From a virus: DNA of 43,942 nucleotides. The stretch covers positions 1 to 43,942 of IMG/VR virus record IMGVR_UViG_3300000969_000009, one strand, 5' to 3'. A model generated the notes under the pieces. That model saw nothing but the letters and a program-made list of their open reading frames with translations, ran no database searches and was not told the DNA's origin. Of this stretch, positions 1 through 43,942 are shown piece by piece. The position numbers were made by a program, and so were the translations under genes. Each line of letters starts with the position of its first letter. The first letter of the stretch is position 1.

Positions 1-45
1 CCTAACGCGCCTCATAACGGGGCGCTATAACCTTAATGGTGAATT
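1..45. repeat. 45-nt sequence identical to 43898-43942 (circular-assembly overlap or short direct terminal repeat)
   Basis: cctaacgcgcctcataacggggcgctataaccttaatggtgaatt occurs at both ends of the window. ssb (ends 43896) and the ORF starting at 46 become adjacent when the ends are joined. Confidence 0.9.
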
Positions 46-585
46 ATGAATAAGTTTCAATGCGATAAAATCTCTGATTTCTTAGAGCAAATGAAAGGCC
101 AAAGCATAGACAATTACATTGTCGCTGGCCTAAATTCTTCCATGATTGATAACGGGAAAGTTAGGTTATTTTCTGCCAGTAGAAATCAAAGGCAGGAAAT
201 AACCCCGCATTCACACACCTATGATTTACTATCAATTGTTTTACGTGGGAAAGTTGAGAATTTCATGTGGATAGAAGCAGATGATGACACTTCAGGGGAA
301 AGCTTTTTACTTTCTGAAATAGTAAAGACAAAAGAGTTTGGCGAGTATGACAAAAAAGAGGTAGATGTATCAAATTATTACAGCCTTAAGTCTAGCTACA
401 TTGCTGGCGATATTTATCACATAAATGAAGGAGAAATTCATTCGATAAAGTTTAGTAAAGACGCCATTGTTTTGCTATTCGAAAGCGAGGAAAAGCTAAA
501 TTGCTCTGAAGTATTGGAGCCGTTTGTTGATGGAGAACTTATACCAACCCTTATTAAAGAGGATTGGATGTTCAAGTCTAATTAA
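46..585 (+). CDS. hypothetical protein with cupin-like metal-binding motifs
   Basis: 179-aa ORF. PHSHTYD and GDIYHINEGEIHS resemble the two cupin motifs (HxH..D/E and a distal His). GGTGA lies upstream of the ATG. Confidence 0.5.
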   Translation: MNKFQCDKISDFLEQMKGQSIDNYIVAGLNSSMIDNGKVRLFSASRNQRQEITPHSHTYDLLSIVLRGKVENFMWIEADDDTSGESFLLSEIVKTKEFGEYDKKEVDVSNYYSLKSSYIAGDIYHINEGEIHSIKFSKDAIVLLFESEEKLNCSEVLEPFVDGELIPTLIKEDWMFKSN

Positions 586-609
586 ATAGATAATATTATT
601 AATAAACCA

Positions 610-990
610 ATGAACACAACCAAAGAAGAAACAATAAGAGCCTTGCTTGATGATGTGAAGGTAGCGAGTGTTGAGGTTTGCATGATGGATGACATTTGCA
701 TTCATTGCGAAACATTTGATGACTTATGTATTGGCGTGTCTGAAATGGGTTACTCAATGTTAATTTCTGGATGGACAAATGAAATTAAATCATTCGAAGT
801 AAACCTAGTACCAACAACAGAGTTTAATGCGGGGGATATTGTGTGGGGAGTAAATATAGAAAAAGAAGGCGTGATTACTGATTGTGACGACTATCTTTAC
901 CCTTTTGTTTCGGTTGAATTTAAAGGCGGATTAACTGACGACTGCTTATGCTCTGACCTAATCCTAATCAAGAAAGGAGATAAACAATGA
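610..990 (+). CDS. hypothetical early protein
   Basis: 126-aa ORF. Its stop overlaps the next start (ATGA at 987-990). No family recognised. Confidence 0.7.
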   Translation: MNTTKEETIRALLDDVKVASVEVCMMDDICIHCETFDDLCIGVSEMGYSMLISGWTNEIKSFEVNLVPTTEFNAGDIVWGVNIEKEGVITDCDDYLYPFVSVEFKGGLTDDCLCSDLILIKKGDKQ

Positions 991-1193
991 TTGACTTTCA
1001 TGTTGGCGACAAGGTGGTAACGGACTTTTACCCCAAAGATAAAGACTTGGTGCGGAGTGTGATTAAAGTGCAAGCATATCCATCTGGGTATTCTCAAACA
1101 AACATCATGGTAACAAGTTCAGACCGCAGGAATAGAACATTAGAATGCGATGCGGCTTGGTATTCGAAGACTGAAGGGGTAGATAAGCAATGA
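987..1193 (+). CDS. hypothetical early protein
   Basis: 68-aa ORF with ATGA coupling at both ends. Confidence 0.65.
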   Translation: MIDFHVGDKVVTDFYPKDKDLVRSVIKVQAYPSGYSQTNIMVTSSDRRNRTLECDAAWYSKTEGVDKQ

Positions 1194-1390
1194 TTGAGTT
1201 TGTGAAAAGGCTATTCTCGGGTAATTTTGCCATCACGATTGATGAAATGGTTGTCGGAGAGATATTCAAAGATGATGAGTTAAATTGGTGGACGCAAATT
1301 TACAACACAATGAACTTAGAAGGCCGTCACCTAATAGCAATAGGCAAGAAACTAAACGAGTTAAACGGGGTGACAGATGAGGACATTTAA
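1190..1390 (+). CDS. hypothetical early protein
   Basis: 66-aa ORF, translationally coupled to its neighbours. Confidence 0.65.
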   Translation: MIEFVKRLFSGNFAITIDEMVVGEIFKDDELNWWTQIYNTMNLEGRHLIAIGKKLNELNGVTDEDI

Positions 1391-1577
1391 AGATAAATCA
1401 TGGTGCATGACTGAGTGCGGAAATGATAGCTGTCAAAGAAATTATAACGACACACAGAGATCATCAAACACGCAAAATTTGCCGCTATCAGTAATGAGAT
1501 TCAAAAACAGTAATTGCGGCTACATTGAACCAATTAACAAAGATAAACAAGACAATAAAGCGGAGGTGACAGTATGA
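1377..1577 (+). CDS. hypothetical Cys-containing small protein
   Basis: 66-aa ORF with CMTECGNDSC and a later NC pair. It overlaps both neighbours by a few nt. Confidence 0.55.
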   Translation: MRTFKDKSWCMTECGNDSCQRNYNDTQRSSNTQNLPLSVMRFKNSNCGYIEPINKDKQDNKAEVTV

Positions 1578-1834
1578 GTGGTAAATATGAGATGTTTTTC
1601 TGTCCAGAAATTTCAGTCACTTTATCATTTAGGTGTAAGTTTGAAACATTGAAAGAAGCAGCACAAGCACTTAACACAATCGCAGACTACACATTATTTA
1701 TTCAAGATAAAGGACTCATGCGAGACCATACGAACTTTGGCGGCGTTCACGCCTGGGATGACGAACTAGAAGCATGGTGTGATGTTGATGATGATGAAAT
1801 TGAAGAAGATTTGAGCGCGGAGATAAAAAAGTGA
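1574..1834 (+). CDS. hypothetical acidic early protein
   Basis: 86-aa ORF with an acidic C-terminus (DDELEAWCDVDDDEIEEDLSAE). Confidence 0.65.
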   Translation: MSGKYEMFFCPEISVTLSFRCKFETLKEAAQALNTIADYTLFIQDKGLMRDHTNFGGVHAWDDELEAWCDVDDDEIEEDLSAEIKK

Positions 1835-2193
1835 TGACACAAGCCGCTTTAGCTATTGAGTGCTTACTTAGACGTGAAAATAAACATCGAGATTTTGAAA
1901 TGTTAAATAAAATGAAACCAGTTTTAGATTTTATTATTGAAGAAATTAAAACAGTTAATAATGGCAGATATGATAAAAGCACAATATCTGACGATGAAAC
2001 TAATGAAGAGTTGATCAGTGTTTTTCACGATGCTATGAATAAGTTTTCGTCTATTGATTTTGATTTAATTGATGATGAGGACTCACTTGCCAAACTTTTT
2101 GGGCAAGATGGCTATGAGGCAATACGTGCACTGAGCAAGGCTACTATTAGCAACATAACCACGCCCTTAAAGAATCAATTATTAAAGCGCTAA
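1831..2193 (+). CDS. hypothetical acidic early protein
   Basis: 120-aa ORF at a GTGATG start region overlapping the upstream stop. Asp/Glu-rich (IDFDLIDDEDS). Confidence 0.65.
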   Translation: MMTQAALAIECLLRRENKHRDFEMLNKMKPVLDFIIEEIKTVNNGRYDKSTISDDETNEELISVFHDAMNKFSSIDFDLIDDEDSLAKLFGQDGYEAIRALSKATISNITTPLKNQLLKR

Positions 2194-2218
2194 CCAATAA
2201 CCCCATAGAGAGGGAATT

Positions 2219-2452
2219 ATGAAACAAGAACAAAAGCACTGGTTTTCCTTCACATTTAGTGAAGTTCAAGACTCCAGCCAAGTAATCGCCAGTACGTACA
2301 CGGGCTATGATTGCAAGAACTTGAACATGAATCGCATCAATGAAAACAAAGGCTATGCCCACCTTTCGCAATCTGCGGTTTTAATGGGGGTTTCATATCT
2401 TGGTTATATGTCTAAAGACGAATTTGAAGTAGCCAATAACCAACAAACTTAA
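2219..2452 (+). CDS. hypothetical early protein
   Basis: 77-aa ORF. GAGAGGGAA lies upstream of the ATG. Confidence 0.7.
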   Translation: MKQEQKHWFSFTFSEVQDSSQVIASTYTGYDCKNLNMNRINENKGYAHLSQSAVLMGVSYLGYMSKDEFEVANNQQT

Positions 2453-2482
2453 CAAGGGGCTGTTGCCCTGTAGGAGGTAGTT

Positions 2483-2941
2483 ATGAATAAAATAGATTAC
2501 ACATGCGCCATAGCTGATTCAGAACGAGAGCATAATATGCTGTTTGAGTTTTGGGGTAGAAACATAGATTACTCGATTTATTCTAGTCTGCTGGAAATAA
2601 ATACCACAGATATTGATAGATACGGAGATAATAGTGGATATTATTATCGTAATTGTCGTCCATCTACCCGCATACAAGAGTTCATATCTGTTGACGTGAT
2701 GCCTAACGGGTTTGTTTGGGAGGTTCATACAACAACAAAAGATGATTTAGTTGATGACCAAAATTTATATTTTATCGATGAGTCTCGAACTAAATCGCAA
2801 TTACAAAAAGATATCTCGCTAGATGGTGAAGATGCCTTGAATATAACAATCAAATGTATCGGCCTAGCCAGCAATTACGCACACTATGCTGACGAATTAA
2901 GTATGAATGTTATTGAAGGGGTGAGGTGTGATTATGAATGA
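2483..2941 (+). CDS. hypothetical early protein
   Basis: 152-aa ORF. AGGAGG lies 7 nt upstream of the ATG. Confidence 0.75.
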   Translation: MNKIDYTCAIADSEREHNMLFEFWGRNIDYSIYSSLLEINTTDIDRYGDNSGYYYRNCRPSTRIQEFISVDVMPNGFVWEVHTTTKDDLVDDQNLYFIDESRTKSQLQKDISLDGEDALNITIKCIGLASNYAHYADELSMNVIEGVRCDYE

Positions 2942-3029
2942 TCAAAACACGATCAAGAAATAAGATATTGATTATAATGATTTAATTCGAAACAAGACGG
3001 ATTAAATCAAGAATGAATCAAATAAAGTG

Positions 3030-3058
3030 TTGACTCGGGTTACACAATCGATTAATAT
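3030..3058 (+). promoter_or_regulatory. sigma70-type promoter (TTGACT, 17 nt, TAATAT)
   Basis: TTGACT at 3030-3035, a 17-nt spacer, TAATAT at 3053-3058. It sits in a 157-nt intergenic gap about 40 nt upstream of the 3099 ATG. Confidence 0.6.
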
Positions 3059-3098
3059 GTATTTATTGAAACAACGCAACGAACAAAGGTAAATACAA

Positions 3099-3380
3099 AT
3101 GAAAGCAAATCTAAGTTACATATCTGATGGAAGCTATGGAACCACTTCGCAGTGGGCGCGCGGGGTTAACGGTGTGTGGTTTAACAGAGAGTATGGCTAC
3201 AATGGATATTCTCGCGGATGGTCTAAGTGGCGCATGTCTGAAGAGAAGCCTCCTATCACTTTCGAGAATGAGAAGTGGTGCGACTACAATAAATGTTACA
3301 TTCCGATTAAACGAAAGCGATTCATGGGCTTTAATCCTGCCGAAAAAACGGATCACTCACGCTTAAGACTTCCTAACTAA
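3099..3380 (+). CDS. hypothetical protein (Trp/Tyr/Gly/Arg-rich)
   Basis: 93-aa ORF, the first gene after the internal promoter. AAAGG lies upstream of the ATG. Confidence 0.65.
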   Translation: MKANLSYISDGSYGTTSQWARGVNGVWFNREYGYNGYSRGWSKWRMSEEKPPITFENEKWCDYNKCYIPIKRKRFMGFNPAEKTDHSRLRLPN

Positions 3381-3394
3381 TAAGTGGCCTGATA

Positions 3395-3652
3395 ATGTAT
3401 TGCATTCAAACTCGCGTGGTGGTTGAAAGGTCTAACGTCCATGAATCTCGTGAAACTACGCTCAAGTGGGAAACTTGGGCTGTAGCTTTAACAAATAAAG
3501 ATATAAGACCACTAAAGAAAATATTCATGAATCAAAATCGATGGATGGACACATTGGACGGGACACACGCATCGGAAAAAATGTGTGTTGACGCCTTCAG
3601 GAAGTCTCAGAATAATGAGGGTTACTATAGATGCACCATATACGAAAAATAA
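3395..3652 (+). CDS. hypothetical protein
   Basis: 85-aa ORF, same strand and spacing as its neighbours. Confidence 0.6.
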   Translation: MYCIQTRVVVERSNVHESRETTLKWETWAVALTNKDIRPLKKIFMNQNRWMDTLDGTHASEKMCVDAFRKSQNNEGYYRCTIYEK

Positions 3653-3670
3653 CCGATAAGTCAGAATAAT

Positions 3671-3874
3671 ATGCCAAGAAAACCAATAAGCGAATTAACC
3701 CCAGAAGAGGCCGAAAAGCGGCGCGAGTATGATCGCAAGGCTAAAGCTAAATCGAGAGCTAAAGAGGGCTATGTAGAGAAGCGCAAACCAGACACAAGGG
3801 TGAGAGGTAGCCGTGCAGAAGAGCAGAGATTACGCAGGGCTAGAATTAAGGCAAAAAAGGATGAGTCAAAATGA
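3671..3874 (+). CDS. hypothetical highly basic small protein
   Basis: 67-aa ORF, Lys/Arg-rich and helical-looking (KRREYDRKAKAKSRAKE, RLRRARIKAKK). Its stop overlaps the next start. Confidence 0.6.
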   Translation: MPRKPISELTPEEAEKRREYDRKAKAKSRAKEGYVEKRKPDTRVRGSRAEEQRLRRARIKAKKDESK

Positions 3875-4257
3875 AAAGGCTTAAGATAGAGAAGTTTATT
3901 GATAGTGGGTTTGATATGTTGGTTTTCTTCAGGCATCCAGACCTATACAGAATCGTGCATAATTTCACTATAGAATCAATTCCTGCTGGGGCATCAGATA
4001 TAATTCCAAGATTAAACCACCCTACAGTGCTAGATGATTATAGAGTATTACCAGATGGCTTAATTATCAAATATAAAGGTTTTTTTGAGCACGCCGTAAG
4101 CGGTCAATGCAGTAGTTATTTTTGCGAGATAGAATGCAACTCATCTGAGTTTAAAGAATCACACATTAATAGCTGCGATCTAAGGGATATTTCATGGGTA
4201 TCAATACTAGGCTTGCAGGAAGGCTATGAGCATGAAGGGATGCAGGTTTATCAATAA
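3871..4257 (+). CDS. hypothetical protein
   Basis: 128-aa ORF with ATGA coupling to 3671..3874. Confidence 0.65.
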   Translation: MKRLKIEKFIDSGFDMLVFFRHPDLYRIVHNFTIESIPAGASDIIPRLNHPTVLDDYRVLPDGLIIKYKGFFEHAVSGQCSSYFCEIECNSSEFKESHINSCDLRDISWVSILGLQEGYEHEGMQVYQ

Positions 4258-4321
4258 GCAAACAAATAAATTAACTATTACATTAAAGTAAATAACTGTG
4301 TTTACTATTGAGAGGTGAGAG

Positions 4322-4528
4322 ATGAAAGCAGAAGCGTTAAAACTTCTAATAGATTTAGATGAAGAAGTGTCGAAAAAAATGCGCGACAATGACGGAGCCA
4401 GCAGCCCTGATTTAATACACCCGTATGTTCTTGGCTTAAGGTACGATAATGCTGATCATATACATGCAGAAAATGGTGAAACTGAAATTATAGAAAGCTG
4501 GGATGATAGGCACTCAAGTCGCGCCTAA
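4322..4528 (+). CDS. hypothetical protein, last gene of the plus-strand block
   Basis: 68-aa ORF. GAGAGGTGAGAG lies upstream of the ATG. It converges on the minus-strand gene ending at 4566. Confidence 0.6.
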   Translation: MKAEALKLLIDLDEEVSKKMRDNDGASSPDLIHPYVLGLRYDNADHIHAENGETEIIESWDDRHSSRA

Positions 4529-4565
4529 ATAGCTTAGGAATCATTAAGGACGCATAGCCAAGCGG

Positions 4566-6125
4566 TTAAACGTAGTCAGCAATGGTCTTGCCGTTAATAT
4601 GAACTATTAATGCGCGTTTGCCGTTAGTGTATATCAAGCCCTCACCAATGCACCAATTAGAATATCCACTGGCATATTCCATCAAATCTGTACTTGTAGG
4701 CACTTGCCAGCATCCCTGATAAATCTTGAGAAAGTGTCCATGACCAATCATTGTTTTAAGCATTGACCGAGCAAAGCCAACCGCACTACCCCTTGAGCCA
4801 TTCGCGCCTTTATCGCCATGCTGTGAGCAGTCAATGCCGTGTAAATCTAAGCGCTTGTTACGGCTTGCAAACTCGTAATGTTCCTTGCATCCCCATTCAT
4901 CAAAGCAGACTTGCAAAGCACTTTTGCCCTTGCCTATCTTCTCCAGTAGCCAGCCATAAAAGCGAGCGTTTATAGGGTCGTTTTGTGGCTTGTATTTATT
5001 CAGCCATTGATCAAGGTGGTCGTTGTGGTTTGCACCAACAATATAATTTTTAGTCCCCTTGCCCAGCCTTTCAATATAATCAATAGATAGCTTTACCTCA
5101 TCATCAACACGCAAGCGACCTTGATCTGCTAATTGCATGTTAGCCACTAGGTTATTATGGTGGCTGCCTACCGATTGATTATGCAAGTCGTGGAAAACTT
5201 GACTATGCGGCTTTAGCTTATCAATTAATCTTAATTTAGATTTTGTAATTGACTTAATTTCGTGGTCTGCATGTATATCACCGTGCACGATAGCGCCAAT
5301 GTCTCTTAGCTCTACCCCTTCAGGCGTCCAGTATTCATTTAAAAACTGAAAGCCTTCACCATCCCACATTAGCTGTATAAAGAAAAACTTAGAGCCAACT
5401 TTTTTTACATAAACCGCTGCAATAGAATGATTAAAAGCAGCCTTCCCGCCGTCATTAGTTGCCGAATAAACGCCTTTATTTAATGATCCTGTCGTCATCA
5501 TCATTTTAGGCATTTCATCCTTCGGCGTTGCCACTGAATCGAGTGCTATTTGTGGGTGTCCATATACGGCGCTTCTTGTGCCACTTAATGCTTGTTTGCC
5601 AGCCAAAGGATTTACAACCGTAGGGCGCATTCTGTGCGCTGAGATCACAAGATTTTTGCCAATATTCAAGTCCTTGAGCAAGGCGTATTTATATATTAAA
5701 CTATCCCATGAAAAGTAATCGTCGTCTTTGATCACTTCCTTGTTATGATACTTAACAGGCACAACCAATAATTGACCGCTCACCCTTTCAGCAAACAGCT
5801 CTAAAGACTTCAAAAAGCATTTAGCTATTGGTGAGTTATTCGTGAGCGAGGTTACTATAAAATCCTTGTGCTTTCTTGCCTTGGATAAATCAAGGGTAGA
5901 AGGACAAACGATATTCTTATGCGTGGCGTGCTTGTCGTTGATTGGGGGTAAAGTTTCGCCCGTCAATTCTTCAGCGCTACGTCTGTGGCGGTTCCATGAT
6001 CTAGGGTCTTTGTTTTTAATTCCAGACATTGCCATTGCATGGCCTAGGCTGTCTGCATGTTCCCAGTTTTCAACTATTCGCCAAGCCGTTTCAAGACTTA
6101 TTGATAATTTACTCACAGTCATCAA
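4566..6125 (-). CDS. two-domain protein with an unknown N-terminal half and a calcineurin-like metallophosphoesterase C-terminal half
   Basis: 519-aa ORF. The ordered motifs GDIHADH, HDLHN, GANHNDH, QHGDKG and GHGHF match metallophosphoesterase motifs I-V. It is the last gene of the minus-strand block, after the lysis genes. Confidence 0.6.
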   Translation of the reverse strand: MMTVSKLSISLETAWRIVENWEHADSLGHAMAMSGIKNKDPRSWNRHRRSAEELTGETLPPINDKHATHKNIVCPSTLDLSKARKHKDFIVTSLTNNSPIAKCFLKSLELFAERVSGQLLVVPVKYHNKEVIKDDDYFSWDSLIYKYALLKDLNIGKNLVISAHRMRPTVVNPLAGKQALSGTRSAVYGHPQIALDSVATPKDEMPKMMMTTGSLNKGVYSATNDGGKAAFNHSIAAVYVKKVGSKFFFIQLMWDGEGFQFLNEYWTPEGVELRDIGAIVHGDIHADHEIKSITKSKLRLIDKLKPHSQVFHDLHNQSVGSHHNNLVANMQLADQGRLRVDDEVKLSIDYIERLGKGTKNYIVGANHNDHLDQWLNKYKPQNDPINARFYGWLLEKIGKGKSALQVCFDEWGCKEHYEFASRNKRLDLHGIDCSQHGDKGANGSRGSAVGFARSMLKTMIGHGHFLKIYQGCWQVPTSTDLMEYASGYSNWCIGEGLIYTNGKRALIVHINGKTIADYV

Positions 6126-6345
6126 GTACCACTTTCATTAATCGAAGCAACCCACCAACCGCGTGCGTTTCGCCGTCTTCGTTTGGCTTGCCTCTATACT
6201 CAGAGATGCAATGCCCCGCCGCCGCTAAAACATCACCTTGCGTGTGTGTGATTCCTTCGCCGTGCTTCTCTTCCATTTTTACAGCGTATTCACAAACACG
6301 CTCAACAACTGGGTAAAATAAATTCATGTATTCTTGCTTAGTCAT
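6109..6345 (-). CDS. hypothetical protein
   Basis: 78-aa ORF. It overlaps the start of 4566..6125 by 17 nt. Confidence 0.6.
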   Translation of the reverse strand: MTKQEYMNLFYPVVERVCEYAVKMEEKHGEGITHTQGDVLAAAGHCISEYRGKPNEDGETHAVGGLLRLMKVVLDDCE

Positions 6346-6368
6346 AATATTCCTTATGCAATATCTGG

Positions 6369-6620
6369 TTAATGGGTATGGTCGTGCATCTTAATTGCAG
6401 ATCCGTTGAGTGCTTGCTGCACCCGAATATCAACAATATCATCTTGTGACTTTTGCATCACCGAGAGCATGTCGCGCATTACCACCGTCTTTGTTTTGTC
6501 TGCTTCCATTAAGGTTGCAATATCCCCATGATTACTCCAGACAGTGCCACCAATTAAGCCAAACGCGGCTGTTATTACTGGTATCATCATCTTCTCTACA
6601 ACCCAAGTTTTAACTGTCAT
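6369..6620 (-). CDS. membrane-anchored lysis-cassette protein (possible i-spanin-like or lysis accessory)
   Basis: The track ORF is 6369..6671. I prefer the ATG at 6620 (MTVKTW), which has AGGGGAAG upstream and does not overlap the previous stop at 6628. It has one N-terminal TM segment (MMIPVITAAFGLIGGTVW) followed by a polar helical tail. Confidence 0.4.
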   Translation of the reverse strand: MTVKTWVVEKMMIPVITAAFGLIGGTVWSNHGDIATLMEADKTKTVVMRDMLSVMQKSQDDIVDIRVQQALNGSAIKMHDHTH

Positions 6621-6627
6621 ACTTCCC

Positions 6628-6822
6628 CTAAGTTTTTTGTGTGAGTGCGCAGTGAATGACTTTATAGTCATAATCCATGTTATGCGCCTCGATAAAATCT
6701 AAAATCTTCTCGCTATTCTCAGCCATATAAGCCACGCACGTAGGCTCATTAACGAACCCTCGCGCATAGCTTAAAAGGTGAATGCTCTCACCCGTAAAAA
6801 GATAAATAACAATGTCGTGCAT
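6628..6822 (-). CDS. hypothetical protein in the lysis cassette
   Basis: The track ORF is 6628..6840. The ATG at 6822 overlaps the holin-like stop (TAATG), giving a 64-aa product. Confidence 0.5.
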   Translation of the reverse strand: MHDIVIYLFTGESIHLLSYARGFVNEPTCVAYMAENSEKILDFIEAHNMDYDYKVIHCALTQKT

Positions 6823-7370
6823 TATTTTTTGTCTTTCCACGCAAGGGCAAACTTATCGCCAGTCCTTAGGCCAAGATAAGCCCAAGCTGGGGACGACAAG
6901 ATGCCCGCAATATAAATATTGAAATAATCCGCTTGCGTTAAAACTTGCACACCCCAGCAGCCAAATACATAAGCGATTGTTGCAAACCAGCTTTCTTTTG
7001 CCATCTTTGGGCGAGTCCAGCGAATACGCTCATCTAGTGCAACATCGCCGCCACGTATGGTGATCTGAGTTTGCTCGTGTTCGTGTTGATCGTTTTCGTA
7101 CTCAAAGCGTGTCATTATTTCGAGGTGTGCGCGGACGCTCTGCTCGTTTTCAATATAAAGCTGTTGCAGCTTCAACACGGCTTCTGGGTCACCCTGTAGC
7201 GCCGCCAGCGCTTCGTCTGGGTTATCAGTGCCTGTTGCGCCTGTAATCATTGATACCCCCGCAGCAATCGCCGCAGGCACGTTACCACTAACTAAAGATC
7301 CAACCAGCTTTACCCCGTTTGATGTGTTGTCTTGAATCCATTGACCAACACTATTCCATGTTACTTTCAT
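6822..7370 (-). CDS. holin-like protein (three predicted TM segments, GTA-type 3TM holin-like layout)
   Basis: 182-aa ORF immediately downstream of and overlapping the endolysin gene. Hydrophobic segments are VPAAIAAGVSMITGATG, WFATIAYVFGCWGVQVL and IYIAGILSSPAWAYLGL, with a charged central region. Confidence 0.55.
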   Translation of the reverse strand: MKVTWNSVGQWIQDNTSNGVKLVGSLVSGNVPAAIAAGVSMITGATGTDNPDEALAALQGDPEAVLKLQQLYIENEQSVRAHLEIMTRFEYENDQHEHEQTQITIRGGDVALDERIRWTRPKMAKESWFATIAYVFGCWGVQVLTQADYFNIYIAGILSSPAWAYLGLRTGDKFALAWKDKK

Positions 7371-7903
7371 AATTCCACTCGATTGTTAAGCCATCCATAA
7401 ATAAAGCGTTCGTCTTTTTCGCGATTTTCTGATAGCTGAATGTAATAATTGCCCTGAAGGCAGTTAAGACCCTTAAGTAATACTTTTTCACTTCTTATCT
7501 TTAAGTAAGCGCTAAGTGCCGTTAGGGTGACGTTGCCGATGATGCCATCAACAACAATGTCTGAATAAAGCCGCTGCCGATCATTCATAACATTCAGCAC
7601 CCTTTGAAGCATCCGAGCCGCCCTTACGGGAGAAGCGTTAACGCCAGCATCAAAAACCTCCTCACAAATAGATTTAGACAGCCTAAAAAGGCCGTCACCA
7701 TTTATTGAGTTCCAATACTCATCCGCATAAATATCAAAGGCTGTGATTCTTTGCATGTCACGCATTTCGCCTAAATATCCATTGCGTACTGCGGTCTCTT
7801 TAGTGATACCCCAGTTAGTTTCTCCTCCGCTGTCAGACGGGTCATTTACATACCCGCCCTCAACGCCGATTAATTTGCTAATCAGTTCTTTTTTCATAGA
7901 CAT
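7367..7903 (-). CDS. endolysin, GH108-type N-acetylmuramidase with a C-terminal peptidoglycan-binding region
   Basis: 178-aa ORF. The N-terminal LIGVEGGYVNDPSDSGGETNWGIT is the characteristic GH108 EGGY motif region. It sits in a lysis cassette after the tail fibers. Confidence 0.85.
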   Translation of the reverse strand: MSMKKELISKLIGVEGGYVNDPSDSGGETNWGITKETAVRNGYLGEMRDMQRITAFDIYADEYWNSINGDGLFRLSKSICEEVFDAGVNASPVRAARMLQRVLNVMNDRQRLYSDIVVDGIIGNVTLTALSAYLKIRSEKVLLKGLNCLQGNYYIQLSENREKDERFIYGWLNNRVEL

Positions 7904-7924
7904 AAAAAAACCGCAATTAAGCGG
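7904..7924 (-). terminator. possible intrinsic terminator or attenuator between the fiber gene and the endolysin gene
   Basis: The minus strand reads GCCGC-TTAATT-GCGG followed by TTTTTTT, and the U-tract abuts the endolysin ATG. The stem is short (4-5 bp). Confidence 0.4.
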
Positions 7925-7933
7925 CCTGTGTGA

Positions 7934-10024
7934 TTAGTATGTGACGATTGTGGGCGGTGTTCCTGATACGCCCTCACCCGATGAGGTGATTCGCGCCCTA
8001 AATGGTGCGGCGGTTGCGCCGTTTAATGCATAATCTTCGCCAGCCGTCCAGAATCCTGTGCTTGTAGCTTGCGTTAAATTCGCAGGCGCATCAATCGTAT
8101 CTGGCGCTCCATAATCAACCTCGCGACCATAGACAATGTTATTCAGAACCTGAAGGCGTAGACCGCAAGACGTTAAAAATTCCTGTTTTGGATTTACAAT
8201 TCTAAATTCAACAGTAGTCCTAGTAATTCCGTCAGATTCGAATGGCTGGAAATCAACTTGATGCAAATGGGATGCTGCAGTAACTAAAGGCAATCTCAAT
8301 TGAGGCCTATTATTGAATGATAGCGTGTCGGTAGTGTCAACGAAATCAATCTTAAAACCACCTGAGCCAACATTAAAACGCTGCACAGCACCAAGATCAA
8401 TTAACTGACTCAACACTGTTGTGCCGCCTGTATAGTAAAATGTCAAATCAATTGTACTTATATTTAGATCTTCAATTACGCCGTTGTTTAGACCAAATAC
8501 GTTCCCATCGATTATCTCACCAGTAATTGAGCCAATATTTACAACGCCCGTAGTCACGTTGCCCGTTCTTGCTCGGATTGGCTGCAATGTACCGCCATCC
8601 ACCAAATTAGTTACAATGCTGTCTACATTTGTATAAACCGCGTCATCAATAGCTAAAGCTGTATTGCCTGCGCCGTATGTCTCGATTTTGCCAATATTTG
8701 CTATTGCGCTCTGAACTACTGCTTCCTCATTGCCTCGGTAAACAATAGTTCCAAGTGATACCGTGCCGCTTAAATTATAGAGTCCGTTATCTTCGCAGTT
8801 TTGCACGTCGATTAGATCGATTCTGCCTACTGCCTCATCGGAGCTGCCTCCTCTGAGTACGCCAACGTTCACATCGACGCCTCTAGCTTCGGTAATGTGG
8901 AAGTCCTTACTGGTTCCATTAATTGATATTAATCGTGGTACAGAGACATTATTCTGTCCTGTATTGACATGATTGTGGCCATTAATTGAACCTACAAAGC
9001 CGTTAGCATTAGCCACTTCAATTCCAGACACCGACGGAGTACTAGCAGCATCAGCGCTAATATTGTTTACTCTGCCAGCATGTACCGTGCAATCATCCGC
9101 AACAACTTGAAACACGGATCGAGAAGTCATGGCTCCATCAATAACGGCGTTATTAATTACAACAGATCCAGCACCCGAAAGAACAAATCCTCGAGCATTT
9201 ACCGTGCCTGGAGTCAACAGGGTAAGGTCAGCGTCTATTGTGATATTGCAGCGAGTTGCAACATTGATTGAGTCAATACTTATTGGTCTATTTATCAGGC
9301 ACTTATAGCCACTTTCAGCTGCCGCCTTAACCTCTGCTGTGCCATCACCTGAGATAAAACCAAAGTCCTCAGGTGTTGCAATTCCTTTGGGCAAAACACG
9401 CTTAAATCGCTCACCTGTTACGGTAACGATCACAAGCCCGTTGTCATCTAGGCTTGAAGTGTCGTTAGCATCGTAGTAGAAGACGCCCCCGCCTAAGCCT
9501 GCTTGCGTGTGGCCTATCAAATTATGTTTTTGACCGTCAACTGTTGGCGTTAACGCTCGCAAATCATCAATAAAAGACACAGGATCTTCGACCACTTCAG
9601 GATCAACATTGCTAATGCGAATAAACGCACCAATACCAGTTACATCCGTCTCACCCACGCCATTATTAAAATCATCAATCCCTGCAATCGTTCCATTAAA
9701 TGGCACGGTTTGACTAATGACATTAACGCCATCGTGATCTGATTTAGGTGTGACCGCACTATAAACATAATCGCCACCTAAGCCATCACCAGCACCTACG
9801 CCGCCCAATAAAAAATAAACCCCTGACCCTAACACTAAACTAGGACTTAGAAGCCCAGCAAGGTTTGGAACTACGTTTACATCGCCATCTCTCAGAACAT
9901 CTCTAAGAGATGAAATAGAGATGGAATTACCCGATACGCCAGATTCCCCAATCGGGATAAGCGCCGCGTCTGTCAGTTGATTTTCGTCAACTGGTACTAG
10001 GTTTGGTATGAATACGCCTGTCAT
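7934..10024 (-). CDS. tail fiber or tailspike with a probable beta-helix (pectate-lyase-like) central domain
   Basis: 696-aa ORF, Gly/Asn/Val/Thr-rich. TPEDFGFISGDGTAEVKAAAESG resembles the N-terminal cap of pectate-lyase-3-type depolymerase domains. It is the last structural gene. Confidence 0.6.
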   Translation of the reverse strand: MTGVFIPNLVPVDENQLTDAALIPIGESGVSGNSISISSLRDVLRDGDVNVVPNLAGLLSPSLVLGSGVYFLLGGVGAGDGLGGDYVYSAVTPKSDHDGVNVISQTVPFNGTIAGIDDFNNGVGETDVTGIGAFIRISNVDPEVVEDPVSFIDDLRALTPTVDGQKHNLIGHTQAGLGGGVFYYDANDTSSLDDNGLVIVTVTGERFKRVLPKGIATPEDFGFISGDGTAEVKAAAESGYKCLINRPISIDSINVATRCNITIDADLTLLTPGTVNARGFVLSGAGSVVINNAVIDGAMTSRSVFQVVADDCTVHAGRVNNISADAASTPSVSGIEVANANGFVGSINGHNHVNTGQNNVSVPRLISINGTSKDFHITEARGVDVNVGVLRGGSSDEAVGRIDLIDVQNCEDNGLYNLSGTVSLGTIVYRGNEEAVVQSAIANIGKIETYGAGNTALAIDDAVYTNVDSIVTNLVDGGTLQPIRARTGNVTTGVVNIGSITGEIIDGNVFGLNNGVIEDLNISTIDLTFYYTGGTTVLSQLIDLGAVQRFNVGSGGFKIDFVDTTDTLSFNNRPQLRLPLVTAASHLHQVDFQPFESDGITRTTVEFRIVNPKQEFLTSCGLRLQVLNNIVYGREVDYGAPDTIDAPANLTQATSTGFWTAGEDYALNGATAAPFRARITSSGEGVSGTPPTIVTY

Positions 10025-10026
10025 GA

Positions 10027-10959
10027 TTAAGCTCTCCCTGAAAAGCCGATTACAGCGCCTTCCGAACCAATGGCGGCGTCTGTTCTTTGATAATATGCTT
10101 GCACTTGATAGCGACTAAGCCCTCTAACCCCGCAACTAATTTCCACTCCGTCAGGACTAACCAGTACGTCCACTAAGTCAGTTAGGAATACTTGCGGCTT
10201 CCTTGATAAATTCATTGTTACTATCTCTGAGTCAGCTCCCGATGCTACAATTTGCGAAGGTGGCACATTGTCCTCAAACCCGTCTGGGTCGATTCCAGAC
10301 GTGTCTCCTTCGAATATAATTTCTGGCAGATTAACTAGATTGGTAATGCTGGCAACATTACTAGAATTCGTGACAACCCGAGCAATTAGCATGTCATCGT
10401 ATGTTGTGTCGAATTGCACGTCTGTTTCTGCTAGTCCATTGGGATTGTATGCTGCATCGGATAAGTCATTAATAGAGAATCCGCCACTTAGAGACCATCG
10501 GATGTGATAAATGGTGCTGGGATCAGTAGGGTAGTTTTCCTCTGTCGTGATGAAAGAGCTTGAACCTCTATGATTAAAGCTCACTCCACTGGGGATTCGC
10601 ACAGTACCCGACGCTGGTGATGACACATTAATGCGACCGTCAGCACTGAGCACCTCAGGAAAGATTGGCAATCGTGATTGTGCTTGAGCCGTTAGAAAAA
10701 ACTGACTCGTATCACCAACTCCTGTAGCGCTTGCAATCAGATTCTGAATGCTTTCTAAAACTGTGGTTTTTCGCGCCATTGTTTGATCAACGCCGCCTGC
10801 CTCAATAATCGAATTGAATTCACATTCCCATTTGTTGAAAAGACCGTTAATGAGGTCTAAGTCCGCCGCACCACAAGACATTCCCAGAGACTCTTCCGAG
10901 GCATTAGGCAATCTGCGCGATGGGTTATCCTGCGCGAATGCAGGGTTATAATTAGGCAT
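10027..10959 (-). CDS. tail fiber protein (proximal part or adaptor)
   Basis: 310-aa ORF between the baseplate genes and the large fiber gene, with fiber-like composition. Confidence 0.5.
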   Translation of the reverse strand: MPNYNPAFAQDNPSRRLPNASEESLGMSCGAADLDLINGLFNKWECEFNSIIEAGGVDQTMARKTTVLESIQNLIASATGVGDTSQFFLTAQAQSRLPIFPEVLSADGRINVSSPASGTVRIPSGVSFNHRGSSSFITTEENYPTDPSTIYHIRWSLSGGFSINDLSDAAYNPNGLAETDVQFDTTYDDMLIARVVTNSSNVASITNLVNLPEIIFEGDTSGIDPDGFEDNVPPSQIVASGADSEIVTMNLSRKPQVFLTDLVDVLVSPDGVEISCGVRGLSRYQVQAYYQRTDAAIGSEGAVIGFSGRA

Positions 10960-10973
10960 TTTTTAAGCTCCTT

Positions 10974-11873
10974 TTAAATGCACCCGTAAGGCGCTACGTC
11001 TGTCTTACATAACCATTCAGATTCGAATGGTTGAATTGATAAAATTATGTCGTTTCCTTCATTGGTCTGTATGGCGTCACCCTCGTTTGTGAGGACTGGC
11101 ACTTCTATTCCTTCAGTTGTCGGCACAGATTGGTAAATTGAAATCTCGTTCCCGTCGTTGCCTAGAATTGGATTTCCGTCATTGTCTAGGATAGGAACTA
11201 ATTGCAACTCCATGTCTTCACAGAAGCCTGAGAAGCCCTCGCCAAAACCAAATATTCCCTGTGGAACACCAAAGCTAAATCTGATCTGTATGTTTGGCGA
11301 TACAGGCAACACGCGCGGGTAGATCTGTATTAAAGTCTGCTCTTGAGGGGTTAGCTCACGACCAATTGATATGGTTACTGTGTTGTTCGAGTCTTCTACA
11401 ACCGATGCTTGCTCACCCCATAGAATCATGACTGCTTCGCATAAGCTTGCTAGGTCGAATCGTGAATCCATTTGAATCGAACGTGACTGCAATAGACGTC
11501 GGTATACTTCATCATCCGTAATGGTAATTGTTCCCGTTCCGCTGTTATCGCACCCGCTCCAAACTCCGTTTTCATCACAGAATCCAACCACCTGCATTAG
11601 GTTGCTGCCATCTGGGCACTGAAAGCCGTAAACGGGCTGTGTCGTACATACACAATGCTCACGACGAAAGCCCATCAGTTTTCCTGTTATTGTGAGCTGA
11701 TCACCCACCGAATCATTCAGATTAAAGAATGACGGAATGCTGCAAATAACCTCGTTCAGTTCTTGAATTTGAATCAATGAGGCCGTGATTAAGTTCTTAA
11801 ACTTTGGACTTTCTCGGTACTGAGTAGGCAATCTGCACAAGCGATCTTCTATGCTTTGTAGATTAAAGCTCAT
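10974..11873 (-). CDS. baseplate wedge or tail protein (position of P2 gpI / DUF2612-like)
   Basis: 299-aa ORF directly after and overlapping the J-like gene. The N-terminus LCRLPTQYRESPKFKNLI resembles this family. Confidence 0.45.
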   Translation of the reverse strand: MSFNLQSIEDRLCRLPTQYRESPKFKNLITASLIQIQELNEVICSIPSFFNLNDSVGDQLTITGKLMGFRREHCVCTTQPVYGFQCPDGSNLMQVVGFCDENGVWSGCDNSGTGTITITDDEVYRRLLQSRSIQMDSRFDLASLCEAVMILWGEQASVVEDSNNTVTISIGRELTPQEQTLIQIYPRVLPVSPNIQIRFSFGVPQGIFGFGEGFSGFCEDMELQLVPILDNDGNPILGNDGNEISIYQSVPTTEGIEVPVLTNEGDAIQTNEGNDIILSIQPFESEWLCKTDVAPYGCI

Positions 11874-12763
11874 ACTCTCGTTACCCTCACGTTTTCGCCT
11901 AGCAGTCTTGCTATCTCAATAAAGGCAATATCAACGTCTTGATTAAGAGTCTGTGTAATTCCATCTCGCACACCAGTAAAACTAACAAGCTCCACATTTG
12001 GAAACGCTTTTTCTACCAATGATCTGAGCGTAAAGTGTGTAACGTCTTGACCATTTAGCGCACTGTCATTCCAGCCATTAATAATTGACGCGGTAATGTC
12101 AGTGACCGATGGCGGCGGGCATCCTTGCGCGTCCTGAAAGGCTCTAACAGTGATTGATAATGTAGGCTCAATAATAATCGGTCTAATGATATTAATTGAC
12201 CGACAGAACCCATCGACAATAGACGTGACGCGATGATTGCCAAACGTATCAACACCCGCCACAATTAGCTGTCTTAATGCGCTCGCTATTGCTTCATCTT
12301 CGCCGCCAATAATTGCTACGGCTAACTCACCATCTCGCAATCCATCGTCGCTAAATTGACCGCTATCATTAACGAATACTTGCGAATATGTGACACCCTC
12401 CAAGCCAGAAACCGCCAAGTTAATGTCTTGCAAATCTATCCTTGTAATGCCTTCATTAGTTATCGAACGCCTAAAGTTTGTCTCGGTCAATCCACCCTGC
12501 CTTAAATTGCGAATAGAGCCAAGTGAGGCCAATCCAACACCCTCTGCTATGTCAGGGTCTAGCGATGAATAAAGTGATGCAACAAGTTCCCATTGCTCAC
12601 CAATGGCATCTGCAAAAATTCCATTAAATACCCCTTGAGGGCTTTCTGGAGTCTGAATTAAATCCGCGTTGTCTTCTGTAGTGATAAACGCTTCTGTTTC
12701 TCTTAAAATTACTTCACGAGGCTTTATAACAAACCCTGTAGGTTGCACTCCGTATGGCATCAT
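11870..12763 (-). CDS. baseplate J-like protein
   Basis: 297-aa ORF. The order gp25-like, J-like, I-like is conserved in contractile-tail phages. The N-terminus GVQPTGFVIKPREVILRE is typical of this family. Confidence 0.6.
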   Translation of the reverse strand: MMPYGVQPTGFVIKPREVILRETEAFITTEDNADLIQTPESPQGVFNGIFADAIGEQWELVASLYSSLDPDIAEGVGLASLGSIRNLRQGGLTETNFRRSITNEGITRIDLQDINLAVSGLEGVTYSQVFVNDSGQFSDDGLRDGELAVAIIGGEDEAIASALRQLIVAGVDTFGNHRVTSIVDGFCRSINIIRPIIIEPTLSITVRAFQDAQGCPPPSVTDITASIINGWNDSALNGQDVTHFTLRSLVEKAFPNVELVSFTGVRDGITQTLNQDVDIAFIEIARLLGENVRVTRV

Positions 12764-13119
12764 TAAACCTCGTCGTATATGGTGCTTACACTGATCGAAT
12801 CAGTGGAAATGTGTCTTGTTCTGGAATTAAAGTTTACTGAAAAATTAGTGATAGATGTAACGCCGTCTGTGTCAACAATTGCTGATTTAATGATTGCCTC
12901 TGATAGCGTTCTGTCTAGAGGTCTGCCATGAATATCTGTTAACCAACTAACGCCAGTGGCGGAGTTCAAGAACCACTCGCCTTCAAAAAATTTAAGACGG
13001 TAGCTAATGTGCTGACTAATCGCCTCGGCATCTCTCGCTACTGCAAAATTGCCGTTCTCAATGTATAAATCCTGTATTCCGTCCTTGTTTGGACGCATTG
13101 CCCATATTGAATGACTCAT
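12763..13119 (-). CDS. baseplate wedge protein (gp25 / gpW-like)
   Basis: 118-aa ORF with the size and position of gpW/gp25, coupled to both neighbours. Confidence 0.5.
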   Translation of the reverse strand: MSHSIWAMRPNKDGIQDLYIENGNFAVARDAEAISQHISYRLKFFEGEWFLNSATGVSWLTDIHGRPLDRTLSEAIIKSAIVDTDGVTSITNFSVNFNSRTRHISTDSISVSTIYDEV

Positions 13120-13775
13120 AATTCCATTTCCCTCAATGTTTGCGCTAATTGTTGGAATTGGCTTTGCTGTGAATGCTGGTGAATGCCAGCCGATGAGCCG
13201 CTAGTCACAATGGTCTGATTGGCGGCTAATGCTTCGCAAACTTGCGCTAACGTATCAATCAAATCGCCTGCTGCTAAATTGAACTCCATGCGACCATCTG
13301 GTGATCCACGTAAGCCAAATTCACCCGAATCATTGAATCTTAGGTGTGAATTATCAGCATCAAAATTCTCGATTGGATCAATCAGAGATTCGCCGCCATC
13401 AATGTATGCTTCCATATCAGACAGAGACATTACACGGGCATCACTAGCTACATATTGCCCGTTCGTGTGGTAGTTCTGAGTGGAGCGCATCTGAGGCCGC
13501 AAATTAACCCTGTCACCCGCTTTTACTGGGTAGGTAAGGCCGCCACATGCAACGCGATCAAACCTAACAGGAACTTTAAGTAAATTCTGCAACTGAACAG
13601 GAACGCCGTTATGCCTTGGCATATACAAGGGCTTAATTTCAGCTGTTTGATTCTCAGCATTAAAGCTAACAATCTCCCCTGCCATCTCACCAAATAAACG
13701 CTCTAATTCAGAGCGAGCGATAAGCGCCATAGTCTCATCTTGTCGGGCGTTAGTCTTGCCAGTATAGCCGCTCAT
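13116..13775 (-). CDS. baseplate central spike or assembly protein (gpV / Mu gp45-like position)
   Basis: 219-aa ORF upstream of the gp25-like gene. The N-terminal region GEIVSFNAENQTAEIKPL looks like an OB-fold. Confidence 0.4.
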   Translation of the reverse strand: MSGYTGKTNARQDETMALIARSELERLFGEMAGEIVSFNAENQTAEIKPLYMPRHNGVPVQLQNLLKVPVRFDRVACGGLTYPVKAGDRVNLRPQMRSTQNYHTNGQYVASDARVMSLSDMEAYIDGGESLIDPIENFDADNSHLRFNDSGEFGLRGSPDGRMEFNLAAGDLIDTLAQVCEALAANQTIVTSGSSAGIHQHSQQSQFQQLAQTLREMEL

Positions 13776-14662
13776 CTTTCGCCCTCATCAACTTCGCCAT
13801 CCTTGATAGATTCAGCATGCATCGTCATGTAGAACGGGCTATTTTGCCCACCACGACTATCAACTTGATAATCAATATGTCCAACACGGTATAGACCGTT
13901 GTCAGCGTTCAAGTCTAAGAAATCAGATTCGACTTGAATTAACCGATTCGGCCTAACCTGCGGATTAATTAATGATGTTACTTTTATTCCGTTATCCGTT
14001 AATTTTGGATAACCGATCATTCCAGTATTTTGATTAACTAGCGTGGTTTGAGGTAACCACTTATTGTGTGGCATAACCTCAAAAACGTTATTCTGAATAG
14101 ACCAATAGAAATTATGACTACGGCCTAATTTATCAAGCTCTGCTCTAACTGATCCAGACACGCTGTAAGGTCTTGCGAACGTTTCTATTTCTTCTGGGTA
14201 AAGTCGCTCACCCCTTGATATACCCTGTGATTCCAGCTCCAAGAAAAGCTGTTCTACAACTTCTTCTACTGTTGTTCCCGCCTCAAAGGTGCGGTTTATG
14301 GTTGCGCGGCGTATTGCTTGCTCACCATCGCCTAAAATCACCTTTGTGATAAAGTCTGCGCCTTCCCAGTAGTGTTCTGGGTCTCTTATCTGGCCTCTGA
14401 ATATCTGACCAACTGAGTTGCCAGATTCATTGATATAACCCGCTTCAATCGTGACGTTTGTGAACTCGCGCCCGATCAAATTGCGGCTAGATTCTCTTAG
14501 GTTGTATATGTGCAGCTCTGAGATGTTAGCGGAGCCTGTGATACTTTTGCTGATTGTTGCATACACTCTTTGCTGAACATTGGTGCTATCATCTGGATTT
14601 ACCGTTAATGATCCGCCATTGCCCTCGAATGTCACACGTACTTTACGCCCGAATTGCCTCAT
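13772..14662 (-). CDS. baseplate hub-like protein
   Basis: 296-aa ORF at the position of XkdQ / Mu gp44-type hub proteins. The call is positional only. Confidence 0.4.
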   Translation of the reverse strand: MRQFGRKVRVTFEGNGGSLTVNPDDSTNVQQRVYATISKSITGSANISELHIYNLRESSRNLIGREFTNVTIEAGYINESGNSVGQIFRGQIRDPEHYWEGADFITKVILGDGEQAIRRATINRTFEAGTTVEEVVEQLFLELESQGISRGERLYPEEIETFARPYSVSGSVRAELDKLGRSHNFYWSIQNNVFEVMPHNKWLPQTTLVNQNTGMIGYPKLTDNGIKVTSLINPQVRPNRLIQVESDFLDLNADNGLYRVGHIDYQVDSRGGQNSPFYMTMHAESIKDGEVDEGER

Positions 14663-14963
14663 TTATTTCATCCTGAGTTACGCTGTATAATCCAGATTCA
14701 CCATTGATGAAACTCTGTCTTGTTGGCTGGTTGCCGTTTGGTGAATAAGCAATAATTCCGCCTACACCAAAGCCAAAGTTTCTAATTAAATCAACGCCAG
14801 TGATGACCTTACGTCCATGTAAAACAAATTCACCATCCAAAGCTAGGTCAAAAAACCATCTATTCGCCACGTGATTAAATGACAATAGAATTGTCACCCT
14901 GCGCTGATCTATAATTACTGAGAATTGCTGCCTTCCTGCATCTCTAATGTCAAATTGAACCAT
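14643..14963 (-). CDS. tail or baseplate protein, unknown family
   Basis: 106-aa ORF between the tape measure and the baseplate, with overlapping gene ends. Confidence 0.45.
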   Translation of the reverse strand: MVQFDIRDAGRQQFSVIIDQRRVTILLSFNHVANRWFFDLALDGEFVLHGRKVITGVDLIRNFGFGVGGIIAYSPNGNQPTRQSFINGESGLYSVTQDEINEAIRA

Positions 14964-15493
14964 TAAGCGCCCCCAGAAATACTATTCAAAACATTTGCGG
15001 CGGTTGCATCGTCAGCTTGAATCACATTAGTATCACCCCGCTCTAACACTGGGGCTATTTGATCGTTTACTACTGGATCGATAGATTCACCAATGGAATC
15101 GGTCTGAGTGTTTACAGTAGATTGTGTTGATTGAGTCCCATTGATAATCACCTCTGTAAGTGTTACCTGTGCTCGCAATATTCGATTTGTTCGATTATCT
15201 CTTGTTGTGGCGATGCTTTCTATCAACATATTGCTGTAGATCAATAAACCAGTAACAATAGTTAGCGGATCGAATGCGGCCTGTATGCGTACTAAATCAC
15301 TATACGATTCCGCCGCGTTCTCGTTTGCAATATCCAGTGTTACCGTCTTAGGCTCAACATAAGCATGATCGTTTATGCTTGCGCCTCGCTCTATTGGGTT
15401 CTCAGTTATCGTTGCTAAAGACTCGTGATTCTCGCTAAGAACCGCATTCACTTGCAGCGCGCCAATATTCCTATTAGTTAAGATAATACTCAT
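14963..15493 (-). CDS. tail protein following the tape measure (distal tail or tube-initiator position)
   Basis: 176-aa ORF. Its start overlaps the tape measure stop (ATGA). Confidence 0.45.
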   Translation of the reverse strand: MSIILTNRNIGALQVNAVLSENHESLATITENPIERGASINDHAYVEPKTVTLDIANENAAESYSDLVRIQAAFDPLTIVTGLLIYSNMLIESIATTRDNRTNRILRAQVTLTEVIINGTQSTQSTVNTQTDSIGESIDPVVNDQIAPVLERGDTNVIQADDATAANVLNSISGGA

Positions 15494-17298
15494 GGCGTCA
15501 CTGGGTCTGCTTGTATTTGACTACGTGAAGAAATAGCGCCTGCTACGGCCTCGGCACTCGCATCAGCAAGGGCGGACGGCGCATTAACGGCGCCTTGAAC
15601 GTTTTGCTCAATATTTATGTTTGTGTCGCCAACGTTGCCACTGTTATTGATGTTTGTTTGGTTGCTAAGCTTTTGTGAAGCATCTGAACCATTTAATATT
15701 TGTAATTTATCATTAATTCGCGATAAATCTATAGATGGTAATTGCGCAGGATTATCGTGATTGATGTTGCTATTTATTTTAGGCTGAAAATCCAACACTT
15801 GCGGCTGCTTTACTTGAACTTCACTTCCTGCTAGAGATTTAGATGAATCATCTGTAACTTTAGCTCCAACTCTTGAGTTTATGCTGTCTTTATCAAAGTC
15901 TGCGTTGAATGAATCATCACTAGAATCTGTTATCGATTTCGCTTCAGCAAAGCTAAATCCGCGATCTATTAATATTTCGTTTTTATCTGCTTTATTTAAA
16001 GGGGAATTTCTAAGCCCTTCGATCCCCTGCGTATCAAGTATTCTTTCGGCAAGTCTAGACTGTGCGCTTCCGCGTCCTAGCACTCCATCTAAAAAGCTAG
16101 TTTCAACGCCGTTTTTCTTATCTATCGCTTTCTGCTCTTCAAGCAACGCCGATAAAGAGCGCCTATCATCAAAGGCTTCGTTTACTGACTCTATCGCAGG
16201 AACTGCTACAACACTAATTCCTTGTGCCAGATTAGCCATTAAAATATCCCAGTTAGCAGAAAGCTCATCAATGTCTGCCTGCGTATCACTTAGGACTCTC
16301 TGCAAGTCTCTAAACACGGATCCATCAACGTCAGCATTATCGACAACATTAAAAAACTTTGACACTGAGTCAGCACTGGTTATCAGAGACGCCATACCTA
16401 AGCGCATCTCTTTATCAGCAAACAGCTTTCCTATTTTGTCTAGGTCACCATTTAGCGCTTCTTTAGATATTCTTATAAACGCTTTAACTAAGCCTTCACC
16501 GCTTGCTGTAGCTGCATCTAGCTCAGCGTCAAGATTCACGCCGAACTTCTTAAACTTATTTACTGTTTCATCGGATCGTATCTTACCGAATATGTCGCCT
16601 AACTGAGTTGCCGCCGCGCTTGATGATCCTGTGTCCTCACGCACTGTTTGAAGCAATACAATAAGCTCCTTTAGCCCATCCAATCCGCTATTCCCAAGCA
16701 ATGCAAATTGATTCGACAGCGAGGGGATGAATTGAGCCATGTCTTTAAGCTCAAATTGCCCTGCCTTACCACCAGCCACCATAATGTCAAAGGCCATTTG
16801 CATCTCAGCGGCAGTAATGCCAAGAGCGCTGGAGGCCTTCTGTGCCGTGTTAGCAATATCAGCAGTGGAAGCGCCTGAAGCTTGAGCCGTAGCCAATACG
16901 GACGGCAAAAACTCCAAGCTGCTCTGCAAGTTCATACCTGAAGAAGTAAGAACATCTAGAGCCTCACTTGCTTCTGCAACACTGCTAAATCCAAAATCAA
17001 TAGTAAGACCTTGAATTGTCTCTAAAGCAGCTTTGGTCTCCTGAACTGAAGCCTCACCAGTGATTCCGATGCGGTTTAGCTGTCGCTCTAGCTTGGCAAA
17101 CTCCAGAAATGAATCCTTGCCAACTTTAAACGCCGTACCAACTACAGCAGCACCTGCAAGCCCTTTCAAGGTTTTACTTAGCTTATTAGCGTTCTTGCCT
17201 GTGTTGTTAAGACCTTCATTATACCTCTTAACTTTACCTTCACCATCCAGCTCATAGCCTAAGATGGTGATAAGTTCTTGCGCTATCTCACTTGGCAT
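15490..17298 (-). CDS. tail tape measure protein
   Basis: 602-aa Ala/Ser/Gly/Leu-rich helical protein after the chaperone gene. The core GKAGQFELKDMAQFIPSL resembles TP901-type tape measure core regions. Confidence 0.8.
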   Translation of the reverse strand: MPSEIAQELITILGYELDGEGKVKRYNEGLNNTGKNANKLSKTLKGLAGAAVVGTAFKVGKDSFLEFAKLERQLNRIGITGEASVQETKAALETIQGLTIDFGFSSVAEASEALDVLTSSGMNLQSSLEFLPSVLATAQASGASTADIANTAQKASSALGITAAEMQMAFDIMVAGGKAGQFELKDMAQFIPSLSNQFALLGNSGLDGLKELIVLLQTVREDTGSSSAAATQLGDIFGKIRSDETVNKFKKFGVNLDAELDAATASGEGLVKAFIRISKEALNGDLDKIGKLFADKEMRLGMASLITSADSVSKFFNVVDNADVDGSVFRDLQRVLSDTQADIDELSANWDILMANLAQGISVVAVPAIESVNEAFDDRRSLSALLEEQKAIDKKNGVETSFLDGVLGRGSAQSRLAERILDTQGIEGLRNSPLNKADKNEILIDRGFSFAEAKSITDSSDDSFNADFDKDSINSRVGAKVTDDSSKSLAGSEVQVKQPQVLDFQPKINSNINHDNPAQLPSIDLSRINDKLQILNGSDASQKLSNQTNINNSGNVGDTNINIEQNVQGAVNAPSALADASAEAVAGAISSRSQIQADPVTP

Positions 17299-17928
17299 TA
17301 TTCGCCGCCATATTCACAGCCGATCTTAAATCCAATAATTCATGCATATCTAAAAGCTCGGTTAATGTTGAGTTTTTGCAGTCGTGATAACTGCACATTG
17401 GTGGGTCTGACAACGCAGGCCGAAAGACAAAAAACGGGGTATTGGGAGCAAGCGCTTTTATTTCTCGTTCAGAGAGATTACCCTTATTAGAAGTATGGCT
17501 AAGTCTACTAGGCCATTGCCCTCGCTCCCTTGCGTAAAATCCGCAAGTTGCACCTTGATAACGTAGTTGAACAATTCTTCAGCGCCTTTAAGATCGCCTC
17601 GGAAGTCAGCCGCAAGGTTCACAACGCGATACTCACCAGAAGGCTGTTTTACCTCTGCAATCTCGATCACGTCGCGCTTAAAGCTGATTATTTCATCAAC
17701 CCCAGCCTCTTTGATCATTGCAGCAGAAGCCGCTAGAGTGGTCGCATTAGTCACTAGTCCTTGTGCGCTTTCGTCAGCCGCTTCTTCAATGGCTGAACGT
17801 GCAATTAATGGCAGGTACTGAGAGCCAGCACCCGCAATTAATGTGAGCCTAGTAAGCAGCTTATAAGCTTCGAGTCCAGTTAATTCATAGACTCGATACT
17901 CTACGCCGTTTATCTTGGTGTCAGCCAT
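17288..17928 (-). CDS. putative -1 frameshift-extended tail assembly chaperone (G/GT or E/E-prime analogue)
   Basis: The -1 frame relative to 17458..17928 is open from 17578 to a TGA at 17288-17290. It spans the otherwise ORF-free 159-nt gap and overlaps the tape measure start. No canonical XXXYYYZ heptamer was seen. Confidence 0.4.
17458..17928 (-). CDS. tail assembly chaperone
   Basis: 156-aa acidic ORF between the tube and tape measure genes, the conserved chaperone position. Confidence 0.6.
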   Translation of the reverse strand: MADTKINGVEYRVYELTGLEAYKLLTRLTLIAGAGSQYLPLIARSAIEEAADESAQGLVTNATTLAASAAMIKEAGVDEIISFKRDVIEIAEVKQPSGEYRVVNLAADFRGDLKGAEELFNYVIKVQLADFTQGSEGNGLVDLAILLIRVISLNEK

Positions 17929-18344
17929 TACACATCACGCCAATCACATACAACTAACGTCCACTCTCGGACTGTTGCGTTCTTGCCGTAGCCTTGTGAT
18001 GGCTGGCTCATGATGTATGAGTTATTTCCATTACCGTTCTCACCCGCATTAAGGTTAAACGCTGATACAGGGAACGGTAATGGCACACCTAGCTTTTGTC
18101 GTGATAGCTTTTGCTGCAATTGAACATGAGTCGGGCTATTAGGCTGCAACATTAGCTTGACAGTCTTAGCGTTCTCAACTGTTGCGTTGAAAATAGCTGA
18201 ACCATCTGGTCCAATGTATAACTCGCCCTCGTCATTAATAGGCGCAATTTCTACTGAATTATCGTCATCCCAGAAGCCGTCAACTTGTAAGCCGTCAACG
18301 ACGGCACCAACGCCAGCGAAAGAATGTGAAGATTTAATTGGCAT
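17928..18344 (-). CDS. tail tube protein
   Basis: 138-aa ORF directly after the sheath-sized gene, with a tube-like size. Confidence 0.6.
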   Translation of the reverse strand: MPIKSSHSFAGVGAVVDGLQVDGFWDDDNSVEIAPINDEGELYIGPDGSAIFNATVENAKTVKLMLQPNSPTHVQLQQKLSRQKLGVPLPFPVSAFNLNAGENGNGNNSYIMSQPSQGYGKNATVREWTLVVCDWRDV

Positions 18345-18356
18345 GTTATGGCCTCC

Positions 18357-19496
18357 TTAGAATGATACTGAGTAGTTAACAGTTGCGTAGTGAATCGCAC
18401 CAGCGAAACGCATCTGCACTTGAATTGGTGGGGCGATACGCGCTTGACGTTGGCTTTCTGGCACATCAAATGCGCTCGGAGCCGTTATGATCACTGACTC
18501 TAAGAAGTTGCCCGTTTCTGGGTCGATGTCTTGAGCAATGAATCCAGCATCACGCGCACGGTCTGTAATAGATCGTACGGTGTTCACTAGCAATTGAATG
18601 CCACGATCATCAAACTGCACAATCTGGTTTTGATTTAAGACGTTTAAAATTGCCTCTTCAGTACGCGCTACAACCCAATCACAAGCCGCGATTTTGTCTA
18701 GAAATACATTAGGCGTTAATGTTGAGCCTTCAGTTGTTTGATTGATTCCGCCGATGTCTACATAAGTATTTGCACAATGACCTGCTGCAACTGATTGGCC
18801 TAAAGCTGGAGTGAAACCAGTGATAGCTTGAACCGCTGAAGTTCGGATATTCAAGGGCGTGATGCCCTCCAATCGCTTAAACTTAGAAGTGAACGCTGAA
18901 TTAGGATCATCGAAGTTAAATGTGCTGTCTGAGGCTGCCTGAGATACGCATAAATACAGTGATGCATCGGAATGATAGAATGTAGCTGTACGATCAACTG
19001 TACCCTTGTGACGCGCTGAAACGTTAGTCGTATCACTAACGTCTTCATGTAATTCATCATTCGTGCCGAGATATAAAATCTTAGGTTGTGTTTGAACCCA
19101 GCTAATTAGACCGTCTACGATTGGCGTATCACGTAATGTGTCTTCTACCGTTAATCGGTACCACGCGCTATCAAAGTCATTTAAGTCTGCAATAGCATCA
19201 ATCGCTGTAGCAGCATCTACCACAACAGCAGAGTCATAAAAACCCACTTTAATTTGCAACGGGCGCGGGTTCTGATTGAACGCCGCAATAGATGCAATAG
19301 CAAATGGGTCTGTAGCGTCCCAATCAACTAGAACTTCATCTACAGAGCCGTAAACGCGCGTCAAGTTGTCAGCGTCAAGAATGCCAGCTTTAGCAACAGA
19401 CGTTAGAAATAGAGTGACGCCAAAGCCTCGCGTTGCCGCAGGTGCAGGCGTACTCGATGCCGTCACATTGACGACTCGGGTAATCGGTAAAGTCAT
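18357..19496 (-). CDS. tail sheath protein
   Basis: 379-aa ORF heading the sheath, tube, chaperone, tape measure order typical of contractile tails. Confidence 0.6.
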   Translation of the reverse strand: MTLPITRVVNVTASSTPAPAATRGFGVTLFLTSVAKAGILDADNLTRVYGSVDEVLVDWDATDPFAIASIAAFNQNPRPLQIKVGFYDSAVVVDAATAIDAIADLNDFDSAWYRLTVEDTLRDTPIVDGLISWVQTQPKILYLGTNDELHEDVSDTTNVSARHKGTVDRTATFYHSDASLYLCVSQAASDSTFNFDDPNSAFTSKFKRLEGITPLNIRTSAVQAITGFTPALGQSVAAGHCANTYVDIGGINQTTEGSTLTPNVFLDKIAACDWVVARTEEAILNVLNQNQIVQFDDRGIQLLVNTVRSITDRARDAGFIAQDIDPETGNFLESVIITAPSAFDVPESQRQARIAPPIQVQMRFAGAIHYATVNYSVSF

Positions 19497-19513
19497 TTAA
19501 TTTATCCTTTAAT

Positions 19514-20125
19514 TTAAATTGAAACGAGGATGTTCTCGCCTTCCTGAGTAGCAATAAAAACGCCTTCCTGCGTCTGTATTCCTGCAATTAGTGAGACGGG
19601 CGTCTCAATCCTTGATACTTCAATAGTTTGATCGCAAACCTCAACTGATCCGCGATCAATAGTGTTAATAAGCAATCCATCACGAGTTAATCCACGCATA
19701 CTTATCTTCATGTTTGCGCGTCGCTCAAAGCGTGCATTCACATATTGATTAATATGATTTATTTGCTTTGCATCAAAATAATTTAACCCCTCTGGAGGCC
19801 GTGTGATTGATGCATAGTTCTGGTTTGCTGCTCGTAATTTTCTGAGGCACGTAGTTGCATCTGTATTGCTATAAGAGTGAACGCTAAAAATCCACTCAGT
19901 TTCAATAACTGGTATGGCTTCAATTTCCGTTAACCCTTGTTCATTTTCTCGCGCTTCATAATCGAAGCATTGCGCATGCTCTCTTACATCTAACGTGTTA
20001 ATCAAGTTAACCATTAGATAATCTTTAGTGGGGCGATCCTTGCCCTCAGCCGCCATAATTGTGGTTTTGCCCGTTAATGTGCAAATCCACTCAATGACGC
20101 TCTCCCAAATATCGATATCATTCAT
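19514..20125 (-). CDS. neck or tail completion protein, unknown family
   Basis: 203-aa ORF between the head-completion genes and the sheath gene. Confidence 0.4.
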   Translation of the reverse strand: MNDIDIWESVIEWICTLTGKTTIMAAEGKDRPTKDYLMVNLINTLDVREHAQCFDYEARENEQGLTEIEAIPVIETEWIFSVHSYSNTDATTCLRKLRAANQNYASITRPPEGLNYFDAKQINHINQYVNARFERRANMKISMRGLTRDGLLINTIDRGSVEVCDQTIEVSRIETPVSLIAGIQTQEGVFIATQEGENILVSI

Positions 20126-20546
20126 TATTGTCTTCTTGTAGAGCTAAAGCTACACGACTGTATGATTTACTAGCCCTTGGAAATTTGTGACACACTCGAT
20201 ACCGTAGGCCGTCGTATATAACCACATCGTCAATGTTAATTTCTCGCTCAGAATCAAGTCTAAACTTAGCCTCATTTCGTACGCCTTCTGGCACATCATG
20301 AAGCATTGATCCTGAACCCCTAAAAGGCTGCACCGAGCCGCAAAAAGCAACTTCTTGCCTTGGGTTGTTTACCCATCTTCCCCTCTTGTTATAATCGCCG
20401 CCCGTATCTGCCACGTGTATCAAGTCGCTATTGCTAAAAGCGCCCACCACAAAGCCTAAATCTATGTTAATCAAAAGTCTGATACTCCACGGAATTTCCC
20501 ATTTCACCAGAATCAACGAGGGGGTTATCGCTTCCCTTCTTCTCAA
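20118..20546 (-). CDS. head-tail joining protein, unknown family
   Basis: 142-aa track ORF overlapping the upstream gene by 80 nt. A TTG at 20474, preceded by GGAG and overlapping the upstream stop, may be the true start. Confidence 0.4.
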   Translation of the reverse strand: MRRREAITPSLILVKWEIPWSIRLLINIDLGFVVGAFSNSDLIHVADTGGDYNKRGRWVNNPRQEVAFCGSVQPFRGSGSMLHDVPEGVRNEAKFRLDSEREINIDDVVIYDGLRYRVCHKFPRASKSYSRVALALQEDNNE

Positions 20547-20937
20547 TGGTAGAGTCTGCGTTTTTTGGGGCTTTGAGGTTTATAATCTCTAGCTGAATAT
20601 CACCCTTGGCCAATATCCCTATCCGATTTACCACTAAGCCTGTGCTGAGCTTTCCCTTCATTATCTTGCGAGCCGCTTTTTTCATTTCGCGCTTATATTT
20701 TTTCCTATTGTCTAGGAGTGCGTTGTCCATAAAAGGACGCTCTGGGATAACCTCAGAAGGTGAGAGCGAACCATCAACCAGTCGCACCTCTTCTTCAGTG
20801 CCAAAATTATTCCAGATAGCCCTATTAATAATGTCTTGGTTAGTTCCTTGTATAAATCCAACCTTTACGCGTTTATGGCCTTTTATCTTAGTAGGGAGCT
20901 TTATATTTACCTTTCGCTTTACTTTCGCTACTGGCAT
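20467..20937 (-). CDS. head-tail joining or head-closure protein
   Basis: 156-aa ORF in the neck module. The call is positional. Confidence 0.4.
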   Translation of the reverse strand: MPVAKVKRKVNIKLPTKIKGHKRVKVGFIQGTNQDIINRAIWNNFGTEEEVRLVDGSLSPSEVIPERPFMDNALLDNRKKYKREMKKAARKIMKGKLSTGLVVNRIGILAKGDIQLEIINLKAPKNADSTIEKKGSDNPLVDSGEMGNSVEYQTFD

Positions 20938-21350
20938 CCGATCACCCGAAAAGTTCCCACGTTGCGCTTCAATAAAGCCAAGTAATCGCGCCCGTATGGC
21001 GTTTGCAAGTAAAACTTGGTCAATGATCCGCTTCTATCACTTGCTGCGCTTAGAGCGTTGGCTTGTGCGTCTGAGAATTCAACTCTAACGTCACCATCCT
21101 GCATCTCAACAACTGCACCCGTTCCCGTTGGTGCGCCTTGTTTGCCCGATGCAATAGCATTAGACCTCGCTGGCTCTCCTTCCATAGCTAGACTGTGAGC
21201 TGCAAGCAATCTGCATACACGCTCACGGTCTGCTTCTGGAAAGGTGCATGAGATGCTAGCGCTCTCCTCGAATATCAGCTCTATTAGCGCATCAGATACG
21301 CTGCTAAATTCTGGATAACGAGCCTTAAAACTCTCTACACTAGCACTCAT
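20928..21350 (-). CDS. head-tail connector protein (DUF4054-like)
   Basis: 140-aa ORF. The N-terminus FKARYPEFSSVSDALIELIF resembles DUF4054 connector proteins. It follows the capsid genes. Confidence 0.5.
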   Translation of the reverse strand: MSASVESFKARYPEFSSVSDALIELIFEESASISCTFPEADRERVCRLLAAHSLAMEGEPARSNAIASGKQGAPTGTGAVVEMQDGDVRVEFSDAQANALSAASDRSGSLTKFYLQTPYGRDYLALLKRNVGTFRVIGCQ

Positions 21351-21361
21351 ACTTTCACCCT

Positions 21362-21628
21362 TTACTTAACTACTTCGACGACCTTCGCCTTAATCCAACA
21401 ACCAATCACATAATGACTCAACATATTTGCGTCTACTCGAACTGATTTACCAGCCTCAAGTTTTACGCCTGTATGTAAATTCAAATCTGAATCGTGATTG
21501 TTCTTAAGAACTACTGTACCGTCATCTTTTTTAACTTCGGTCTTAGCCTTTTTAGAAACCTTTTTCTTAGAAACTGGTTTCTTTTCAACTTCGACTTGAT
21601 CATTGTTAACTTCGGTAGAATCAGTCAT
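21362..21628 (-). CDS. Lys-rich small head-module protein
   Basis: The track ORF is 21362..21658. The ATG at 21628 lies 1 nt after the capsid stop, giving 88 aa with a KKPVSKKKVSKKAKTEVKK tract. Confidence 0.5.
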   Translation of the reverse strand: MTDSTEVNNDQVEVEKKPVSKKKVSKKAKTEVKKDDGTVVLKNNHDSDLNLHTGVKLEAGKSVRVDANMLSHYVIGCWIKAKVVEVVK

Positions 21629-21629
21629 C

Positions 21630-22565
21630 TTAGATACCATCCGTGTAACGAATCTCACTAGGGCGGCGAATATCTAAGCCACCTAAGCGGAACAATCCGT
21701 CTACTTCGTATCGAAATGATCCCACTCGACGCGGGGGCATAAAGCGGTGAGGCATTGGGATATGAAGCTTTAAAACGTCTGGATCTCGGCGGTATGTAAT
21801 CATTCGCTGAGTACCACCTGCACCTGCTCCACTTAGCTCACGCATAGCCCGAATCATTAGCGGTCGACCTGTTTTAGCCGTGTATAAGTTGTTACGCTTA
21901 ACAAATTCCAAAACAGTTGTGTCATTGCCGTCACCATTCTGCATTGAAGCAATAAGAGATAGTGCTTGATAAGGCAACACAACAGTGTCTGAGAAAGCCA
22001 CAAAGTTAGTTCGTGCAGCTTGACCAACAATAGACACGTTAATGTCGTTTAGAATCTCGTTAGGTGCAGTATTTGCATTCCAGCCACCCGTCGCCGCCTG
22101 ATCGACTTCAACATCGCCATGATTAAGGAAGCCTTGAAAGCCTTTTGAAGCATCACCATTCAATGCAATCTCTTCAACCATATACTCATAAGCACGACGC
22201 GCAGCACGCGCACCATCAGCTTCTAAGTTTTGGCCTAACATGCGAGCTTGTGCAACTTCTTCCATGCCGTAACCGTAACCAATACCAGCAGTATGGACTT
22301 GAGTCTCGAACTTTTGACGCTCAACACCAGCCATTGGCACATCACTTGAATTGCCATTAACCCATTCAGCTTTACCAAAATCTTCGCTAGAGAAGTAAGT
22401 GACCGATTTAGCGTACTCATTGGCGCTTGTGTCTACTGGGATTAGCTCTGGGTATTGAACTTCAGCGAATTTAACTTCGTTAATCTGAGTCTCAATATGC
22501 GTAGTTTGTGCGATAACAAAGCCAAGATTAGCCTGTGCTTCATCACCTGTATAAATATCAACCAT
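21630..22565 (-). CDS. major capsid protein
   Basis: 311-aa ORF after the scaffold and small structural genes. GGAGATTAG lies upstream of the ATG. Size and position are typical of a capsid gene. Confidence 0.7.
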   Translation of the reverse strand: MVDIYTGDEAQANLGFVIAQTTHIETQINEVKFAEVQYPELIPVDTSANEYAKSVTYFSSEDFGKAEWVNGNSSDVPMAGVERQKFETQVHTAGIGYGYGMEEVAQARMLGQNLEADGARAARRAYEYMVEEIALNGDASKGFQGFLNHGDVEVDQAATGGWNANTAPNEILNDINVSIVGQAARTNFVAFSDTVVLPYQALSLIASMQNGDGNDTTVLEFVKRNNLYTAKTGRPLMIRAMRELSGAGAGGTQRMITYRRDPDVLKLHIPMPHRFMPPRRVGSFRYEVDGLFRLGGLDIRRPSEIRYTDGI

Positions 22566-22576
22566 TTCTAATCTCC

Positions 22577-23008
22577 TTATCGAATGCGGATGCTGGCAGT
22601 GCCTGCACCTGTTGTTGATGTGTCGTAAATGCCGTACTGAATCGCACCAGCATTACCCCAAGCTTGATCTGCAATACTGAAGAAAGCAGGATCGCCAGCG
22701 TTAACAGCTTCAGTTACTGCCACATCGACATAACCAAAATCAGATACTTGTGATTCTTCATATTGAGCAAAGCCGTTAGCCAATGTGCCCACTGCTGAGC
22801 GATCACGGCATGTGATGCCTAGGACTGGATCACCAGAATCAATCGCAGTGATTGAACGCTCGTTTGTGCCTCGCGTTACTGGGACGCCAAAGCCAATACC
22901 AGCAGCATCTTCAACGCCGCGAGAGAATAAGTTACACAACTCAGTGTTGTGAATATGGCCTGCGCGGCCTCGATCTAACCGATCTTGATAATCAATTTGA
23001 ATTGGCAT
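22577..23008 (-). CDS. head structural or decoration protein (DUF2190-like position)
   Basis: 143-aa ORF between the scaffold and capsid genes. Its start overlaps the scaffold stop. Confidence 0.4.
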   Translation of the reverse strand: MPIQIDYQDRLDRGRAGHIHNTELCNLFSRGVEDAAGIGFGVPVTRGTNERSITAIDSGDPVLGITCRDRSAVGTLANGFAQYEESQVSDFGYVDVAVTEAVNAGDPAFFSIADQAWGNAGAIQYGIYDTSTTGAGTASIRIR

Positions 23009-24129
23009 TATTTAGCCTCCTTGTGAGCGTTTTCTAAGCGATCCTTGTAAGCTTGATAGCCGTTATCGCCTGTTTGAACTGGGGCTTTACGGCCTTGCAT
23101 TCCTTCCTTGAATTTGTCGGTAGCCATGCCACCATCTAGCGCTAAGTCAAAAGCCGCTTCGATGTAAGCTGCCTCTTTATCCTTGACTACTTCAGCGCCA
23201 CGCACAGCCATTACAGCCGCCGTCATGATCTCTAGCTCGGATAAGCCGTCAAAATCAGTGTCTTTTGCTAAAGTCTTTGCATCTGAAATAAGCTTAGAGC
23301 GCTTAGCTACTAATGCGTCGATGTCTGAATCCGATAATTGCTTTTCCTTAAGCAAATCAATCTCAGCGTCTTTTTTAGCTAACTCAGCATCCTTTGCTGC
23401 AATAGATGTTGCATGGTCAGTTGCAATCAAAGCCGCAGCATCATTAGCCTTGGTCAATTCCTTTGTTAATTTGTCGATTGCCTGAGCGCCTTCATCAGTA
23501 GTCTTAACTGATAGCCCGTCAACAATGACATTTCGTAATGTATCGGTCACTTTCGCTTCCTCTTTGTCAATAGTTAGTGGGCTAACGCCCCATTTATCCG
23601 CATTGCTGTCACCAACACGGCATTCATGCCCCGCCCTGCCTCGTTGAACGATGGCAAGATGATTCATATTCAAATTTGTTTGTTTTGCTTGGTAGGGCTG
23701 ACCGTCCTTAGTCACCCCATCCTCGAACACCAATTCCGTGGTGTAGCCCATAGAGATCTCACGCTTGCCGTTAAGCACTTGCTCAATCACTTTGGCGTCC
23801 ATTAATTTGATCGGCACACGTACACGATCACCATTCCGTATTACATCCTCGCCAATATCACCAACGGCGTACTCCTTCCAGTTACTTGCATCTACTGGTA
23901 CTGGTGGGTGGTCGTTGGTTGTTGGCTTGCCTGCGTATGTCTGCAAGCTTTGACGGCTAAAGACCTCATCCTCTGATCGATAAACCGCCACAACATCCAT
24001 GTCAGGGCGGCCTACCTCATCGCCCGTGTACAGTTGAATACCTGTACGCGCACAATCCACTTCACCTACTAGATACCCGCCTTTAGTTTGACGAATACCT
24101 TGCAAGGTCGTATCTTCAATAAAATTCAT
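23008..24129 (-). CDS. prohead scaffold or protease-like protein (DUF2213-like)
   Basis: 373-aa ORF. The N-terminal RQTKGGYLVGEVDCARTGIQLYTGDEVG...VAVYRSEDEVFS...AGKPTTNDHP matches the DUF2213 pattern. The C-terminal half is Ala/Lys/Asp/Glu-rich and coiled-coil-like. Confidence 0.6.
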   Translation of the reverse strand: MNFIEDTTLQGIRQTKGGYLVGEVDCARTGIQLYTGDEVGRPDMDVVAVYRSEDEVFSRQSLQTYAGKPTTNDHPPVPVDASNWKEYAVGDIGEDVIRNGDRVRVPIKLMDAKVIEQVLNGKREISMGYTTELVFEDGVTKDGQPYQAKQTNLNMNHLAIVQRGRAGHECRVGDSNADKWGVSPLTIDKEEAKVTDTLRNVIVDGLSVKTTDEGAQAIDKLTKELTKANDAAALIATDHATSIAAKDAELAKKDAEIDLLKEKQLSDSDIDALVAKRSKLISDAKTLAKDTDFDGLSELEIMTAAVMAVRGAEVVKDKEAAYIEAAFDLALDGGMATDKFKEGMQGRKAPVQTGDNGYQAYKDRLENAHKEAK

Positions 24130-24177
24130 GTAAACTCATCCGTTATGAGTGAAAAGCAACCCAAGAAAATCGACCCC

Positions 24178-24212
24178 AAAAAAAGCCCCCGAGATGTTTA
24201 ATCTGCGGAGGC
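24178..24212 (-). terminator. intrinsic terminator inside the head module
   Basis: The minus strand reads GCCUCCG (24212-24206), a loop, then CGGGGGC (24191-24185), giving 7 bp with one G-U. Seven U follow (24184-24178). It lies in the 138-nt gap between the MuF-like and scaffold genes. Confidence 0.6.
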
Positions 24213-24267
24213 TCAACTAATGGAGAAGTGCTATCTGGTTTTGGGCTAATTCTGCCTTGTACTTGTC

Positions 24268-25068
24268 CTAAAAAGTCACAACGCCAATTGCATTGCAGCG
24301 ACATCTAACAGGCTGCCCAGGGGGCTTACCTCCTTCAGCTCCTGTTGGCTCACCCCACTTAAAACGTTTTCCGTCTAATTCCCTGTGAAGCGGCCTTACT
24401 CGTTGGTCGTCGTTATCCTTCCAGACGTAATGTGTAATTCCTACTTGCTCTTGTCTAATCTGATTTAGATTAGCTGTAAGCTTCTGTGTCTCGTTAACTG
24501 CAATCAAGTTGGCACGCTTGCGAGATAGATCAAAAGTATCTCTCAGCTCCTGCTCAATGCGCCTAAATGATCCGCCTGAGAATTTATTCTCTCTAACGAT
24601 TCGCTCAACGTTTCTCACATTCTCTTCAGTGAGGCCGTTAATTAATGATCTGGTTACAGCCGTATAATCTTCGATGTACTCGAATAAATCCAAGTCAGTT
24701 ATCACAGCGCTTATATCAATAGCTAAAGCACGTCTAACTGATTCTCTAAAAGCTCGCGTGTGTCGAAGTCGCTCATCTTCAAGAACCCCAAGGGACAATG
24801 TGCCAAACTCAAACGCTAAACTTTCGGCTTCTGCACGATACTCTGTGATCTCAATGTCATCATCGAACGTTAAGCCATCATTAGCTGACCTAAACCGCTT
24901 TAGCGCTGGTACAACATTATTCCTGACGCTTTGAGCCATTCGACTCAACATGCGCTTTAATAATATTTCGTATTGTTGCTGTGTGCCGATTCTTTCCTGT
25001 ATTTGAGGGAGCGCTATTTCCGTTCCTTTTGGCCTGCTAGTGAGCTGAGTTAAATCAACCTTATTCAT
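24268..25068 (-). CDS. head morphogenesis protein (Mu F / SPP1 gp7 family)
   Basis: 266-aa ORF. The C-terminal VWKDNDDQRVRPLHRELDGKRF...GQPVRCRCNAI is the family signature. It follows the portal gene. Confidence 0.75.
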   Translation of the reverse strand: MNKVDLTQLTSRPKGTEIALPQIQERIGTQQQYEILLKRMLSRMAQSVRNNVVPALKRFRSANDGLTFDDDIEITEYRAEAESLAFEFGTLSLGVLEDERLRHTRAFRESVRRALAIDISAVITDLDLFEYIEDYTAVTRSLINGLTEENVRNVERIVRENKFSGGSFRRIEQELRDTFDLSRKRANLIAVNETQKLTANLNQIRQEQVGITHYVWKDNDDQRVRPLHRELDGKRFKWGEPTGAEGGKPPGQPVRCRCNAIGVVTF

Positions 25069-26425
25069 CTTCTAGGCCAAATGTCTCAGGCTCTGTGTTC
25101 GCCGCCTTATCGAGAATATTGTCTAAGCCAGCAAATGTGCCTGAAGTGACTAACTTGCTTGTTACGGCTTCTTGAAGCACTTCAGCAGCATATAACCCCG
25201 TCTCGCTCAATGATTTAGCAGTATCAGCGGTTATTTTGCCAATTTCCGCGATTTCTTTATCGTTTAGCTGCTCTAATGCTGCCCACTTAAATTCTACGTT
25301 GTCAGGTCTTGCGCCTAATGCTGATCGAATCAAACACTCATCAAACAACATCATTGCTGGCTCAAGCTCTAAAGATTGAACAATCTTGATGTCATCGTAA
25401 TAATTCTGTTTGTCACCATCACCTGTGGCGTTCATGCCTTGAGCTGAAGTACTCATGAACTTAGTGCATGGAATGCCAGCAGAAGCCGCGCAAATCATTA
25501 AGAACTTCTCAATAATCTTATCGAGATTCGAAAAATTGATCTGATTGCGTTCGTATGTGTCCTCAGCGTCCTTAATTATCGCTTTATTAATCCCTTTGGA
25601 GATGTTCGATAATTGGAAGCGCTCTAAAACTTTGCTCTCATATTCTTTATCAGCAAGTCCGTCCATGAAGTCAGGAATACCAAAAACATCGACATTAGCC
25701 TCAAACACTAGCGATGCAATATTGCTGATAGTTGAGTCAGCGTTACGACAGGCCGTGTAAGCGACTTGCAACACGCTATCAGCCCAATATGTCGAGTCAT
25801 CATTAGTAAAGCCGCTAGAGAAGCGTCCAGACAATCTAACGTCTGGCAACTTATTCCCCAAGAACACAATTAAATGCGTGTAATGAATTTTAGTTGCTTC
25901 TTCTGAATTACTAATTGCGTAGTAAGTCGGCTTGTTAAAGTTTGGCTGTGTTGGATCGTCTTGAATATCTAATGGTTTTAAATCGGTGTTTGTTAATACC
26001 GTTAAATACTCAACACCGCCCTTACCAACCTTGTTAACATCTAATGGCTCCTCTGGGTCTTGATTAGTGTGCATGTAGATTGCAGCGCCACCAAATAAGT
26101 TGCCCTTGATTGCGGCTTCTAAAACATACTCTTGTAGTTTTAAGCGCTTCTCTTCTGATTGTAGGGCTGTGATCTGATCTTTATCCGCTTGCCAATCGCG
26201 CCAATTTCTCACCGCGTCCTTTGGCTTTGTCTCTACAATCTTCTTAGCCACCCAGCTTAGGCGGTACATTGCCTCAAGCTCATAATCGTCTAAGTAGTCA
26301 GCGTAATTAAACTTGTACTTAGTCGTCTCTTTCTTATCGAACTTGCTATTACCCATGCCCGAGTAAAGCGAGGTAAGGCCATCTGTTGTGGCGATCCTGC
26401 TTTTTAACTTTGCTTTTTCGCTCAT
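25061..26425 (-). CDS. portal protein
   Basis: 454-aa ORF between terL and the MuF-like gene, with overlapping ends. Confidence 0.75.
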   Translation of the reverse strand: MSEKAKLKSRIATTDGLTSLYSGMGNSKFDKKETTKYKFNYADYLDDYELEAMYRLSWVAKKIVETKPKDAVRNWRDWQADKDQITALQSEEKRLKLQEYVLEAAIKGNLFGGAAIYMHTNQDPEEPLDVNKVGKGGVEYLTVLTNTDLKPLDIQDDPTQPNFNKPTYYAISNSEEATKIHYTHLIVFLGNKLPDVRLSGRFSSGFTNDDSTYWADSVLQVAYTACRNADSTISNIASLVFEANVDVFGIPDFMDGLADKEYESKVLERFQLSNISKGINKAIIKDAEDTYERNQINFSNLDKIIEKFLMICAASAGIPCTKFMSTSAQGMNATGDGDKQNYYDDIKIVQSLELEPAMMLFDECLIRSALGARPDNVEFKWAALEQLNDKEIAEIGKITADTAKSLSETGLYAAEVLQEAVTSKLVTSGTFAGLDNILDKAANTEPETFGLEDE

Positions 26426-27648
26426 AGGTGAATGGTGTAGCCTTTGTTCGTTATTAATTTGTCTAATGCGTAACGTAATGCGTCTAAATAGTGATTGTGG
26501 GCATCAACAATCTTATCTGTGACTTCATCGGTGTTTGGATTTACCTTATATCGATAAAGCTTTAATTCTCTGATCAATTCCTTGCAGTCTGGATGAACAA
26601 CTATTCCGCGATTCTTACGAATGAATGAGATGCCATCCTCGACACTTCCTTGCCACTTCTTACATGACCTGATTCGGCTTAATCCGTTTCTCTTAAGATA
26701 GCTAATCGATTCAGGTCTAGCACAATCAGCGCTTACTATCTGATTATGTATTTCAGGCATTGTTCGCTTAAGATAATCAGCAGTATTGTCTAGCTCAAGA
26801 CCTACTTTGCCCGACTCTTTGCGAACATAGATCAAGTCTTTGTTCATGTAGACCTGCAAGCAAGCTGTTGGATCTTGACTGAAGCCAAAGTCAAGGCCGT
26901 AATAGACTTGCCAATTGTTTTCAGGCTCGAACGCTTCAACTTGCCATTTGTTAGCGAATATCTCGGCGTCTGAGTTTCTTAAATAATCCCCTTCCCACAC
27001 ATGAGCGTATGTATCTGGATTTATACTTAAGTCTCTTTGACGCTCTTCTTCTAGACCTTCTGGAAACCAAGGATTATCGCCATAATTTAGCTCAACTATT
27101 CGTGAGTCTTTAGGCGGGTTCTGAACAAAGCGACGATCCGTTGCGTTGTCTTCCACCTCTGGATTCCATGTAAGCCAGATTTCACTTTTAGGAAAGCGCC
27201 TAACAGTAGGTATTAATTTCGCCCAACTGTTTTCGCTTACTGGGTCTGCTTCATCTACCCAAGTGATACCAATGTTCGCCAGCGATTTAATCGCAGAGAT
27301 ATTATTCTTCAGCCCTCGAAAAATAAACTCTTTGCCATTAAACAAGTGGCGTATGTAATTAATGCCACAATCAAAGCGGCTATTTAGGTATTCATCATCC
27401 TCGATGGCATCTTTAATCTCAGCAAACGATGAATCTTTAATGCTTGCCTGAATCTCCCTGCAAACAAGAATATTGCAATTACGAATATCCATTGCGTAAG
27501 CAGAAGCACGCGCAAAGCTCTTTGTCTTGCCACTACCCCTGCCTCCACGTGATCCTCTATAAGGAACATGTGCAGATAAATCCAGTACAGGAACCAGCTT
27601 AGGCGGAAACCTAACTTTTCTAGTCTTCTTCTCCGTCATAAGGCACAA
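26422..27648 (-). CDS. terL: terminase large subunit
   Basis: 408-aa ORF with Walker A RGGRGSGKT, a Walker B-like WVDE, and a C-terminal nuclease-region motif HYLDALRYAL. Confidence 0.9.
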   Translation of the reverse strand: MCLMTEKKTRKVRFPPKLVPVLDLSAHVPYRGSRGGRGSGKTKSFARASAYAMDIRNCNILVCREIQASIKDSSFAEIKDAIEDDEYLNSRFDCGINYIRHLFNGKEFIFRGLKNNISAIKSLANIGITWVDEADPVSENSWAKLIPTVRRFPKSEIWLTWNPEVEDNATDRRFVQNPPKDSRIVELNYGDNPWFPEGLEEERQRDLSINPDTYAHVWEGDYLRNSDAEIFANKWQVEAFEPENNWQVYYGLDFGFSQDPTACLQVYMNKDLIYVRKESGKVGLELDNTADYLKRTMPEIHNQIVSADCARPESISYLKRNGLSRIRSCKKWQGSVEDGISFIRKNRGIVVHPDCKELIRELKLYRYKVNPNTDEVTDKIVDAHNHYLDALRYALDKLITNKGYTIHL

Positions 27649-28063
27649 ATTGAATGGCGTCTGGCACTAAGTCCTTACCATCCTTTCCTGTTAGTTCTTG
27701 CTTATCAATCAACAAGCCTGCAATCTTCGCCTTGCCCATCGTGGATTGATTCATTGCAGCCACTTGACCAACTTCCTTTGCAGCCTCACGATTCTCGTTT
27801 AATTCTCTTATCGCCTCTTCAGCGGTAAATAAGGCCGCCTCGTTAGCAGTTCCATTTATACTTGCGTGCAATTCTGCAATCCTTAACTGAACCTTAACTA
27901 TCTTATGGAACTCAACCGCCTTAACATTAATGCTTTCTGGCGTCGCCTTGCTATCTGGAAACGCTGCTCTAAACGCTCTAGATTGATCACCATATAAAAC
28001 ATAGTTCTCTGCATACTTAGTGCATTCTATGTCTGTTGGGTTAGCTTGGCTCACTGCCTTCAT
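27620..28063 (-). CDS. terS: terminase small subunit
   Basis: 147-aa ORF immediately upstream of and overlapping terL. The N-terminal helix-turn-helix-like region is ECTKYAENYVLYGDQSRAFRAAFP. Confidence 0.7.
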   Translation of the reverse strand: MKAVSQANPTDIECTKYAENYVLYGDQSRAFRAAFPDSKATPESINVKAVEFHKIVKVQLRIAELHASINGTANEAALFTAEEAIRELNENREAAKEVGQVAAMNQSTMGKAKIAGLLIDKQELTGKDGKDLVPDAIQFVPYDGEED

Positions 28064-28196
28064 CCTCTTTCATGTGATAGCCGCATATACAGCCATCCAT
28101 TACTATTAGCTTGCCTTTTATGCTCTCGCATTCTTCATCAGTCATGCAATCAATCATCTCGGCAAACTCTAGTATGTTCATTACGCGGTCTTTCAT
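28041..28196 (-). CDS. small Cys-containing ORF (51 aa), below the ORF-track cutoff
   Basis: I translated it by hand as MKDRVMNILEFAEMIDCMTDEECESIKGKLIVMDGCICGYHMKEDEGSEPS. It fills the gap between the 739-aa gene and terS and overlaps the terS start. GGTGA lies close upstream. Confidence 0.35.
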   Translation of the reverse strand: MKDRVMNILEFAEMIDCMTDEECESIKGKLIVMDGCICGYHMKEDEGSEPS

Positions 28197-28237
28197 GCAT
28201 CACCAATACCGCCAATCTTCATTATCAATGCTTCCCA

Positions 28238-30457
28238 TTAGGCAAGCTCATAATGGAACGTTGGCGGATTACTGCCGTTATTGTTATTGCCAGCAGGGAA
28301 CAACAAGCCACTTGTAATATTTGATGGATTCTCATTTGGCGCTAATTGCATAGAAAATAAATGGTTATATGTGCCGTCTGAGTTAACCCTGTTTTCGTAT
28401 GTGATCACGCCGTTAGCAATCGTCGGCAAGACTAGATCTGGGATGTCTGCATAAGGCACAGACTCAACGAATATTTCCAAGTTAATTGCTGATCCTACGT
28501 TACTTCTGAAGTTAACAGCGAACGTGTCTACGTCTTTATTGAAAAAGGTGCTTGTTGCGCCATCTGTATCTAGCGGTAGAGTCGGCTCTAAGCTAGTTTT
28601 AAGTATGTACGTGCTTGGTATAGCAAAAAGACGCGTAAAACTTCCATCAGCGTTCAACTGATTCCATATTGACGTAGCCGTGTTGCTGTATTCTGTTAGA
28701 TCATAAAATTGACCGTCGACAGTATCTTCGTATGTGACGGGCTGTCCTGCTGGCAGATAAGGAAGTGGAATTAATGGCGCTAACTTGTTAGTTAAAATAG
28801 TAATAGAGTCAATGCCACTATTACCACCCACCAAGGCGCGAACTTGCACTTGATTAGAATCAACAATCTGAACACCAGTAGCTAGCCCACCCTCTCTAGC
28901 TACATTAGCCTCATTGTCTAGGAATATCCCTTGCGCCCTTGTTCCATCGCCATAAGTGATTAGAACAATATCCCCGTCGCGCACACCCGATAATTCTGGG
29001 TTAACCGCGCCAATATCTGCATAACTAGGCGTTAAAACAACACCAGCACCAGTAATCACATCAATCCGATTACGAACACTTGTAATAGGAGCTCTAACTT
29101 CAATATTAAGAATACGAACTTCCCTACCACTGTCAGTAATAGATAATTCGCCCGTTAGTGGGTCGATAACATTTATGTTTAAAAAATCATTATCGAAAAT
29201 ATGCACGCTTGCATCTGCTGGTGAGCCAGAAGCAAAATTTCTTAACAGGTCGTCTACATCAATCTGCTGTTTTGCCCAGTTACGTTGATTAGTTAAATCA
29301 TCCTCTGGATTGATAATTAATTCCATTCCAGACATAGACGTCAAGTCAAATCCCAACACTATGTTATTGGGCAATGAGACTGGCGCGTCACTGAAGTCTG
29401 AAAAATGAACTTGGTATATGCCTGTTGGCTCATTAACCAAATTAAGCACACGGTCTTCTTCCTGACGTGGTACTTGTATGCAATCCGCAGGCGCAATGAC
29501 ATCTAATATCAAATTAGCCGCTGAAGAACCTCCGCCAGCAAAGAAATCAATAAATATTTCTTGCCCTGATTCTAGAGAGATTGCGTATTCTTTCTCTGGT
29601 GTAGCAGTGAATAAACGATCACCCTCACCATTGAATAAGTCTTGCGTTCCTTGTGTCGCACCCACATATAAGATTGCACCACTTGAGCCAGTGAAGCCAG
29701 TGCCACTAAATCTAAACGTGTATTCACCCGAGCATGTAGCCGTAAATGAACCAGCGCTTTGACGACCGCCAGCATTGGAAACGCTGAACCCCTCAAATAG
29801 AGGCGGCTGGACTTGCACGCCTAACCCACCAATAGGATTTAACGCCCCATTAAACGAGCTAAACACCTCGCCGTCTATGCGAACTAACGTTTCATCCGTT
29901 TGTAGCTCAAAATCAAAGCCTGAGAGAGTATCGAAGCTAGGAACTACTGCATACAATCCGACAGGTCGCGTAGGCGTTGCGGTCGTGTTCCAATAGTAAT
30001 TACCATTAATACCAAAGCCCAAAGTAGGCTCATCAGCATTAAAATCCAATTGCGCTACAGCATCCACCACTGAGGGCGAGCCATAGCTCGGCTGAGCGTT
30101 ATTACCATTAGATATGCGGCGCTGCCTAGGAAGCCCTGCACTGCCATTAATAGTGTATGTGCCAAAGCCAGAATAAGACTCATTAACACCACCAGCACCA
30201 ACAATGAAGCGCCCCCTGTCTAGCAGAGTAGCGCCGCTATACTCACGCGAGTCAACCTCGAACACACCATTGCCGATTCGAAATAGATATTCTTGATCGC
30301 CAAGCGGGGTTAGTTTAATAAATTCTAACTGATCTTGGTCGTTTAAAGTGTGTGATCTATCACCACTAGACATAAGGTCAGCGGTAAATAGATTATCTCC
30401 AGAAACGACAGCAGTTGAGCCGCCATCACTCGAATTATTTATCGGTTGAACTGGCAT
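28238..30457 (-). CDS. large beta-rich protein, probable virion or fiber-like or carbohydrate-binding protein of unknown family
   Basis: 739-aa ORF, Gly/Asn/Ser/Thr/Val-rich with no recognised motif. It lies upstream of terS rather than with the fiber genes. Confidence 0.45.
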   Translation of the reverse strand: MPVQPINNSSDGGSTAVVSGDNLFTADLMSSGDRSHTLNDQDQLEFIKLTPLGDQEYLFRIGNGVFEVDSREYSGATLLDRGRFIVGAGGVNESYSGFGTYTINGSAGLPRQRRISNGNNAQPSYGSPSVVDAVAQLDFNADEPTLGFGINGNYYWNTTATPTRPVGLYAVVPSFDTLSGFDFELQTDETLVRIDGEVFSSFNGALNPIGGLGVQVQPPLFEGFSVSNAGGRQSAGSFTATCSGEYTFRFSGTGFTGSSGAILYVGATQGTQDLFNGEGDRLFTATPEKEYAISLESGQEIFIDFFAGGGSSAANLILDVIAPADCIQVPRQEEDRVLNLVNEPTGIYQVHFSDFSDAPVSLPNNIVLGFDLTSMSGMELIINPEDDLTNQRNWAKQQIDVDDLLRNFASGSPADASVHIFDNDFLNINVIDPLTGELSITDSGREVRILNIEVRAPITSVRNRIDVITGAGVVLTPSYADIGAVNPELSGVRDGDIVLITYGDGTRAQGIFLDNEANVAREGGLATGVQIVDSNQVQVRALVGGNSGIDSITILTNKLAPLIPLPYLPAGQPVTYEDTVDGQFYDLTEYSNTATSIWNQLNADGSFTRLFAIPSTYILKTSLEPTLPLDTDGATSTFFNKDVDTFAVNFRSNVGSAINLEIFVESVPYADIPDLVLPTIANGVITYENRVNSDGTYNHLFSMQLAPNENPSNITSGLLFPAGNNNNGSNPPTFHYELA

Positions 30458-30729
30458 TACTGAGCCTCAACGTGAATCAAGGCTGAACCATTTTTGGTTC
30501 TCACCCATAGCTCATCAGAGCCAGCGCGATAAGATACCGAGCGCTCTTGAGGGGTAAGCAATCGACCGCTAATTGAATCAGCAGCAGGCATCACGCCCTC
30601 TGCAATAATAACATTACGCTTCCAGCTCTTATGCTGAATATTTACAGCTGTTCCAACCGCAATGCCTGTCGCGTCATTGAGACTAATCCAATCGCGAGAA
30701 ACGGGCGTGTCTGGTATTGTTTGAGGCAT
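30457..30729 (-). CDS. hypothetical 90-aa protein, first gene after the late leader
   Basis: AAGGA lies 8 nt upstream of the ATG. Its stop overlaps the start of the 739-aa gene (ATGA). Confidence 0.6.
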   Translation of the reverse strand: MPQTIPDTPVSRDWISLNDATGIAVGTAVNIQHKSWKRNVIIAEGVMPAADSISGRLLTPQERSVSYRAGSDELWVRTKNGSALIHVEAQ

Positions 30730-30813
30730 AATTTATCCTTGTTTGGTGGCCTTTTGGTCAATAGCGGCCTTGACTAATTTGCAGCCGTGAAGGTGTCACA
30801 ACTAGACCTGCAT

Positions 30814-30845
30814 AAAAAAAGCCCCACGCTATGAAGCAGTGGGGC
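30814..30845 (-). terminator. rho-independent terminator
   Basis: The minus strand reads GCCCCAC (30845-30839), an 11-nt loop, then GUGGGGC (30827-30821), followed by seven U (30820-30814). Confidence 0.75.
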
Positions 30846-30846
30846 T

Positions 30847-31241
30847 CGGGTGAATCCTACATCAAGTTATGCTTGGTTCAGATTCTAGTAAATGACCTTT
30901 TTCAAGGTTTAGTGGCGCATGATCAACTTGCGCCAGCCATACGGGACGCGCCTTTGTATGGTCTTGGTGAGCATGCAAGGGTTGCTTACATGCTGAAATT
31001 AATGCCTTAGCGTTTCTGCATAAGGACTTGGCAGTTGGTGCGAAAAATGCACTAACTGAATCGCCAGCCCTAAGGCAAGCTTATCTCTAGTTGCAACTTA
31101 ACCAACGGGGTCGCCCATCAGATAGAGACATAAAGTAACCGCCCAACTTTTCTTTTAAGTGGTAGCCGCAACGTAGTAGCCCCTAGTTTAGAAAATTGTG
31201 AGTTGTGACGGTTATGTTTTGTAGTTAGCGAATATGTATTT
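30847..31241 (-). ncRNA. candidate structured non-coding RNA or late-operon leader
   Basis: No ORF of 60 aa or more on either strand across 30730-31440. Helices are close-packed at 30852-30885, 30895-30908 (GAAA tetraloop), 30913-30935, 30971-30993 (its G-U pair is valid only on the minus strand), 31004-31076 enclosing 31032-31058, and 31084-31128. Confidence 0.35.
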
Positions 31242-31317
31242 TGGCTGGCAAAGTAGGACTCGAACCTACAACCCACGCATTAACAGTGCGACACTCTACC
31301 AATTGAGCTACTTGCCA
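31242..31317 (-). tRNA. tRNA-Asn (anticodon GUU) with encoded CCA
   Basis: I folded it by hand. Acceptor UGGCAAG/UUUGCCA, D arm GCUC-AAUUGGUA-GAGU, anticodon loop CUGUUAA, T arm GUAGG-UUCGAGU-CCUAC, discriminator G, CCA. Total 76 nt. Confidence 0.9.
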
Positions 31318-31394
31318 TTATTTGTATGAGAAATTTTCAAAAGTATGAAGTTTTATATTTTGTTTTCCGCGTAAAGAACCGCAGATTTACATAT

Positions 31395-31423
31395 ATAAAA
31401 ACACGTTCCGCCAAATTATGCAA
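31395..31423 (-). promoter_or_regulatory. candidate promoter for the tRNA, leader and late transcript (weak -35, extended -10)
   Basis: The minus strand reads TTGCAT (31423-31418), a 17-nt spacer ending in TGT, then TTTTAT (31400-31395). It lies just downstream of the 31441 stop and upstream of the tRNA. Confidence 0.3.
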
Positions 31424-31440
31424 GCCCTAAATGAATAATT

Positions 31441-31731
31441 TCATAAAAACTGCATATACGCCTGCGCAATAACGCCCCCAACTTCATCACCTAGGCAATC
31501 GCACCAAGCAATAACCCTATACTCATGGTTAAAATTGCAGCCAGCAGTAACAAAGTAAGGGGATGATTTATCACCTGCTGCATTTTTCATATAACCAACA
31601 ACAATAGAGTGCGGAACCCCTTTGTCAGCAACCCCGCTAATCAAGGTTAATACGTGCTTTTTTTCTTTTGGCCTTTTCTGCCTATAACCCTTGGATGGAT
31701 CAAAAGGGTGCCACTTTTTACTATCACTCAT
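31441..31731 (-). CDS. hypothetical protein
   Basis: 96-aa ORF. Its start overlaps the upstream stop (ATGA). Confidence 0.65.
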   Translation of the reverse strand: MSDSKKWHPFDPSKGYRQKRPKEKKHVLTLISGVADKGVPHSIVVGYMKNAAGDKSSPYFVTAGCNFNHEYRVIAWCDCLGDEVGGVIAQAYMQFL

Positions 31732-32300
31732 AAAACACCCGCTAAATCCATAAATTTAAGTTTAACGCACCTTAGATGCCTCTCGTATGTTCGCTCTTTC
31801 AGGCCAACCCAATTATAAAAATAATCTCGCATATTCTTGGAGTATTCCCTATCCGTTAGTTCGCCTTGTGGGTTTTCTTGCTTGAATTTATGATTTATCT
31901 CAAGCCTAAAAGTGTACTGGGTATTAATAAAGTTCACGTAACACAATGGAAGCTTAGCGATAACGCCGTTGATATTTTCCATCATCACATCGGTGATCGG
32001 CTCTTGGCTCGGTGTGCTTGAGCCTGTTGTCATTGCGCCAGTCTCACGCTCTATTGCACGGCGTTCGCTGTAATACCAGTTAGACCACTGCCTCAATAGC
32101 TTATTAGCCGCTTCTAGCTTCTTGCGTTGTTCTCTTATGCTTTGAATCGTCTTAGTCTTGCTTAGACGCTTATATTCAGCTTTAAGATCATTTACGAATT
32201 GCTGGTTATTGTCTTCGTCTTGCTCAACATCGCTCAAACGTCGGAATGTATTATTGCGAATGTCCGCGCGTGTCTTTATTTCAATATCTAACTTATTCAT
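31728..32300 (-). CDS. hypothetical protein at the position of a lambdoid late-gene regulator (Q-like position only)
   Basis: 190-aa ORF at the end of the nin-like region, upstream of the tRNA, the leader terminator and the late operon. I recognised no sequence motif. Confidence 0.5.
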   Translation of the reverse strand: MNKLDIEIKTRADIRNNTFRRLSDVEQDEDNNQQFVNDLKAEYKRLSKTKTIQSIREQRKKLEAANKLLRQWSNWYYSERRAIERETGAMTTGSSTPSQEPITDVMMENINGVIAKLPLCYVNFINTQYTFRLEINHKFKQENPQGELTDREYSKNMRDYFYNWVGLKERTYERHLRCVKLKFMDLAGVL

Positions 32301-32665
32301 CTAACCCACCCCATAATAGCACCGATTACATTAAGTTCTGGAAAGTCCGAATAGTCAGGGAATGGACTCTCTGATTCTTGTTTAATTAGCTCAACAAACA
32401 TTTTCATAAATAGTTCATTCTCCTCGCCAAATTCATCAATAAATGCATTCTTACACTTAGAAACATTATACTCGTTATTGCTTGAAACGTCGTGCAATTC
32501 AAACGATAAAGGCAATATAAACCAATGACCTACGGCTATTTTGTTATGCTTTGCTGTACGTCCTACGCAATGGTGTATTTGTATATTAGAGTTACCACTA
32601 ACGACGCACCCATAATCAGCCACGCGAGCCATCCAGCGCTTTTGTTTTGCATTAGGTGAGCTCAT
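32297..32665 (-). CDS. putative HNH/Ref (DUF968)-like protein
   Basis: 122-aa ORF. KRWMARVADYGCVVSG...IQIHHCVGR...LPLSFELH resembles the Cys...HH...PL..H layout of Ref/DUF968-type proteins. Confidence 0.35.
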   Translation of the reverse strand: MSSPNAKQKRWMARVADYGCVVSGNSNIQIHHCVGRTAKHNKIAVGHWFILPLSFELHDVSSNNEYNVSKCKNAFIDEFGEENELFMKMFVELIKQESESPFPDYSDFPELNVIGAIMGWVR

Positions 32666-32895
32666 TAATCATCACCAAATGGCTTTTTATCCCAGTCGAT
32701 TTCTGATAAAAGGAAGTAAGATAATGCAGCCACCCCAGCCCATGAGATAGCAATCATAAATAGAATTAAAAATATCTCTTCGTAGCTTAGTTCGCGCCAA
32801 TTATGAAGTATAATCACATCATCTTTTGTTATGAAAAAAACAAACCAAGCCAACGACACCAAACACCCAATTAAATAAATACTTAAAATACTCAT
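32665..32895 (-). CDS. small membrane protein (two TM segments)
   Basis: 76-aa ORF with hydrophobic segments ILSIYLIGCLVSLAWFVFFI and IFLILFMIAISWAGVAALSYFLL. Confidence 0.6.
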   Translation of the reverse strand: MSILSIYLIGCLVSLAWFVFFITKDDVIILHNWRELSYEEIFLILFMIAISWAGVAALSYFLLSEIDWDKKPFGDD

Positions 32896-32999
32896 TCATA
32901 ATCTCCAAATAAATCGCATGAATTGCTAGAACTTGACGCAAGCATGAAGCATAAAAAATAAACTGGCACAGCAATCAAACACATACTTAAAATACTCAT
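32892..32999 (-). CDS. 35-aa hydrophobic peptide, below the ORF-track cutoff
   Basis: I translated it by hand as MSILSMCLIAVPVYFLCFMLASSSSNSCDLFGDYE. ATGA-type overlaps occur at both ends. An 18-nt start context is duplicated at the next gene. Confidence 0.35.
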   Translation of the reverse strand: MSILSMCLIAVPVYFLCFMLASSSSNSCDLFGDYE

Positions 33000-33268
33000 T
33001 GCTTATTCTCCTTGAAATGCTTCCTCAACTTTATCGACTCAAAACTAACAACGGCACGCTCCTTAAATTCTTCATCTGAATCAAAAGCAGCGTCAACATC
33101 TCTTGATGCGTCATAGCTATCACAATCAGCGCCCATGCAATTATTCCAATCATTAAACTCTATAACTTTTGGCGCTGGACAAACAGAATAATCAATGCCA
33201 CACGCGTCACAAAAGAAGTGTGCCTTCTCAATGCCATGTTCGTTTTTACTGAATTTAATAAATGCCAC
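32996..33268 (-). CDS. hypothetical Cys-rich (zinc-ribbon-like) protein
   Basis: 90-aa ORF with a GTG start overlapping the upstream stop. Cys pattern is CDACG...C...C...C. Confidence 0.55.
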   Translation of the reverse strand: MAFIKFSKNEHGIEKAHFFCDACGIDYSVCPAPKVIEFNDWNNCMGADCDSYDASRDVDAAFDSDEEFKERAVVSFESIKLRKHFKENKQ

Positions 33269-33795
33269 TATTTACTCTCCTTCTCAGGCCATGCAAGGCC
33301 AATCTTGAATGCTTCTGAAGTGAAGCGGTTTAAATTATCATAAATTGTTGAGTACTCTTTGCGCTCCGCTTCTGCTGTTGATTCTTTGCCGACGACAGAC
33401 ATCTGAACTGGACGCCATAGATGCTCCTTTACGGTGGCGCATGTCCACTCGACATCCGCCTTGGGCATTGCATCAATAATAAATTCCATGCCATCAATGA
33501 ATCGTTGATCATGCAGGTGTAATTGGTGGCACTTACTTAGAATCTCTTTCTTTTTCGACTCATAAGCCTGCTTAGGTCTACGCAATAACGCCGTCCAGAA
33601 TGACCAACCAGCGTCATTGAGCTTATCTGCAAGCATTGTTAAATACTTATGAAGCGCTCTATTCTGAATCGCTGTCCTAGTCTTAGGAAGGCGCTTTATG
33701 ATGACCTCATGAGAGCCATCGAGAGGCAATTCTAAGCAAGACAGCTGAACCTCTTTCAAGCTATCAATGTTATTCACGTGAATTGAAACAGTCAT
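33268..33795 (-). CDS. ninB: NinB/Orf-family recombination mediator-like protein
   Basis: 175-aa ORF. IIKRLPKTRTAIQNRALHKYLTMLADKL resembles the lambda NinB N-terminal region (RSLDQNRKLW). It sits in a nin-like context. Confidence 0.5.
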   Translation of the reverse strand: MTVSIHVNNIDSLKEVQLSCLELPLDGSHEVIIKRLPKTRTAIQNRALHKYLTMLADKLNDAGWSFWTALLRRPKQAYESKKKEILSKCHQLHLHDQRFIDGMEFIIDAMPKADVEWTCATVKEHLWRPVQMSVVGKESTAEAERKEYSTIYDNLNRFTSEAFKIGLAWPEKESK

Positions 33796-34178
33796 TACTC
33801 ACCCCTCTTTGCATCAATTAAATTAATCATCTGCTTTACTCTTATTGTCGCTTCGCCGCTTTTCACCATTCCCGTATCAAAGATAAGCACTGTATGACCA
33901 AGCAAAGCCGACGCGTTCATCTTTCTGTATTCACTCTGCAATGCTTGAGGCCGTGTGTGTCTGCCACCGCCCCAGTTGCCACCATTCAATTCAACCGCCA
34001 AATCATAATCAACAAAAAAGAAGTCATAACGCCAATCTTGCATGTCAGCGTCTTTGAGCCTCTTCCTAATCCCCTTGCCAAACCCTACATGGTGAGCTGC
34101 AAAACGGTATTCTCTCTCATAACGTGGCAGCTTCATTGCGTTAGCGTGGAATATGAAACGCTCCTCAAGCTTGCTCAT
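33795..34178 (-). CDS. Vsr/DUF559-like PD-(D/E)xK endonuclease-fold protein
   Basis: 127-aa ORF. YRFAAHHV...RYDFFFVDYDLAVELNGGNWGGGRH matches the D...E-x-(D/N)G...H core of DUF559/Vsr-like proteins. Confidence 0.5.
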   Translation of the reverse strand: MSKLEERFIFHANAMKLPRYEREYRFAAHHVGFGKGIRKRLKDADMQDWRYDFFFVDYDLAVELNGGNWGGGRHTRPQALQSEYRKMNASALLGHTVLIFDTGMVKSGEATIRVKQMINLIDAKRGE

Positions 34179-34378
34179 TCACAACCACCCGAACCGCATT
34201 CCATAGCCGCTAGTCTGCTCTCTTGCTCGCTATTTAATGTCAGTTGGCCTTGCTGCTCTTTTCTCAATGCGTCAAGCTGCATCTGTAGCTTATTCTTCTG
34301 AGATAACAACTTCGCTTGGCTAGATGCTATCTGTGTAAGCTCTGTGTGAATTTCTGCTATCTTTTGGTCAATGCTCAT
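34175..34378 (-). CDS. hypothetical coiled-coil small protein
   Basis: 67-aa ORF, Gln/Leu-rich with a heptad-like pattern, coupled to both neighbours. Confidence 0.55.
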   Translation of the reverse strand: MSIDQKIAEIHTELTQIASSQAKLLSQKNKLQMQLDALRKEQQGQLTLNSEQESRLAAMECGSGGCE

Positions 34379-34566
34379 GACTTCCCGCCGTTCATTTTCT
34401 GAAGACCTTTAACGCGATAATTAGTTGACCGCTTTGATGTTGCGTCGTGATTGGTGTTGTCTTCTGTAGTGCATTGCTGAATAACACCGCCAGCGTTAAC
34501 AAAGTCATCAACACGGCTTTGCAATAATCGGCGTTCTTCGCGCTTTACATTATTTAATGGCTGCAT
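34375..34566 (-). CDS. hypothetical small protein
   Basis: 63-aa ORF with overlapping gene ends. Confidence 0.55.
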   Translation of the reverse strand: MQPLNNVKREERRLLQSRVDDFVNAGGVIQQCTTEDNTNHDATSKRSTNYRVKGLQKMNGGKS

Positions 34567-34703
34567 TATTTCGCTCCCTTATGTGCTTTTGGTTTAATTG
34601 GCTTTGTCTTAATCTGGCCTGTTACAATTCCTGCTATTGAGCTGTTTGGATTTGTGATTAACTGGCGTTTGTTCTGCTTATAAATCTCTCTTTCGTTGCT
34701 CAT
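34566..34703 (-). CDS. 45-aa basic small ORF, below the ORF-track cutoff
   Basis: I translated it by hand as MSNEREIYKQNKRQLITNPNSSIAGIVTGQIKTKPIKPKAHKGAK. It exactly fills the gap, and its stop overlaps the next ATG (TAATG). Confidence 0.4.
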   Translation of the reverse strand: MSNEREIYKQNKRQLITNPNSSIAGIVTGQIKTKPIKPKAHKGAK

Positions 34704-34705
34704 GA

Positions 34706-34924
34706 TTACCACCCCTTTGAATATTTAACGACGCGGACGCTATGCCCTCGACTCTTTACTTGCTCATAATCTCGCTTTGGATCGAAGCCTTTGCGCTTAG
34801 CTTTACGCGCTAAATCTCGAACATCATTAACGCCATACTTGCGGCATGTGTTGTTATCCGTGCCGATGATCAATCCAGCGTTTAAGTCATTTATGAATCT
34901 CTCTACTGCGCTATGTTGTTGCAT
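34706..34924 (-). CDS. hypothetical small basic protein (possible DNA-binding)
   Basis: The track ORF is 34706..34939. The ATG at 34924 (MQQHSAV) has GGAGGG upstream and overlaps the upstream stop. Confidence 0.5.
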   Translation of the reverse strand: MQQHSAVERFINDLNAGLIIGTDNNTCRKYGVNDVRDLARKAKRKGFDPKRDYEQVKSRGHSVRVVKYSKGW

Positions 34925-35151
34925 TATTCGCCCTCCCATAGATCATGAGAAATGCTGTTGAGAGAGCTGCTTAGCACAACCGCCTTAACTCTTGATTCGT
35001 AAATAACCTGTGATAAATCACCATAAGCCAGCCCAATAACAACCTCAGTAAGCGCCTTAACAGCCCAAATAAAGAAGAAGACAACAGCCGCGACCATCAC
35101 CCAAATAACAGCCAAAAATCTACGTGAATATTTATTCTTTATCTTTCTCAT
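34924..35151 (-). CDS. small membrane protein
   Basis: 75-aa ORF with a TM segment FLAVIWVMVAAVVFFFIWAV. Confidence 0.55.
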   Translation of the reverse strand: MRKIKNKYSRRFLAVIWVMVAAVVFFFIWAVKALTEVVIGLAYGDLSQVIYESRVKAVVLSSSLNSISHDLWEGE

Positions 35152-35153
35152 TT

Positions 35154-36485
35154 TTAGTTCTCTCTCGATTGATATTCAAAGTCATCGAAGCGCTGAAACT
35201 CACCACGGAAAACAACGTTTCTAACGCCAAGCTCGCCGCCTCGATTCTTTCTAATTAAAATTTCTGCAACGCCCTTTCTTTCTGTGTCTGGGTTGTACAT
35301 CTCGTCGCGGTAAACAAACATGATTACGTCCGCGTCTTGCTCAATTGCGCCCGACTCCCTCAAATCGCTCATAACAGGTCTTTTGTCTGGACGCGCATCA
35401 ACACTCCTGTTTAGCTGAGATAACAGCACCACGGGGACATTAAGCTGCTTAGATAGGTTTTTAAGCTGCCTTGTAACCATCCCCACCGATAAATCAACGC
35501 GATCTGCCTTGGGTAGCTTCATTAGCTGCAAGTAATCAATTAACACAAGGTCAAGCCCGTGAGCGTTTTTAACTTTTCGGCATGTTGATCTAATGTGATC
35601 AATGGTGATGTCAGCGCCGTCGTCTATGAACATTTTCCAAGGTGTATCACCCGCCGCGATGCGTCCAGTTGCCGACGTAATACGCGCCCAGTCATCGCCC
35701 AACTCTTTTGGTCGATTAATCTTGCCGTAATCAACGCGCCCTTGGCTTGATAGAATCTTCGCTCCAATTTCTTCGTTTGGCATTTCCATTGTGAAAATCT
35801 GAGCCGTACCACCCGCATTGCACACAGCCTCGGCCATGTTCATCGAGAATGTTGTTTTGCCCATCGAAGGACGCCCCGCAATCACGTATAGCTTTGGCTG
35901 CAATCCGCTTGTGATTTTGTCGATGTCTCGCAGCCCAGTAGACCACCCGATTAACTCGCCCGACATGTTCATGTTTTTGTCTAGCATGTCGTTGGTGTTC
36001 ATCAGCACGTCGCGGATGCTTAGATTGTTTCCTTGCGTGCGATCTACAGTGATATTTGACGTATCTTGTGCCAGCTTGTTTGTGATGTCGTCTGGAGTTA
36101 GCCCAGAAGGCTCGTAAGCGCTCTGTATCGTGTCATTGCATGTCTCAATGATCTTGCGTAGCGCCCAGCGATCACGAACGATCTTCGCGTAGCTCACGAC
36201 CCTTGATGATGTTGGCGTATTTCTGCTGAGTGAGTTCAAATAACCCATATCAACGTCGCTGCCCTGAACCATCAAATGCTCTGCAACAGTCACCACATCA
36301 ATCTCTTTCGCTTTCTCGCTCATTGCTGAAATAGCAGAAAATATTTCTTGATGGTCTGTACGGTAAAAATTATCTGGCGTTAAAATTTCTAGCACGTCGT
36401 CAACACATCGGCTGTCAATTATCATCGCGCCCAGTGTCGATTGCTCAGCCTCGATTGCTTGAGGTGGTAAATTAAGGTTATCCAT
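35154..36485 (-). CDS. dnaB: replicative DNA helicase (DnaB family)
   Basis: 443-aa ORF. N-terminal PPQAIEAEQSTLGAMI, Walker A GRPSMGKTTF, LIDYLQLM and LSQLNRS motifs. Confidence 0.92.
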   Translation of the reverse strand: MDNLNLPPQAIEAEQSTLGAMIIDSRCVDDVLEILTPDNFYRTDHQEIFSAISAMSEKAKEIDVVTVAEHLMVQGSDVDMGYLNSLSRNTPTSSRVVSYAKIVRDRWALRKIIETCNDTIQSAYEPSGLTPDDITNKLAQDTSNITVDRTQGNNLSIRDVLMNTNDMLDKNMNMSGELIGWSTGLRDIDKITSGLQPKLYVIAGRPSMGKTTFSMNMAEAVCNAGGTAQIFTMEMPNEEIGAKILSSQGRVDYGKINRPKELGDDWARITSATGRIAAGDTPWKMFIDDGADITIDHIRSTCRKVKNAHGLDLVLIDYLQLMKLPKADRVDLSVGMVTRQLKNLSKQLNVPVVLLSQLNRSVDARPDKRPVMSDLRESGAIEQDADVIMFVYRDEMYNPDTERKGVAEILIRKNRGGELGVRNVVFRGEFQRFDDFEYQSREN

Positions 36486-37320
36486 TTTGTTTTGCCTCGA
36501 TTGCGTTAATCAGTCCCCAACGGTCTAAGCCGCTTGTTTGAATGCTCAGCTCACCTGCGAGAGAAACCAGCTCAGCGTCACCAAGTTTTTTAACGCTCGG
36601 TTTTTGATTCTGTTCACCAGATAACCAAGACGTATCAAAACCAGCCCATGATTTTTCCACTGCAAATATTGCAGCTTCGTTAGCACTCAAGTTTGATTTA
36701 TCAATTTCGTTTTTAATTTTGTTAAACGCTGTTTTTGTATTTGATGCTTTTTTGTTTTTACGAACTATTAACCAGTCATCTACAACCTGTTTATCAATAC
36801 CTAAGTCAATCAACGAGTTTTTAAAATTAAAACCAGCCGTAGGCTTTGAGTCGACAGACGATTCTTTTTCTTGGTTATTGGTTATTGGTTTATGGTTCTT
36901 GGTTCTTGGTTCTTGGTTAGGGTTTAATTCGCTTTCACTTGGGTTATCCAAATTAACCGACTGGGTTTTTTTCGGTTTATCAGATTCACTAAGTGGTTGT
37001 TTTTTAGGTCGTCCGCCTTTCTTGCCATTAACCTTGTTTTTATTACATTTGCTCTGATAATCTTCAATTTCTGAGTCAATACGCTTGTGATGCCATTCAT
37101 CACCAACCAAAATAAAGAAATCATTCAGCACATTTTCAAGCAAACTTAACTGATCGCTACCCAACCGCAACCGACGAATAACCGACTGGGTTTTTTTCGG
37201 TATTGGCTTTTCATCCAAGTAATAAGAGTCCATCAAGGATCGGTATATGTAATGCTCTAGTGGCTCAAGGTGGTGAGTGTCTTTGCGATAGTCAGCAATA
37301 TTAAAGCTGTAGTAATGCAT
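36478..37320 (-). CDS. replication initiation protein (DUF1376 / YdaU-like N-terminal domain)
   Basis: 280-aa ORF. MHYYSFNIADYRKDTHHLEPLEHYIYRSLMDSYY is typical of DUF1376. It lies directly upstream of and overlaps dnaB. Confidence 0.65.
   Translation of the reverse strand: MHYYSFNIADYRKDTHHLEPLEHYIYRSLMDSYYLDEKPIPKKTQSVIRRLRLGSDQLSLLENVLNDFFILVGDEWHHKRIDSEIEDYQSKCNKNKVNGKKGGRPKKQPLSESDKPKKTQSVNLDNPSESELNPNQEPRTKNHKPITNNQEKESSVDSKPTAGFNFKNSLIDLGIDKQVVDDWLIVRKNKKASNTKTAFNKIKNEIDKSNLSANEAAIFAVEKSWAGFDTSWLSGEQNQKPSVKKLGDAELVSLAGELSIQTSGLDRWGLINAIEAKQNG
36871..36926. repeat. tandem array of eight degenerate heptamers TTGGTT(A/C) (iteron-like)
   Basis: The units read ttggtta ttggtta ttggttt atggttc ttggttc ttggttc ttggtta gggttta. 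The period of 7 is not a multiple of 3, yet the array lies inside the initiator ORF. Confidence 0.8.
36954..36976. repeat. 23-nt perfect direct repeat, copy 1
   Basis: taaccgactgggtttttttcggt is identical to 37179-37201. Both copies encode PKKTQSV in the initiator. Confidence 0.85.
37179..37201. repeat. 23-nt perfect direct repeat, copy 2
   Basis: Identical to 36954-36976, with a spacing of 225 bp. Confidence 0.85.
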
Positions 37321-37322
37321 AA

Positions 37323-37862
37323 TTATGTCTTTACGCCTTCGTTTGACAGTTCAATTTTTTGCAATTCGCGCACTGTTCCTGATAGCTCTTCTGTAAAATT
37401 GCTTGGCTCTTCATAATTCATAATTGCAGGAATTTCAAAAAAACGAATTCCGCAGCTCATGTGTAGCTGATATGTGTACGCACTAAGCCAAGGAATTTCG
37501 TCAATCATGAACTTCAAGTCCATTGACGCTAGACTGCTGCCAAGCAAAACACCAGAAATCTCATAATCTAAATCACTGTGATATTCGCGCATATACTCAT
37601 CGATACCTCTTTTATATCGGCATATTTGAGATATGGCATCTTTGTTTAGAGCGCATTTTTTCAGCTCCATCAATTGAATTTCAATAACTCCAGAATCATC
37701 ACAACGACAAACCCGAACTATGTCCGCTATTCCGTAAATACCTAATTTAAGTTGTGTAAACTGTTTTCTATAATTAAGATTTGTGACGACACAGGAAAAA
37801 TAGTCGTCTTGCATCTCGCTAGACAGGTAAATTTCTAGCTCTCTTTCGCTTTCTAAAATCAT
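37323..37862 (-). CDS. PD-(D/E)xK nuclease-fold protein (putative)
   Basis: 179-aa ORF. An N-terminal acidic helix (ESERELE), then GIADIV and IQLMELKK, fit an E...D...ExK arrangement. Confidence 0.4.
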   Translation of the reverse strand: MILESERELEIYLSSEMQDDYFSCVVTNLNYRKQFTQLKLGIYGIADIVRVCRCDDSGVIEIQLMELKKCALNKDAISQICRYKRGIDEYMREYHSDLDYEISGVLLGSSLASMDLKFMIDEIPWLSAYTYQLHMSCGIRFFEIPAIMNYEEPSNFTEELSGTVRELQKIELSNEGVKT

Positions 37863-37865
37863 TGT

Positions 37866-38060
37866 CTAAAACTCCTCATTAAGCGCCAATAAATACTCAG
37901 CAATGCAAACCCTTGCATAAGCATCATTCGGATTGATAGAGCCGCTTGTAATAGCCCATATCATGCCAATTGGTGAATCAACCTTAGATATTGTGATCTT
38001 CACAGTACCGCCTCCATATTTACCGTATAAGTAATGTATAAAGCACCAAAGAAGGCGCAT
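37866..38060 (-). CDS. hypothetical small protein (true start possibly GTG at 38003)
   Basis: 64-aa track ORF with no SD at its ATG. An internal GTG at 38003 is preceded by GGAGG at a 7-nt spacing, which would give 45 aa. Confidence 0.45.
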   Translation of the reverse strand: MRLLWCFIHYLYGKYGGGTVKITISKVDSPIGMIWAITSGSINPNDAYARVCIAEYLLALNEEF

Positions 38061-38090
38061 ATAATTACGATTATTAATAGTTGTGTTTGG

Positions 38091-38234
38091 TTATCCATTG
38101 TTCCCGTTCATGAAGCGGCAAAAGTTAATTGCCGCCATGATTTTCTTGTTTGTGTTTAGGTGTTCGCGTCCTTTCGTGACAGACCATGATCCGCCAACTA
38201 CTCCAAACTCGATTAATCCTGTATCTGTTTTCAT
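38091..38234 (-). CDS. 47-aa ORF, below the ORF-track cutoff
   Basis: I translated it by hand as MKTDTGLIEFGVVGGSWSVTKGREHLNTNKKIMAAINFCRFMNGNNG. No clear SD, so it is uncertain. Confidence 0.25.
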   Translation of the reverse strand: MKTDTGLIEFGVVGGSWSVTKGREHLNTNKKIMAAINFCRFMNGNNG

Positions 38235-38262
38235 TATTATAATTTATTTTTATAGTGGTTAA

Positions 38263-38280
38263 CCCCCCCTAAGAGGGGGG
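38263..38280 (-). terminator. G/C hairpin after the regulator gene (possible attenuator; no clean U-tract)
   Basis: The minus strand reads CCCCCC-UCUUA-GGGGGG, 15 nt after the stop at 38295, followed by GUUAACCAC. Confidence 0.3.
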
Positions 38281-38294
38281 CAAAATGGAGGCAA

Positions 38295-38486
38295 TTATTT
38301 TCTCTTTTTTAAATAGTCATAAACCCTCTGCACTTTTGTAACACCCGCTTCAGGGGCATCGCCAGACTTGAAAGTAAGAAGCCATCTGTAGCTAACATCA
38401 CAATCCTCTGATAGCTTCTTCAACGTTATTTTTTTTGTTTTGATTGCTGCTTCAATTGCAGCAATAGTTTTATCGTGTAAGTTCAT
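38295..38486 (-). CDS. small HTH-type transcriptional regulator (Cro-like position)
   Basis: 63-aa ORF. ITLKKLSEDCDVSYRWLLTFKSG looks like a helix-turn-helix. It is the first gene of the minus block, at a divergent promoter region. Confidence 0.5.
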   Translation of the reverse strand: MNLHDKTIAAIEAAIKTKKITLKKLSEDCDVSYRWLLTFKSGDAPEAGVTKVQRVYDYLKKRK

Positions 38487-38493
38487 GTGTTGT

Positions 38494-38523
38494 ATTGTGC
38501 TATATTTAGCGTTAGCATGTCAA
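38494..38523 (-). promoter_or_regulatory. promoter of the regulator gene (TTGACA, 18 nt, CACAAT), giving a leaderless or near-leaderless mRNA
   Basis: The minus strand reads TTGACA (38523-38518) and CACAAT (38499-38494). Only 7 nt separate the -10 from the ATG at 38486, and no SD is present. Confidence 0.5.
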
Positions 38524-38654
38524 CAACTTTATGCAATATATATGCATCAATTTGCTTTGCGATTAACTTGATAATAATCATTAATAAGGAATGAGTTAAA
38601 TTAAGCCTTTCTATGCCCTAAAAAAAATAATGTACATATTTCGCGTAATTGGGG

Positions 38655-38683
38655 TTGACTGCGTGCGCATTATATCGCACAAT
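38655..38683 (+). promoter_or_regulatory. early rightward promoter (TTGACT, 17 nt, CACAAT) with an overlapping inverted repeat
   Basis: TTGACT at 38655-38660 and CACAAT at 38678-38683. The inverted repeat GTGCG-8 nt-CGCAC at 38663-38680 lies in the spacer and -10. Confidence 0.5.
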
Positions 38684-38693
38684 GCAATTCATC

Positions 38694-38774
38694 AAAGCGG
38701 AGCCACTAACTAAAGCGGCTTAACTAACACAGCCCCCCAAGCTGATTGGTGGCGCAATTAAAAACGCTAACTAA
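38694..38774 (+). repeat. repeated (C/T)TAACTAA and AAAGCGG motifs in the early 5-prime leader
   Basis: CTAACTAA at 38706-38713 and 38767-38774, TTAACTAA at 38720-38727, AAAGCGG at 38694-38700 and 38712-38718. Confidence 0.6.
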
Positions 38775-38790
38775 TTTAAAGAGGTGATTT

Positions 38791-39183
38791 ATGTATTTAG
38801 GAGTGAGTGTTGAAGCAGCAGAAAGAAACTATGACGGCGGTGGTATTGCCACTAAAGTTATATGTGACTTGTGTTCTTCAGAAGTCGAGACTGAAGATGG
38901 GTTGCTTTGTGATTATCATATTCAAGAACAGGCGGAGTTGAAAGAAGCAGCAGCAACCGAGGCACTCGACGAAGCTTTTGGCGATCAGCTTTTCGACCAA
39001 TATTACAAGTTTGATAAAGAGTCAGGCCGACACATTCAAAGCACTAGCGATGCTGGATATAAGATTAAAAAAAACCTAATGCTGATCTTGAATAAAGACT
39101 GCATGAGCGATAACCAAAGAATTGATGTGCTTGCAGAATTGAAGCAAGCAATGAAGACAATCAAAGAGCAAGTGGAGAGTTAA
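38791..39183 (+). CDS. acidic early protein, first gene of the rightward operon
   Basis: 130-aa ORF. AGAGGTGA lies upstream of the ATG. By my count it has 26 Asp+Glu against 14 Lys+Arg. Confidence 0.65.
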   Translation: MYLGVSVEAAERNYDGGGIATKVICDLCSSEVETEDGLLCDYHIQEQAELKEAAATEALDEAFGDQLFDQYYKFDKESGRHIQSTSDAGYKIKKNLMLILNKDCMSDNQRIDVLAELKQAMKTIKEQVES

Positions 39184-39184
39184 A

Positions 39185-39652
39185 GTGCATACACCAACTA
39201 GAGAACAATTCAATAGCATCATTGAGCCACTAAAGGCTTATCAGCATAAGTTGCCTGAAGATGTGGATATGCTGGATCCTCGTATTTATCATGCGTGCAA
39301 TACGCCTATGTGCTTTGCTGGTAACTGGTCGATAGCAAGCGGTAATGGAACAGGTTTTACGGATTCTATGGAATTGATTGCCAGTGAACTCGGGTTTTCT
39401 AGCTCTGACGATCTTACTGTTTGGGCTCATGATAACCCTTCCAAGTGGGGAAATAATCATGGAAACTCTATGTTTTCATCAAAGTTTGCTTATTTGACAG
39501 AATTTAATGACAAAGATCTAACCACCGCAAAATTAATCGCATGGTGGGAAGGCGTAAGAGATAGATGCCACCCACAATTACCAGAGCCAATTATTAGCGA
39601 CTGGAATGAATATTTAAACGCACTACCAAACAGGCTGGAGGCTACAGCATGA
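39185..39652 (+). CDS. hypothetical early protein
   Basis: 155-aa ORF with a GTG start 2 nt after the upstream stop and GGAGAG upstream. Confidence 0.65.
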   Translation: MHTPTREQFNSIIEPLKAYQHKLPEDVDMLDPRIYHACNTPMCFAGNWSIASGNGTGFTDSMELIASELGFSSSDDLTVWAHDNPSKWGNNHGNSMFSSKFAYLTEFNDKDLTTAKLIAWWEGVRDRCHPQLPEPIISDWNEYLNALPNRLEATA

Positions 39653-39825
39653 GCTACATGATGGCAGTTAAAGCAGACAAGCAAAGCATTAAGAAGTGGC
39701 AGGACAACCGAGCTAAGAAGATCCGCCAAGACCGCAAAGGCTTAAACAAAGCACAACGCATGGTTTTAAATATCTTTCTAGTTGCTTCTGTAATTGGTGT
39801 GGCTTTATTAATTGAGAGGATTTAG
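39649..39825 (+). CDS. 58-aa tail-anchored small membrane protein, below the ORF-track cutoff
   Basis: I translated it by hand as MSYMMAVKADKQSIKKWQDNRAKKIRQDRKGLNKAQRMVLNIFLVASVIGVALLIERI. It has an ATGA overlap with the upstream gene. Confidence 0.45.
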   Translation: MSYMMAVKADKQSIKKWQDNRAKKIRQDRKGLNKAQRMVLNIFLVASVIGVALLIERI

Positions 39826-39827
39826 TG

Positions 39828-39965
39828 ATGACTTCAGAAGAGGCTCACCAACAAGAATTAGAGCGTCGCGAACTCCTCCAAGGTTTAGGCGTAGTGGCAA
39901 TAGTAATGACGATCAAAGAAATTCAAGAATTAAGCGAGGTTAAAGATGTTCCAGAAAGCAACTAG
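39828..39965 (+). CDS. 45-aa small ORF, below the ORF-track cutoff
   Basis: I translated it by hand as MTSEEAHQQELERRELLQGLGVVAIVMTIKEIQELSEVKDVPESN. GAGAGGA lies 7 nt upstream, and it overlaps the start of the ATPase gene. Confidence 0.35.
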   Translation: MTSEEAHQQELERRELLQGLGVVAIVMTIKEIQELSEVKDVPESN

Positions 39966-40815
39966 ACAACAATCAAAGCTAAGACTCTGCGTTAGTGGAC
40001 CTTCTGGCTCTGGCAAGACATACGGCGCTTTAACTATTGCACAATCAATCAAAGGTGATGGTCGCGTAGCATTTATTGATACAGAAAATGGCAGCGCTTC
40101 TCTTTACGCAAACAACTTTGATTTTGATGTGCTTAATCTAGATCCGCCTTTTACCCCTCAGCGTTTTGTTGAGGCCATAAAGGGAGCTGAGGCGGCTAAC
40201 TACTCTGTAATTGTAATTGATTCAGCCACGCACGAGTGGGAAGGCTCTGGAGGCTGTTTAGAGATAAATGAGGCTACCGCTAGATCTAAATTTAGAGGCA
40301 ATACTTGGTCTGCTTGGAGTGATACAACTAAAGAGCATCAGCAATTCATTAACGCGATTGTTCATAGTCACGCTCATGTTATTTGCACGGCTAGAAGTAA
40401 GACAGAAACGGCTCAATCAGATAACGGCGGTAAAAAAAGCATTGTACGACTTGGCACTAAATTAGTTCAGAGAGATAACTTTGAATATGAGTTTACGCTG
40501 GCTTTTGATCTTGTTCATGATGGGCACTTTGCCGTAGCCATTAAAGATCGAACTGGGATCTTTATAAATCAAGAAAACAAGCCAATCACTCATGAGACTG
40601 GGGATAAGCTACTGGACTGGCTTAATGATGGTCAAAGTGTTGACGACCTACTTTCTACTCACGTAGATGATATTAATTCAGCATCCAATCTAGACGACTT
40701 AAAAGACATCTACACGGCTGCATATCAAGCTATGCGCGTGCATGGGGTTGGTTATTTAGATGATATTAACAATGCTAAAGACGCTAAAAAATTAGAACTA
40801 CAAGAGGCCGCATAA
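39946..40815 (+). CDS. RecA-fold AAA ATPase (Sak4-like recombination protein)
   Basis: 289-aa ORF with Walker A GPSGSGKT, IDTENGS and Walker B VIVIDS. It neighbours the Gp157-like, HNH and SSB genes. Confidence 0.7.
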   Translation: MFQKATRQQSKLRLCVSGPSGSGKTYGALTIAQSIKGDGRVAFIDTENGSASLYANNFDFDVLNLDPPFTPQRFVEAIKGAEAANYSVIVIDSATHEWEGSGGCLEINEATARSKFRGNTWSAWSDTTKEHQQFINAIVHSHAHVICTARSKTETAQSDNGGKKSIVRLGTKLVQRDNFEYEFTLAFDLVHDGHFAVAIKDRTGIFINQENKPITHETGDKLLDWLNDGQSVDDLLSTHVDDINSASNLDDLKDIYTAAYQAMRVHGVGYLDDINNAKDAKKLELQEAA

Positions 40816-41306
40816 TGAATTTATTTGAAATATCAAAAGACTATCAAATCATGTTTAACGACATGCAAGCGCAAGGTATTGAGCCCGAGATTATCGCGGA
40901 CACTCTAGCGTCATACAGTGATGATATTGATTCGAAAATCGAAAACGTGGCGAAGTATCGAGAGAATCTATTAGCAACTGCGAAGGCAAAGAAAGAACTC
41001 GCAGATAAGCTAAACGCTGAAGTTAAAGCGCTAAATAACAAGGCGCTGAGCATTTTTAACTACATTGACGAAAGCATGAAGCGAACGGGCAAAGAATCGA
41101 TTGAATATGACTACTTTAAGATCTCGTATCGAAAGAATCCAGCGTCTTTACAAGTCACCGATGCAGCAAAGATACCAGAGCTATACAAGTTCACTAAGGT
41201 AGAGGAATCAATCGACAAGAACGGCCTTAAAGCGGCTATGAAAGACGGCCTGAAGTGCGAAGGTGCCGAGCTAATAACAGATAAGACAACTATGGTGATT
41301 AAATAA
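40815..41306 (+). CDS. Gp157-like protein (siphovirus Gp157 family)
   Basis: 163-aa ORF. It has an MNLFEISKDYQ-type N-terminus and coiled-coil character, and lies next to the Sak4-like ATPase. Confidence 0.5.
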   Translation: MNLFEISKDYQIMFNDMQAQGIEPEIIADTLASYSDDIDSKIENVAKYRENLLATAKAKKELADKLNAEVKALNNKALSIFNYIDESMKRTGKESIEYDYFKISYRKNPASLQVTDAAKIPELYKFTKVEESIDKNGLKAAMKDGLKCEGAELITDKTTMVIK

Positions 41307-41596
41307 TGAAAACTATGGATCTACCAATTAATTACGATGCTTCTCACTGGTCTATTAGAAGGAAAGCTAGGGAGCAGTATATTAAACAGCAAGATGGACG
41401 GTGTTATTACTGCAATGAGCCGCTAAATCACAAAGCTAGAAATGATGTTTTGACTTCAAAAATAGATGAAAAACTCTTCCCTAGAAATTTCTTCAAATGG
41501 CCTGTACATCTTCATCATGATAGAAAGACTGGGCTAACTTTAGGTGCTACCCATGCGAGATGTAATGCTTACATGTGGCAATACTTAGGAGAATAA
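41306..41596 (+). CDS. HNH endonuclease, endonuclease VII-like
   Basis: 96-aa ORF with CYYCNEPL and HLHHDRKTGLTLGATHARCN (the HxDHD.KTG..RG..C..CN pattern). Confidence 0.6.
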   Translation: MKTMDLPINYDASHWSIRRKAREQYIKQQDGRCYYCNEPLNHKARNDVLTSKIDEKLFPRNFFKWPVHLHHDRKTGLTLGATHARCNAYMWQYLGE

Positions 41597-41598
41597 TA

Positions 41599-42237
41599 AT
41601 GACCACTCCATTACAAGAAGCGTTTCCAGACGTAGATATTATTGAAGGTGTGACTGAGTTTGAGATTACTATGTCAAATACTGCGAACCCAGAAGCCTAT
41701 CAGAAAGGTCAAACCGTTGTACTGGATGCTGATGATGGAAGTGAGTGCCCGTTTTTTATAAATAAATCAAACCAGAAGGATGTTTGCATTCATATCAACA
41801 AGATGAAGGTCAAAAGAGTCTCCGAAAGCAAAACAGTTAAAGCAGAGAATGGCACTTTCGACATCCCAGACGGCTATGAGATAGACACTGTGACGTTTAA
41901 GAAGAAGGCTAATAAGCGGCCTGAGAGCTGGGAGTATTACACTAGATGCAACACTTTATCAGTGAAAGATAGCACTTTTATTGCTTCTTCATACACTCCA
42001 GAGCCATACAAAGCACTGCGAAAGCTTCAGTTGATGCGTGATATGTGGGTAGGCGATTGCAAAGAGCCGCGCGTTTTAGGAAAGCCTTTATGGGTAATCT
42101 CAAGATTATCATCTAATGACGTCTCGGTTCATGAGGCTTATATACCGAGGTCTCTGGAATTTGCTACCGAAACGATGGCTAACGACTTCCTAAAAGCACA
42201 CAAAGAACTAATAGAGCAAGCAAAGACTCTATTGTAA
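41599..42237 (+). CDS. hypothetical protein
   Basis: The track ORF is 41575..42237. The ATG at 41599 (MTTPLQ) has AGGAGAA upstream and follows the HNH stop. Confidence 0.65.
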   Translation: MTTPLQEAFPDVDIIEGVTEFEITMSNTANPEAYQKGQTVVLDADDGSECPFFINKSNQKDVCIHINKMKVKRVSESKTVKAENGTFDIPDGYEIDTVTFKKKANKRPESWEYYTRCNTLSVKDSTFIASSYTPEPYKALRKLQLMRDMWVGDCKEPRVLGKPLWVISRLSSNDVSVHEAYIPRSLEFATETMANDFLKAHKELIEQAKTLL

Positions 42238-42307
42238 GAATTAGGCGCGTATTGCGTCCAATCACGACCCGTGCAAGGGTATTAATCCAAGTTAGGTTGG
42301 ATATGTT

Positions 42308-42349
42308 CCCGCCTTTAGTTGGTGTAAGGGCTTATTAAAGGCGGGTTTT
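42308..42349 (+). terminator. rho-independent terminator
   Basis: CCCGCCTTTA (42308-42317) pairs with TAAAGGCGGG (42336-42345), followed by TTTTATT. Confidence 0.65.
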
Positions 42350-42358
42350 ATTGAGATT

Positions 42359-42558
42359 GTTTATTTGAGTAGCGGCGCTGAGAATCGGGGAAGCGCTTAA
42401 ATATTGGGAAACATGACTAGGGTATTGCTAGTGGAGGCTGTGAGTATAAACACACAAAGACGTCGCTGCCCATACATTGCGACCGCTCTGTGATATTGGG
42501 TTAAAACTTCGAAAGATTTTACCCGAGCTGGAGTTGCGACCAGCCTACTCAAATAAAC
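42359..42558 (+). ncRNA. candidate structured RNA or DNA element closed by a 14-bp perfect inverted repeat
   Basis: GTTTATTTGAGTAG (42359-42372) pairs with CTACTCAAATAAAC (42545-42558). Internal hairpins lie at 42374-42397, 42416-42432, 42462-42483, 42498-42524 and 42527-42544. No ORF of 60 aa or more. Confidence 0.3.
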
Positions 42559-42582
42559 TATTTAACAACAGAGGATATAAAA

Positions 42583-42810
42583 GTGAGTAATAAAACAACA
42601 AGCGACTTAAGAAGTATTCTTTTTGAAGAAATTGTCTCCCTTAGAGAGGGAAAATCAACAGCAAGCCAAGCGACAGCAGTTTCCAAGCTTGCAACAAACA
42701 TAATTAATTCCGCATCGCTGGAGATTAGCGTAGCGAGAGTTCTTCAGGCTGAAAAAGAGCAGGAAGTTGATCGTGTAGGACTTCAGCCAATGCAGCTAGT
42801 CAGTAGTTAA
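42583..42810 (+). CDS. hypothetical protein
   Basis: 75-aa ORF with a GTG start and GAGGA 8 nt upstream. Confidence 0.55.
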   Translation: MSNKTTSDLRSILFEEIVSLREGKSTASQATAVSKLATNIINSASLEISVARVLQAEKEQEVDRVGLQPMQLVSS

Positions 42811-42812
42811 TT

Positions 42813-43361
42813 ATGCAAGTTATTGATGAAAAGTTTAATGGCGATCACATGGATGCAATTATTAACTTAGCCTTCTATGAAAGGGTTAATTTTAGCCTAA
42901 CCCCTGTTGGTAGAGCTTTAACTATGCGTCAATATTATGCGCCTCAATACTCTGATCAACAGCTTGCAGAAATTATTTCTACAGTTGATGAATCAGAGTT
43001 CCATTGCAATCTTTGCAAGTCAAAACTTAGATCTAATGGGTATGAAATTTGCAATATTGGTGGCAGAAGGGATCTAAATAGGCCGACAATACGCGACCTT
43101 AGAATGGATCAATTTTGCCAAGACAATATTTGCAATGAGGTTCGAGACTTTTTCAATATAAGAAATATTCATTCAGAAGATAGCTTGGATCATTCATATT
43201 TTGATGAAGAGATCGTTAGTGAAAAAATAGAGAAAAGAAGAAAGAAAGCAATAATTAAGAATCCAAAAATCCTAAAGAAAAGGTTCTCAGACCCGAAAGG
43301 TCTTCTTGATTTACTTTTATCTGAAATGTTGCGACAGGCAGCAATAGAAAAAACAACTTAA
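42813..43361 (+). CDS. hypothetical protein
   Basis: 182-aa ORF starting 2 nt after the upstream stop. It has a Cys cluster (CNLCKSK...C) and a basic C-terminal region. Confidence 0.65.
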   Translation: MQVIDEKFNGDHMDAIINLAFYERVNFSLTPVGRALTMRQYYAPQYSDQQLAEIISTVDESEFHCNLCKSKLRSNGYEICNIGGRRDLNRPTIRDLRMDQFCQDNICNEVRDFFNIRNIHSEDSLDHSYFDEEIVSEKIEKRRKKAIIKNPKILKKRFSDPKGLLDLLLSEMLRQAAIEKTT

Positions 43362-43392
43362 TAAGCCAAATCAGGCTTGAGGAATATTAAAA

Positions 43393-43896
43393 ATGAGTGG
43401 AGTTAATAAAGTAATCATCGTTGGCAATTTGGGCAACGATCCAGAAGTTCGTTATGCAGGTAATGGTTCAGCGATTGCGAATATCAGTATAGCAACGTCT
43501 GAAAGTTGGAAGGATAAGAACACAGGCCAAATGCAAGAAAAAACAGAATGGCACCGTGTTGTCATGTTTAATCGTTTGGGTGAAATCGCAGGCGAATACT
43601 TGCGTAAAGGTTCGAAGGTTTATGTCGAGGGCAAGCTTCAAACTCGCAAGTGGCAGACAGATCAAGGTGAAGACCGATACACGACAGAGATTGTAGCTAA
43701 TTCTATGCAAATGCTTGATGGCAAAGATGGTGTGGCTGGTGGCGGCACGCTTGGGAGCGTATCAAGCCAACAACCACAACAAGGAGGTCAAAGGCAAGCA
43801 CCACAGCAGCAACCAGCGCCACAAGGCGGCGGCGGTGCAAATGACTTCGATGACGACATCCCCTTCGCCAGCTATGAAAAAGGCTTAATCATCTAA
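43393..43896 (+). CDS. ssb: single-stranded DNA-binding protein
   Basis: 167-aa ORF. OB-fold N-terminus [18 protein letters not shown]...TEWHRVVMF, a Gly/Gln/Pro linker, and an acidic tip DFDDDIPF. Confidence 0.92.
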
Positions 43897-43897
43897 C

Positions 43898-43942
43898 CCT
43901 AACGCGCCTCATAACGGGGCGCTATAACCTTAATGGTGAATT
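43898..43942. repeat. second copy of the 45-nt terminal overlap
   Basis: Identical to 1-45. It contains the hairpin GCGCCUC-AUAAC-GGGGCGC (43904-43922) just after ssb. Confidence 0.9.

Follow-up and report, generated by a model that had tools for sequence, protein, structure and literature searches.

The window, i.e., the whole stretch of DNA analysed (43,942 nucleotides, IMG/VR record IMGVR_UViG_3300000969_000009), was a lambdoid-type phage genome without a close relative among deposited phages. A megablast search with half of the window against deposited phages returned no match, distant blastn with the gap sequence returned tRNA matches only, and searches with the flanking proteins in IMG/VR found no relative, with exact look-ups recovering only the contig itself. 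The minus-strand genes were arranged in the order NinB-like, Ref/NinG-like, a 190-aa protein, a 96-aa ORF, the gap considered here, a 90-aa gene, a 739-aa orphan gene, terS, terL and a portal-sized ORF. The gene of the 190-aa protein, a putative regulator (31728-32300, minus strand), was the last of a nin-like region and directly followed the NinG/Ref-like gene, which by gene order is the position of Q in lambda. The 96-aa ORF (31441-31731, minus strand) between this gene and a promoter-like block had no assigned function; its place was taken by a 109-aa ORF in the closest relative, L003, and by none in more distant relatives.

The 190-aa protein gave no Pfam or PHROG match and no sequence-level match to any PDB chain or Q family. 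Its homologs comprised two close ones and some 15 remote ones (~25% identity), and where the flanks of the remote homologs lay on the contig, the order was NinG(-HNH), homolog, gap and late genes. In the relatives, the gap after the homolog was 220-770 nt long and was followed by late genes of various types; ahead of the first of these genes, it contained an intrinsic terminator as well as a promoter-like site and a short leader. The AF2 model of the regulator from 11 sequences was all-helical with a pLDDT of 78.6; an earlier model from 3 sequences (pLDDT 63) was set aside. When the PDB was searched with this model in Foldseek, Q21 antiterminator entries made up 8 of the top 25 matches (TM 0.25-0.46, probability up to 0.63), none of them individually significant because the E-values were 0.7-4, and ECF sigma factors were also among the matches. 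A Q-like nature of the regulator is supported by its position and is only hinted at by the modelled fold.

The gap extended from the 96-aa ORF to the 90-aa ORF (30457-30729), both on the minus strand. The promoter-like block (31353-31425, minus strand) consisted of TTGCAT, 17 nt, and TGT-TTTTAT, followed by a conserved, presumably initial transcribed stretch, GTAAATCTGCGGTTCTTTACGCGG. It was 95.9% identical to L003 over 73 nt, and the flanking proteins were only 73-78% identical. The hexamers were assigned by eye; TTGCAT agreed weakly with the -35 consensus (3 of 6 positions), and a promoter scan picked another pair at 31444-31415, which was not conserved. Sequence hints at a Q-binding element and a sigma-dependent pause near the promoter, through which the regulator would be loaded onto RNA polymerase, were limited to the conserved initial block and to dyad symmetry in the promoter spacers of the relatives. 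A tRNA-Asn(GTT) was located at 31242-31317 on the minus strand by ARAGORN (Rfam tRNA, 65.2 bits), so that the tRNA described in the earlier note does adjoin the segment. The putative intrinsic terminator (30815-30846, minus strand) was formed by AGCCCCAC..GUGGGGCU and U7. The strong terminator claimed for the end of the segment was found both by a terminator scan, at 30837-30821 plus a T-run, and by RNAfold, in which the stem reached to about 30846-30815. It was kept in L003 and resembled the terminators of the more distant relatives (GCCUCAC..GUGGGGCUUUUUU). Past the terminator, the first gene had a conserved 5' UTR (30730-30814, minus strand) that was ~91% identical to L003 together with the terminator, and the promoter scan of this UTR showed no sigma-70-like promoter. 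The gene itself (30457-30729, minus strand; 90 aa, phrog_4770) preceded the 739-aa orphan gene, terS, terL and the portal-sized ORF, and the homologs of its product in large lytic phages were not syntenic. The promoter, the terminator and read-through are predictions.

Between the tRNA-Asn and the terminator lay a hairpin-dense, ORF-poor segment of 395 nt (30847-31241, minus strand). The helices that the earlier note had drawn there were all present in the sequence at the coordinates given, and most of them were recovered by RNAfold: the M3 hairpin described below, ACCUU-GAAA-AAGGU, UGGCGCA/UGCGCCA, the 9-10 bp stem at 30971-30993, the 10-bp hairpin at 31032-31058 and UCUCUA/UAGAGA. The helix GCCUUAG/CUAAGGC was possible on paper but was unused in the minimum-energy fold and was not kept in L003. 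Without the terminator (30851-31241), the minus-strand RNA had a folding energy of -109.4 kcal/mol versus -94.8 +/- 4.6 kcal/mol for dinucleotide shuffles (z -3.21), and none of 100 shuffles matched it. The z-score was -3.69 with the terminator included, and the fold of the plus strand was weaker (z -2.77). The reading of the RNA on the minus strand was further borne out by the G-U pairs that were kept, including an invariant U-G pair in M3 and another at which U-G was commonest.

The gap contained no ORF of at least 60 aa, the longest being a 59-aa ORF on the plus strand. Other apparent gaps in the window were filled by abutting small ORFs, and hence the segment is plausibly the largest non-coding stretch of the genome, as the earlier note had it. 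That note had named conservation of the 59-aa ORF as evidence against an RNA. In the comparison with L003, the match of this ORF was limited to 18 residues that overlapped a conserved nucleotide block (B5) and the rest was unconserved; moreover, the four substitutions fell at codon positions 1, 3, 2 and 3, and two of the four were non-synonymous. Since only the overlap was conserved and half of the substitutions changed the amino acid, the comparison favours a non-coding segment. A coding explanation was ruled out on these grounds, and the segment is read as non-coding. When Rfam was searched with the window (E up to 10), the only matches were the tRNA and a sub-threshold PyrR match, which was attributed to the hairpin-terminator shape; no Rfam family was matched by the segment. 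An attP site was also rejected as an explanation: the tRNA was complete and lay mid-genome, with the regulator on one side and the late genes on the other, and L003 had a different tRNA in its place.

Conserved frame and cargo of the putative leader

The closest relative, L003, was an ENA metagenome scaffold with a regulator of 73% identity and the same layout around a gap of 872 nt. The conserved blocks shared with the window were the promoter (96%), B4 (93%), B5 (93%) and the terminator with the UTR (91%), and the inserts between them were unrelated. A region termed M1 was 79% identical. L003 lacked two further modules, M2 and M3, and had an unrelated 250-nt insert. It carried tRNA-Ile(TAT) with its own terminator in place of tRNA-Asn, and since the tRNA differs within a conserved frame, it is swappable cargo. 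A degenerate duplicate of the downstream UTR motif was also seen inside the L003 leader.

The promoter block, the terminator and the UTR make up the constant frame. The cargo inside this frame differed from phage to phage: the tRNA, M1, M2, M3 and other hairpins in the window; tRNA-Ile with its terminator and M1 in L003; a small ORF, M2 and M3 in L022; and none in L013. L022 and L029 each carried M2 and M3, but neither module occurred in L003 or in the L013 type. As judged by this comparison, in which only two genomes were close, the leader is a mosaic of separable modules shuffled between related phages. The conservation and covariation in related phages that the earlier note had asked about were thus looked for, and both conservation and compensatory changes were present.

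M1 (31125-31218, minus strand) was a long irregular hairpin with an outer stem AACCGUC[A]CAACU / AGUUGGGCGGUU, in which the A was bulged, and an inner hairpin GGGGCU..GCUACC. The form in the remote relatives, AAACCCGCCACAAC..AGGGG..CCACUU..UUGGGCGGGUAAUUUAC, was strongly conserved. In L013, L018, L022, L025, L029 and L031, M1 was located downstream of the terminator, immediately ahead of the start codon of the first late gene; the window and L003 had a diverged copy upstream of the terminator. A covariance model built from seven remote M1 copies with the window left out (R2) had M1 as its best match on either strand of the whole window (24.5 bits, E 2.7e-5) and also found that of L003 (E 2.9e-4), the E-values of the models built here being rough. 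The same irregular hairpin was predicted independently for six sequences (z -2.8 to -4.8). Between the two groups, the outer stem showed one exchange of C-G for A-U and several changes to or from G-U; because the independent M1 sequences were few, the support from covariation is modest. In the window, M1 was followed by a vestigial ATG at the point where the relatives start the first late gene, and L003 had ATA there.

M1 was present in every relative that was found with the regulator family and a readable leader, and within IMG/VR it occurred only in the phage group of the window. A generalised M1 pattern added only chance coding matches in IMG/VR. Exact patterns for the window-type M1 core, and likewise for B4, B5 and the promoter block, gave chance coding matches or none in IMG/VR and none in the JGI metagenomes and the GTDB genomes. 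All 27 matches of an 18-mer of the L013 type in the GTDB genomes were due to chance, and no prophage or host was found. All the collection scans used exact patterns, by which the diversity of M1 and M3 was under-sampled and skewed to the sequence of the window. Among the phages compared, M1 travels with the regulator family, and its conservation across phages with different late genes suggests a specific role.

M2 (31084-31128, minus strand) consisted of an outer 6-bp helix UCUCUA/UAGAGA, an inner hairpin AUGGG-CGAC-CCCGU, and unpaired conserved UCUG and UGGUUAAGUUGCAA. It was known in three forms, from the window, L022 and L029. The outer helix was UCUCUA/UAGAGA in the window versus CCUUAG/CUAAGG in L022 and L029, so that four of six pairs were changed on both sides and pairing was kept. 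The inner hairpin was AUGGG/CCCGU versus CCGAG/CUCGG or CUGGG/CCUGG, in which two of five pairs were changed on both sides and pairing was again kept. The unpaired UCUG and UGGUUAA(A/G)UUGC were constant across the forms. This apparent compensation across three phage types is striking for a small sample.

About half of the segment (31083-30890) was common only to one close relative or was unique to the window. B4 (31000-31029, minus strand; AAGUCCUUAUGCAGAAACGCUAAGGCAUUA) was 93% identical over 30 nt and conserved only with L003; it contained a mini-ORF of four codons, ATG CAG AAA CGC, with the stop codon TAA in the window and TGA in L003. B5 (30912-30965, minus strand) comprised the hairpins CCAUAC..GUAUGG and UGGCGCA..UGCGCCA and was 92.6% identical over 54 nt, again only with L003. 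Two of the four substitutions in B5 made minus-strand G-U pairs, one was in a loop, and one broke a terminal pair. The 9-10 bp hairpin given by RNAfold (30971-30993, minus strand) and the ACCUU-GAAA-AAGGU hairpin (30895-30908, minus strand) were found in the window only. No counterparts of the 10-bp, 9-bp and GNRA hairpins were found in any fetched locus.

The M3 hairpin and DUF3800 genes

M3 (30847-30888, minus strand) was the last module before the terminator and had the sequence GAAUC UGAA C CAAG-CAUAA-CUUG AUGUAG GAUUC ACCCG. In L022 and L029, it directly followed M2 and likewise abutted the terminator. M3 and the terminator formed a unit (30815-30888, minus strand) that belongs to a wider small-RNA motif, and M3 was found on its own in about 80 other loci. 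These were collected with the pattern GAATCTGAA, a gap of 12-26 nt and TAGGATTCACCCG, and owing to the 22 fixed bases only a handful of chance matches were expected in a collection of this size. The pattern matched 13 times in IMG/VR and 82 times in the JGI metagenomes, among which were 76 distinct copies, from soil, sludge, sediment and marine metagenomes, and 84 distinct loci.

The outer helix and the tail were invariant among these copies only because they were fixed by the search pattern, and the test of structure was made on the inner helix. All five of its pairs showed compensatory changes among the 76 distinct copies. There were 74 double-change cells versus 19.9 in shuffles, and none of 500 shuffles reached the observed value. 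When the 3' partner was slid by one column, pairing fell from 95% to 40-72%. The DUF3800-adjacent copies alone were 98% paired, and in a model built from these copies only (R3), the M3 of the window scored 39.2 bits with a rough E-value of 1.2e-7 and was the sole match in the window below E 0.1.

A DUF3800 gene (PF12686) was adjacent to M3 in 38 of the 84 distinct loci. It was convergent with M3 and lay 22-50 nt beyond ACCCG in 37 of the 38; in the remaining one, it was 64 nt upstream on the same strand. Where these loci had a sigma-70 match of at least 9/12, the -10 hexamer ended 6-8 nt before GAAUC in 15 of 17, and its position indicates that the RNA starts at M3. A terminator-like hairpin with a T-run abutted M3 in 27 of the 38 DUF3800 loci and in 22 of the 46 others. 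The position of the promoter and the trailing hairpin with its T-run hence suggest that M3 in the DUF3800 loci is a free-standing RNA of ~75 nt. Among the IMG/VR stretches with M3, DUF3800 was adjacent in 1 of 13; the other viral copies occupied 5' leaders downstream of promoters or, on short contigs, lay within clusters of 2-3 tRNA genes. No DUF3800 ORF was found when the window was scanned, and its M3 copy had no association with DUF3800.

Eleven structurally unrelated DUF3800-associated RNA motifs (I-XI), many with 3' terminators and all of unknown function, have been described (Weinberg et al., 2017; PMC5737381). DUF3800-I (RF02969) and DUF3800-IX (RF02968) are both in Rfam 15 (PMC11701678). 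DUF3800 is an RNase H-like domain associated with defence loci and mobile elements (PMC10910872; PMC13594972). In Rfam 15, no DUF3800-* model matched M3 in the window at E up to 10. No Rfam match was obtained for 20 M3 loci at the gathering score or for 12 M3 loci, ten of them with a DUF3800 ORF called beside M3, at E up to 1. Short-query blastn for M3 gave chance matches only, Pfam was uninformative for the truncated neighbours of orphan copies, and the DUF3800 protein tested matched no PADLOC model. Since no Rfam model matches M3, it would be a further, undescribed DUF3800-associated class. M3 is apparently a widespread, undescribed small-RNA family, and the copy in the window is best read as a stray orphan of a small RNA that elsewhere lies beside DUF3800.

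A candidate late-operon leader and its rivals

The anatomy and synteny of the locus, the conservation and covariation of its modules and the membership of M3 in a wider motif are observations. Their best explanation, which we consider probable, is that the segment is the transcribed, modular, non-coding leader of the phage late operon. In lambda, this slot is formed by the pR' promoter, the 6S RNA and the tR' terminator under Q antitermination; a lambdoid late-leader position was absent from the account of the earlier note. The conserved promoter just past the gene in the Q position would start a transcript in which tRNA-Asn comes first and a chain of RNA hairpin modules follows. The strong intrinsic terminator would stop this transcript ahead of the packaging and structural genes and their conserved 5' UTR, and read-through into the late genes would need the 190-aa regulator as a Q-type, possibly Q21-like, antiterminator. 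The terminated transcript would end in the M3-plus-terminator unit, which elsewhere appears as a stand-alone RNA. Because the slot lies between promoter and terminator, cargo such as the tRNA and the M3-ended RNA could be made without late-gene activation. That the promoter is active, that the regulator antiterminates, that the transcript is processed and that the modules have any function in trans are inferences. The conservation of B4 and B5 with L003 has no explanation in the leader model and counts against it, as does the retention of M1 in phages whose late genes differ, for which the model provides no specific role. Moreover, the conserved UTR past the terminator could hide an activator-dependent late promoter, in which case the stretch from promoter to terminator would be an independent RNA gene.

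One alternative gives M3 a role as host-acting cargo, in which the orphan phage copy mimics the bacterial DUF3800-paired RNA and neutralises or subverts DUF3800. This reading is compatible with the leader model. It is conceivable but doubtful. The adjacency of DUF3800 in 38 of 84 loci, with the RNA start at M3 there, agrees with it, as does the lack of DUF3800 beside most viral copies (adjacent in 1 of 13 IMG/VR stretches, none in the window). M3 was also found within tRNA clusters, as are other cargo RNA genes, and DUF3800 is tied to mobile elements, defence systems and 11 other RNA motifs (PMC5737381; PMC10910872; PMC13594972). The bacterial pair of M3 and DUF3800 is possibly a defence or toxin-antitoxin-like module; however, no function is known for DUF3800 or its partner RNAs, and PADLOC gave no match for the DUF3800 protein tested. 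The cargo reading presumes a DUF3800-carrying host. The reverse history may also hold, in which DUF3800 was inserted beside a common mobile-element RNA, and the sample was biased since the copies were gathered with an exact pattern from the window. A narrower form of the reading seems unlikely: an anti-defence decoy or hijack, in which the phage makes an orphan DUF3800-partner RNA from a regulator-independent slot and M3 is the twelfth partner RNA.

It is likewise unlikely that the modules are cis-acting regulatory RNA through which the nascent leader controls termination in the style of nut/N, HK022 put or a protein-dependent attenuator. In such a scheme, either the 190-aa protein would bind to M1, or M3 would influence the terminator next to it. 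The strict co-occurrence of M1 with the regulator family, the generalised IMG/VR search that found it nowhere else, and its location between promoter and terminator in the window and L003 are consistent with such control; however, M1 is past the only terminator in six relatives, where an effect on this terminator is impossible. Terminator-like hairpins directly adjoined M3 in 27 of the 38 DUF3800 loci and in 22 of the other 46, but many relatives with the same regulator lack M3, and in the DUF3800 loci it has no downstream gene in the same orientation to regulate.

The segment could also be debris of recombination, made up of decayed-gene remnants and module junctions, with only the tRNA and the terminator functional. 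The mosaic architecture, the vestigial ATG after M1 in the window (ATA in L003) and the degenerate duplicate of the UTR motif in the L003 leader would fit this improbable reading, but the compensatory changes in M2 and M3 and the retention of M1 across phages with ~25%-identical proteins show selection on the structures.

The proposal of the earlier note, one integrated structured ncRNA of ~400 nt as a smaller analogue of GOLLD or ROOL, is in keeping with the hairpin density (z -3.2), the tRNA neighbour, the terminator boundary and the conservation of parts, but is very improbable, because the conserved parts are independent modules whose combination and order vary between phages. L003 lacks M2 and M3 and has an unrelated 250-nt insert, M1 comes after the terminator in most relatives, M3 stands alone elsewhere, and three hairpins occur in the window only. 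Furthermore, the neighbouring tRNA can be swapped (tRNA-Ile in L003), no long-range helix was conserved, and Rfam gave no GOLLD or ROOL match at E up to 10.

Comparison with known systems

GOLLD and ROOL are large RNAs (about 580-800 nt) whose multi-domain fold is conserved. The segment is similar to them in that it is phage-borne, tRNA-adjacent, structured and non-coding. In contrast, it is 395 nt long, has no Rfam match and no conserved long-range architecture, and consists of independent modules. This serves as a caution for genome scans: a gap rich in hairpins need not be a single large RNA and can instead consist of independent modules in a row.

A phage-encoded pseudo-ToxI RNA counters the ToxIN type III toxin-antitoxin system. 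The M3 of the window resembles pseudo-ToxI in that it is possibly an orphan, phage-borne version of an RNA with a protein partner in bacteria. Unlike in ToxIN, DUF3800 and M3 are convergent, not tandem, M3 has no repeat array, and a toxin-antitoxin or defence role of the pair is a hypothesis. The orphan phage copies nevertheless suggest an arms-race hypothesis that can be tested, and if the decoy reading were true, M3 would be the first clue to the role of the DUF3800 RNA-protein pairs.

In common with the DUF3800 motifs, M3 is small, covaries and is followed by a Rho-independent terminator; it adjoins DUF3800 genes in the opposite orientation and comes from soil, sludge, sediment and marine metagenomes. 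It differs from them in matching no Rfam model, and the window and most viral copies have no DUF3800 nearby. The copy of the window further differs from the DUF3800-adjacent ones in being embedded in a longer leader without its own promoter. M3, which covaries clearly, has at least 76 distinct copies and lacks an Rfam model, would be a new RNA family, and it connects the leaders of phages with the DUF3800-RNA partnerships reported in 2017, which are still unexplained.

The uncultured phage group of the window has an unannotated regulator family in the Q position, a putative cognate promoter and terminator, and M1 travelling along, which together look like a compact new late-gene switch. Compared with the lambdoid late leader, that of the window is longer (about 580 nt vs about 190 nt) and contains a tRNA and conserved structured modules; its regulator has no Q-family sequence match, and the terminator is followed by the 90-aa gene, the 739-aa gene and the terminase and not by a lysis cassette. 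The likeness to lambda, 82 and 21 lies in the regulator gene, which comes after NinG at the end of the nin-like region and is directly followed by the putative promoter, and in a predicted non-coding transcript that ends at a strong intrinsic terminator before the late genes. Furthermore, Stx phages have tRNA genes in the same neighbourhood, and the modelled regulator is all-helical and retrieved Q21 structures weakly but repeatedly.

The late leader in the window and its closest relative

The motif AGTCAAGGCCGCT, which is located in the 5' UTR ahead of the 90-aa gene (the first gene after the leader terminator), was present in two copies in the closest relative, the metagenome scaffold L003 (L003:6532-6544 and L003:6727-6739), the duplicate lying within the leader. 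A degenerate UTR copy followed the duplicate, which suggests an earlier duplication or recombination event. Where the window has its tRNA-Asn, L003 carried a tRNA-Ile(TAT) of 92 nt with an unusually long variable region. This gene was followed at its 3' side by its own hairpin and then a T-run (L003:6027-6160 for the whole unit); hence, there were two terminators in the late leader of L003.

A mini-ORF of four codons (ATG CAG AAA CGC) plus a stop was located at window 31007-31021 (-), within the conserved leader block B4. The only substitution within this mini-ORF between the window and L003 was TAA to TGA, and the stop was therefore preserved. No Shine-Dalgarno sequence was evident for this mini-ORF. 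Between the leader and terS, the window encoded a 739-aa protein (28238-30457, -), which had no match in Pfam or PHROG and is an unusual occupant of the pre-terminase position. Its counterpart in L003 had 785 aa.

Hairpins and promoter elements of the regulator family

A second, weaker match to the model of M1, the irregular hairpin module that travels with the regulator family, was antisense inside the 785-aa gene of L003 (L003:8598-8668, -; 20.3 bits, E 0.0015) and was probably spurious. In remote relatives, a small UAUUCC-loop-GGGAUA hairpin was located ahead of M1 (L013:2190-2210, L018:2855-2880 and L022:1140-1165); its stem was invariant with one U-G pair, its loop was variable, and the window's version, at about 31219-31241, was degenerate.

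The promoter regions of four regulator-family relatives (L018:2600-2680, L022:488-560, L029 and L031) had the following in common: AAAAACTTGCAAT on the upstream side of the promoter, an inverted repeat of 5 bp (CACTG..CAGTG) within the promoter spacer, and an early-transcribed hairpin, GGGUGC..AGGGUUGAGUAAUGCGCC, that was conserved. Judged from sequence, they are candidates for pause elements or for sites bound by the regulator. A different block occupied this location in the window and in L003.

M3, tRNA genes and a subgroup lacking the terminator

The small-RNA motif M3 was found within or adjoining clusters of 1-3 tRNA genes on short contigs (L135:177-572, L155, L120:1476-2034 and L140), and the order in L135 was tRNA-Leu, M3, tRNA-Leu and tRNA-Tyr. 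Moreover, tRNA-Asn(GTT), with 82-88% identity to the window's tRNA, adjoined the DUF3800+M3 cassette in four metagenome loci (L076, L092, L141 and L151), and this cassette is probably an island at the tRNA site. A tRNA-Asn was also near M3 in L138, which had no called DUF3800 ORF. The window too has a tRNA-Asn, coinciding with the tRNA identity in those metagenome loci.

A subgroup of M3 copies had the inner helix CCUCGCC..GCGGG (L070, L081, L089, L103, L111, L120, L123 and L134). The terminator after M3 was absent from these loci and was replaced by a long hairpin, GUCGGGAUUGGCGG...CCAAUCCUAGACC. Furthermore, a conserved GGAGCUACGAUGGCC...GAUGCUCC hairpin preceded M3 on the 5' side in several copies. 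The subgroup may represent a larger RNA of which M3 is a part.
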